NCBI GenBank assembly: GCA_951406725.2
Contig: OX597817.1
Location: forward strand, 71,362,001 to 71,426,000
Reading direction: 5' to 3'
DNA from: Octopus vulgaris
Taxonomy: Eukaryota
Length of the DNA stretch: 64,000 nt
Under the pieces are notes generated by a model. The model saw only the letters and a list, made by a program, of their open reading frames with translations, was not told the DNA's origin and searched no databases. This document shows, in pieces, positions 1 to 64,000 of this stretch; within the stretch, counting starts at the first letter, position 1, and every line of letters starts with the position of its first letter. A program made the position numbers and the translations under genes.

Positions 1-139
1 TGCCGTTTTATCCCGTAGAGCCATTGTGGTCAGACCTCCAAGTCTAAAGAATTGGATCGTGCTGCAGAGACTGATTCTTGCTTTAAAACTACTAATCCAC
101 AAGCAAGAAGAAAAAACCCTGCAGCCTCAATAATCGGTT

Positions 140-140
<1 letters not shown>

Positions 141-209
<69 letters not shown>

Positions 210-227
210 GCTGCTGCTACTACTACT
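141..227. repeat. (CTA)n microsatellite with a short (CTG)n interruption
   Basis: Directly visible tandem trinucleotide. Confidence 0.95.
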
Positions 228-777
228 GTAGATGATGTTAGAGTTCTTTGTGAGGGAAAATCCCGTCAGAATCTACTATGCAGTTTATATTTCGATCAAT
301 AAAATCACCCCAGTGAGTCATAAGGCTTTGGTTTTGGGTTTTTTTTTTAACATATACATTTTTTGTTCCAAATCTTGCACACTTGGTTAATGAGTCCCTC
401 ATCAATAGTTTGGCAAACAACGCGTTGATTACGTTCGTTAAAGAAGTCTGATTAGATCGAATTATGTCAAGAGTTATCTACCGCACTGGCCAAATGATTA
501 ACTGTAGCAATGGCCATTGATCTAATGTCGTTTTTCGTATGTATTTTCGAAAGTACAGTTTTGACGATCACCCCAGTGAATATGCTAACATTAACTTAAC
601 CATCGTTTTTCTTTCATGCAGGTGGCGTCTCTGAGTAATTAACTTTAGTGATTTATCTATCTACTGTAATCATATACCCAGAGTCGGATTGGTGCAAGCG
701 TTTCGATTCTTTTAGCCTTTGTGTCATGTTTATGAATTATTTTCTGCATCATTGCTGTTAGTCACCAGTTCTAAATC

Positions 778-1153
<376 letters not shown>

Positions 1154-1497
1154 TTATATGTGTATTCGTATTATACTCAAATATTGATAATCTCAGTGTA
1201 GCAGATTGTATTGGACATTCAGTTTATCAGCTGCCGATAAGAGATCAGTAGGTGTTCAATGGCTTTGGACATTATTGTAACACTTGATACTGCCATGAAA
1301 ATATTCGGGTTCATTGACCCAGATCAAAGCACTCTGTTCCATCTGCGTCTATGTGTTTATCGATTCTGCCAATTCTGGATTTAACACATAAATCCAGAAC
1401 AGCTGTGGCAATTCCAAAGTGCTTTCGAAGCAAACATATAAACATAAAAATACATGCATATACATAAGTACATATACATACACATAAACACACACAT

Positions 1498-1536
<39 letters not shown>

Positions 1537-1886
1537 TACATTCAAACATGTATGCAAATATACATATATAAGCGTGTGTATGTGTGTATGCTTGTATGTA
1601 AGATAGCATGTAAATGTGTGTGTATATGTGTGTATATGCGTGTGTGTGTGCGTTGTATATGTATGTAACGGAATCTAAAGAAATACATGCTAGAATTATA
1701 GCTGCTACGTATATATGTATGTGTATCCATCCATCTATCCATCCATTCATCCATCCTACACTCGATCATACATACATACATACATACATACATACATAAT
1801 GGTGTCCTGAATATTTTACCGGAAATCCATGCAAAATAATTCATTATAATTATGCATACTTTGCAACAGCAAATCATTTACATGTA

Positions 1887-2100
<214 letters not shown>

Positions 2101-2513
2101 AGGGGCAGAGAAAGTGAGAGAAAGAGAGTGGGGAGAGGGAGAGAAATAATGAAAGAGGGTGCATAAAGTTTAAGAAACATTCAGAAAGACCAGAATATGA
2201 GGAATATGCCATTTGTTTATCATTTAAATAGCTGAAATGAAGCATTTAACATTTGCTTATTAAACGAATGTGTGTGTGGGTATATATGTTGAAATGCAGG
2301 CGTATGCACACATATAAACATACATACATACATACATACATACATACATACATACATACAAAATTCATCAACGCGTAACGGCTTCCGAATGTTATCATAC
2401 AGTGGGAATACCATTGTCCATAGATATACATTTGGAATTCCATAGTATACTAAGTTATGAATAAAACAAAATGAATTAAAGATTCCTTATTTCCCACAAT
2501 TGTTTCCACATAC

Positions 2514-2745
2514 CTATTTCTTACTACCCACAAGGGGCTAAACACAGAGAGGACAAACAAAGACAGACAAACGGATTAAGTCGATTATAGCGACCCCAGT
2601 GCGAAATTGGTACTTTATTTAATCGACCCCGAAAGGATGAAAGGCAAAGTCGACCTCGGTGGAATTTGAACTCAGAACGTAACGACAGACGAAATACCGC
2701 CAAGCATTTCGCCCGGCGTGCTAACGATTCTGCTAGCTCGCCGCC
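2514..2745 (-). mobile_element. tRNA-derived SINE family A monomer (core GGTCGACTTTGCCTTTCATCCTTTCGGGGTCGA, Meta-domain-like)
   Basis: Minus strand reads GGCGGCGAGCTAGCAGAATCGTTAGC...GAGTTCAAATTCC (A/B-box-like) then core and tail; TSD TTTCCACATAC at 2503-2513 and 2746-2756; more than 10 homologous copies in the window. Domain name is from memory. Confidence 0.9.
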
Positions 2746-3642
2746 TTTCCACATACCGTCACATTGTTTCCACATACCGTCACGCACCTAGTACATTGGT
2801 GAGATTAACACGTTGCGTAATCAGTACTAACCATCAGAGATGTTAAATGTTTCTTTAGGTGAGTATTTTGAATAAGCCCTTCGTTAGATCAGACTGTCCT
2901 CTCATTCTTTACAAGAATGAATATCCAAAGCAGTGTGCTATTTTCAGCAATTTGCAGGCAAAACTATACCTATAGAGAAAATGACAAGCAAAACAGAAGT
3001 ACGATCAAAATACAAAACACAAATCAAAGAAGCAAACACAGGAAAATTCCCATGTCGAGTTAACTATAAAATACAATTCTATCTTCACGGTCGGATTATC
3101 AGAAGGAAAAAGAAAATAAAGAACGAAATTGGAGATAATAATGTGATAAAGTGATAAAGACTGACCATTTCCGTGCTTGTCAACAAACTACTTGAAAGGG
3201 ATCTAAGGTACCCCCTGCCTGTTATAGCAAAACATTTAGCTTCATCCTACACTAGAATCTATCACTATGCAAAGTTAATTTATGATTGTCTAGCTTTTAT
3301 GTACTTGAAAAAAAAAAAAAAAAATTTAGAAAAATAAGTTAGTAGGTAAACTCTCCCCAACATACGTATATATTCTCATATATATCGACATATAATGTAG
3401 TGCATGCGTGTGTGTATACATACATACATACATATAAACAAACACACATACATTCATATATACATACATAGGGATAGAGAAGAGAAACTCTCCTCAACAT
3501 ACGTATATATTCTCATATATCCACATATAATGTAGTGTATGTGTGTATACATACATATATACATACACACACACACATACATACATACATACATACATAC
3601 ATACATACATACATACATACATACATACATACATACATACAT

Positions 3643-4255
3643 AGGGATAGAGAAGAGAATCTGTGCGCAGTTGTGGAAATTAACTGTCCAGCGGATGTTT
3701 ATATAAAGCTGAAGATCAGTGAAAAAGAGAATATCTACGTTGAACTGTTGAGAAATCTGCAGTTACTCTATCCTTATTACAAGATCGGGTTTATACCTGT
3801 AATTGTTGGGGTCCCAGGATATGTAACACACCGCCTAAATACCAATCTTGAGAAATTGGGCTTCTCAAAACCAGAAAGAAGCTAATTCGAGGACTATAAA
3901 TCCAATCCATCACTGGAACTGTAAAAATCTGTAAAACTTTCCAGAAGTTTATCATTTAAATATATATGTGCATGTCTAGATATGTAACTATACGCATGAG
4001 AATACATACATAAAACATACAAATCTGCACATACATACATACATACATACATACATACATACATACATACATACATACATACATACATACATACATACAT
4101 ACATACATACATGCATGCATACATTCATACGTACATACATAGTCTGTTTTTGATGGTGAAATTCCAATGAGGGAGCCTTGGATCTAGGTTAGAAACCGGT
4201 TCTTCCTCTATTGGCAAGTAATCCTGAAATAAACTGAATAATGATATACATACAT
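3643..4255 (+). mobile_element. 5'-truncated R4/Dong-type non-LTR retrotransposon 3' end (restriction-like endonuclease C-terminus plus 3' UTR)
   Basis: DREENLCAVVEINCPAD...KISEKENIY...FIPVIVGVPGYV...LEKLGF then frameshifted IQSITGTVKICKTFQKFII*; homologous to 8290-8520; UTR segment 4141-4250 recurs inverted at 58905-59045. Confidence 0.85.
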
Positions 4256-5924
4256 CTATTTATATATGGACACATACTTCTGACTAATATTTCTTACTAC
4301 TTTTACTACTTGAGTTCTTAGTCTATGAGGAACGGAAAACCACAACAATGTTGAATGACAAGAATTTATTTACATAGCTTTAGATAGTTTTGTATAACTA
4401 TACCTATCTATTCACATGCATCTACAGTTATTCTTTTATGTTTCAGCCCTAAGGCTGTGGCCATGCTGGGGCACCACCAGTAAGATGATAATACGTATAA
4501 TCCATGCAGTAGATATATAAATATTTCCACCCCACTATCAGTCATCCGATATTAATACACATATTGATTTCTAGGCAATAAGTACTTTTGCAGTCTTGCA
4601 CCATATGATTACATGCAACTGCAATACATCGTGGCAATTGGAAAATTTCACAAAAGTGAATTTAAACAAAGTGATTAAATAGAAGTAAAACAGAAATAAA
4701 TACAATACAATAAAATAGTTTGCACGAATAGAGTTTTAGGTATATGTTTTTAGTAAAACAGCAAAAATGAGCATTTTAGCCTGTGGTTGCATCTAGCTAC
4801 CATCTCGGAGCACCTAAGAGCATAAAATACACATATTAGATATTTAGAAACATACAAAGATTGTTAACTTCAGTTAAAAATTTATTGTTTGTAATATGTA
4901 GCACCAAAATTTTCACCTTTCAAAACTGCCAACTGGTCTCTGACAATGTTGTTGTACAGTGGCGGGTCGTAGTTTCGAGCAACGACAATTTTGACACCAT
5001 ATTACAAATAGTAAATATTTAAAGGAAATTAACTGTCTTTGTGTGTGTTTCTGAATGGCTAGTACGAGTATTTTATGCTGCCATCGATATGGTTTCAAAA
5101 CATGGTCTCAATCCAAAACATATGCCATACATAAATAGACAGAATTTTGGAACAAACTCTTCACCAGCCACAACTTTTTGATTTTTGTTAATTCTTCTTC
5201 TGACAGTTTCTTATAGTTATGTTTTTAAGAAATGAAGGCAATAATTCTGAAATACAAATAGAATCCTCAAATTTGGAATATTGGTGATAACTCTTAATTT
5301 ACTGTATCTGACATTGTAATTTACTTTTTATAATTTTTTTTTTCGAAATATTTCTGTAAATAGTATGTTTGAAGTAAGGGAAATTACAATTCTGCTAAAA
5401 TTTAGGTTTTTAAAATTTTAAACAGTTTGTTCGCTACATTTATACAGTGGCTTGCTTTAAGCTCAAAGATTTGGGTACTTCTGGCAGGCGAGTCACAACA
5501 TGTCGAAACAACAGTGTCCCAGAATACTTTGTGCCAATAAATCGACTGTGTTATGAAGACGTCGTCGTAAAAGGGAAAATGACAATTTTATTTGCGTTCA
5601 AATCTACCGAAACGTATTGAGAATAAATATACTAGTCATCGTTTCAGATATTGCTATATGCAGTGCAAATAAAGATGTTTTAACACAATTTTTGAAGCTG
5701 AAAATGAAAAGTTACGCATATTTTTGAACATCTACGAAATAAGCATTGAATTCCTTATTTTCCATTTTGACAATTTCTAATTCAAACAGTAAATTCATGG
5801 ATAATCAATGACAACAAAAATAAAGTACTAGTTAAGCAATACGGTCGATATAATCGGCTAACATCTCTTTAGAAATTTTTGGTCTTGTACTGAGGCTGAA
5901 GATTATTTTTTTTTACTTATGTAA

Positions 5925-6095
5925 GCCAAGCTGGCAAAATCGTTAGCACGTCAGAAAAATGTTTAGCGGCATTTCGTCTGGTTCAAATTCCGCCAAGGTC
6001 GACTTTAGCTATTATACTTTTGAGCACTGGGGTTAATTTCAGCAGCTTTCCACACCCTTCAAAACTGCTGGCCTTATGCCAAAATTTGAAACCAT
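5925..6095 (+). mobile_element. SINE family A, diverged copy with internal deletions
   Basis: GCTGGCAAAATCGTTAGCACG...GGTTCAAATTCCGCCAAGGTCGACTTT...GCCAAAATTTGAAACC. Confidence 0.8.
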
Positions 6096-6198
6096 CATTA
6101 TTTACTAATGTTAGTGGCCGAGAAGGGAAAGAATGGTTTCACATAAATCAATAGGTATCCATCAATTTCAAAACATAGTCAATGTGTTTTATAGTTTT

Positions 6199-6262
<64 letters not shown>

Positions 6263-6351
6263 AGAGAGAGAGGGGTGTATTTATGTTGATTTCACAATAT
6301 GTTTGGTCACGATTATGTCAGTTCCATTGCTCTGCAAGTATTTGAAAAGAA

Positions 6352-6400
<49 letters not shown>

Positions 6401-6498
6401 AAAATGGCCGAGAAATGAGGGAATGATTACAATGAATAGCTAATAATCAACTCTTAATTTTGTGAATGCTCTCTCAGTATGTAATTTATATGCCAGTG

Positions 6499-6536
<38 letters not shown>

Positions 6537-6558
6537 TATATATATATATACACCCAAC

Positions 6559-6602
<44 letters not shown>

Positions 6603-6733
6603 ATTGGTAAGGGCTTTCTTCACATGAAATCAACGGTACCCATAATCTAAAAGAGATCTGTATCCAGCAATGCGGTGTTGACCACTCATTTTCTCACTGT
6701 TCACCATTTACGTGTATATACATACATACATGC

Positions 6734-6771
<38 letters not shown>

Positions 6772-6876
6772 GTGTGTGTGTGCGTGTGTGTGTGTGTATG
6801 TATGTATACACACACACGTCCATATAGGAATCTGCTTATTTGACTCTCTCTTTCTCTCCCACTGTATGTGTGTGTG

Positions 6877-6924
<48 letters not shown>

Positions 6925-7769
6925 CAGATACAAATACATATAACACATACGCACAATTACACGCACACTCATACATACAGAGACATATATATAGCGACAG
7001 TCATATAAAATGAAATTCAACAACTTCCATAATCATTGACAAAATTTCAGTTCCAATACTACAAAGTATAAGTTTTCAAGAATTCTATAAAAGTATATAT
7101 GTGTTGCAGTTCTCAGCTACCTTCCACCACATCATCTTAGTAAGACGAGCTGAATGAAAGCTTGGAATGAAATCCTTGAGCTTTCAGCCTCCTCTATTCC
7201 GGTATTTTTATCGACTAATAACTCGAGGCATATATTTTGGCAGATGAATAATGCTACAATTTTACAACTTTTTCACGAATCTACTGTATTGAACACCGTA
7301 AGCTCGTATTCATAGTTATGTGTATGAGCCCGTGTTTGTGCGTTTGAATATATATACTAGTATACACACACATACACACATACTCATATACATATCGATA
7401 TTTGTAAACTTCTTCGTCTTTATTTGAACAGTGAAACTCAAATCAGAGAAAGCTATTAATAATTGCAAGTAAATATTGGTTAAAATGAAACTTGGATCGA
7501 AAATGTTGTAGGATACGTACCCAGATCTTCTACAAATAAAATAATTCTTAAACATTCTTTCGAATTTTTTATGACTCTAATATGATATATATATATGCAT
7601 TCATATATATATATATATATATATTAATAGTAATGGTAAGACAACAAAAGGATGAACGAGACCTCGATATTATGTAAATAGAGGAATTTATCTGTAATAT
7701 ATGCGGCAATTATTCGGTTGCCATAATAAAACATGCTATGAAAATGACCGTTAAACAAAGGGAAATTAC

Positions 7770-7857
7770 TATGTAATTGACCGTTATTAAGACAAAAGAG
7801 CTATTAGAATGACGTCATTCTAATAGCACTTTTGTCTTAATAACGGTCAATTACATA
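7770..7857. repeat. 88-bp near-perfect palindrome (44-bp arms, no spacer)
   Basis: TATGTAATTGACCGTTATTAAGACAAAAGAGCTATTAGAATGAC followed by its reverse complement with one mismatch. Confidence 0.95.
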
Positions 7858-7915
7858 TCTTCATATCGACATGAAGAGAAGCGTTTCTTAGACTCGTGGC
7901 CGTTATATCACATAA

Positions 7916-8520
7916 CAATTCGAAAACTATTCATTGGCAATCCAAGAACAGGAGATTGCTATGAAATACCTAATAAACAAAAGAAACAGTGAAGACTTTG
8001 GAATTCCAAGATGCAACTGAAAGTGTCGGTTATGCCATATTTCTGTCGAAGACATTACACATGTGATTAGCCGTTGCTCAAAAATGTCAAGATACTACCT
8101 CCCTATGCGACATGACGTTCTTACAAAAATAATATACAATGCTACTCGAATATAAGACTGTCCTGGAATAAAATAGAGAATCCACTTGTTATTGAATACA
8201 CACACGACCATCAACATAAGGAATTCTGGTGGAACATTCCCATCAAAACATCTGTCAAGTGTAACCATAACAGACTGGATAGTGTTATTTGGGACAGACA
8301 AGAAAATGTACGAGAGATCAGCTGTCCTGCTGAATATTGCCTTGAAAATCAAAGAGAAGAAGCATAATAACTAGGGACAACGTCTTCGAAACGTCCAGCT
8401 TCTATGTCCAGATAATGTATTCACATTTATACCAATAATAATTGGTACACTTAGTTTTGTGAGTAAATGCCTAAATGCCAACCTGGATAAGCTAGGGTTT
8501 TCAGAAAAAGAAATCATCTA
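7916..8520 (+). pseudogene. Decayed R4/Dong-type LINE ORF C-terminus (CCHC knuckle plus restriction-like endonuclease)
   Basis: Manual translation: LAIQEQEI..KCRLCHISVEDITHVISRC..LPMRHD..EFWWNIPIKTSVKCNHNRLDSVIWDRQE..EISCPA..FTFIPIIIGTL..NLDKLGFSEKE, with stops and frameshifts. Confidence 0.85.
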
Positions 8521-8540
8521 TAAATATCATAAATATATAT

Positions 8541-8941
8541 AGGCGCAGGAATGGCTATGTGGTAAGTAGCTTGCTTACTAAACACATGGTTTCGGGTTCA
8601 GTCCCACTTTGGGCAAGTGTCTTCTACTACAGCCTCGGATTGGATTTAATAGACGGAAACTGAAAGAAGCCCGTTGTATATATGTATGTATATATATATA
8701 TGTATGTATGTGTATATGTTTGTGTGTCTGTGTTTGTCCCCCCCCCCCACAACATCGCTTGACAATCGATGCTGGTGTGTTTACGTCCCTGTAACTTAGC
8801 GGTTCTATCTGTCTCAAAAAAGACAGATAGAATAAGTACTAGGCTTACAAAGAATAAGTCTTGGGGTCGATTTGATCGACTAAAGGCGGTGCTCCAGCAT
8901 GGCCGCAGTCAAATGACTGAAACAAGTAAAAGAGTAAAGAG
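8541..8941 (+). mobile_element. tRNA-derived SINE family B (CORE-like TTGGGCAAGTGTCTTCTACT), near full length with internal microsatellite
   Basis: Head AGGCGCAGGAATGGCTATGTGGTAAG...GGGTTCAGTCCC; 3' end CCAGCATGGCCGCAGTCAAATGACTGAAACAAGTAAAAGA; many partial copies in the window. Confidence 0.85.
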
Positions 8942-9154
8942 TAATATGTATATATACATATGGGTTTCAGTTTCCGCCTGCTAAATCCACTCAAAAGGAT
9001 TTTTGTTCGGCTGGTAGGTATTGTAGAAGACACTCAATATTGAATAATGCATACATCCTGGAGTAAATCCACGGATAACAACAGGTAACCTAAATTGCGT
9101 CGGTGCTTCACTCATTATCTATTTATACATTTCGTATAATTTTTCCAGTATATA

Positions 9155-9306
9155 TATATAAGAATTTTTGGCGTAATAAGATAAAAAAAAACAAGGCTGT
9201 ATAGATATCAGAGCATTTATAGATAGAAGGTCCTTCAATCTATAAATGCTCTAATATCTATACAGCCTTGGTTTTTTTATCTTATTACGCAAAAAATTCT
9301 TATATA
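9155..9306. repeat. About 150-bp fold-back palindrome (about 75-bp arms, 1-nt centre) next to (TA)n
   Basis: AGAATTTTTGGCGTAATAAGATA...AGAAGG-T-CCTTCAATC...TATCTTATTACGCAAAAAATTCT with a few mismatches. Confidence 0.95.
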
Positions 9307-9434
9307 CACACGCTGACATAGAACCAACGTTGAACCCTTTTATTCGCAATATTACCGAATCTGGAACTTAACTATGGTCTATCTATAGCACTTATTCAGC
9401 ATTACCTGACACCTTTGGGTCTCAATGACACCAT

Positions 9435-9531
<97 letters not shown>

Positions 9532-10335
9532 CATGTATGTATGAATACATACATACAAACATACATATATATATATATGCATACATACACACGCGCACAC
9601 ACACACACGCACACACATATATATTACACTAGATAGTGTAAGCCTTTGAACGGGGAAGGAGATTTAAAAGCCAATGGTATCAGCTATATCAACTTCAACT
9701 CCTTTCTTAAAGTGTTTGTACTTTGTGTGTGCGAGTGGCGTGCGCTTGTGTATTTATGCATTTAATTCTTTTCTCTATACTTTCATGCCCCGTTGAGGAT
9801 TTCGTGTTTGTCCTGTCCAGTAGAGTGTTATAACAAACCCTTATAAAATTCTTTTCTTGTATGTTCTCTTCGTTGTTGTATTTGATTTTATAACACGCTT
9901 TGGTTTAATAGAGATTTTTAAAAATCTTGTCTTCCATTTCGAAAGCGTGCCATATTACAGTTTCCACGTTGTTGTTTAGACACACATTCAGTTATAGCTC
10001 GATCTAACGTTTATATGTTTATTTATGAGATGGCTGAGGTGTTGTGGCGTGTGTTGTAATGTATACAACAAGAAAGAAAAGATGTTGTTTGTTCCTTATT
10101 CATGAGTAAATCATAACCTCGAACATTCTTTTATCATTTGTTTGAGCATATTTCTTTCTCGTCATTTTGTGATAAACTAAAATGCAACTCAAATCCGTTC
10201 ACACTGACATTCATAATGATTACACATTAATAAATGTATAAATATCTGAATACACACCTATTTATACATACATACATACATGCATACATACATACATACA
10301 TACATACATACATACATACATACATACATACACAT

Positions 10336-10400
<65 letters not shown>

Positions 10401-10428
10401 CATACATATATATATGTATGTATGTGTG

Positions 10429-10471
<43 letters not shown>

Positions 10472-10657
10472 ATATGTATATAAGTGTGTGTGTATGTGTG
10501 TGTGTAATTGTATGAGCGTATATATATATGTAATTTGATGTTTCAAAGGAGCTTTCATCATGAGTATGTATAATTATGTATATATGTGTGAGAGCATGTG
10601 TATCTCTATTCGTGTGTGTATATATATATGTATGTGTTTACATGCATATATATATAA

Positions 10658-10697
<40 letters not shown>

Positions 10698-11064
10698 TGT
10701 TTACATGTGTATATATATATACATATATATGTTTAAATAAATGTTTATATATGTATATACATATATATATGCATCTATATATGCAAACACACACACATAT
10801 ATATATGTATGCATACTTATATATATATATATATATATAATATGTATGAGTGTGTGGATGTGTGTGTGTGTGTATAGTTTGTGTTTGTGTGTATGCATAT
10901 ATAATATAAATATGCATAAGAATTTCTGGTTTTTGTTTGTTCACAGATGATCAATATGGTCATATAGATTTCTAAAAGCGTATCTTTTATATTGATTGTA
11001 ACAAAACATTTCAAAAGGCACAAGATTTCAATGAGTTGTAAGCTTAAGTTATTTCAATGATGCA

Positions 11065-11188
<124 letters not shown>

Positions 11189-11646
11189 GTGATACACTCG
11201 CTCTCACACACAGATATTATCATACAATATATAGAAATATATTTTTGCGCTCAGGTACACAATTATAATTGCATACAAACACACACATCAATTACATGTG
11301 CACAACCCCATCTCCATGTTCCTCCATATCACCACTTCTTTTCACTCTCTTTCTCTATCTCTCTCTGTCTCTCCTTTCTCTATGCTTGTACACCCATTCT
11401 CCCTTCCTATATATATCATAGAAACATAAATACATTTATATACACACATCATATATGCAACACTGTCTATTATCAATAAATATATCTCATATACTTATTT
11501 GAATTAAAACAGAATTAAAGCATATTCTAATGCGTTGTCTATATGTTGTAAATATTTTATGCACAATTGTTGTTCAATTATATACGTATACATGCATAGA
11601 TGGCCATTCACCCCTACATCACACATTCATCATATAATATATATAT

Positions 11647-11694
<48 letters not shown>

Positions 11695-11724
11695 CACACA
11701 CACATACACACATTAAATTTATAT

Positions 11725-11816
11725 TTATATATAGCTATGAATATGTATACACACACACAAATATATAGACATCAGCCAGTAGATACAATCATATTATTAC
11801 CATCATCATCACGTTA

Positions 11817-11877
<61 letters not shown>

Positions 11878-11900
11878 AACACATCATCATCATCACGTTA

Positions 11901-11941
<41 letters not shown>

Positions 11942-12078
11942 AACACACTTTCACACACAGGTATGTATATATAGCTATGAATATGTATATACACACACAT
12001 ATATATATATATATATATAGACATCAGCCAGTAGATAGAACCATATTATCATCATCACCATCATCATCACGCTAGTAT
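11725..12078. repeat. Local tandem duplication (about 240-bp period) with nested sub-duplication
   Basis: ATAGCTATGAATATGTATA...GACATCAGCCAGTAGATA occurs twice; CATCATCATCACG(T/C)TAGTAT occurs three times. Confidence 0.85.
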
Positions 12079-12200
12079 TTGTTGCAAAGTATTAATTTGC
12101 ATCTTAAAGTTTTCTATTTACTTCGATAAAACATACGATAGAGGTTTTATGTTAGCACCAAATGCACAGTTTCAGACAGATATATCTTTTGACCATCATA

Positions 12201-12240
<40 letters not shown>

Positions 12241-12489
12241 CACACATACACACACAAACACACACGCACACACGCACACACATACGCATACACACGCACA
12301 CACATAGATAGATATAGATATATATTGAAAGGCATACACACATATTGGTATAAATATATATCTATATCTATTTATATATGTATATATATTATTTATGAAC
12401 ATATATGTAGGAGTGCATTTATATGTATATATGCATTTGTTTATGTATGTATGTGTGTGCATATCTATGTGTGTACATGTATATGTGTA

Positions 12490-12524
<35 letters not shown>

Positions 12525-12644
12525 TATGTATACATGCCTATGTATATACATGTATGATATGTATGTACACACACATGATATATATACATATATGATATTT
12601 AGCTATTCTTCACACACACACACACACACATACACATATACATA

Positions 12645-12689
<45 letters not shown>

Positions 12690-12859
12690 TAGCCGTCTCC
12701 TGTTAATGCTTAGCTGCTAATGTACAGGTTCTTATTTTATGTTCACACGTTCACATAGAATTCATTCTTCTTCACACAAGGGGAACATAACTCAAACGGT
12801 GCTCCTTTCAAGTTTGTATTATGTATGCCCAGATCAATAGCTATATCTATGTATATCCA

Positions 12860-13580
12860 GAAATGGCGATGTTGATGATGATGATAGTGGTGTTGGTATT
12901 GGTGTTGGTGACGATGACGTTGGTAACATTGGTGTTGGTGATGGTGGTTGTGGTAATGGTGGAGGTGGTGGCGGTGGTTGTATGATAGTGGAAACGGGTG
13001 ATAGTTGTGGTGGTACAAGCTGTGTTCGTAATATTGATGAAGTGGCGGTCGTTGTTATAGTAGAGGCAGTGGTGGTGGTGGTGATGGCACCGGTGGTTGT
13101 GTCGGTAGTAGTGGTGGTATAAGCGATATGGGTAATGGGTACCTGCCGTGGTGGTAGTGCGTATGGCAGTAGATGTGAGAAGATATGGGCACTTGTGGTA
13201 ATGTGGGCGTGAGGGAAGCAATGTTGCTGATAGTGCTGAGAGTAGAAGTAATGTTGGGCGTGGTGATAGCAGTGGTTTTGTTGGTAGAAGTGCCCGGCGG
13301 GGGGGGGGGGGAGTTGATGGTGGTGTTAGTGATTGTGATTATATTTGAAGTGTAGCTGATGTACAATGGTGATGGTGGTGGGTAATTGTAAGAACATCAT
13401 TGGTGGTGATGAAGTTGGCGGTAATAATGTGCGTTTGTTTGTATGTGTGGTGGTGGTGGTGGTGGTGGTGGGGAGAGTACTGAAAGACTGTTTCCCGTAG
13501 TGGAATAAAGTGTTGTTAATGTTGAGGGCGGTGTTGGCAGTGATGGTACAGGGTGGAATGGCGGTGGTGGTACCAGTAGG
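12860..13580. repeat. Degenerate (GGT/GAT/GTT)n low-complexity tract
   Basis: GGT-rich triplet decay; yields His/Thr/Pro-rich pseudo-ORFs in all minus frames. Confidence 0.85.
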
Positions 13581-13725
13581 TGAGAAGAATTGCTGTACAT
13601 CAGAGACTTGCATATGCTAATCACTATCTTCACTCATCTCCCTTTCTTCTCTTTAACTCTCTGTTATGTCTTGTTTTCATTATGTATACGTGTATACATA
13701 AGAGTCTATGTGTGTGTATACATAT

Positions 13726-13783
<58 letters not shown>

Positions 13784-13801
13784 TGTATGTATGTATATTT
13801 A

Positions 13802-13845
<44 letters not shown>

Positions 13846-13914
13846 TATCTATATATATATATGTGTGTGCATATATATGTATATATGTATATGCATATAT
13901 ACATATATATGTAT

Positions 13915-13950
<36 letters not shown>

Positions 13951-14439
13951 GTGTATGTGTGTGTATGTGTGTGCATGTGTGTATATATTTGTGTGTATAA
14001 ATATGCATATGTATGTATATATACAGATACATATATATGTATGTGTGTACACAAATCCTTACATACGTGCTAGCATACACACAAACATATGCATACATAC
14101 ATGCATGCAAGTATGCATACATACATACATACATACATACATACATGCATGCATACATGTATACATACACACATACACACATACATACATACGTACATTT
14201 GTGCATGCATAAATCCCGTCTCTTGTAAGCTGCTGTTATCTGTGTTTCAATGTAGAATTTATACGAAGAATTTTATTACTCAGAATCGGTTTTATGGTCA
14301 GTTTTCAGCCAGATAATTGTTCAGGCGGACAGACAAACCGACAAACGGACAGGTAGCTATTATAAAGGTTGGCAAGCAGGTGTGCAGGTAGTCAAGAAGA
14401 AAGCTAGGGTGGTGTATGTCTAGATACATGTTAGCAACA

Positions 14440-14810
14440 TGGAAGACTCTACAAGGTCATTTTACCTGCTAGAAATAGTAACTAATTTTTTTTCTTTCTA
14501 ATGACACCTTTCTGTTATAAATTACAAGGCAATATAACATCAAAGGAGATTATGTCGTTGTTATATCTCTTAGAAATAGCACCCAAGAGCTTCTTTCTAT
14601 ATCACCGCTTCATCTTAAATACAAGAAGACATTGGATTATAGAGAGAGATACGTCATAGCTTAAAAGAAGGCATGAAGAACCAAGGAAGAAACATTTTAT
14701 ACAGTCATTTGAAATGCAAGAAATAGCATTCAAATCCACAAGCTTAGGACAAGCATCGTATAATGTTGTTTAGATACAGTATTTCGAGAGTCAGAGTACC
14801 TTTGATCATC
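14440..14810 (+). repeat. Unclassified old interspersed repeat (motif CTAGAAATAGCAGCCAAAT), three adjacent decayed pieces
   Basis: Motif variants at about 14469, 14571 and 14719; related copies near 25790, 38755, 50552, 50748 (+) and 21235, 61445 (-). Confidence 0.55.
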
Positions 14811-14881
14811 CTATTTGACGATAAATGAACATAATATATATAAAGATACTAAAAATCATCAGGTGAAAGAATCACGTATAT

Positions 14882-15083
14882 GACGGTTTCAAATTTTGGC
14901 ACAATGCCAGCAATCTCGGGGAAGCGGTAAGTCGATGAAATCAACCTCAGTGCTCAACTGGTACTTATTTTATCGACCTCGAAAGGGTGAAAAGCAAAGT
15001 TGACCTCGGCGGAATTTGAACTCAGAACATAAAAGCAGACGAAATTGCTTGGCGTGCTAAAGAGTCTGTCAGCTCGCCGCCTT
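14882..15083 (-). mobile_element. SINE family A monomer
   Basis: Full head and core; 12-bp TSD AATCACGTATAT at 14870-14881 and 15084-15095. Confidence 0.92.
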
Positions 15084-15528
15084 AATCACGTATATAATGA
15101 AACTTTTCAGATGTATTAAATGATATTCTTCGCTTTGTAATCATGAACAATCGGGTACAGTCCTACAACACGGCAGTATGGGCCATGCCTTTTATTATTA
15201 GTTTGGGTTGAGCCACGTTATGTTAGTTAAATTTGATTGCCGGAAACTGTATAGAAGTTTGTCAGATAAACTGAATCTGTAAAGGGATCCAACCTTGTCA
15301 CACTCATGGTCACTGTGCCTGGAGATTATGTCAGGGGTACAAATGTCCGTGGAATACTCAACCACTTATACTATAATTCATTATTCAATGAATAGGTAGA
15401 TCATTTGATCGAAAAAGGAAAAAACTATACTACTCAGCGCATCAAAATAGATGTATCATCCATTTGAAATTCTTCATACATACATACATACATACATACA
15501 TACATACATACATACATACATACATACA

Positions 15529-15559
<31 letters not shown>

Positions 15560-15777
15560 TATTTAATAAATACAATATATATTTTTATGTGTTACTATTA
15601 CTTTCATGTGCTGAGAGCATACAAGGCAGTATTTTTTAGCACGGCATGCTCTCAGCACATGAAGTTAATAGTAGCACATAAACAGACATACTGTGTTTAT
15701 TAAACAATATTTATCTCAGCAGATGGCGTACTTTTTTCTATTGATCTTGCCATCACGAAACAGCACACTCACACACA

Positions 15778-15858
<81 letters not shown>

Positions 15859-15924
15859 AGTCGTCATAATTTTTCTAAGCAAAATAGCATCAGCTGGTTG
15901 CAAGTCCTCACTGAACAGTTTTTA

Positions 15925-16150
15925 TTTCAGAGATTACCTTCTCCTAGATGGATTGTTTTCACTACAACTGGTGAGCATCATTTAACCCTTGTCTACTTTG
16001 GACACACGTTGACTCTCCTGAGTGCCTCAGCCCGTTGACGGCTCTTGGTTTTCATCTCTCAAGGTTGTCAGATATCACCCTCCTCATCAAGTAAGCATAG
16101 TAGGATTGCCGGTTGTACTAGGTTACATATTACAAGTAGCCCAAGAGTTT
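15925..16150 (-). mobile_element. Possible RTE-type LINE 5' region remnant
   Basis: TCAGAGATTACCTTCTCCTAGATGG resembles the reverse complement of a motif I recall from RTE 5' UTRs; highly decayed. Confidence 0.35.
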
Positions 16151-16803
16151 CCTGACATATATATGTATATATATATATATATATATTTCAGAGAGAGAGA
16201 GAGAAAGAGCGAGAGAGGGGGAGTGAGAGGGGGGGAGAGAGAGAGAGAGAGAGAGGGAGATGGAGAGAGAGAGTGGAGAGGAAGCATCAAACACGGAACA
16301 GAAATATGGTAAGGAAAAACTATATTAGACATTTGATTAATATTGCGTTGACTATTTTCGAGAAGAACAGGCGGCAATACCGAACATGTTTCGGTATCAA
16401 CACACTTCTTTAGCTAAGTATATACTTCACTTCTACAGTGATTTCCGTTAGAGTAAACATAGACACAATGTGTGTATGTGTGTGTGTGTTTCGGTGAATA
16501 TGTATGAGTGTGTGTTTATATTGTGAGCGTGTGTGTGTGTGTGTGCGTGCATGTGCATGTGCATCTGGACGCATAGGTTTGGGGAAAAGGATATCTTAGA
16601 ATTTTGGAATTTATTGATAACTACCGTAATATATAATAATTATTTTTATTGTCTTGGTTCAAAGACTTTCCAAGAGCTGGGAGACCGACAGGGATCATAC
16701 TTATCTTAAGGATATACATGTTAGCAACCGCAGGAAATACATGAACAAGGAATGAATTCCAGAGAACCGGGGTTCTTCGGGGAAAAGGACTGGGAGTAGT
16801 AAC

Positions 16804-16925
16804 TGGTTTGAAATTTTGGTGCAAGGTCAGCAGTTTTGGTGGCAGAACACTAGTCGATTATATCGACCCCAGTGCCCGACTGATACTTATTTTATCGACC
16901 CTGAAAAGATGAAAGGCAAAGTCGA
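16804..16925 (-). mobile_element. SINE family A, 3' half
   Basis: GTCGATTATATCGACCCCAGTG...GATGAAAGGCAAAGTCGA. Confidence 0.8.
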
Positions 16926-17193
16926 ATGAAAGAAGTAATTCGAGCGAGACCACCCAGATATGGGTATAATATAGGGGAAGAGAGAAGGAGAAATTAGTGC
17001 GTGGAGTAAAGTTGCACAGATGCAACCATCTCTAAGGAGAGGTGGCAACTATGGTAGAGGTAGAAGGGATTGAATGAAGAAACCGTTCCACTGTAGATCA
17101 GGGTCTGCGATATGTTGGTGAGAGACTTCATGCTAATTACTCTCTCTCTCTCTCTCTCCCGCTCTCTTTCTTTCTCTCTCTCTCTTTCTCCCT

Positions 17194-17230
<37 letters not shown>

Positions 17231-17374
17231 CATATATATATATAAATGATAAATAATATATATATAATATATAATATATAATATATAATATAATATAATA
17301 TAATATAATATACTAAAATATATATATATAATATATAAAATATAATATATAATATAATATATATAATATATATA

Positions 17375-17423
<49 letters not shown>

Positions 17424-17451
17424 ACATATATACATACATATGCATATATAG

Positions 17452-17765
17452 GTACAGGACGTCACCAACGGTACAAATAACATGAAATACGCAAACAAAC
17501 GAGTTAAATACGTAAACAACGAGAAAAAATGGAAAACAGGATAAGTAAACACAGAGAAAGGACCCTTCATCAGTTGTCAGTTATCTATCTACTCCTCATT
17601 TCGAGCATTCAACGACAATATGAGTCTTCAAAGACAGTTGGTCCCATAAATTCTAAAATAAATTTCAAGATTTATGGAGAGTCAAAGTTGGGAACAAAAA
17701 CATGACAATGGAAACATACAATGAAACCGAACGAAAACAAACATGGTGGGGTCGTTAGACCAGAT
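17452..17765 (-). mobile_element. Penelope-like terminal-repeat remnant flanked by (TA)n
   Basis: Homologous in inverted orientation to 36880-37058 (CAACTGA(T/A)GAAG...GTCCTGTAC); TA-flanked; class assignment is inference. Confidence 0.5.
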
Positions 17766-17785
17766 GTATATATATATATATACAT

Positions 17786-17960
17786 ACGAGTTTGAGTGAA
17801 AAGTTCCTGGCTTTAAGGGTAACGCGAAACGCCTGGTCCTGTTACAGAAAAACAGAAGAACTGTTGCAATAAGCGTGTGAATCTGTTGAATAAAATCATA
17901 ATTAAGTGATTCCCATGTATTTTCTTTTCCCCAAAGCCCGGAACTTTTCAGAACATATTG
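17786..17960. mobile_element. Mariner-type MITE
   Basis: Inverted ends TGAAAAGTTCCTGGCTTT / AAAGCCCGGAACTTTTCA, starts TA-CGAG; same family inverted at 46970-47139. Confidence 0.75.
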
Positions 17961-18047
17961 CTTTTATATATGTATGTGTGTATGTATGTGTGTGTGTATC
18001 CTAATTTTAACGATATTTCTTTTACAAAGTATGTTTGATCGATCTTG

Positions 18048-18090
<43 letters not shown>

Positions 18091-18857
18091 CTCTCCTTCT
18101 TTGTCTGACCGGAGGAAATATGCAATAAACTACAAAGACACTTCTGATAGTTTTTTCTCTCTTTTTATCCGAAAACGTTTACATTTCTTTCATTATTTTC
18201 TTCTTGTTATTGCAGTTATTTTTATTTTTCTTCCTTCCAATATTTATTGCGCGCGCGTGTGTGTGTGTGTGAGTGTCAATATGAATGAGTTTGTGTGTGT
18301 GTGTCTGAGTGCGCAATAAGGTAAAATGAAAAGCAAGCCGAAAGTCATAACCTGAATAATTCTGCGAGTCAATGACGGAGGTTGTATAATAATGACCAGG
18401 CAGCCGACCGAGTGGCCATCAATTCGAATTTGCTGTAAATCATACCTTACCATCAAATAGATATAAGTCCGTACGTATGTTAAAAGGGATACGCGTTAAT
18501 TAATGTAGGCCAAAATACAATGTCCGAAAGTAAGGAACGACAGCCGTAGCTGGAACGCCTTTGATAATAGGTGGCTATTCATTCAGAGTGCATGGTGGGG
18601 AGATAAATAACAACAACAGCACCAGCGACATCAACAACAACAACAACAACAACAACCGAAATGACTGGAGTGAAAGCAAAAGGAATACAAATAATTATAT
18701 TAATGAAATTAAATTACTAACAAAAGACGATCCACCACCAGTTCGATTAGTGCCCCCTGGTGACTTCCATAGCAAAAAATTATATGCCTTTATCATTGAG
18801 TTTTCTTGGATACCGACTGATTTCATCCAAGTGTTTGTTTGTTTTTTTTTCACAAGG

Positions 18858-18997
18858 TGCAAGCGTTGCTATGTCGTAAGAAGTTTGCTTCCCAACCACA
18901 TGGTACCGGGTTCAGTCCCACTGCGTGGCATATCGGGCATGTGTCTTCTACTGTAGCCTCGGATCGACCAAAACCTTGTGAGTGGGTTTGGTACACT
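18858..18997 (+). mobile_element. SINE family B, 5' half
   Basis: CCAACCACATGGTACCGGGTTCAGTCCCACTGCGTGGCA...GTGTCTTCTACTGTAGCCTCGG. Confidence 0.8.
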
Positions 18998-19110
18998 GAT
19001 ACATACATACATACATACATACATACATACATACATACATACATACATACATACATACGTATGTACGTACGTCTGGCCCACTGGTTGGCTAGCTGGCTGG
19101 CTGGTTGGCT

Positions 19111-19565
19111 AAGTACCAGTTACGCACTGGGGTCAATATAATCAACTTAATCCGTTTGTCTGTCCTTGTTCGTTCCCTCTGTGTTTAGCCCCTTGTGGGT
19201 AGTAAAGAAATAGGTATTTCGTCTGTCGCTACGTTCTGAGTTCAAATTCCGCTGAGGTCGACTTTGCCTTTCATCCTTTCGGGGTCGATTAAATAAGTAC
19301 CAGTTACGCACAGGGGTCGATATAATCGGCTTAATCCGTTTGTCTGTCCTTGTTTGTCCTCTCTGTGTTTAGCCCCTTGTGGGTAGTAAAGAAATAGATA
19401 TTTCGTATGTCTTTACAATCTGAGTTAAAATTCCGCTGAGGTCGACTTTGCCTTTCATCCTTTCGACGTCGATAAATTAAGTACCAGTTGCGTACTGGAG
19501 TCGGTGTAATCGATTGACCCCTCGCCCCAAACTTTCGGGCCTTGTGCCTAGAGTAGAAAAGAATA
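19111..19565 (+). mobile_element. SINE family A head-to-tail multimer (partial unit, 184-bp unit, terminal unit with a different tail)
   Basis: Junctions AAAGAAATAG|GTATTTCG at 19213/19214 and AAAGAAATAG|ATATTTCG at 19397/19398. Confidence 0.92.
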
Positions 19566-20068
19566 AGTTGGTTAGGGGAACAATGGTAGGATTTTTACAT
19601 TCCTTTTCTCTTCAGAGTGTTGAAATTTGTGCGGCTAATGCCCAGCTTAAACATCCATTTCAAAGTCAGAGGTACAATGAATATAAAAAGCATAAACGTT
19701 GAAAGAACGAGGTGGGTACAGGTCTGAACACTTGCAGCATAGTGCATTTCACAAGAAGCACTTAATGACTTGGTTGTTAGTGCTAAACAGCGCGGCATTT
19801 TTAGGCTTAGGTAAGATAAGTGAAATCTTGAGTAAAGTTTCGATTCTCGATCGATGAAATATAGTTCGCTTTACTTCATAACGCTTCATTTACGTTGCTA
19901 ATGCACTGGAGAATACATAAAAAAGATCTCAAACAATCTTTTTTCTTTTTTGTCATGTCCGCAATAAAATATCAGAAGCCTTCAATGTGACTACGTAAGA
20001 AATCTAAAGAGCGAATTGCTGCCATATTCAAAATCAAAACTACGCGTTTCACTTTAATTTGTAGGCAA

Positions 20069-20069
<1 letters not shown>

Positions 20070-20136
<67 letters not shown>

Positions 20137-20391
20137 GTTGTTGTTGTTGAAATTTGTCTTTGTCATGTTCTTTCATCCATCGCCCTTGTTGAAAATAAAG
20201 AAACGATTACTATTAGTATTATCTTATTTTTTACAAATAATTTTTTTCTTTTTTGTGCAAGATTTTATGTTTCTATCCTCCCCTTTTGATTATTGATACC
20301 GTTCGATGTTTTTATTTTCTTTCTTTCTTTTTTTGTTCACACCAACCAATCAAGAATTGAGTCGAAATTTATTTATGAATCGTTATTATTA

Positions 20392-20435
<44 letters not shown>

Positions 20436-20474
20436 GTTATTATTATTGTTGTTGTTGTTGTTGTTGTTATTGTT

Positions 20475-20533
<59 letters not shown>
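20070..20533. repeat. Two (ATT)n/(GTT)n microsatellites (20070-20147 and 20383-20533)
   Basis: Directly visible; explain the poly-N and poly-L ORFs. Confidence 0.95.
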
Positions 20534-20535
<2 letters not shown>

Positions 20536-21878
20536 TATGCGATCAATGAGCTTAATTAATACCTCAGTGCCTTTTATCCGATCCTCTGACGCTGGTAACA
20601 AATCCTCCTGACAATGATAGATGTTTTCTTTTTCTGTTTGTTTTGTTTTATTATTTTCTCCATTTTTATTTTTTATGATTTGTTTCTACTTCAAGCATTG
20701 CAAATTTTATAGCATCGTATCATCATCGCAGAATTGCTCTTTTTATTCGTTATCAGCCATTAGATATGCTTTTTAATCCAAACTGTTGTCCCACATTTGC
20801 TAATTCGATTAATGTAGTGAAAGTAGTGGCGGAGGTGTTAGTGTTGGGAGAGATCAGCTTTGGAACTAACGCAAATGAAGACGTCAACAACCCATTCACA
20901 ATAGCTTGGTTTCGAATTTCGTTTAAATTTGTTGACCTAACTTTTTCTAATTTTTTTTTTTTTGGCACTCATCGATATGTTCGTGAGGAAGGCATCAACA
21001 CCACTACTTTCAATTTTGATCCACTTTTGCATTTACCATAATGATTCGCGAGACAACGAGGAAAGGAAACCATCTAATATGGTCAGCCGATTTCCAGAAA
21101 AAGCAGACCTGTGATCAAAGACATTTCAACTGTGATCATAGCGTCTTTTTAGTACAATACAGTATTATATTATTTAATGTCTCATGTCCTTATATAAGAC
21201 GTTAAGGTATGATATATGAGAGATTTTATTACTATTTCTACCAGGTCAAGCTACCATACAGATCAATCGATGGCTCGTACAATTAATGTATTTGCTTGTG
21301 GCATTAGTGGCCTTAATGAGATGAAATGGCTTTAGCCGATTATCGAAACATCATCGTAGAATCCATATGCCAAGTATTTCCCTGTTTCACTACAAGACTG
21401 TATCTTCCGTATCTTCAAAATTATTGATTTCTCTGATTGGAAAACGGCCAGTCAAATACAAAGATCTGTAGAGTATAAGTATTGTCAATTGAATCGATCT
21501 AAGTATAATGGCTAATTATCTTATTGACTGACTCCAGAGGGCTAAAATACCTCCTCGACCCCGGAGAGTGTATCTAGACAATGTAGTTAATTTTATCCTG
21601 TGCTTCACTTTTTCTACAGTCTCATCGCTTTCAATAGCGCTTAAATAATAATAGTAATCGGTTTAATGTGTATGGGTGGGTGCGTGTGCGTGTAAAGTGT
21701 CATTTCTGTGTATGGCCAGGAATTCGACGCTTTTGTTGAGTTTTTCAGTTTTCAGAATACGTTGCAGCGTAAGTTGTGAATCAAAGAATTAGCGGCTGCT
21801 CTGTTTTGGGTGTAGCCGGTTCTGGATGGTTAACGTGAGATTTTATATACGTATGTATGTATGTATGTATCTCTCTCA

Positions 21879-22037
<159 letters not shown>

Positions 22038-22209
22038 GAGATAGATAGATAGATATATGAATTTATGTCGCAAGGTTTCTGATATGAAATCGTGTGTTGA
22101 AACAGATATTGTTGTATTTCGGGACGGTCATTTTTTTCTGCCTAAATAAACACAAGCACTATACATTCGTTCTTCACTCGTTTATTACTATTATTCTAAC
22201 TCTTGTTCA

Positions 22210-22258
22210 TTGTCCGGAAACCTTTCGTCACACATCTATGACCTCTTCAGTGATACAT
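22210..22258 (-). ncRNA. Degenerate minimal hammerhead ribozyme motif in a Penelope-like remnant
   Basis: Minus strand CTGAAGA-G-GTCAT-AGATGT-GTGAC-GAAA-GGTTTC: both core boxes and helix II present; helices I and III decayed. Confidence 0.55.
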
Positions 22259-22347
22259 TCTGTCTTCATGTGTGCTCTGTTCCACTTATTTCATTCTGTT
22301 CTTCTATGATGTGTATCCTTATATGCGCATGCGTTTACATCCGTGTT

Positions 22348-22398
<51 letters not shown>

Positions 22399-22623
22399 GT
22401 TAGATTACCTAGAATGCTAGAAATAAGAGCTAAAATGCTCTAGCATTGTAGGCGTTCTAATACCCCCTGTCATAGTTAATGAGATTTTGACAATTATAGT
22501 TTTCCTTTTTGGTGATACATTGCTAAACTGCTATATATACATATATATATATATACACATATAAAATCTACATACATACATATATATTTATATCTATCTA
22601 TCTATCTCTCTCTCTCTCTCTCT

Positions 22624-22671
<48 letters not shown>

Positions 22672-23790
22672 CATATATGTATGTATATTTTATATATATA
22701 TAAACTACAAAGAAAAGTAACAATAGAAAAACTTTTAAAAATTTGAAAATATAACAGAAAATAAGATATAGAAACATCAAATACATAAGTAAAAAGAAAT
22801 AAAGAAATCTATCCCCTGTAATATAAAAATCGATTATCGAAATGTCTCGTTAGAGGTGGAGCCGATTGATTAATAGTCGTTGCTGCTTTTTATACGTATT
22901 TTGGTTATTTTTTCTTTGTAAGAAGTTTTTGTGTGTTTCTTTAATATCATGTTTAGTCTCAATCTCTTCAATCATTTCCTTTGATTATTTGAGAGACTGG
23001 GGTCGATTCTAAGAATTACCAAAGTTATATTTCCAAATCTTTCTCTATGAATCCACAATGTCTTCGACGGTTGTAAATTAAATTAATAGACAGGTCAGAT
23101 GAACAGATCGATAATAACACAGGCGATCGGTCACTCATGAGAACAGAAAAGAAAACATGCTAGATGGTCTGGTGCTACCATAATAAGTCTGTTTTCGCGT
23201 CAGCTTTGCGATTGATTTTATCCTCTTTCTTTCTATTCTTCCTCAGATTGTTATAAAGCCGATAAGATAATGATTTCTCAACGTTGGCCTGCCAAAATAC
23301 TTGACTAGAATCGACGTTTCAAACTTCTCGTTGAATCTATCTCACTTCACTTACTCTGTTAATGTCCATGTATGCATCAGAATCTAGATGACCGGATAGA
23401 GGAAGTTTTAAACAGTATTTGTTTTGTCCTGGGATGTGCCCACCGCACGTTCTCCAATGTCTTTAACTTACATCTATTACTCTCTTTAGGCTGGAAGAGA
23501 GTCAATAATATAACTACCGAACATGTACTGTGCACAAATCAATTCATACTCCTCTTTTGTGGATTGATTGCAATATGTCAGGGTAAGAAGTAATTGGATC
23601 AGTCCAACTTCGAAGAGATCAAGGATGAAATCGATCTATGTAGAATTTATAAGTTGAATATTGAGAAATAAAACAGTACAAACTAATATATTGACATCGA
23701 TTACGCTTCAAGTAATTAAGCCGAAAAATATGACGAAAAGGCTGAAAGATAAATGTCTATATAACGCATTAATTTACTTGGTTATATAAT

Positions 23791-24005
23791 CTTTTCTATT
23801 AAAGGCACATGGGCTGAAATTTGTGTGGAGAGAGTAAGTCGATATCATCAACCCCAGTACTCAACTGGTTCTTAATGTAACGACCCCGAACGGATGAAGG
23901 GTAAAGTCAACCTCGGCAGAATTTGTACTCAGAACGTAAAGACGAACGAAATGCTGTTAAACGTCTTGCTCGGCGTGCTAACGATTTTGCAAGCTCGCTG
24001 CCTTA
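23791..24005 (-). mobile_element. SINE family A monomer (second decayed copy follows at about 24040-24210)
   Basis: TSD ACTTGGTTATA(T/C)AAT at 23776-23790 and 24006-24020. Confidence 0.88.
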
Positions 24006-24543
24006 ACTTGGTTATACAATGCAGTGATAATGCAAGATCAGTAATTTTAGTGGGAGGGTTTTTGTCAATTACATCGACCCCGGGGTTTAACTAGTACTTA
24101 GAACCTGAGAGGATGAAAGGCAACGTCAAACTCGTCTCAATTAGGACTCAGAACGTAAAGAACCTGAAGAAATGTTGCTAAACATTTTATCTGACGCACC
24201 AACGATTCTGAATAACAAATACTAAAAGCTAAATAATAACACTGATGCAGCTATTGAATCAGTAACTTTATGACAGTTAAGGAATGAATCTCTCGTCTCA
24301 AATGGTATAAAACACAGTCACTTGCTTAAAGATATTGGTAGATTGCAACTGAAAAATAGATGTAGGTTTGATACAGAAAATAGCAACACTAGGATATGGA
24401 AGCATTATTAGGGAATTCTTCCGTAACATTTATTCACCTTCAACATTTTTGTTAGCACATTAGTTTATCTTGAATATTTTAAACCTTCAATCACATTTAG
24501 TTCGAGATGTACTTTTTAAGAAACGAAACTTGATGCATTAACC

Positions 24544-24593
<50 letters not shown>

Positions 24594-24596
24594 TAA

Positions 24597-24990
24597 CTAG
24601 CGGAACCCGTAAATATTTCATGGAATTAATGGTAAACTTATTGGGTAATTCTGAAAACTTTATCCAAAATAACTGAAAGCGTAGCTTGCGTTGTCTGTGT
24701 CAAAAGATAGTCGCTCATCTACTAATCATTGAAAAGTGAGGGAAATTGGAAGTCGATGATTAATTACTTAATGCACTTTATATATACACTTTATATACTT
24801 TATGCACAATTTTATAGACTTAATGCACAGCACTCTCTGTCTCACTTTTCGCCCTACCCTCTTTTTTTTCTCTCCTTTTTCTTTCGGTCTTCGCCTTTTC
24901 CTTCAACTAATTGCGTGAACGCGTTAGAGACTGGCTAAGTAATGGAGGTAAAGAAAAAAAAGAAAACTTTAAAAAAAAAAACCCCATTTC
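24597..24990 (-). mobile_element. Probable non-autonomous Helitron 3' portion
   Basis: Minus strand ends in imperfect hairpin CCATGAAATATTTACGGG then TTCCG-CTAG|T, a Helitron-type 3' terminus; 5' extent uncertain. Confidence 0.45.
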
Positions 24991-25103
24991 ACTCACCACC
25001 ACCTCTTCCGGCGTGGTAACGATTCTGCCTGCTCGCTGCCTTAAAAAGTATTTAGGCCTTACCGAGATACTTCTTAAGGCAGCGTGCTTAACGATAATAA
25101 TAA

Positions 25104-25316
25104 TGGTTTCAAATTTTGGGACAAAGCCAACAATTTTAGGATAATGGTAAGCCGATAACATCGACCCCAGTATTTTATTGACCCCGAAAGGATGAAATTG
25201 ATCCCGAAAGTATGCAAAGTCGATCCCGGTGGCATTTGAACTCAGAACGTAAAACCGGAAGAAATGCCGCTAAGCATTTTTACTGGCGCGGTAAGGATTC
25301 TACCAGCACGCCGCCT
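25104..25316 (-). mobile_element. SINE family A monomer (head fragment of another copy at about 25005-25042)
   Basis: GGTTTCAAATTTTGGGACAAAGCC...GAACTCAGAACGTAAA...CCAGCACGCCGCC. Confidence 0.85.
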
Positions 25317-25584
25317 AAACACTTTTTAAAGAGGTGAGCTTAATGATAATAATAATAATAATTATGATTATTATAATTTTTTTTTCTTTTATGACTGTCA
25401 CAGGGACTCTTTCGTACATACGAGGTATGTGTGGTGCTATATATGGCGCATTAAAAGGCGCTATATATAGAAGTTACAAAAATGTGCAAATGGAGAAAGT
25501 TATATAAAAACGAGAGGTGGAATGAAAACGATAATACAAGTATATTTTCAAATTTTGATATCTGTTAAACATATAGGAAATTAT

Positions 25585-25660
<76 letters not shown>

Positions 25661-26052
25661 ACATACACATATATCATGAAAATAATTTACATTAACCCAT
25701 TGCACACAGGTGGCTGAGAACCACTTGCAAGTCCGGTTAGAGTACATCTCGTATCTGCCCGTCTGTCATTCAAACGTACACGCTCATTCAGCTAGAAATA
25801 ACAGCCAAATTCTCCTCGGATTTTATTCTCCAGTATTAGCCAAGAAGGTACTCATTGTATGATGATGTTTTCTGGACACGGAGTGAAAAGAAGATTGAAA
25901 GATCATTGGAATAGCGCCATGCTTGACAAAGTACGCCTGGGGCTAATCAGCAGCTGAAAAAGCGAGAAATAAAAAGGACTGCAACATCAACAACAACATC
26001 AGCAATAACCGAATAAATAACGGCTGCAGCTATAAAGATAGCAGCAACAGCA

Positions 26053-26760
26053 GTGGAGGGGCAATGGCCCAGTGGTTAGGGCAGCGGACTCGCGGTCGGA
26101 GGATCGCGGCTTCGATTCCCAGACCGGGCGTTGTGTGTGTTTATTGAGCGAAAACACCCAAAGCTCCACGAGGATCCGGCAGGGGGTGGTGGCGACCCCT
26201 GTTGTACTCTTTCACTCTTTTTTCCTGTTTCTTGTCCCCGACTTCCTACGCAACTGCTGAGCCCAGTGGTTAGGGCAGCGGACTCGCGGTCGTAAGTGCG
26301 CGGTTTCGATTCCCAGACTGGGCATTGTGAGTGTTTATTGAGCAAAATCACCTAAGCTCCACGAAGCTCCGGCGGGGGGTGGGGTGAACCCGCTGTACTC
26401 TTTCATCACAACTTTCTCTCACTCTTTCTTCCTACTTCTGCCACAAAGTAGAGGAACCATGGTGTAACCTACTATGGTGTGGTAAACTTTCAGACCCTAA
26501 TCTAGATTGCGAATCCTCTGTACCCCATGATGGTTCATCTCTCCACCCATTAAAAGCCACCGTTTACGGAATGAGGATACCAACGTAGCTTTCGCGCCCA
26601 TGCAACCGCCAGTCTATCGCATGTGGTGGGTGGATCTTCAAGTTGCCACACGCATTCTTAGTAGCTTAGAGTAGGTTCGAATTAGAGATTATTCTTTGTG
26701 GCTAATGGCGTGAGTCCTGATTGGAAGAAGAAGAAGAAGAAGAAGAAGAAGAAGAAGAAG
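26053..26760 (+). mobile_element. tRNA-derived SINE family C: short monomer fused to a long composite copy with (GAA)n tail
   Basis: A box TGGCCCAGTGG and B box G(C/T)TTCGATTCC twice (second unit from 26261); 26261-26760 matches 54841-55343 in inverted orientation; tail 26724-26760. Confidence 0.9.
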
Positions 26761-26781
26761 ACAGCAGCATCAAAAATTATA

Positions 26782-27197
26782 TATTTCTTTATTGGCCACT
26801 AGGAGCTAAACATAGAGGAGACAAACAAGGACAAAGGGCTTAAGTCGAGTACATCGACCCCAGTGCGAAACGGGTACTTTATTTATCGACCCCGAAAGGA
26901 TGAAAGACAAAGTCGACCTCGGTGGAATTTGAACTCAGAACGTGACGACTGACGAAATACCTATTTCTTTACTACCCACAAGGGGCTAAACACAGAGAGA
27001 ACAAACAAGGACAGACAGACAAATGGATTAAGTCGATCATATCGACCCCAGTGCGTAACTGGTACTTATTTAATCGACCCCGAAAGGATGAAAGGCAAAG
27101 TTGGCCTCGGCGGAATTTGAACTCAGAACGTAACGGCAGACGAAATACAGCTAAGCATTTCGGCCGGCGCGCTAACGTGTCTGCCAGCTCGCCGCCT
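26782..27197 (-). mobile_element. SINE family A dimer bounded by one TSD
   Basis: Internal junction at 26961/26960; TSD CAGCA(T/G)CAAAAATTATA at 26765-26781 and 27198-27214. Confidence 0.92.
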
Positions 27198-27749
27198 CAG
27201 CAGCAAAAATTATAGCAATAACAATGTCATCACCTCCAACAGCACAAAAAACGACAGCAATAACAACAGCAGCATCAGTACCAGCAGCAGCAACGGCAGC
27301 ATCACGAATAACAACAGCATTGACAACAAAAGCAAGTCATAACAATAAAAGCGGCAGCAGTAGCAACATCAGCAACATTAGTAACATCAACAGCAGCAGC
27401 AGCAACAACAACGAGGGTGGGGATGATGGTAACAACGATGAATAAAAAAGGTCAGAATAGAAACGCTGGGCAATTGTAATGATGGGCAGGAAATTGGTTG
27501 CAGAAGAATGAATTAGTGCCAAAGTCGGAACCCAAAATGATTCCGTGTGTCCAAGAACAATAGCATAAGATGTCCGACTGACTTGGCTGACTTTAGCCAA
27601 AATAAGGTTAGTGAAATACTGTAATGGAATAATAGAATAATGGAATAATGGAATAATGCTAGGTACGTTATTGATTGGTTCGGTTCGGTCGCTGGCGTAA
27701 CCAATAAGTTCTTTCTGTCTTAAAATGTGCGCATTCAGTGAGACAATGA

Positions 27750-27849
27750 TGACGGTGGTTGTGGTGGTAACAGTGGTTGTTTGTGGTTAAGGATGTGGTG
27801 ACGGTGTTGATGGTGGTGTTGGTGGTGGTGATGGTGGCAGTAGTGGCCG

Positions 27850-27928
<79 letters not shown>

Positions 27929-28480
27929 GGTGGTGGTGGTGGTGGTGGTGGTGGTGGTGGTGTTAGCGGTGACGGTTGCTATTGTGGTGTAAACTGTGTT
28001 GTCGGTGTTGGTGGTGGTGATGATGTGGTTGTGAAGACCGTTGTTGCTGTGGTCGTGATTGCTGTTGTTATTGATGTTGTTTTTGCTGTTGTTGTTGTTG
28101 TTGCTGTGGTGGTGGTGGTGGTGGTGGTGGTGGTAGTGAAGGAGGTGAGGAAGATGGTGATAGTGATGGTTGTTGTTACTATCGTAGCAGTGGTGGTGAC
28201 GAAGCTGATGGTAGTGATGATAGTGATGGCGACGTGCATGTTCTTGCTGCTGCAGTAGTAGAAGGTTGGAATTAGTGTGGTGGAGGTTGTGGCGGTGATG
28301 GTGGAAAGTGTTAGTAGTGATAGTAGAAATGGTTGTTGTTAAAGTTTGGGTACTGGTAGTGGTGGAAGTGGTGGTGGTGGTAGTGGTGGTAGTTGTGGTA
28401 GTGGTAGTGGTAGTAGTGGTGGTAGTAGTGGTGGTAGTAGTAGTGGTGGTGGTGGTGGTGGTGGTGGTGGTGGTAGTGGT
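27750..28480. repeat. (GTT)n/(GGT)n/(GTA)n low-complexity tract
   Basis: Directly visible; source of the poly-Val and poly-Thr ORFs. Confidence 0.92.
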
Positions 28481-29302
28481 TTCAGCTATTTTGCTACGTG
28501 TTCTGTGAATATTTTCTTCTAATTCAGTGTAACAAAGTAAAACACGATGGGTGCAAGCATGGAAGATGTGATTAAGAAGTTCAATTTTAAATTACATGAT
28601 TCTAGGTTCAATCCTACCTCAAAGCGTGTAAGCCAACAACTGACGTTTAGCCTTGCCGTGTGTCGACCAAATCCTTATGAGTGAATTTGGGTAGACAGAA
28701 ACTGGGTGGTAACGCTGGGTTGAATGTAAAATAGGTACCCAGCTACCTGGTTATAAACCACCACCCGATTTTATTCATACAAGCATTCAAGCCAGATCGT
28801 AGTTCACAGGAATCTCAGTGTCTCAGTGTTTCGATTACTACCTTACCAATCTGTGATATTTGGTTTCTTTTTTCCTTTCATACTTCATAAATATTGAAGA
28901 CTGTGTAAACACTCATAACCGCTCGCTCACCTATTCTAACTAAATCATTAAGTCAGAAACTCAGGAGTGAGAAAGACTAAGAGAAAGAGCGATAAAGTTA
29001 AGATGGAGTGAGAGTTGAAACAGCGAAACGCTTTTCGTATATTCCCATGTTGTTCACTGGACTCAATAATGTCGGGTTATTTTGCACAAAAATCTTTAAG
29101 TAAAAAGAAGTGCTTGGTTACTTATCGCTAGCAGGATGGATTATGACTACATATACAAACAGCTATCATATATACTCCTATGTTGTGCGCTGGTCTCTAT
29201 AAAGCCGAATCAGTTTACACAGAAGTCTTTCAACAAAATAAGTGGTTAGTTACATAACGCTAATTTGATAGGCTATTACTACATATACAGGTTATATATA
29301 TA

Positions 29303-29623
29303 CTAGTGTACCCGTGCCATCAGAAATGACTGCATGAAAATAATATGGAAAATAAATTTAAAATAAAAACATTACAACCTTTATCTCGGTAATTGCCTCA
29401 ATACCACGTTTCTAGTGAAAACCCTACCAGCAATGAGTTCGCCTTGTTTTCAGTATTAATTAATTCTTACATTCTTCTTCTCAATGTTCTCTCTCTTTCG
29501 ATTTCTCTCCTTTGTGTTGCTTCCTCTTCCGTTTTATCTTGTCACCTTTGCGATGCTCTTGTTCTTAGATATTCTCTCCTCACTGCTGCTTGCTCTTCTG
29601 TTTCATCTCGGCGCTTTTGTGCT

Positions 29624-29662
<39 letters not shown>

Positions 29663-29956
29663 TTGGATATCTCTCCTTTGTGCAATTTGGTGTTCCTTTT
29701 CATTTTGACGTCTTCGAGCCTGTCTTCTTGCATCTTGTGCTCATCTCTCTTGTCTCACTTCTTGTGATTGATTTAATAACCTTAATGTATTGTCTAATCT
29801 TCTTGCGGCCAGTTCTTCCTGAGCGAGACTGGCTGTTCTTCGCCTTTGTCTCTCTCTCTCTGGCTAACCGTTGCTTTCTGTCTGATTTATTCTCCATAGT
29901 AGGTGGACGAGTATATTCAATACAACAGAACACAAACTTCAAAACAAATGAATATA

Positions 29957-30026
<70 letters not shown>

Positions 30027-31165
30027 CGTTAGTTTGTTTCTATTTCTATACGTAACCATACAAAGTCTAAAATTACACAGAATTACATTAACGGCATACA
30101 CACTGAGACATTATATTTTTCCAGCAACGTCTACGCGTTCTCTTATCTCTGTCTGTCTCTATCTCTCTCTCTCTCTCTCTCGCTCTCTCACTCATTACCA
30201 CCTGAAACGGGAAAAGATCTTGAAGACAAATTTCACCGCCTTCGCAAAATTCTTCATTCATAAATATTTACAAACATCGCTGTAGCGGCAAGCATTTGTA
30301 AATACTTATAATTACCTTCCTTTTATATTTAGCTTTCTTTAAACAGACAATATTATCAAGCTTTCTTTCAAGAGACAATATTTTAATTTTATGACTTAAA
30401 AATGACTACTTATTTACTTATCTTATATTCTATTAACTTTGTAACTTTTTAAGCAGAAAAATTTTCCAGAATAGTCAAACATCCATAGAGATGCAGAAAA
30501 AATAATTTTGAGGTGCAAAAATCTTATTTACTTATTTTATATATTGTTAATAATGTTTACCTGAAAAATAATCAACGTTCATCGAATAAGAATGAATATG
30601 TTGTTGAAAGAGAGTGAGAGAGAGAGAGAGAATAGAGAGAGAGAGAATAGAGAGAGAGAGAGAATAGAGAGAGAGAGTGAGTGAAAGAGAGAGAGAATAG
30701 AGAGAGAGTGAGTGAAAGAGAGAAAGAGAGAATAGAGAGAGAGTGAGTGAGAGAGAGAGAGAGAGAATAGAGAAAGAGTGAGTGAAAGAGAGAGAGAATA
30801 GAGAGAGAGTGAGTGAAAGAGAGAAAGAGAGAATAGAGAGAGAGTGAGTGAAAGAGAGAAAGAGAGAATAGAGAGAGAGTGAGTGAAAGAGAGAAAGAGA
30901 GAATAGAGAGAGAGTGAGTGAAAGAGAGAAAGAGAGAATAGAGAGAGAGAGTGAGTGAGTGAAAGAGAGAGAGAGAGAGAAGATGTGAGAGAAAGAAAAA
31001 GAGAGAGGGTGTGAGAGAAAGAGAGAGAGAGGCGCTATTTGATGCACTCCCTCTCTCATTGTTATTACCATTTTGTCTCCTCTTTTTTTTACTCTTACTT
31101 ACTCTACTACTCCTTTATTGCATGATTTTGGACAAACTAACAAACAAGCTCATTATTATAATAGA
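29303..31165 (-). mobile_element. Non-autonomous Helitron (about 1.86 kb) with both termini
   Basis: 5' A|TCTATTATAATAATG at 31165; 3' hairpin TGCAGTCA-TTTC-TGATGGCA then CGGGTACA-CTAG|T at 29303; internal minus-strand peptide AAQKRRDETEEQAAVRREYLRTRASQR resembles the ET-x-EQ repeats at RepHel N-termini. Confidence 0.7.
30608..31030. repeat. Purine-rich minisatellite, about 32-bp unit (GAGAATAGAGAGAGAGTGAGTGAAAGAGAGAAA-like)
   Basis: About 10 higher-order units built from (GA)n; gives the SLSLFHSLSL pseudo-ORF. Confidence 0.9.
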
Positions 31166-31409
31166 TTATCCTTACATAAAAAGTAGAACTGACTAACTTT
31201 ATTTTAAATGTTCATTCATTTTCTTTTACAGTTTTGTTACTGTGCTGTAAATATTCAATATTGATTACATTCATTTAAAATTTATGTTAACAAAACAAAA
31301 ACAGCCAGTATGATGTAGTAGCGTATAAAATGCTTTTGTCACTTAACTTATGTTATATACTTACAAATAACCAATTAAGCAAGTTGCCTCACCTAGATCC
31401 GATATTTAC

Positions 31410-31453
<44 letters not shown>

Positions 31454-31454
<1 letters not shown>

Positions 31455-32055
31455 TGACAAATGGTATAAACACCATCCTGAAGCTGTGACTGAGGGAGAA
31501 AATGTGTCGATTCTATGGGACTTGCCCGTACATACCGACAAAATTATAAAAGCTAATAAACCGGATATTATTATAAAAGATCAGACAAAAAAGGTGTGTT
31601 TATTAATTGACATGAGTATTCCTTGCGATCACAATATAGCGGCGAAAGAATTTGACAAGATCAGTAAATATAAAGACTTGCTAATAGAAATTGAAAAAAA
31701 ATGTGGCATCTCAAGGCGACTATAGTACCAGTGATTGTAGGATCACTAATAATGATTTTAAAAACTGGCCCTGAAACCTATTTGAAAATGATACCAGACT
31801 TTCCATCCCTACAGGAAGTGCAAAAAATCGTGTTAAATGGAACGACTCATGTACTGAGAAGAGCATTATCGCTGTAAAAACAACAGCCATTCATGAATTT
31901 ATTTATTCAATAATTTTTTAAATGCATATTTTTACCTGTGAATTTGCGTGTGTAATCTGGGAATGCATACAATGAGCTTCTCTGCCCTAGGTGTAGGGAA
32001 AACACTCGGCGAGAAACGGAAGAAAATTTGAAGAAAGAAGAAAAAAAAATAATAA
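31454..32055 (+). mobile_element. 5'-truncated R4/Dong-type LINE 3' end (endonuclease domain plus 3' UTR)
   Basis: WYKHHPEAVTEGENVSILWDLPVHTDKIIKANKPDIIIKD..LLIDMSIP..KEFDKISKYKDL, then frameshifted IVPVIVGSL..VQKIVLNGTTHVLRRALSL*; preceded by (TAA)n 31411-31453, ends in A-run plus TAATAA. Confidence 0.9.
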
Positions 32056-32056
32056 A

Positions 32057-32890
32057 GATTGCCTTAATGGAAGAATAATACCAGATTGGATGACTAGAGG
32101 GAGCATAATGCTCCATATGAAAGATAAAAACAAGAGCAATACAGCTAGCAATTATAGACCAATCACTTGTATACCATTAGCGAGGAAGCTGTTAACAGGA
32201 ATGCTTTCAGAAAGCATTAACGAGCACCTTGACAACCAGAGTTTACTGCCAGAAGAACAGAAGGGTTACAGGAAAACGGGCTAGAGGAATGCACGATCTA
32301 TTATACATAGTTAAAGCAGTTTTAAATTAAGTAAAAGCTACAAAGAAAAATATATGGATAGATTATAAGAAAGCCTATGACTTAAGCCCACGCTCATGGA
32401 TAAATGAATGTTTGAATATATTCAGCATAGTAGACAACATACGAGAATTAACTAGCTGTAGCATGAAGAAATGGAAAGTAGATCTCAACTCAGGTGACAC
32501 AGTCTTAGGAAAAGTTAATATCAAGAAAGGAATTTTCCAAGGAGACTCGTTATTCCCTTTAATATTTGTCTTATGTTTGATCCCCCTCAGTTTAGTATTA
32601 AGGAAGGCAAAGACAGGGTGTCAGTTCAGAAATAATACGAGGAAAATTAACCATTTGCTCTACATGGATGATCTGAAGCTTTTTAGTAAGAATATGAGAA
32701 AGATAGATTCATTAATACAGACTATAAGACTCTTCAGCAAAGATATAGACATGGAATTCGGCATAGATAAATGTGCAATATTAGTCATGAGAAGGGAACA
32801 GGTAGAATTATTGAAAGGTGGAGAGAGTTATAAGTATCTAGGAGTATTAAAATCTGACGGAGTTCTAACTACAGAAATGAAAACGCACAG
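32057..32890 (+). pseudogene. Decayed reverse transcriptase of an R4/Dong-type LINE
   Basis: NYRPITC, EEQKG, WIDYKKAYD, GIFQGDSL, HLLYMDDLKL, MEFGIDKC and YKYLG motifs across frameshifts (ORFs 32090-32284 and 32412-32918). Confidence 0.93.
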
Positions 32891-32951
32891 GAGTACATCA
32901 GAAATATCAAGACTGTGACAAGAAAAAACATTGCATAGGCAATACTCCAAA

Positions 32952-33004
32952 TGACCTGAGGAAGCTGATGTAGATAGGAGAAAAACCCATCAGTGACGGC
33001 GGAG
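32952..33004 (+). ncRNA. Degenerate hammerhead-like motif next to (TA)n
   Basis: CTGAGGA-A-GCTGATG...CATCAGT-GACG: first core box and 7-bp helix II present, GAAA box mutated. Confidence 0.35.
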
Positions 33005-33087
<83 letters not shown>

Positions 33088-33299
33088 CAAATAGTGAGAA
33101 ATTATCAATCCAGACAAAATATTTTATAAGCTTTCTGTTGGCACACCAGGCTAACAATATTACTTAGATTAGTGAAGAACTCCATGTAACCTTGTAATAG
33201 AGTCCAAGGTTATGGTTCCTCACAATTCTATATTATAACCAGTTTATACATATATACATACACACACACACACACACACACACACTTGCTTCTGAATAT

Positions 33300-33505
33300 T
33301 AGTGTTTGTCAAATATCCACCGCCGTTTGCAACCGGTGTTGGTTTGTTTACGTATCTAGCGGTTCGGTTAAAGGGCCCGCTGGAATAAGTAGCAAGCTTA
33401 AGAAAAATATTTACTAGTGTCGATTTGTTCGGCTAAATCCTTCAAGGCGATGCCTTAGTACGGCTGCTTTCCAATGACTGAAACCAATAAGATAAATAAT
33501 AAAGA
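33300..33505 (+). mobile_element. SINE family B, 3' half, diverged
   Basis: CAACCGGTGTTGGTTTGTTTACG...TAGCGGTTCGG...CCAATGACTGAAAC matches 8750-8930. Confidence 0.7.
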
Positions 33506-34028
33506 AAGATACAAATGTGTGCGTCTGTGCATCTATGTATATTCATGTACGTATGTATGTGTATGTGTGGGGGTCTGTTTATCTATGCATGATTCAATAC
33601 TTATCATTCTTGTATAATGTTGTTCTTGTTGCTACAAGAACATTATGCAAAATAATAGATAAATATTTAAAAAATAATACATACGAAGAGACAAAAAAGT
33701 ATTTGGAATATTCATATAAACTTTAACTAAGTATGCACACGATGAGATATTGCGTCTCAAATGCCTAATTTCTGTATTTATTTTATTTTTGTTATTATTC
33801 ACTTTTGTTCCCTCCATTCCAAACCAGTAACTCAACTCACTGACTTTTCGATTTCAAAAGAGCTTTCTATGGAGAAGTCTTTCAGCAGAAAGATTTATTG
33901 ATTGTTCCCGAATGTTGGTTCTATATCGAGAAATCCGATCTGCAGCTCTGCTATGAAATATGATGTGTGTGTGTGTATGAATGTATGTATTTTTAAAGCA
34001 TATATACGCATATATTATAACACATACA

Positions 34029-34059
<31 letters not shown>

Positions 34060-34069
34060 CATACATACA

Positions 34070-34104
<35 letters not shown>

Positions 34105-34165
34105 GTATATATATATATATATGTATATATATATGTATGTATGTATGTATGTATTATGTATACAC

Positions 34166-34279
<114 letters not shown>

Positions 34280-34459
34280 GGAAGGACGTGCATATAAATA
34301 TACAAGTGGGTGGGTACAAGAAAGCGGGTACTATCACTTTGGGTCACGCAGCGATAACTACGAATAAGTATGTGGCCATAAAAACCGAAAATTTCCTTTT
34401 TACAAACGCTCATCTCACGCAGGCAAAACAGATACACCTATGCGTATGTATACGTGCGC

Positions 34460-34498
<39 letters not shown>

Positions 34499-35126
34499 GT
34501 ACATACATATACATGTGTTTATTCCTCTCTCTCTCTCTCCCACACACTCTCCCACCTGCCTCTCACACTCCCACTGCCTCTATGAATATATATATATATA
34601 TATATATCTAGAGAGAGAGAGATGCAAACATACGTGTGTATTCATCTCTTTCCCTCCCTCTTGCCCTCCCTCTCTTTCTCTCTGTATGTATATATATACT
34701 TATAAATATAAATCCCCCTCTCTCTCTCCTCTCCCCCTCTGTGTCTCAGAGATAGAATGCAAAGAAAAGAAAAAAAACGATAATGTAAGAGTGTGTTGAG
34801 GAGAGTGGGTATATCTGAGTTTTATTATAAGATTAGTGATCTATCTTTATCAACCACATCCACTTCATTCCTATGAAAATTTGCTGCTTCTTCTCTATAC
34901 TGAAAACCATAAAACTGTATGTATAGCTAGGATCAAAGTTTATGAATGTAAAAGAGTAATTTTATCACTACATACACACACACACACGCAAAAAATCACA
35001 CACAATATTTTACGTAGTCATACTAGCATACACACACTCATGCACCCATCTCAATATAAGTGTGAATAGATAACGAAAACGAAGTCTGGCGGTTATCTGT
35101 GAACATTAGCTCCTCTATTATTCATA

Positions 35127-35189
<63 letters not shown>

Positions 35190-35192
<3 letters not shown>

Positions 35193-36415
35193 TGGTTGAA
35201 CAAAATAATGGAAACGCCTTAAAATTCCAAACAAATTTATTTTAATATAGAGTAGGACCGCCTTTGGCAGTAATTACAGCTTGAATTCTATGAGGTATTG
35301 AGCTCGTACAAAGTTTGAATTGTTTCCAAAGGAATTTTGGTCCATTCTTCAGCTAAAACTGTCTCCAGTTCTTGTGGTGATGATAGTGAAGGATATCGAC
35401 TCTTTACTTGTTTTTGTAAAATGCACCATAAATGTTCCATAATATTGAGATCTGGGGACTGTGGTGTCCAGATAAGATGTTCAACTTCCCTAGACTGCTC
35501 CTTGTGCGGCTTTAGCTGTGTGAATCGGTGCATTTTCATCCTGAAAGATTGCGTTTCCCTCCAGAAACAGGATGAATTTGATGAGATAAAATGTTTAAAT
35601 AGTCTTGACTATTAATTCTGCCATGAAGGGAAACCATTGGGCCAGCGGATTTCCATGGATCCTCCTCCATGTTTAACAGTTGGAAGAAGGCAGTCTGGGT
35701 CAAATACTTCTTTTGGCTGTCTTCACACGTATAGTCGGCCGGTGGTCGGAAATAGGGTAAAGGATGACTCGTCCGAGAAAATAACATTCTTCCACTGCTC
35801 TAGGGAGCAATTCTGTAGGTTTTTACTTCACTCTAAATGCTTTGCAACATTTGTTTTTTAAAGGAGTGGTTTTCTGATTGTAGCCCTCCCTTGGAATCCG
35901 GCTTTGTGCATCTCCTGGTGAAGAGTTTTTGTGGAAACTGGGTTCTCGAGGTGATCATTAAGCTCTGCAGAAAATTTTGGGCCTGTAATTTTGTGATCCT
36001 TCCTAACAATTCGCATAAGAGGCCGACGGCCCCTATTTGAAAGTTTTGGTTTTCTTCTGGAGTTTTGTTTCGACGAGAAGGTTTTTTCCCCCTTTCTCAA
36101 AGGCTGTCATTACTTTTGATACAGTACTTCTTGATACACCAAACATTTCGGCTGTTTTCGTTATGCTAGCGCCTACAATACGAGCACCAACAATTTGACC
36201 TCTTTGAAAGTCCGATATATCTGTCATTTTAATGAATTTTAATTACCTTTTCCTGGTGATATCTGAAAAGAAGCAGCAATTTTAACAAAACATATTAAGC
36301 AACACTACTAAAAATCAAAAAACATGAAAATAAACAAGCTTTTGATGGTTTTATAGATATTTCAAGATTACGATACTATGATGTTAGGTGTTTCCATTAT
36401 TTTGTTCAACTCCTG
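35190..36415 (-). mobile_element. Tc1-family DNA transposon, near full length (about 1.23 kb)
   Basis: 30-bp TIRs CAG(TG/GA)GTTGAACAAAATAATGGAAAC(G/A)CCT (27/30 match), left end abuts (TA)n. Confidence 0.95.
35288..36227 (-). pseudogene. Frameshifted Tc1 (DD34E-type) transposase
   Basis: HTH region MTDISDFQRGQIVGAR..FGVSRSTVSKV, RKPLL, VIFSDESSF, FQDENAPIH and WTPQSPDLNIMEHLW spread over several frames. Confidence 0.93.
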
Positions 36416-36424
36416 TGAATATGC

Positions 36425-36457
<33 letters not shown>

Positions 36458-36879
36458 TGTATGTATGTATGTATGTATGTATGTATGCATGTAGAAACGC
36501 CCAATAGAAATGCCCAATAATATCCTCTTATGGAAATTTCGAGATGTCTAGCTACCGTTACAAGCAGTCATTCCTCTCGGGAAATGTTTGGTTTTATATA
36601 TCGAGCCCTGCAGTGCATCAACCTTTGGTCAAGTAATATCCCATAGAATTTAATAGTTGGAATTTAGGGTTTGCAATATTTTTAACTATTGAAAGTACTT
36701 TTACCCATAAGAGTCGACCTTATCGATAAATAATGAGTAGTTTTACCAGCAGCTTCTTTCACATTTCTTTTCATGACACGTATCTAAAGACTTACGCTGT
36801 ATGTGATTGAATAGCATTATATATGTGTTTGTGTTCATGCATCCGTGCATGCGTGCGCAAGTATGTATATGTGTGTGTT

Positions 36880-37058
36880 GAGTCGAAACAGGGGCAACTG
36901 AAGAAGAGGGATGTTCCTTGTGTTGTTTGTCTTGTACTCTGTTTTTCTTTTCGTTGTTAAAAAAAGTCCGTTTCCTTGTTTGGTTTTATGTTTTCGCTTC
37001 TCGTTGTGTTCTACGTTTATTTGTGGTGTCCTGTACTCATATATGCATGTATATATAC
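36880..37058 (+). mobile_element. Penelope-like terminal-repeat remnant
   Basis: Inverted homolog of 17452-17580. Confidence 0.5.
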
Positions 37059-37170
37059 ATATAGATGTAGGTATGTACATATATGTATGTATGTATGCAT
37101 ATGTTTTATTTATTAAGTTGTTATTATATGATCGAACACCACGCATCGTTTTCTTCTTCTTCCAAGTAAG

Positions 37171-37203
<33 letters not shown>

Positions 37204-37216
37204 AATACATATATAG

Positions 37217-37890
37217 AATATACAAAAATGGGATAGAATGCAAGACATCCAGACAGTTAGGCGATACAAAAAAAGGGACAACAAAACATCCAGACAGACG
37301 ATACAAGGAAAACAAGGGGGTGGTCATTCGGAGTTTTCTATCATCAGTCGAGTTTCAGATTATCTCTTCAATTTCGGCTGGTTATACTCAAAATTGCTCC
37401 AATCTGGCCAGCCCCAACGAAAAACTAAGCTAAGAGCATTAGATTCCTTGAAAGAAAGCAGCGAATGTATACGAAAACAAGGGCGGGAAAAAAACGGAGA
37501 AATGTTACACAAATACAAATGCAAATAACAGGACATCACAACAGGGGTAAATTAAGCTGACGTGTGAGGGAGTAAAGCCATACGGCAGGGACATACGATT
37601 AGACAGGCACAGGGGAGAATATAGATGTTGCACGGATGGTTGTCAAACCAAGAAAGAAAGGTCAGGGTTGGCCGAACACCGGTCACGTGGAGAGAGAAGA
37701 GAGAGAGGTTGAGGCAGACGGATAGAAGAATTAAGGAGTGGCGAGAAAAAATAAAAGGGACACGGTGAAGTGAAAGAGGAGGGAAAGTGAGCGTGAAGAG
37801 AAGGCCAGGAAATGTGAGAGAGGGGGAACGAAAGAACGAAGAGTGGAATGAACAAAGTGTGGAAAGGCTGATAGAAAGAAGGAAAGAATG
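37217..37890 (-). mobile_element. TA-flanked interspersed repeat, probably Penelope-like
   Basis: Bounded by (TA)n on both sides; minus strand has decayed CTGATGA...CCGAA near 37325-37350; class is inference. Confidence 0.4.
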
Positions 37891-37959
37891 ATTCGCTTAT
37901 ATATATATATATATATATGCAAATTTACATATGTGTGTATACTTACATATATGCATATT

Positions 37960-38000
<41 letters not shown>

Positions 38001-38022
38001 CATATGTATATTTATGCAAATA

Positions 38023-38078
<56 letters not shown>

Positions 38079-38511
38079 TATATATAACATATATATATGT
38101 ACACATACGCGCGTACGTACATACATACATGCATACACACATACATGCACACACACTTTTACACTCGCACACTCACTCACACACATACATACATACACAC
38201 ACAACACACACACAAACAAACAAACAAACAAACAAACGGGTATTCGAACAACGCATACATATAACGTATATATAGTATAGGATTTTGTGTATGCTTGCTT
38301 TCCCAAATTATTTCTGCTTTCCGTCCCTTCCTCTCGCAAATTCCCTTACACTACCCCGCAACCCCACCACCATCGATACTATCATATCAAAGATCTGAAA
38401 GATCTAAGAGTCTGTGGCGACATGTAACTTGACTGCTAAAAGTCATGGTATCATAGATAAATTGATTCTTCTTGGAACATTCTTCTTATAGATATATCTC
38501 TACCGCCACCT

Positions 38512-38728
38512 ATGCAAGCCATAATACAAAGCACAAACAACGGAGTGTGTCAATGGCTGCTCAACCAGTGTGGTTGCATCTCCGTCGCGGCTAGAACTTC
38601 TAAAAAAATTAGTCAACGACTGAGCCTTAACATGGCTCCCTCGTGGCTCCTTCGTGTATCTCTCTTTGTTTACTGTTTGGCTACATATATTCGACCTACG
38701 AGAACAGCGGCGAACGGAAGAGAGAGGG
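38512..38728 (+). CDS. Weak candidate first coding exon with signal-peptide-like stretch
   Basis: Acceptor-like TTCTTCTTATAG ends 38491; CCGCCACCT-ATG at 38512; in-frame MAPSWLLRVSLFVYCLATYI from 38632; weak donor G|GTATCT that overlaps the start of an old repeat. Confidence 0.2.
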
Positions 38729-38932
38729 GTATCTGATACGTGACATCTCGACCTGGTAGAAATAGCAGGCAAATATGCCCAACATCACACTGTACTCTTA
38801 ATAAAAAAAGTAAAATTTATCCTAGATACATGTCTGAGTGAAAGACGGGATGGATACAACTTGAATGGTTTTGATCGTAGATCTGCATGACAGCGCTGAC
38901 CCGAGGCTTAACATTAACCATAACATTATACG

Positions 38933-39014
<82 letters not shown>

Positions 39015-39069
39015 TAAATGCATATAAGTATTATAATATGATATAAATGTTAATAAATATAATATAACG

Positions 39070-39458
39070 TCCTGAGTTGATTTGCTAGACGGAAACTGAA
39101 AGGAGTCCGTCTATATATTTGCCCACCACCACCGCTTGACAACCGCTGCTGGTGTGTTTGCTTCCCCCGTAACTTAGCGTTTCGGCAAAATATACAGATA
39201 GAATAAATACTAAGCTTAAAAAGAATAAGTCCTGGGGTCGGTTTCTTCGACCAAAACCTTTAAGGCGGTGATCCAGCATGGCCGCAGTCAAATGACTGAA
39301 GTATGTAAAAGAATGGAAGAAAAGTGAAAGAATATGGGTGAAGTCACGTGGCCTAGTGGCTATGGTTGCACTCACGATCGCCAGGTCATAGTTTCGATTT
39401 CCAGACCGGGTAGTGTGTTGTGTTCTTGAGCAAAACACTTTATTTCATATTGCTCTAG
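39070..39458 (+). mobile_element. SINE family B 3' part (39070-39330) followed by a family C-related tRNA head (39338-39458)
   Basis: TAGACGGAAACTGAAAG...CCAGCATGGCCGCAGTCAAATGACTGAA; then GTGGCCTAGTGG...GTTTCGATTTCCAGACCGGG. Confidence 0.8.
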
Positions 39459-40063
39459 TGTTGTGTGGAGACTGCCAAAGAATAGACCCAATGTTTCCTC
39501 TACGTGTGGTAAAAAGCGACTTATAGAGGTTTGATGTAGGATTTGCACTCCGGCCTCGTAAAGCCCTCACCAACAACGATTGCCCAACCAGACCCATGGG
39601 TTGGTGTTTTTGTCGCCCGAGTTTCGCAAAAGTGTTCATCCGCGAGGAGCAGGGAATCGCCAACTAACAGTGAGTGTGCATGTGTGTGTAAATTTAAATA
39701 TAACGCATGCGCAGCGATAACAGGTTTTATTATTTTATTATTGTTTTAAGTAACACTCATTAATTTTGCAGGTCTATTCCCAGAGTTTTGAGATTGATGT
39801 GGATGATATAGACGAAACCACGTAATAATAATTACTAACACAAAGACAAAACCTCACTTGGAAATGGGTTGTATTGTGGATTAACTCGATCCTAGTATTT
39901 GACTGGTGCTTGTGTCATTGCATGCGCAAAATGATGAAAAACATAACTGCCTTTGGTGGGATTCGAACTCAAAACAAAAATGCTAATTAAGCATTTTGAG
40001 ACATTTAATCCAGAAGTTTATGTATGGATTCTGCTAGTCACTGTTCTTTAGATAAAGGTCAAA

Positions 40064-40455
40064 TCTTTATATATAAAAGTAAAATGTATGCATATTGGTT
40101 TCAAATTTTGGCACAAGGCAAGCAATTTCGGCAGGGGTGGGGAGTAAATCGATTACATCGACCCCAGTGTTCAACAGATACTTATTTTATCGAACTCGAA
40201 AGGCTGAAATGCAAAATCAACTTCGGTGGAATTATGTAAAGATGGATAAAATGCCGCTAAGCATTTTTCCCGCTGTACTAACGATTCTGTCAGCTCGCCG
40301 CCTTAAAATGTATGCATACTGTAAGTTGTTTTGCGCAGTTTTGCGCCAAGGTGTCTGCAATTTTTCACAGAGGAACATCTTTGAAAGAGCTCATATGTTA
40401 TGTGACTTTACTGTTATTTTCTAGAAACCCAAGCAAGGTAGGGTACTGCTGCTTG
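40064..40455 (+). mobile_element. Possible small non-autonomous Helitron interrupted by a SINE
   Basis: 5' A|TCTTTATATATAAAAG; 3' CCCAAGCAAGGTAGGG-TACTGCTG-CTTG|T as decayed hairpin plus CTAG. Confidence 0.4.
40095..40303 (-). mobile_element. SINE family A monomer
   Basis: 15-bp TSD TAAAATGTATGCATA at 40080-40094 and 40304-40318. Confidence 0.92.
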
Positions 40456-41833
40456 TAATAAAGCAAGCAAAAGCCTCAATGTGTAATTCTTACGTCTGAA
40501 TTTTTTATCTCTAAATTAGCCGATGGGTTGTTAGGGCCGCAGCCGTTTGCAAGCGACGCTCTGATAGAAGAATTCTGAGCTTTATATCTGAGATAAGACA
40601 GGTTTATCTTCAAACGTGTACCAAGAATCCAAGAACCAAGAGCATTAAGCTAACTACTTCAAGAATACAATTTTAGCGGTGAGATATATGTAGAATCTAA
40701 AATTCGAACACATGGAACGCGGTTTTACTTATTTTAACTTTAGGAAATAATCAACATTGTTTATTAATTAAACTATTTGTTAATTTACTTACGTAATTTA
40801 TTTTGGGATAAGACGCGCTAAATTTGCTGTCGACACGTTATGCAAGCAACACTCTTTGTGTGTTTCTCATTAGTTTGGCGCACCCATGTTTTGTTCATCT
40901 ATTTCTATTATTCATTATTTCCTACATTTACTTTTCTTCCAACCAACATATCCCACGCCACACACAAGAGTTTAGGTACTTCTCTTTCTGTCCGGCTTCT
41001 TTGCTTCTTGATTCTGCTATTTCAAAAGCTATTGAAGTGAGACTAGGAAGTCCAATTATTTTATCAATGGTAGTAAGTAAATTAAAACAACAAAATTAAT
41101 TTTATTGCTTTAATTTTCCAGTTTGCAAGTTTCAGCAGATTATATGGATTTGTAAGAACCAGAAACTGCTCTATCCATCATATTAGATACACTAGGCGTG
41201 AAAAATGTTTCACACGAGAAACGACATCTATGCCAGCAGGAGTTTCCAGCAACTGGGCGGTGAACCAATACCTGGTCATACAGAAAGAATAAACTTTAAA
41301 AATTCATTTCTATTTTATTGACTATCGCTGTCAGCAGGATATCTTAGTAATATATTCTTTTTAAAGTCTTAGACAAAGTGAAACTAGAATGAGATTTCGC
41401 AGTTATTCGTAGCAGGTCTTGGGCTAATATAGAGACTTACTATCGTTGTGTTACTATGTCGCGCTCTCTACCGTTTCTGCCCAGGCATCTGTAACGATAA
41501 ATTCTAACGATTACCGGAACGAAAATCAATCATTTCTCTACAACCAACTCAACATTTACTTCTGGTGTTTTGCAAGAAGGACTGAGAAACGATTGATGCG
41601 TCCCTTTCTATATTATAGTTATGCAGCCACCAGAACACATTATTATCAGTAAAGCTAGCTGTATTGCCACTGTGTTATACGCATACGCATATGGCGGTGT
41701 TTCACATGAACAGGATAAAAAGAAATAGGAATCCGTGACGTTCATAACTACTTTATTTTCTTCTTGTCCTTCTTCGAGGTTATCTGTCTCAAGACTACTT
41801 CCCTACCCCTCTCTTTCTCTCTTTTATTTTCTC

Positions 41834-41871
<38 letters not shown>

Positions 41872-41956
41872 CTTTTCAAAAATGCTATGATTGATAACGT
41901 GAATATATTTCTGGGATATATAAGAACTAGTCATTATAGTCAAATGGATGATACTG

Positions 41957-41957
<1 letters not shown>

Positions 41958-41996
<39 letters not shown>

Positions 41997-42905
41997 TAAT
42001 AATAATAATAATAATAATGATAATTTCTTTGTTGGCCACAAGGGTCTCAAAAAGTATTTAGGACAATACAAAGACAAACGACAGACTGGATTTGCATAAA
42101 CACGTGTAAACAATGAAAACAATAACAATTAGTAAGGAAATTATAAGAACCAGCTTCCATAACAGGGAAGGGTAACCAAGGGGTTACCAAGGAACCCCAT
42201 AGGTCCTCGATCACCCCAAACGCCAAGAGTACCCTTGAAAAGTGTCCCTCTCCGTTTCGTTCTTTCCATCTTACAGACAGCAGCTTGGAGTAGAAGCATT
42301 CACTTGGGACGCCTTCGCCACATTCACCCACCTTTAAACAAATTTACTGACGTAGGGGCAGCACATCTTTCTTAATACTCACATTTTCTTTCAAATGCAA
42401 CTTAAAAGGATCGATGAGGGTTAGCTGAAGAGTATAGTGTCTGTCTTCAACACTTTCCACTACCTCTTTTACCAAAGCTACCCGGCAGAGAACTGCCTGC
42501 CCTTCCGGCCACAGGCAAGATCGGTCCCACACGTAATAGCAGGCATTCGATATAACTCCACAAGTCAATGAGCTCAGGCACTGAACGAATGCTTGCAACA
42601 CGATTGTGTCACTCTGCGCGCATCTCGGACATGCCCAGCTGACAGCACTGCTATGCCTGTAGAATTTATTCTGCAATGCCCTATCCACCCACACCTCGGT
42701 AGCTAGGGATTACTGGAAAGTATCCATACGTACTGGACCAAAAGTCTGGAACAAATGAGCCACTTAATTCTCATCAATACCTAGAGTCTCCCTAAGGACA
42801 TCATTGCTTTTGCCCACCACCAATCCCCTATAGAACGTCATAGTGGAGCTTCTACTGACAGCAAACCCCGACTGGCACTTTAGACGCCAGGCACCCTGCC
42901 TCGAT
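41958..42905 (-). mobile_element. Decayed L1/Tx1-like LINE 3' end with adjacent (ATT)n
   Basis: Minus ORF 42344-42694 NKFYRHSSAVSWACPRCAQSDTIVLQAFVQC is a decayed C-x2-C..H..C zf-RVT-type knuckle of ORF2 C-termini; followed by UTR-like sequence and a simple repeat. Confidence 0.7.
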
Positions 42906-44608
42906 AGAGTGAAAGACGTTACGCAATTGAATTGTGAACAAGTTAAAAAGTTTGGTATGCGAGTTACTTATATGGAATAAAAGAGTATAACAAAATACTT
43001 AGTAGTGAAAATAACATACAATTGTCACCTGATTTAAATATGGCATCCTATATTCCTGATAAAGTAATCTCCTTATTTCCGCGCTTTATATTGGTTGTGA
43101 CTGAAGATTCGAAAACTCCCATGAGAAGCTCTTGTGTTGCAGTGGTCAAGTTAGGGATCACATCCTGTAAATCGTTCATATATAGCACCTCATAATATCT
43201 ATCGGAAATTCGCAATCACATTTTGGTTCTTTCCATATTGTTTGGAATGTGTGCCCACCTCCTTCTCGATCTGGCACTTCGTCTGGAAACAATATAATTT
43301 GTATAGGTTTCTAATTAAATCCTTGTGGACTGTGCGAAGGGTTGTGAACTTTGTTTCATTCAAGGAGGAAATATCTTCTTTTTCGCGGAAGGTGAGCTCC
43401 TTTTAATAAGAGAAGTGTTCTCAACGGAAAACGTCTCCTTTCCACCGGCAATGTACCTCTCCACGCGCTTTTCCGATTGTTTATTTGGGTCTTTTTTCTT
43501 TTTTCGTAAAAATGTACTGATTCTATTTGACTTCAATGGAATGTGGGTGTGTTGCTGTGAGGTGGTGCTTCCTGGTCATTTAATCCCCGTTGTTATCGTT
43601 ATTCCTGTGGGTGACTTATTTGTCCCCACTAGTTGTGGCTGGAAGGTGGGGCTACTAGAGTTTTTTGCAGCACAATGTTCCCCTGATTTAGTTCTTTCAG
43701 CAAAATGTTCCATAGCTAAACTTCTGTCTTTTTTTTCCCGAAAGAAGATTTGCAAACGATGGAGTTTTGTTATTATTTGCCAGATTTTCGTATGTGCTTC
43801 TGTATTGTGGTTATTGTTGCCATACGTTTTGTCTGTTATACAACGCTTTTTTGTTGAAATGTATTTTTTATTTTTTCTGCCATTGTGTCATCACGACAAT
43901 ATTGCCAAGGACCAATGCAAGCATGTTTTAGAAAAACATGGATTGAAGTTTTAAACTGTAACTATCGCAGAATATTGATGATAATTACTACATTCGCTTA
44001 TTTGGCTTCTAATTGAAAAGCGCCACCAATTTCTCGTTAACACAACAGGGAATGCTTCCGGTCTCTTACATATAAATTACACGTACATATAAATTACGAC
44101 AGGATCAAACAATCTGAATTAATGACTAATTGAGCGAGCATTGCACAGATACACTGTACCTTAAAATTAATTCTCAGGCAGAATCAGTATCAAAGTGTTA
44201 AGAATTATGGGTACAATCTTCCCAACATGCTTCTTTATAGTTGCATCTCCTCAATTTCAGTTACACATATAGATCGAATAGAGGCTGTAGAAAATGTAGA
44301 GGGATCGAACCTAGATCTCATAGTTGTAAAGCGAACTTTCTATATTTTTGGCCATAATGAGCCTACACTGGCTGTGTAACTGTAATAAATCAACATTTAC
44401 ATTTATTGAGCAGTTGATTGGTAGGATTGTTAGAGCTACGACAAAATTCTATACGGTATATAGTTACGTTTTTAAACCACGGGATTTCAATCCCTTTGAG
44501 TTTGCTTTTCCCTTTTATCTTTCCGGGATCGATAAATGTGCCTGTCAAGTAATTGAGATATGTTTATTATGTGTGTGTCTATACATGGATATATACATGT
44601 ATGAATAA

Positions 44609-44699
<91 letters not shown>

Positions 44700-44792
44700 T
44701 GTATGTATGTATGTATATATATATACATACACACACATGCAAGGCAAGGCATAGATAATGGCTCTTACATATTACTTTATGGCAGTAAATGT

Positions 44793-44855
44793 AACTTACA
44801 GCTGTTTCCAGTAATCATTGTAGGTTTGTTATTGATTGGTTTCCTCAATCAGCCC
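44793..44855 (-). ncRNA. Degenerate Penelope-type minimal hammerhead
   Basis: Minus strand CTGATTGAGG...GGAAAC-AGCT-GTA: GAAA box, palindromic helix III ACAGCTGT and GUA triplet; first box has one extra nt, helix I lost. Confidence 0.5.
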
Positions 44856-45044
44856 ATTGATCGGTTGAGAAAAATTGAACGACCTAAAGAATTTATTCTA
44901 TTTTCGACATAGTCCTTTTCGTCACCTTCACACTATATATATATATAAGTCACTGCTGGTGATATCATCAATTTTAAAATTCATCCACAGATGATATGAG
45001 CAATAGTGATATCTGATTTCAAATCTCAGTGTTTGAATGTTTTG

Positions 45045-45102
<58 letters not shown>

Positions 45103-45395
45103 TACAAACATACAGTGTAAATTTGACGAAAATACAACACTAAAACGAGATAAAAAGTAAACACAGATTTGGTATTAGTCTGATGCTCAGAAAATGGGGG
45201 AAAAGAAGAAAGTGTCTTTAATGTATTGATTATACACTCTTTTTCTGAAAGATATTATACAGATAGAGAGAAAAATACAGAGAAGGTATATTGGAGACTA
45301 GAAACACGCGTATATCCAACCGTCATGGCATCGTGAAAGAACGGAAGTAGAAGAGATGACGTTTTAAGCGTAACATGAGGCACAACTGTATCCTG

Positions 45396-45474
<79 letters not shown>

Positions 45475-45721
45475 CGTGTGTGTGCGCGGTGTGTGAGTGT
45501 GTGTTTGTTTGTTTGTTTGTATGTGTGTATGTAAGAGCATGAGTGGCAGTAATTTGTATGTGTATATTGTTTAAGCGTGATGGTGTGTTTAGTGTAGGTG
45601 TTTGTCGGATTTTGAATGTGATGGCGAAGGCACGATTTTTATATACATGAATGTGTGCATACACTCCCCAGAAATTTGCGTACTCGTGCTTAGGATATAA
45701 ATCAATTGTCATATATCTACA

Positions 45722-45766
45722 CAACGCTTCGATCGGTTCGGTTGTTTCTGATCATCATCAGAGCTA
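45722..45766 (-). ncRNA. Degenerate minimal hammerhead
   Basis: Minus strand CTGATGA-T-GATC...GATC-GAAGCGTT (GAAA mutated to GAAG). Confidence 0.5.
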
Positions 45767-46422
45767 TTATTCCCAGATATGTACATAGAAACCAGACAAC
45801 ATTCGAACGAAACATCCATTCTTTGACTAAGCATATCACTCTTATTCAAGAGGCCGCCTGTACATGTGTACCATGACGAACCGAGATAAACCCGATTGAA
45901 ATGTAATGTGGATGTAAATACTGAGTAAATAAAAAGAAAAATAAGACCTTCATCTCTGAGGATGAAATTAGTAATCTAGAAAAACTATAATCTTATTGAT
46001 ATGGTTGTATATTGATATCTATTCTTTCTATATTCACTCATCTGTTACTAATACACTGACGTAAAATACAATGGCTGACTCTCACTCTTAAAATGGCGTC
46101 TTTGTAAGTCGAAAGCTCAACTTGTAACAACTTAACAATTACCTTATTGTGATATTAAATACATCTCTTCTACCAAATAAAGTGACAAATTATCAGAAAG
46201 TACGAGCGAGTTCACAGAGGAAAAGAAAAGAAAAAGGAATTACTGAAATTGAGTTGCAATCGTGTATTTATATTCACCGATTCAAATGAAAGGCTACTTA
46301 TTTTCCAAGTTCTTATTTATTTATTTTTTCTTGTAATTGTGTATCGGATGATAGTACAAGTACTGAACGTGTGGTTTTTGTTTCGTGAAATGCTTCCTAA
46401 TACATTGTTATATAAATATATA

Positions 46423-46903
46423 CCGTAAATCCTCGAGTATAGTCCGCCCTTGAGTATAATACGCAGGGGATTTTTAAGGGGCTGTACCTCTGAAAAACCT
46501 AAACCTTGTGTATAATACGCACCCTTTCTCTAACTTTAGTCAAGGAGGTCTATATAGCGTCCTTGGTTTGCAAAAATGTATACGGTAACGTCCTTTATTA
46601 TTATTGTATGTATAACATAGTGCAAACGTGTAGCTTTTTTGTGCATTTTGTCTGCAGAAAATAAAGAAATAACAATAATAACGTTTAATAAATGTTACTA
46701 ACTGCAAGTTATGGATGATTTAGGGTATTATCGCGCCCGACATCACAAAATGCGTCTGAATAAACATTGTCGGACAACAAATAGAGACTCGTACGTTGCT
46801 TAGAAAATAATTTTCATTTTTAACCTCGTATATAGTATGCACTAGGGATTTTGACCTTTAAATTTTGGGAAAAAAATGAGGATTATTACTCGAGGATTTA
46901 CAG
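46423..46903. mobile_element. pogo/Tc2-type MITE (481 bp)
   Basis: TIRs CCGTAAATCCTCGAGTA / TACTCGAGGATTTACAG with TA on both sides; no ORF. Confidence 0.88.
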
Positions 46904-46914
46904 TACATGTGAGT

Positions 46915-46953
<39 letters not shown>

Positions 46954-46969
46954 GATATATGAATATATA

Positions 46970-47139
46970 CGAAGGGGGTTGAATATGATTTAATTCAACA
47001 TATTCCCCTCTCAGATTCATACACTTCTTGCAGTGGTCCTTCAGTATTTCCAAGCGCTGTAAAAGAACTCAGAAGGTTAGGCCTCTAATCAGGCCTTTCG
47101 CAATAACCTTAAAGCCAGGAACTTTTCAGCAACCTCTCG
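46970..47139. mobile_element. Mariner-type MITE, internally deleted
   Basis: Right end AAAGCCAGGAACTTTTCAGCAACCTCTCG-TA; same family as 17786-17960. Confidence 0.75.
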
Positions 47140-47191
47140 TACGTGTGTATGTATGCATGGATGTATGTATATATGTATATCTGTGTGTGTA

Positions 47192-47247
<56 letters not shown>

Positions 47248-48054
47248 AATGTGTGTGTATATATATATCTGTGCGTGTGTGTATATATACGTGCGCACAC
47301 GCACACGCATACATACATACATACATACATACATACATACATACATACATACATACATACATACATACATACATACACGGTTGCATGCATACATTCATGC
47401 ATAAACAATTCTGACTTTCTGGATACTGCTGGTTTAATTTAGAGTGTGTTGGCCAAGGTGAGAAACTGACTCGGAGAAAATTAGTAATACAAAACGGCTT
47501 TGGACCAAAGGTTTCATAAAATTGAAGTTGTAAATGTATGTGTGTGTGTGTGTGTGTGTAATTGTTATTTGCACTATGTAACACGTCTAGGCTAGTTCAG
47601 ATGCTGGTCGATTTAGTATATGCCATAGAATAACTTCTCCCATTGACACTGACAAAGTGTTCAACATACTCGGCTCATTCACACACAGCCTTCTAGCAAT
47701 GGTGCACTTGTTCTTCGGTCTACAACGTTCCCAGAATGCCATGCACTGATGAGCCGAATATGTTATAAACCCTGTCGTAGAAGTAGGAACCCAGAAGGAC
47801 TCTGCATTTCAGAATGACGGATCGGTTTTAGTGTGCTTAGTGCAGTGTCTGAAGCTGGAGACAATAAACTGGATTGAGAACTACAGATTGTTTTACCAGA
47901 GTATCTCCATACTTCCACGAAGTTGGTCCCGACGCTGGAGTCGATGTTGGTCCCGATGTTGGAGTCGAATTTGCTCAAATCTTTGAAATGTGGAGAAGCA
48001 GAACAGGCGCCAAGTCCTGCGTTCTGATGCTTTGTTTTCCCAGGAAGAAAAGGG

Positions 48055-48123
48055 AGTTACATCGTTTCAGATTGTCTTTTAGTTTATTTTTGAAGCGCAA
48101 GAATGGCCTTCCAACTGACCTTC

Positions 48124-48125
<2 letters not shown>
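48055..48125 (-). mobile_element. RTE-clade LINE ORF C-terminal remnant
   Basis: RRSVGRPFLRFKNKLKDNLKRCN matches the R-x-x-GRP-x-x-R-(F/Y)-K motif near RTE ORF ends; element may extend toward about 47600. Confidence 0.65.
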
Positions 48126-48173
<48 letters not shown>

Positions 48174-48309
48174 CGGAGATGTACTTGCATAGCAAGTGAT
48201 CTGATCTGAGATCGTGTGCTGGAACGAAAATAATTGCAGCGCGGAAAGTGTTTATAAGCCATTTTAGAAACACACAAAAACCGTTAGATTCACTTCAACA
48301 TTTAAATTT

Positions 48310-48365
48310 AATTTGTCAAAATATTTTCGTCGCTTTGAGACCGCGACCTGTTCACTGACAAAATT
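48310..48365 (-). ncRNA. Type I minimal hammerhead ribozyme, G3:C8 core variant (all helices intact)
   Basis: TTTGTCA [GTGAACA] G GTCGC-GGTCTCAAA-GCGAC [GAA] AATATT T TGACAAA. Confidence 0.65.
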
Positions 48366-48378
48366 CCGTGCAGCACAT

Positions 48379-48434
48379 AATTTTGTCAGTGAACAGGTCG
48401 CGGTCTCAAAGCAACGAAAATATTTTGACAAATT
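48379..48434 (+). ncRNA. Second copy of the variant hammerhead (one helix II mismatch)
   Basis: Same motif with GCAAC in place of GCGAC. Confidence 0.6.
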
Positions 48435-48507
48435 AAATTTAAATGTTGAAGTGAATCTAACGGTTTTTGTGTATTTCTTAAATTGCTTATAAACACCTTC
48501 CACGCTG

Positions 48508-48569
<62 letters not shown>

Positions 48570-48660
48570 GCAGCGTGGAAGGTGTTTATAAGCAATTTAA
48601 GAATTACACAAAAACCGTTAGATTCACTTCAACATTTATATATATATATATATATATATA

Positions 48661-48832
48661 TACGACGACGGGCTTCTTTCCACTTACCGTCTACCAAATC
48701 CACTCACAAGGCTTTGGTCGCCCCGAGGCTATAATAAAAGACACTTGCCTAAGGTGCTACTCACGCAGTGGGACTGGACCCGGAACCATGTTGCTAGGAA
48801 GTAAACTTCTTACCACACAGCTACACCTGTGC
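48661..48832 (-). mobile_element. SINE family B, 5' half
   Basis: ACGACGGGCTTCTTTC...AGACACTTGCCTAAGGTGC...GCAGTGGGACTGGACCCGGAACCATG. Confidence 0.85.
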
Positions 48833-49045
48833 CTTTTGTATATTATCAGTTCTCCGATGTGACCTTTAATCGAACATTGTGAAAGTTTAGCAGCTAATAA
48901 GAAAGGACACAAGTAGAATAACAGGACTAGAATATACACCTCAAGAAGTATAGTGGATGGATAATGATAGCTACTTTTCTTTTTTCTCTTCTGTACACAC
49001 ACGTACTCACACACACATATATAATATATAATATAATATAATATA

Positions 49046-49113
<68 letters not shown>

Positions 49114-49470
49114 TATTCCTTTATGGATAACGTATAGCTGCAATAGTTTGCGTTTTCTGGACCATTAAATTCTTCTTTCGCGTTTCTATCGAAGCACTAA
49201 TGAAAAATCAAAGAAACCGTACGTAGAACGTATATCGGTCATTGACAACCTAAGCAATAAAACTCGAATCAGACTTTAGCCACAATATGGCGGCCATTAC
49301 TGGAATAAGTTTAAATATAACCTAGATTTGATGAATGTCGGTTATAAATATATGTGCTTGTGTGCGTGTATGTGTGTGTGTGAGTGCGTATGTTTTTTTC
49401 GTCTTTGTATGTGTGTGTGTGTGGCATGGGGTGCGTCTGCGTGTGTCGTTGTTTGCTTTGTGTCAAACAG

Positions 49471-49523
49471 GCAGAAGGAAATTTAACTGTTTCCAGAAGA
49501 AAAATCAATCCATTCAGTCCGAG
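49471..49523 (+). other. Candidate 53-nt internal exon
   Basis: GTTTGCTTTGTGTCAAACAG| ... CCGAG|GTATGT, a unique island inside TG-rich low-complexity sequence; open in two frames. Confidence 0.3.
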
Positions 49524-49990
49524 GTATGTTATTCTTACCTTTGTCTTCAATATTTGATTACATACGTATATGTGTGTATGTGTGTGAGTATTAAATGTGC
49601 GTATGTGTGTGTCAGTGTGTGTGTGTGCGTACGTATAAATGTCTGTGTATGAGTGTCTATGCATCTAGATGCCTGGCCTTTGAGTCCTTAACTCCTGATG
49701 GGATGGAAGAGGCGCCGTTTGTAGCATTTATTATATCTTGAATATGTAAACCTGACAGAGTCCTACTCAGAATTTGAGCATAACCAATGCATTTTCTTCT
49801 TTTTTTTTTTTTTACAAAGAACAAAATCGATTATAGTATTAGATTGATCTTTTATTTATGTACCCCGCGAAAGAATGAAAAGCAAAGTTGACCGGAACGA
49901 ATGTCATGAAACTTTGTATCTAAAAGTAAATTAAGTCTGTAACACAATTCGCTGTTATGTTTGTAATTATGTGAGTGTTTGTGTGTTTGT

Positions 49991-50081
<91 letters not shown>

Positions 50082-50272
50082 TGTGTGTGTGTGTACCAGA
50101 TACGATATTCAACTGTTGCCAAGAGCTGAACTTAATTGTCAAGAACATTATATTGCGTCAGAGAAAGGCCTGATCAATGTCTCTTTCTTTCTTGTCCTTC
50201 ACTTTCCTCTACTTCACTCTTCATTTGTCTTCACTTATGAGCCCGAGCGCGAGTATATGAGTGTGTGTGTGT

Positions 50273-50349
<77 letters not shown>

Positions 50350-50882
50350 CGCGCGTGCATGTGGCTGTGTGTCTGTGATGGAAAGGATGAGAATAAAAAG
50401 TAAAAGTAATGAACTGATTATTTGTAAGCTGTCGTCAAAGTTGAGTAAAACGGTTCAAACGTAATATTACTTATATTGAGACAAAATAATCTCGAAAAAA
50501 ATCTCATTCTATTTCACCTATAGTGGGGCTTCAGTGAGGTATTTTGCCCTACCAGAAATAGCAGCCAGATTTTCCTAAAATCAGATCTCACGTTTTATAA
50601 AGGAAATTTACATTGGATAATTTAGTTTTAGGTAAATAAAAGGCGAGATGATCACGTTTTTTGTACCAGGGACTGGCCTGGGACGACACAACTACTATAT
50701 TGCCGCCGAGTCGATAAGTTTGCCTCAGTATGGTCACTCGACTTGGAAGAAATAAAAGCCAAATCTTCCTACTGTCTTAAAAATATAGGATACATTCGAT
50801 AATGTATTCCTTGAGATACATTGTATTCATATAAAAGATACTGGATGGTCATGGGTTAAACATAATGTCTCTGTTGCGTCGG

Positions 50883-51467
50883 GAGAAACGTTAGCACACC
50901 GGGCGAAATGCTGAGCGGTATTTCGTCTGCCGCTACGTTCTGAGTTCAAATTACGCCGAGGTCGACTTTGTTTTCATCTTTTCGGGGTCGATTAAATAAG
51001 TACTAGTTACACACTGAGGTCGATATAATCGACTCAATCCGTTTGTCTGTCCTTGTTTGTCCTCTCAGTGTTTAGCTCCTTGTGGGTAGTAAATAAATAG
51101 GTATTTCGTCTGCCGTTACGTTCTGAGTTCAAATTCCGCCGAGGTCGACTTTGCCTTTCATCCTTTCGGGGTCGATTAAATAAGTACCAGTTACGCACTG
51201 GGGTCGATATAATCGACTTAATCCGTTTGTCTGTCCTTGTTTGTCCTCTCAGTGTTTAGCTCCTTGTGGGTAGTAAAGAAATAGGTATTTCGTCTGCCGC
51301 TACGTTCTGAGTTCAAATTACGCTGAGGTCGACTTTGTTTTCCTCCTTTCGGGGTCGATTAAATAAGTACTAGTTACACACTGGGGTCGATATAATCGGC
51401 TTAATCCGTTTGCCTGTCCTTGTTTGTCCTCTCTGTGTTTAGCCCATGGTGGGTAGTAAAGAAATAG
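50883..51467 (+). mobile_element. SINE family A trimer (partial head plus 183/184/183-bp units)
   Basis: Units start GTATTTCG at 50918, 51101 and 51285; each ends AAATAG. Confidence 0.95.
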
Positions 51468-53495
51468 GATTGGCTTGGAACTATACGTCATTATTACATT
51501 ATTACATTATTACATTTCTGTTGTCGACAGTTTGACATATTTCTTGTGTCATGTGATCCAGTCGTTTAATCGCGTGAGTCATGATATTTAGCGAGGTGAG
51601 GAATTCGATGTGCGGGCAATTGGGCAGTTGAATCTTGTACAACCATGTACCATCTAGATTCAGGTACGTGATTGTACCAGATCGTCGAATATTGTACAAC
51701 CACGTACTCCGAGGTACGAGTAACTACGCCGTCGAATGTGGCACAGATATTCATTCATGACTCCAATGAATATCTATACTAAAAGACTTCAATCAAAAAA
51801 ATTGAACTAACACGTACGAGAATCATTATAACCAACCTTATTTTTAGTAAGCATCTTTAGGAATTAAGACGCTTGATGTGGATCGAATGGATCAAAGAGA
51901 ATGTACTATTAATTAATATTGCAAGTTATTCTTGTATTCTTTCACGGGTTACAGTCATTGAACGTGGCCATGCTGGTGTAGCGTTTTTTATAATGAAGAT
52001 GGTTGCATTTTCTTTTCTGTCATTTTTGCATCTAATATTTTAAAGAGCTTGTATTTCGCCCTTAGGTGCTCCTTCCGACTGATATAGAGATAGGATTGTT
52101 GATGCATAATAGGCTACCTACGTGAGTGTCACTACTCCACTAGCTCACAGCAGTCTGCAGAGCTTATACGCCAGAACCTCTGATTCGCAAAGTTGGCCAC
52201 TTGGCGTCCTGTGATCTTTGATGACGTCACTGAATTGTCAATCTGTCATCAGTTACATCCACCTTCTTGCAGCCAAAGGCCTAGTTCGAAACCATGGTCA
52301 CGGAAGCCTTATTAAAAACTGCCAATTAGAGTCTGCTGAGGTTAGAACACGTAATGACAGAGCCTTTACTTGCTATTCTAGCTAAAACACTACACGCTAC
52401 CCAATCGAATGACAGTTATTCTACCACTTCGAAAGAATGCTAGTCAATGTGACCCTGGGCGAGATTCGAACTCAGAATGTAACCAAATACCACAAATTAT
52501 TACCGATTCCGTTCTATATCGACTCATATATAATATGATATTTTACTGACTAATTCTTCTTAGTAAACATTTTAAGAAATGAGAAACAACTTAATTAAAA
52601 TGAGAAATTTATAGATATTAGGTATGTACTTAATAAGCTTATATTAACTTTTCCAATACGTCTGTAACTCAATTTTTTATACGTTAGTATTGGATGTGTT
52701 GGTAAGAATCGCTTCACAATCACATCGTTTTGGGGCTAGTTCCACTGTCTTCTGATCTAGCCCCAGGCTAACCAATGTTTTGTGAGTGGAAACTGTATAT
52801 AAACTGTATAGAATTTCGGTGGGGTGGAAAACTGTACACACACACACGTATAGTTTGTGTTTGCTTGTATGCGTGTCTTTGTATGTGTGTTTGTTCTCTA
52901 ACAGCTTGACAACCAGTGACGGTTCGTTTACTTCCTCGTAATCTAACGATTCAGCAAAAGAGAGCGATAGAATTAGTACCAAGCTTAAAATAAGTCCCAA
53001 TATAGATTTGTTTGACAAACCTTACAATACAGTGCTCCAGTATTGAAACTAGAAGAAGTGCCGTCAGAGAAGGGTCATTGACCATAACGTTTACATGTCC
53101 TAATCTAACATTAGTGGGATCAATCAGGCTATTTCAACGAACAGTGCAAATATCTGTAGAACAAACGTCTGCGGGGAAAAATATAGTTGGAGAAGAAACC
53201 AGACGTCTGATACTAGTCACCTCATAATCAATTTTAAATGTATTAGTCTATCAATAGGATTGTTTGCATAGTAAATACATTTGTATTTCTAATATTGATA
53301 GTTGTTTTATGAAAGACTTCATTTCTTCGCTCAGAAGAACATTATAACCTGTGAAGACATTACAGTTATTCTACTGTCTGATATTGCAGCCAAATGACAT
53401 ATTTATCTACAAGTACACACACGTGCGTCCATACATAGATACAAAGGCGCATAGGTACGTAATACACACACACACACACACACAAACACACACAG

Positions 53496-53552
<57 letters not shown>

Positions 53553-53964
53553 TTTATATAAGTAGATATAGACGGATATTAATACACAGCGATACGCACA
53601 TACAGACATGAATACATATCTACTACATATATAGATGTGTGTGCGTCTGTGTGTGTATGTGTGCGTGTGTGTGTGTGATAGTGGAATTATTTCCCATTAT
53701 TCAAACTGCGTATATATTCGCACGAAACTTATGATGTCGGACTATTGAATTCTTTTAAAATAAATTACTTAGCTATTCATGCGATGTTGAGAACTCATTC
53801 TTCCGGTTCGTCACTAACGTGCATGTGTGTGTGTGTGTGTGTGTGTTTAATTCAATATTTTGGGGTAATAACCTTATAACGTACTTTCAAAAGCCCCTCT
53901 CCGGGTATCGGCTACCAGATGCTATCATACTGTAGGACTTCTCCTTTTCTGGATATACATCTGG

Positions 53965-54130
53965 AGCGGCATGACTTCACCCTCACTAGTGACACGCCCA
54001 AAGATTATCACTGTCTGGGGAAACTTGGTTTCATATTGTCCGTGTCACGTCTTGCAACCTTCAAAGTGTTCACAAAGTAGTGAGCAGCAGTCATGACGTC
54101 GGCATTTTGATACCTGGCGCGAATCATGAC
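53965..54130 (-). pseudogene. Tc1/mariner-superfamily transposase remnant
   Basis: Manual translation TKFPQTVIIFGRVTSEGEVMP (like the K(F/H)P-x-x-VMVWG segment), preceded by MIRARYQNADVMTAA. Confidence 0.55.
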
Positions 54131-54840
54131 GATACAGATAACCCTTAGCTCCCCGTTCGCTCACTTATTTTTTTTCTCAGCTACAACTTCAACCTTTATG
54201 CTCTCCATCACCGTTGACTGTTTACCAAAACATCAAGCTGCTCCTGAAAAAAAAAAAAAGGAGTGACATAAAAGAATTATCAAATTTAGCCCGAAAAGCT
54301 TGTGCGTATATTTGCACGTTAGTTTAACAGACAGGTACTCAATATATAAGAAATTCTATGTGCGTGTATGAGTGGTCGTGGCATCAGTATCATCACTGCT
54401 ACTGCCCTCAGCAAACATATATCTTCATATAGATTACTATGCAGCATCAATAACTTATTAACAATGTTAAACAGTAGTTTTTATATTTTCAGTTTATCTG
54501 AGCTATCGTTTGATAATAATAGATATTTTTATTAACAATATTAAAGGAAATATCCGTCACTCTTGTATTAAACGTTATCAACAATATTGTTAGAGAAAAT
54601 CTGAAAACAGGTGATAATATGTTTTGGGCTATCAACACCTGTCTGCATACAACTGCCAGAACTCTGAGACAACTCGTAGGGGAAACCAAAAGACCACGTG
54701 TTCATGAACTAACTGGACGTAAGCTATCAAGCGAAAATGTTTGCAGAAAATCTTACAACACAAGCTATTGCCTAACGTCTCTCATTTTTTTAAAAACTTT
54801 TAGATTCAAAAACTTTCCCTCCCTTCAGTTCCTGCTGTTG

Positions 54841-55343
54841 TCTTCTTCTTCTTCTTCTTCTTCTTCTTCTTCTTCTTCTTCTTCTTCTTCTTCTTCTTCT
54901 AATCAGAACTCACGCCATTAGTCACAAAGAATAATCTCTAATTCGAGCCTATCCTAAGCTACTAAGAATGCGTGTGGCAACTTGAAGATCCACCCACCAC
55001 ACGCGATAGACTGGCGGTTGCACGGGCGCGAAAGCTTCGTTGTTATCTTCATTCCGTAAACGGTGGCTTTTCACGGGTGGAGAGCTAGACTAGGGTCTGA
55101 AAGTTTACCACACCATAGTGGATTACACCATGGTTCCTCTGTTTTGTGGCAGAAGTAGGAAGAAAGAGTGAGAGAAATTTTTGGTGAAAGAGTACAGCGG
55201 GGTTCACCCCTTTCCCGACGGAGCTTCGTGGAGTTTAGGTGTTTTTGCTCAATAAACACTCACAATGCCCGGTCTGGGAGTCGAAACCGCGCTCTTGCGA
55301 CCGTGAGTCTGCTGCCCTAACCACTGGGCCATTGCGCCTCCAC
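54841..55343 (-). mobile_element. SINE family C long composite, full length, (GAA)n tail
   Basis: tRNA-like head GTGGAGGCGCAATGGCCCAGTGG; TSD TCCTGCTG(T/C)TG at 54830-54840 and 55344-55354. Confidence 0.92.
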
Positions 55344-55689
55344 TCCTGCTGCTGCTGTTATCCACTTCCAGTGCTTTCTTTCACGGTTTTGATAGCCCAC
55401 CATCTTTATGTTTCGCACAGTCAAATTGTTTGGTAGAGCCTTTAAGGCATATATATAAACACCTTGGTGTATGTCGAGAGTTGCTTGATGTAAGGTATCG
55501 TATGTACATTAAATATTCCGAGAGGTAATATTTATCTCTACTTGAACGTGGATGTTCTGTTGGAACAAACTATACTGCTGTAGTTACTATGAGAAGAAAA
55601 CTCTCATATTGGCTTTTGGTGCGAAATGCATTCTTGTTAATATCGCTAGCTGGGAGATAAATTTCCGTCACCTACCTCTGTCACTAATA

Positions 55690-56330
55690 AATATTAAGTA
55701 TTCCTTCACAAGTTCCTACACCTAGTCTAAAACTACTTTGCAATTGATTTATTTCTTCATTCATTCTTGATAAAATTCTTTGATGGGAAACTTTTAGTAA
55801 TATTTTAATCACATGACTCATGAATCATATGCTTCTAAACTCTGTGTTGTCTCAAGCTTTTGGTTTCTATGGTATTAGAACAAAAATAGATTGTTTCATA
55901 TTGGTTGGTATAAATCCACTCCCATATATTACATGACATAAGTCAGTTATTAGATATAGTCTTGATTATCTAATGCTTTTAATATTCCGATTGGTATTTC
56001 ATCTACTCCAGTTGCCCCAATTTTCATTGCATTTATTGCTTTTTCTACTTCTTTTAAGATTGAGCTTCCATTAGCAGCTTTACAAAATTAAGCATAGGTC
56101 CTCTATTCTCTCAATCGTATAGCATTTTTATGTATTTAACCTAACTTGATACGTTCACGAGCAAACAGTATGCTTCCATTTTTGTCATTAATGTTTCTGC
56201 TTTGTTTGGTCATGCATTTTCTGTTTGTGATCTCATCTGTTTTATATATTTCTTTGGATTGATCGTGCTTACTAAGGTTTTCAACTTCTTGGCATTGATC
56301 ATCCGACCGTTTGGACTTTGCTGTTTTAGA
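55690..56330 (-). pseudogene. Decayed RTE-clade LINE linker and RT N-terminus
   Basis: QCQEVENL..INDKNGSILF; EVEKAINAMK.GATGVDEIPIGILKAL; SIFVLIP*KPKA..FRSI*FMSHVIKILLKV..QSSFRLGVGT. Confidence 0.85.
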
Positions 56331-57178
56331 TTTCAGAATCAACATTATCAATAAAATATACACCATAAACCCGGATTTTCAGAATAGGGACTTTAGCATA
56401 CCTATTACCTGCATACACAAAAATGTTACCACACTCATGTTATTATAAATGATTGATAGTCTCATGACTTAAACAGGTGAAACGTGTATTTTTCAAACTT
56501 TATTCTGTTTAGAGCTGTAACGAGTTGTCTTAGGTTTTAAGATACACACATACACACACACGCATGCATACACATAGATGCCCATATGTGTGTGTGGGGG
56601 GGATGGATGGATGAGACCCCCAGATGCACTTCATAGGTTCTGTCGGGAGATATTTTCGCAATTAATCACCACCCTCTACTATATAGGATGAGGAAAACTT
56701 GTCAGTCATTTCTACCACTTTCATTACTCCAACCTCTAGACAGGCAAACAAAAGCTATGTCGTATTAAGAATCTTAATAATGATGCTCAATGAAACGTCT
56801 TCAGCAAATATAAATAAATCCCAACTAATGCCGTCTAAACTCAAACATAATTTATCCGTTTAACAAATATGTGTGGTCTGTTATTCAAGCATGGCTGTGT
56901 TTAAGTATTTTGCTTCTTAACCATGTGGTCAAATGTCATCTGTCATTGCTTCGATTTAATTAATACCTTGAGAAAGGAAGTTGGTTGAGGGGAAGTGCAT
57001 GGAATAGTGTTATATATACGTAACACAGATTTCTTTATTATCGTGGATTACTATGATTATCCGATCAGAGTAAACTTAGTATATATATATGTGTTTGTAT
57101 GCGTACATTTGTATGTCTGTGCGTGAGTATAAAAATATATATGTGTATATACATGTGTGTGTGTGTATGTATATGTAC

Positions 57179-57225
<47 letters not shown>

Positions 57226-57394
57226 TGTGTGTGTGTGCGTGTGTGCGTTTATACATATAACACGTATTATCACGTCGTTAGACGACGTATAAGGGTTCTG
57301 CAATTTCTTGTCGAACAACTACATAGATGTTTTGTTTATAATGATCAAATGTTTGTGTTCACGTGAGCTCACTCCCACCATCAAATCGACATTA

Positions 57395-57562
57395 CCTGTA
57401 CAGGTGCACGACTTGCCACTTGTAAGATGATGAAATGATCGTAGAGCAATGTGAAAGGAAGTGTTTTGTTCAAGACCACAACGCAACGTCCGACTAGGAA
57501 TGGAAACCACGATCTCGTAGCTGTGAGTACGACACCCTAACCACTAAGCTAGGTACTTTCAC
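57395..57562 (-). mobile_element. Family C-related SINE, diverged
   Basis: GTGTTTTGTTCAAGACCACAACGC...CCCTAACCACTAAGC. Confidence 0.7.
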
Positions 57563-57587
57563 ACACACACACACACAGAGAGACACA

Positions 57588-57657
<70 letters not shown>

Positions 57658-58904
57658 AATGTATAACTTTCAGTGATTTACGTCAGATATGAAACTATAA
57701 ACCGAAGTTTTTCGAAGGAACTCCCTTGTGATATCTATTACATTCGAATTGCCCCCAAAGATTTTTTCTTACTCTCGATATAGAAAATATAACACAGATG
57801 AGTGATTGAACAGTTGGAAATCTATAAGCAGCGATACTATTACTTACAAAAATACCATATAAAATATAAATAAGCAATAAGATAAGTGTGACCTTCTTTA
57901 ATATTAGTGTTAACCTGCGAAGCAGAGACCAGGTGGTGAGAGATATATAAATAAAATATCAAGCATGAATATAAAGCGTGGGGTCATGATGACCGAAAAG
58001 CGTTGATGATATGATAACAAGGCCCGTGAATATTTTGATATTTGATATCCACAGCAGGGATAAAAGAAAAAACAACACACAAAATAACCAACGAAATGAA
58101 AGAAAACTCGGAAATAGGTGGGGGCGGAAATCCACATTTCATGGGAGATTTATCATTATAATACTCTTACTCTACGTTTATATGTAAATGTACATATGCA
58201 CATGCATGCATGTACATAAACACAGGCATATGCATATGTATATGCATATAAATACACATACATATATAAATGAATGTTTGTATGTATGGAGAGAGAAAGA
58301 GAGAGTAAATAGATAGATGCAACTCTGTGTGTGTGTGTGTGTGTGCGCGCGCGTACGTGTGTGCATGCGTGCACGCGTGTGAGTGTATAAATGGTTCCTA
58401 TTACTGTCTTTGTTAGTGAATATCACTCCAAGAATCATTGCATAAAATAAGCTAGGGATAAACGGGATTCCGATTTCCTATCGTTCATCTCTAGAATTTT
58501 CTTTATACTGTTTTTAATGCGTAGGAGGTGCACAGGGATTTGTATGTATGAGATAATGATATTGCATAACTTCGACAGCGTTTCATACCGCCGGTTAGCA
58601 AAACACTTCAGCAGAATGGAAAGTCATGGTCAGACTCTATATGGTGTAAAATCCAGTAGATTACTGATTATAGTCTGTCCCACGATAACCAGTAATCTAT
58701 GAAGCGGTTATTCAGTTTGAATTTCTTGAAGAGTAATTTAGGCTTGAGTTGGCAGACCGAAATTAATTTTTATCTGAGACTTGTTTCAGTCATTGGACTG
58801 CAGCCATGCTGAGATACCGCCTTGAAGGGTTTAGCCTAACAAATAAACTCTAGTACTTATTTTTCAAAGTTTGATAGTTCTTTTATCAGTCTGTTTAGTT
58901 TGTA

Positions 58905-59045
58905 TGTATGTATGTCATTATTCAGTTTATTTCAAGATTTTTTGCCAATATAGGAAGAATCGGTTTCTATCCTAGATCCAAGGTTCCTTCATTGGAATTT
59001 CGACATCAACAACAACTTATTTTTGTTCGTATGTATGTATGTATG
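58905..59045 (-). mobile_element. Isolated 3' UTR tip of the R4/Dong-type family seen at 3643-4255
   Basis: Reverse complement GAAATTCCAATGAAGGAACCTTGGATCTAGG...GAAATAAACTGAATAATGAC matches 4155-4245; TACA repeats on both sides. Confidence 0.8.
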
Positions 59046-59089
59046 TATTTCTACAACACTTTATGGCTGTTTCTTCCGTCTATTTCCAG

Positions 59090-59257
59090 ACCGTACCCGG
59101 AGTTAGTGGTGAGATTAAAGAAATCAATGGGTTGATGGTCGATGTTCAAGATAATTGTGACCCGGGGAACAAAGACTCGTGCAGTCCAGGCTATTGTTGT
59201 GTCAAAGAGGTAACTGAAAACTTTTCTGATTACATTTTCCCACACATTCATGCACAG
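59090..59257 (+). CDS. Candidate internal coding exon of a small cysteine-rich protein (prokineticin/astakine/colipase-fold-like)
   Basis: Acceptor TTTCTTCCGTCTATTTCCAG|; 56 open codons TVPGVSGEIKEINGLMVDVQDNCDPGNKDSCSPGYCCVKEVTENFSDYIFPHIHAQ; donor CAG|GTATAA (alternative GAG|GTAACT after 59209); C-x7-C-x4-CC spacing. Confidence 0.55.
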
Positions 59258-59309
59258 GTATAAGCACGCACACGCACACAATGTATGTATATAAATTTGC
59301 TTATATGCA

Positions 59310-59620
59310 CTCCGTCGACGAATGTTCCAGTTGATCCAATCAACGGAATAGTCTTCTAGTAACATTAAAGTAAATGTGACTGAATACTCCACAAACACAA
59401 GTACCCTTAATGAAGTTCTCAAGGAGATTCAGCGTGACACAGAATGTCATAAAGCTGGCCCTTTGAATTGTAGCTAATACTCATTTTTTGCCAACTGAGT
59501 GAACTGGAGTAACGTGAAATAAAATGTCTTGTTCAAGGACACAATGCGCCACCAGGAATCGAACTCACGACATTACGATCGTGAGCCGAATACTCTAACC
59601 ACCAAGCCACGCGCCTTCAC
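59310..59620 (-). mobile_element. Family C-related tRNA-derived SINE, near full length
   Basis: Minus head GTGAAGGCGCGTGGCTTGGTGGTTAGAG...GAGTTCGATTCC; CORE-like GTGTCCTTGAACAAGACATTTTA; related 3' part at about 15280-15415 (+). Confidence 0.85.
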
Positions 59621-59764
59621 ATGTAGATTTATTCTCCAACAGAAGCCCGTCTCTTTCATGTTTTAGATTACTGAATCGACAATCTAAAGCCTGAAAGAGA
59701 CGAGTTTCTGTTAGAGCCCCGCGAAATTGTAAGTTGCATGGCGCCGAATCAAACTGTTTAAATA

Positions 59765-59810
<46 letters not shown>

Positions 59811-59813
<3 letters not shown>

Positions 59814-60458
59814 CCAGAAGCTGAATGCAGTTTTCATGAAGAAATCTCACCTCATCTTCTGGCAGTGAATGAAGCCATTGAAAGTTACTTCCCAGGATTG
59901 GATGACCACTGTACTGATGCATGGATCTGTAGACCCTTTTCTGCGAAGGACAGTGCCAACTGATGTTGCTGTGAAGGTAGAATGTCTTCAAACTCGTGAA
60001 GATACTCCGTTGAAAGTCAATTTTTCTGAACAAGAGCTTCCGACATTTTGAGCGAAACTGAAGGACGACTAACATCTTCTTTCAATGTGTACACTGACCT
60101 TGCTGATCCAGTCGCCTTCGACCTATCGCTTAGGGCTGGATTCTCAATAACGATGGCCTTGAAAACGAAGTAGGCTTATGATTGATGCCGATATGAGGTG
60201 TTGTCTATCAATCATTGCTCATCGCTTTGGATGTACTTAAGGCTGCAAAACAATATCAACCCTCCCACTAAGTGAATGAGTAGGTTTTGTATGATGTTTA
60301 GTAGTTATTTATAACATTTTCTATAAACTAGAATCATATAGTTTTGACTTATCTCACCATTACGCAATGTTAATCATTGCAAAATTTATTATAGGGGTCA
60401 CGGTAATACCCTGGAGAGTCTCAGTGGGTAAGACGATGGAAAAGTTTAAGAACCACTG
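59811..60458 (+). mobile_element. hAT (Charlie/Buster-type) transposon 3' end with decayed dimerisation domain
   Basis: ESYFP..WICRPF..LPTF*AKLKDD..PSTYR..AGFS..LKTK..DMRCCLS..KQYQPSH*; terminal GTTTAAGAACCACTG is the reverse complement of CAGTGGTTCTTAAAC. Confidence 0.85.
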
Positions 60459-60903
60459 ACTTAGATGATAGGTTCCGTGAACATTTCTGAGTGACAATAA
60501 CAATGCCCGGATTGATCTCGAACCCATACCTTGTCACTTTAACTTGTCTGGTCATTTTACTGTCCACCTCCCTGTAGCTGCAAGAAAAATCTCAAAATAT
60601 CTTCTCTGCGATGAATGAATATTTGCCTCAACTTCCTATGATCATTCAATTCTTTTAATTACGAATATTCTATATGTACTATATGAATATATGTATATAT
60701 GGATGGTTACATAAGCGTGAGTATATGTTCGTATGAGTGTGCATATTCACACGCAGTGGTGTTTTGAGTATATATCTCTATATATGCATTTGTGCCTATC
60801 AACATATGTAAATGTGCATTCGCGTACACATGATCGCATTCCTTCTTGGCATCAGCTGCATTTGTATACATTTATGTGTGTGTGTGCGTGCGTGCGTGTG
60901 TAC

Positions 60904-60934
<31 letters not shown>

Positions 60935-61744
60935 CATGCGCGCATATTCACAATCTCTTTTGCTACATCTGGTTATTTAAAATTACGTTTCAAATATTGC
61001 ACTTTTATAGGATGAAAATGACAGATTGAAAGTTTGGACGAGCTCTCAAGATTCTTTACGTTTGAACATTATTGCAAGTAATTTAAAATAACCAGCTGAT
61101 CTTGCAACTTTTCTATGGTTTAGACTTATCTATAAAATCTTTTGCTCATACTGGGAATTGTAGGGTTAAAAATATTCGCTAGCTGCTAGCTGTCTTTCTG
61201 CTGAAGTAAATCTATTTACGGTTTCTCTTTGTTTCCCGATTGTCCGTCCTCTCTTTACTTGAAGACATAACCTTTTCTGTTCACCTTGTCCTTGTCATTG
61301 TCAACTTTGGTGGAGCAGATTAATCATTAAAGACATTCCAGATGTAACCCTCTCGTCTGTTTTCTCTCTTTGCAAGGAACTCAGGATCATATCAGATAAT
61401 GTGGGTTGTTCTAGGGCAGTGGGGTGTGGTTTGAAGGAGATTTGGCAGCTATTTCCAACAACTCGAGTAACTGCATAAAAAGTTCCCTCGCTGTTTATGT
61501 TTACCTGGTTTGAAACGCCCACACTTACTACTTTCTACCAAATTCATAACTTCTCCCGCTTTCATTCAAAGTCGATCTCGGCGGAATTTGAACTCAGAAC
61601 GTAAAGATAGACGAAATACCGCTAAGCACTTTCAAACTCCTGATACTTTCACACTTCTCGTGGCCTCTTCCTTCATTCCTCATATGAACTTTAACACGCC
61701 TCCCTCAGTTCAACTCCATGGTTGCCATTTTCTAACCAAGAGTC

Positions 61745-62310
61745 CACGTGTCGCCAAGAATAATGAGTACAAGTTCTTGTGGGATTTTACAATCCAGTGT
61801 GATTCAGAGATTGATGATCGGAGACCAAACATCGTTTCGGTTTATAAAATGATGAAGGAAACCGAGATCATATTCTTTTCTACTCTAACCACAAGGCCCG
61901 AAATGTTGTGGGCCTTGTTGTGAAGGGGCCAGTCGATTAGATCGACCCCTGTACGCAAGTGGTACTTAATTTATCGACCTCGAAAGGATGAAAGGCAAAG
62001 TCGACCTCGGCGGAATTTGAACTCAGAACGTAAAGTCAGACGAAATACGCTAAGCATATCGCCCGGTGTGCTAACGTTTCTGCTAGCTCTCCGCCTTCGA
62101 GATCATAGATATTGAATGTACGACTGGATGATAAAGAATTGGAAAAGATTGAGAAGCATAAGGCACTAAAAGATGAGATTGCACGAATGTGTTTGTAGGA
62201 GTATTAGGAGCATTAACAACCAGGTTTTGAGAAATTTGTTGGAAAAAGTGGGAAGCACATGAGAATAGAACATGCCTAGAAAACTGCTTTTATTGAGGAC
62301 AGCAGGTTGT
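61745..62310 (+). pseudogene. R4/Dong-type endonuclease remnant split by a SINE
   Basis: KFLWDFTIQCDSEIDDRRPNIV..ETEII [SINE] DI..KELEKIEKHKALKDEIARM..VGVLGA. Confidence 0.8.
61873..62097 (-). mobile_element. SINE family A monomer nested in the LINE remnant
   Basis: 10-bp TSD CGAGATCATA at 61863-61872 and 62098-62107. Confidence 0.93.
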
Positions 62311-62487
62311 TGCTCACTCTTACAGAATTAGTGGGAGCAAGTGAAATCGAAAGCTCGGTGAGGGGAAATATATAAACTGCTATAACAATAATAATAATTA
62401 CAGATGACGATTGCTGCTTCGTTACTAAGGGTGAGGCACGTTAACATTACATGATTTCACTAGGTCAGACAAATATTTTCCAATGTG

Positions 62488-62556
<69 letters not shown>

Positions 62557-63106
62557 TACACACCCACGCGCTATCATCAAATCACGCACTGCTACTGCCA
62601 CCCGATGAAAGCCTGTATAACACTAGATCTCAAATAGACGTTTGACGTCAGTTGTCATTAAGAGATATCGTACACCACGTGAAAGAGAATTTTCGGTATT
62701 GAATGACATCGGTGAATTATTACAATATTTGATCAATTATAAATCGATTTCTCTTTGAACTGATTCAGACAGTCTCCTCATCCTTTTGTGATATGTCGTT
62801 CAATGTCTAATGAGATGCTATGCAAATCAGCAATAATAATACCAATATTGAAAACAACAGCATCAACATCAACATCAACATCAACGGTTGTGGCAACAAC
62901 AAAAGTTATAACGGTGACCACGACAGATATAAATGACAAGCGGATAATAACGACAGCAACAAGTGGCCTTTCAAATCCTCGTAATATTCCAAGATTCATA
63001 CATATATATTAATCAACCTATTCATTTCTATGTCTGATTCTTCACACATACACACATAATACACACACACACAACAACAATAGGTATTATTATTATTATT
63101 ATTATT

Positions 63107-63138
<32 letters not shown>

Positions 63139-63286
63139 TATTATTATATGGATATTTGCATGTTTATATATGGGTGTATGTGTACGTGTATATGATGTTT
63201 CTGTGTGTTTATATATATATATCAATCTATATATATATAATATACACACTCACACACAAAGTGATACAGTAAGATGCATATACATG

Positions 63287-63340
<54 letters not shown>

Positions 63341-63529
63341 CATATATATATATACGCACACGCACACACATATATATACAAACATATATATGTATACATA
63401 TATATACACATATATATACATTTATATATGTGTATGTACTTAACTTTGTGTGTGTATATTATATATATTTCGACATTGTTTAGCATTTATGTGTTTACCT
63501 GTGTTCACACACACACATACATGCATACA

Positions 63530-63536
63530 TACATAC

Positions 63537-63567
<31 letters not shown>

Positions 63568-63830
63568 CATACATACATACATACATACATACATACGTAC
63601 ATACATACATACATGCATGCATACATACATACATACATACATACATACATACATACATACATACATACATACATACATACATGCATGCATGCATGCATAC
63701 ATACATACATACATACATACATACATACATACATACATACATACATACATACATACATACATACATACATACATACATACATACATACATACATACATAC
63801 ATACATACATAAATACATACATACATACAT
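63530..63830. repeat. About 300-bp (TACA)n microsatellite
   Basis: Directly visible; explains the HTYI and MYVC ORFs. Confidence 0.97.
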
Positions 63831-64000
63831 ACAAAAGTCTCTCAGAGGATACAAGACACTGGAAACATTGCGTGTCTGCAGCGGGAATTGAACGCAATAT
63901 ACAGGTGGGCTGAGGAAAATAACATGCAGTCTAATGCCGGAAAATTCCAAACACTGCGCTACCAGCATGAGAAACTCAATGAAAAGCAGACAGGATGTAC
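63831..64000 (+). mobile_element. CR1-group LINE RT fragment starting just after the YADD motif, runs off the window
   Basis: TKVSQRIQDTGNIACLQRELNAIYRWAEENNMQSNAGKFQTLRY matches the LQ-x-(D/E)L...W...NM-x-FN-x-x-K pattern. Confidence 0.8.

Follow-up and report, generated by a model that had tools for sequence, protein, structure and literature searches.

A palindrome in the Octopus vulgaris genome as a probable head-to-head insertion of a Penelope-like terminal repeat with predicted G3:C8 hammerhead motifs

A palindrome in a 64,000-nucleotide stretch of the Octopus vulgaris genome (contig OX597817.1, positions 71,362,001 to 71,426,000; this whole stretch is hereafter the window) is very probably the terminal repeat (pLTR) of a Penelope-like element (PLE), 5'-short and inserted twice in head-to-head orientation, with a predicted G3:C8 hammerhead in each arm and a mechanism of formation that we propose below. 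Taken separately, its origin from a PLE is close to certain. The repeated unit consists of the pLTR and the first codons of an open reading frame (ORF) with reverse transcriptase (RT) and GIY-YIG domains, its insertions have PLE anatomy, and its copies decay neutrally. The locus as such is a decayed PLE stub of an ordinary kind; modestly new are the lineage-fixed natural G3:C8 core and the piling of 5' ends just upstream of the ribozyme. The features of the locus are as follows.

48126..48170, no strand: (TA)n target microsatellite, left flank (right-flank (TA)n at 48510-48563)
48171..48371, minus strand: tail-bearing arm, from about +8 of the putative start site through the ribozyme and 5' UTR to the first 30 ORF codons of the pLTR
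48171..48232, minus strand: one-sided tail of 62 nt (about 60 nt), ORF codons ~11-30, outside the coordinates of an earlier sequence-only reading
48171..48262, minus strand: first 30 codons of the PLE ORF by translation, ATG at 48262
48312..48362, minus strand: intact minimal type I hammerhead motif with G3:C8, extra G, 5-bp helix II and palindromic helix III
48369..48511, plus strand: tail-less inverted arm, from about +4 of the putative start site to ORF codon ~10
48382..48432, plus strand: second hammerhead copy with a helix II mismatch at 48413, predicted cut between 48425 and 48426
48564..48644, minus strand: third partial arm, without ribozyme (48434-48644 matches its own reverse complement at 96%)

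The inverted repeat comprises two arms of 139 nt (48233-48371 and 48373-48511) that are 94% complementary with 8 mismatches, confirming the palindrome that the sequence-only reading had placed at 48233..48511. That span covers the inverted repeat, but the insertion reaches 48171 and the third partial arm also falls outside it. The repeat unit measures 206 bp (48171-48376), extending 62 bp beyond the left arm as first delimited, and the tail-bearing and tail-less arms overlap by 3 nt at 48369-48371. The third arm carries the private changes of the right arm at 48473 and 48484 and probably arose afterwards, when the right arm was duplicated locally by fold-back across the (TA)n; the window accordingly holds a second palindrome, at 48434-48644, centred on (TA)n and sharing the right arm. 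Target duplication is unreadable at this locus, because the (TA)n flanks mask any that may exist. Beside the insertion, at about 48660-48830, lies a SINE-like repeat that we take to resemble an octopus tRNA-derived SINE. Tblastn recovered no further pieces of the parent PLE ORF within the window, and a reverse-transcriptase fragment at 32331-32918 (plus strand; PF00078, 49.6 bits) is unrelated to the parent PLE by the same method. Three direct repeats of about 185 nt each occupy 50917-51468.

On the minus strand, the hammerhead was found as the sequence-only reading had described it, with its helices, GUGAACA core, extra G, AAUAUU palindrome and U17. Helix I (7 bp) is formed by 48362-48356 and 48318-48312, the core GUGAACA lies at 48355-48349 with the extra G at 48348, and helix II (5 bp, opened by G10.1-C11.1) pairs 48347-48343 with 48333-48329. 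These are followed by GAA (48328-48326), the palindromic AAUAUU (48325-48320) and U17 (48319), with the predicted cut between 48319 and 48318. U4, G5, A6, A9, G12, A13 and A14 of the core, A15.1-U16.1, H17 and a Watson-Crick 3:8 pair are all present, the canonical C3:G8 identity itself being absent. Helices I and II (with G10.1-C11.1) and the palindromic helix III are shared by the minus arm and the majority of the family, and the minimum-energy fold of the minus-strand motif consists of helices I and II (-14.5 kcal/mol). A strict hammerhead descriptor, accepting any Watson-Crick 3:8 pair and run on both strands, matched once in the window, on the minus strand, and 0 times in 150 first-order Markov copies of the window; the minus-strand motif is therefore not a product of chance. 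An Rfam search gave 79 matches at E<=10, among which the hammerhead family was absent; all scored below the gathering score and most were miRNA hairpins matching the palindromes. The identification as a minimal hammerhead of Penelope type, with the 3:8 pair swapped to G3:C8, is upheld. The further description of a ribozyme in each of two 133-bp arms holds for the minus-strand copy alone: the plus-strand copy has an A at 48413, giving GCAAC for GCGAC and hence a C.A mismatch in helix II of the CpG-decay type, and an intact helix II is absent from its predicted fold.

The family was sought across the assembled genome (2.8 Gb, 227 contigs). Exact matches number 1,062 for a 33-mer across the core and helix II and 4,280 for a 25-mer from outside the ribozyme, giving at least 4,280 arms, and the reversed control of each had 0 matches. 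Sequencing runs of six organism labels contain at least half of the sampled words of the unit, no RNA sets being listed among the runs that contain them. Copies extending upstream number 1,126 (matches with at most 1 mismatch) and lead via a CA-rich stretch to an ORF, with PLE protein matches in 4 of 20 such loci. At L238, a 530-aa ORF with YVDD and a GIY-YIG domain (PF01541, 23.1 bits, above the cut-off) is followed by a 3' UTR of about 1.1 kb and then by the unit, all on the same strand. The RT of parent copies, in which Pfam RVT_1 found no match, was recognised by YVDD and by tblastn to a Pfam-positive PLE RT, and a protein search yielded two groups of matches, 49 with identities of 74-100% and 92 with identities of 56-58%. 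The unit terminates 9 of 11 stretches downstream of RT matches of the first group and runs into the ORF in 4 of the 9 stretches upstream of its N-terminus (L271, L272, L273 and L276), with a frame open from the ATG in L271 and L272. From this continuity it follows that window positions 48262-48171 are the first 30 codons of the ORF. Their frame continues into the RT ORF in L271 and L272, and their translation resembles, by eye, the N-terminus of a sister PLE ORF and the tail of a second family (family B). The tail-bearing arm (48171-48371) shares 94% identity, over 215 nt, with the 3' end of the RT/GIY-YIG copy L243 and 89% with the pLTR-ORF junction in L272. The linkage to RT/GIY-YIG ORFs that the sequence-only reading had proposed as a check was thus found: the unit both ends such elements and runs into the ORF start, as in a pLTR that forms a partial tandem including the start of the ORF. 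The single ORF with RT and C-terminal GIY-YIG is found in the parent copies, not in the window.

The window's layout recurs with arms of 1-6 kb in L236, L237 and L254. The parent protein is 55% identical to an intact 1,312-aa sister PLE; among the scored matches there was no intact full-length ORF of the parent family, the longest being 1,025 aa and 5'-truncated. It carries a CX3CX2C linker, Neptune and Nematis being recognised by CX2-5CxxC before the endonuclease together with placement in the RT tree. The parent RT in L254 (1871-4945, minus strand) has about 130 aa between motifs 3 and 4, with about 60 in a 781-aa family; the stretch is like an insertion in fingers, situated in a PLE with a C-terminal endonuclease, and is missed by Pfam RVT_1. 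The abundant 781-aa GIY-YIG PLE was rejected as the parent, the unit occurring in only one of its 30 loci (L097), as an unrelated insert. Inward-facing pairs at L031 and L032 (2.7 kb apart) were likewise set aside as large segmental palindromes without a PLE ORF. Together with the L047 group (30 loci, e.g. G000:C1:4381630-4384654), these two represent one stub copied inside a larger repeat in at least 30 copies; the repeat carrying the L047 stub is several kb long and often palindromic, and it inflates copy counts. Many other palindromic repeats of 170-430 bp without a detected hammerhead were observed at L113, L099, L100, L109, L112 and L118.

The anatomy of short copies was assessed in the first 100 of the 4,280 exact 25-mer matches (contig C1, first 84 Mb). 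Of 90 loci fetched, 35 were dropped (3 same-locus duplicates and 32 copies inside larger repeats), leaving 55 loci with 89 arms. An inverted partner arm is present in 33 of these, and exactly one arm bears the tail in 29 of the 33. Target duplications of at least 7 nt were found at 19 of 24 testable loci and, outside TA runs, at 11 of 15 loci compared with 8 of 210 mismatched pairs. Variants are shared at 2.3% of sites between arms of one locus and at 0.6% between loci. The one-sided tail, inverted copy, variable duplications and TA targets therefore correspond to the published anatomy of EN+ PLE insertions (PMC3846280, PMC8557442), which have a head-to-head inverted 5'-truncated copy, a tail of first ORF codons on one end, target duplications of about 8-10 bp, microsatellite targets and a small junction overlap. 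The octopus family departs from the insertions described there in its tail of about 60 nt rather than 30-40, in consisting mostly of stubs and in the clustering of its 5' ends at a single site. The centre of the palindromes is not fixed, and fold-back priming from a constant central hairpin was rejected on that account.

Two other classes of repeat were weighed against a PLE insertion. A MITE with long terminal inverted repeats, resembling a ribozyme only incidentally, would account for a short palindrome in (TA)n with thousands of copies, yet the ends are asymmetric, the centres and the lengths of the duplications vary (the latter 7-15 nt in non-TA loci) and an RT ORF is contiguous with the unit, with neither symmetric fixed ends, a fixed-length duplication nor a transposase parent; we give this origin practically no credence. 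A pLTR derivative of SINE- or retrozyme-like character, non-autonomous and replicating independently from its own short master copies, draws more support, as short copies far outnumber long ones, the 5' end is sharply defined, and animal retrozymes have been proposed as pLTR derivatives (bioRxiv 10.64898/2026.07.22.740005). However, sequence and subfamilies match the ORF-linked copies, arm lengths form a continuum up to kilobases, and the sole tandem array is a degenerate one of 3.4 kb (L234), the 55 loci being dispersed single or inverted arms; we consider such a derivative improbable. Non-LTR retrozymes share with the octopus units the character of short non-coding hammerhead repeats related to pLTRs (PMC7229834; bioRxiv 10.64898/2026.07.22.740005), but are described as direct tandem arrays, whereas the octopus units are dispersed inverted stubs contiguous with an ORF-bearing parent.

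The sequence-only reading had also reasoned that a read-through transcript would bury the ribozyme in a long hairpin, and had proposed on these grounds a self-silenced ribozyme/dsRNA module. The first part agrees with prediction, either strand folding as one long hairpin (-198 and -225 kcal/mol), and sequestration would follow physically from such a fold; small numbers of RNA reads from another data set (organism G, below) moreover cross inverted junctions. An evolved module, in which the palindrome is kept so that the antisense buries each ribozyme and provides regulated cleavage or dsRNA, is nevertheless highly improbable, as nothing appears to maintain the palindrome. Junctions differ in all 33 two-armed loci, 22 of the 55 loci have no partner arm, none of the 33 retains two intact motifs, and 14 of 56 spanning arms are intact. 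At the locus studied here the two arms have mutated independently, one of the changes breaking helix II. Substitutions in short copies affect 3.6% of structural and 3.8% of other positions (p=0.79); an apparent signal of selection on ribozyme positions (4.8% versus 7.2%, p=1e-4) was discarded, having gone once indels and subfamily polymorphisms were excluded (p=0.79). Neutral decay, variable junctions and the lack of doubly intact loci therefore identify the supposed module as a by-product of integration rather than an evolved device, the inverted arm being the normal inverted 5'-truncated copy of PLE insertions (PMC8557442, PMC3846280).

The 5' ends of the arms point to how the stubs arise. 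Relative to a single site some 16 nt upstream of helix I, 41 of the 89 fall at -7..+9, including 22 at +1..+3, and only 2 of 89 arms extend further upstream. In 6 of 11 arms, the base before +1 is a G that is not genomic (p=0.006). A copied cap would leave an extra non-genomic G, and part of these Gs could be microhomology with the partner arm. We infer that the hotspot is a transcription start and that the stubs derive from the first pLTR-ORF junction as run-off cDNAs; in Drosophila, the Penelope pLTR is known to hold an internal promoter (PMC2377424). Alternatively, the hotspot could be a splice acceptor: the sequence upstream of it fits, with a branch-like CTAAC, pyrimidines and CAG, and a Penelope intron terminates at helix I (PMC4209133), but a common upstream exon was absent from the 37 flanks examined. 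The cleavage site is spanned by 76 of 89 arms. Ends at the site itself were rejected as a signal, with 1 of 89 arms beginning there, explainable by microhomology; a cluster of 7 arm 5' ends lies 4-7 nt downstream, within an AT palindrome. The 3' ends fall at two places, ORF +~30-35 and +92, and fit the two internal sites at the ORF start where reverse transcription of an anole PLE begins in vitro (PMC11167929).

We propose that transcription of the PLE would begin about 16 nt upstream of helix I, that the PLE protein would cut AT-rich DNA, and that reverse transcription would start inside the RNA at ORF +~33 or +92. At the first pLTR-ORF junction, synthesis of the cDNAs would run out at the 5' end of the RNA once they measure about 145 or 205 nt, and head-to-head joining of two such products would leave a palindrome tailed on one side only. 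Ribozyme action is likely restricted to parent transcripts, where the ribozyme would process tandem RNA slowly, helped by an AAUAUU dimer, by protein or by both; most templates would be copied uncut, and the ribozyme in the palindrome would be sequestered and inert. The Poseidon PLE of Anolis (PAc; PMC11167929) similarly has two internal reverse-transcription starts in the ORF start, AT-rich targets and uncut RNA as the main template. As far as PAc is described in that source, the octopus family differs in the confinement of its whole ribozyme to the 5' UTR, about 56 nt upstream of the ATG, in the CX3CX2C linker and long insertion between RT motifs 3 and 4 of its protein, and in a G3:C8 pair that is natural here and engineered in PAc.

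The 3:8 pair is G:C in 57 of 63 arms of the family. Comparison of an ORF-linked younger subfamily (24 arms) with an older one (125 arms, duplicates retained) revealed differences at 5 of 9 loop II positions, which may represent a single event, and at 0 of 42 structural ones; in the rest of the UTR they differ at 3 of 49 positions (p=0.25 against the structural positions). Within the family, variation bearing on the fold is limited to a helix I A/G polymorphism that keeps a wobble (24/77) and to loop II turnover. Between families, the 3:8 pair and helix II pair 3 are swapped and the helix III palindromes differ while the architecture is kept, suggesting from comparison of the sequences that the motif is a real RNA structure. 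The 781-aa PLE of this genome combines U3:A8 with the helix III palindrome ACAUGU. In family B, U3:A8 goes with AAUU, and U-A mostly replaces C-G at helix II pair 3, which is paired in 18 and mismatched in 10 of 34 arms. The 3:8 pair of the sister PLE is C3:G8, and its position 9 is C at all 5 loci checked. As to these families themselves, L103:578-4613 and relatives form a PLE family that is young, many of its 781-aa RT/GIY-YIG ORFs being intact, and its U3:A8 minimal hammerhead lies within about 200 nt of the 3' end. Family B (L101:9490-9580, minus strand; L209-L233) consists of stubs with inverted copies and a tail encoding a PLE-like N-terminus, while the sister PLE (L255:463-4398 with its 3' end; L256-L259), which has an asparagine-rich insert and a hammerhead-like motif, retains ORFs of 1,312 aa in intact form. 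In L007, canonical C3:G8 minimal hammerheads occur in a different repeat, two copies of which lie on opposite strands (~1177 and ~2986).

The metazoan PLE minimal type I hammerheads (PMC4209133) share with the octopus motif the pLTR location, an extra nucleotide between 9 and 10.1, G10.1-C11.1, a palindromic helix III and the common U17, and opposite-strand pairs 100-700 bp apart are already on record there. The octopus family is distinguished from those reported in that work by G3:C8 in place of C3:G8 (with a U3:A8 variant), by a G as the extra nucleotide where the supplementary consensus has H, and by a helix I of 7 bp rather than 4-5 bp. U3:A8 is a natural swap on record (PMC3088659, PMC4209133). 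In the literature searched, where G3:C8 appeared solely as an engineered partial rescue, we found neither a natural G3:C8 hammerhead, of which an earlier report may exist, nor hammerheads in octopus, and the portion available to us of an octopus repeat annotation that lists PLE families contains 0 occurrences of 'hammerhead' or 'ribozyme' (PMC13282606).

The ribozyme is probably active in the RNA of the parent, in a slow and assisted manner. Cleavage of a PLE hammerhead was regained in part when the C3G/G8C swap was engineered into it (PMC11167929), and the anole PLE hammerhead needs protein for cleavage (PMC11167929; review PMC8495972). A swapped dimer via AAUAUU is by the model only 0.6 kcal/mol better than two monomers. 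For two RNA runs from a single study (organism G), about 6% of each run was compared with L272. The short unit is covered, in both orientations, by 1,414 and 1,111 reads, of which 88-89% continue into unlike sequence and a few cross inverted junctions. Neither run showed a pile-up of read starts or ends at the cut site, which in fragmented cDNA of mixed copies is a weak negative. The pattern fits passive transcription of scattered copies, with cleavage neither shown nor excluded. A catalytically dead remnant, kept otherwise as a promoter-proximal element or protein-binding site and leaving the PLE origin unchanged, is the less likely reading, though one with several points in its favour: copying crossed the cut site in the great majority of arms (76/89, above), the sister family has C at position 9, and, as reported for the anole PLE (PMC11167929), ribozyme mutants leave insertion in vitro unimpaired, zero reads end at the cut site and the double 3:8 swap rescues cleavage merely in part. 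Against it, core, helices and 3:8 pairing are kept across families and subfamilies while loops and helix sequences change, congruent with selection on a catalytic fold.

We tentatively suggest, as a possibility rather than the expected outcome, that a fixed natural G3:C8 hammerhead is active but tuned down in a recently mobile PLE lineage, the stubs being run-off cDNAs that extend from cap to start site. If so, the stubs would record the in vivo promoter, both reverse-transcription starts and the rarity of cleavage before copying. The clustered ends of the stubs provide in vivo support for internal initiation of PLE retrotransposition and for an uncut RNA template. Searches for PLE ribozymes that are fixed on C3:G8 or U3:A8 miss whole lineages, here with at least 1,062 exact 33-mer copies, and a natural series of G:C, U:A and C:G in one genome is material for asking why PLEs keep a slow ribozyme. 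PLE stubs also explain many short palindromes of animal genomes that are mistakable for MITEs or microRNA hairpins.
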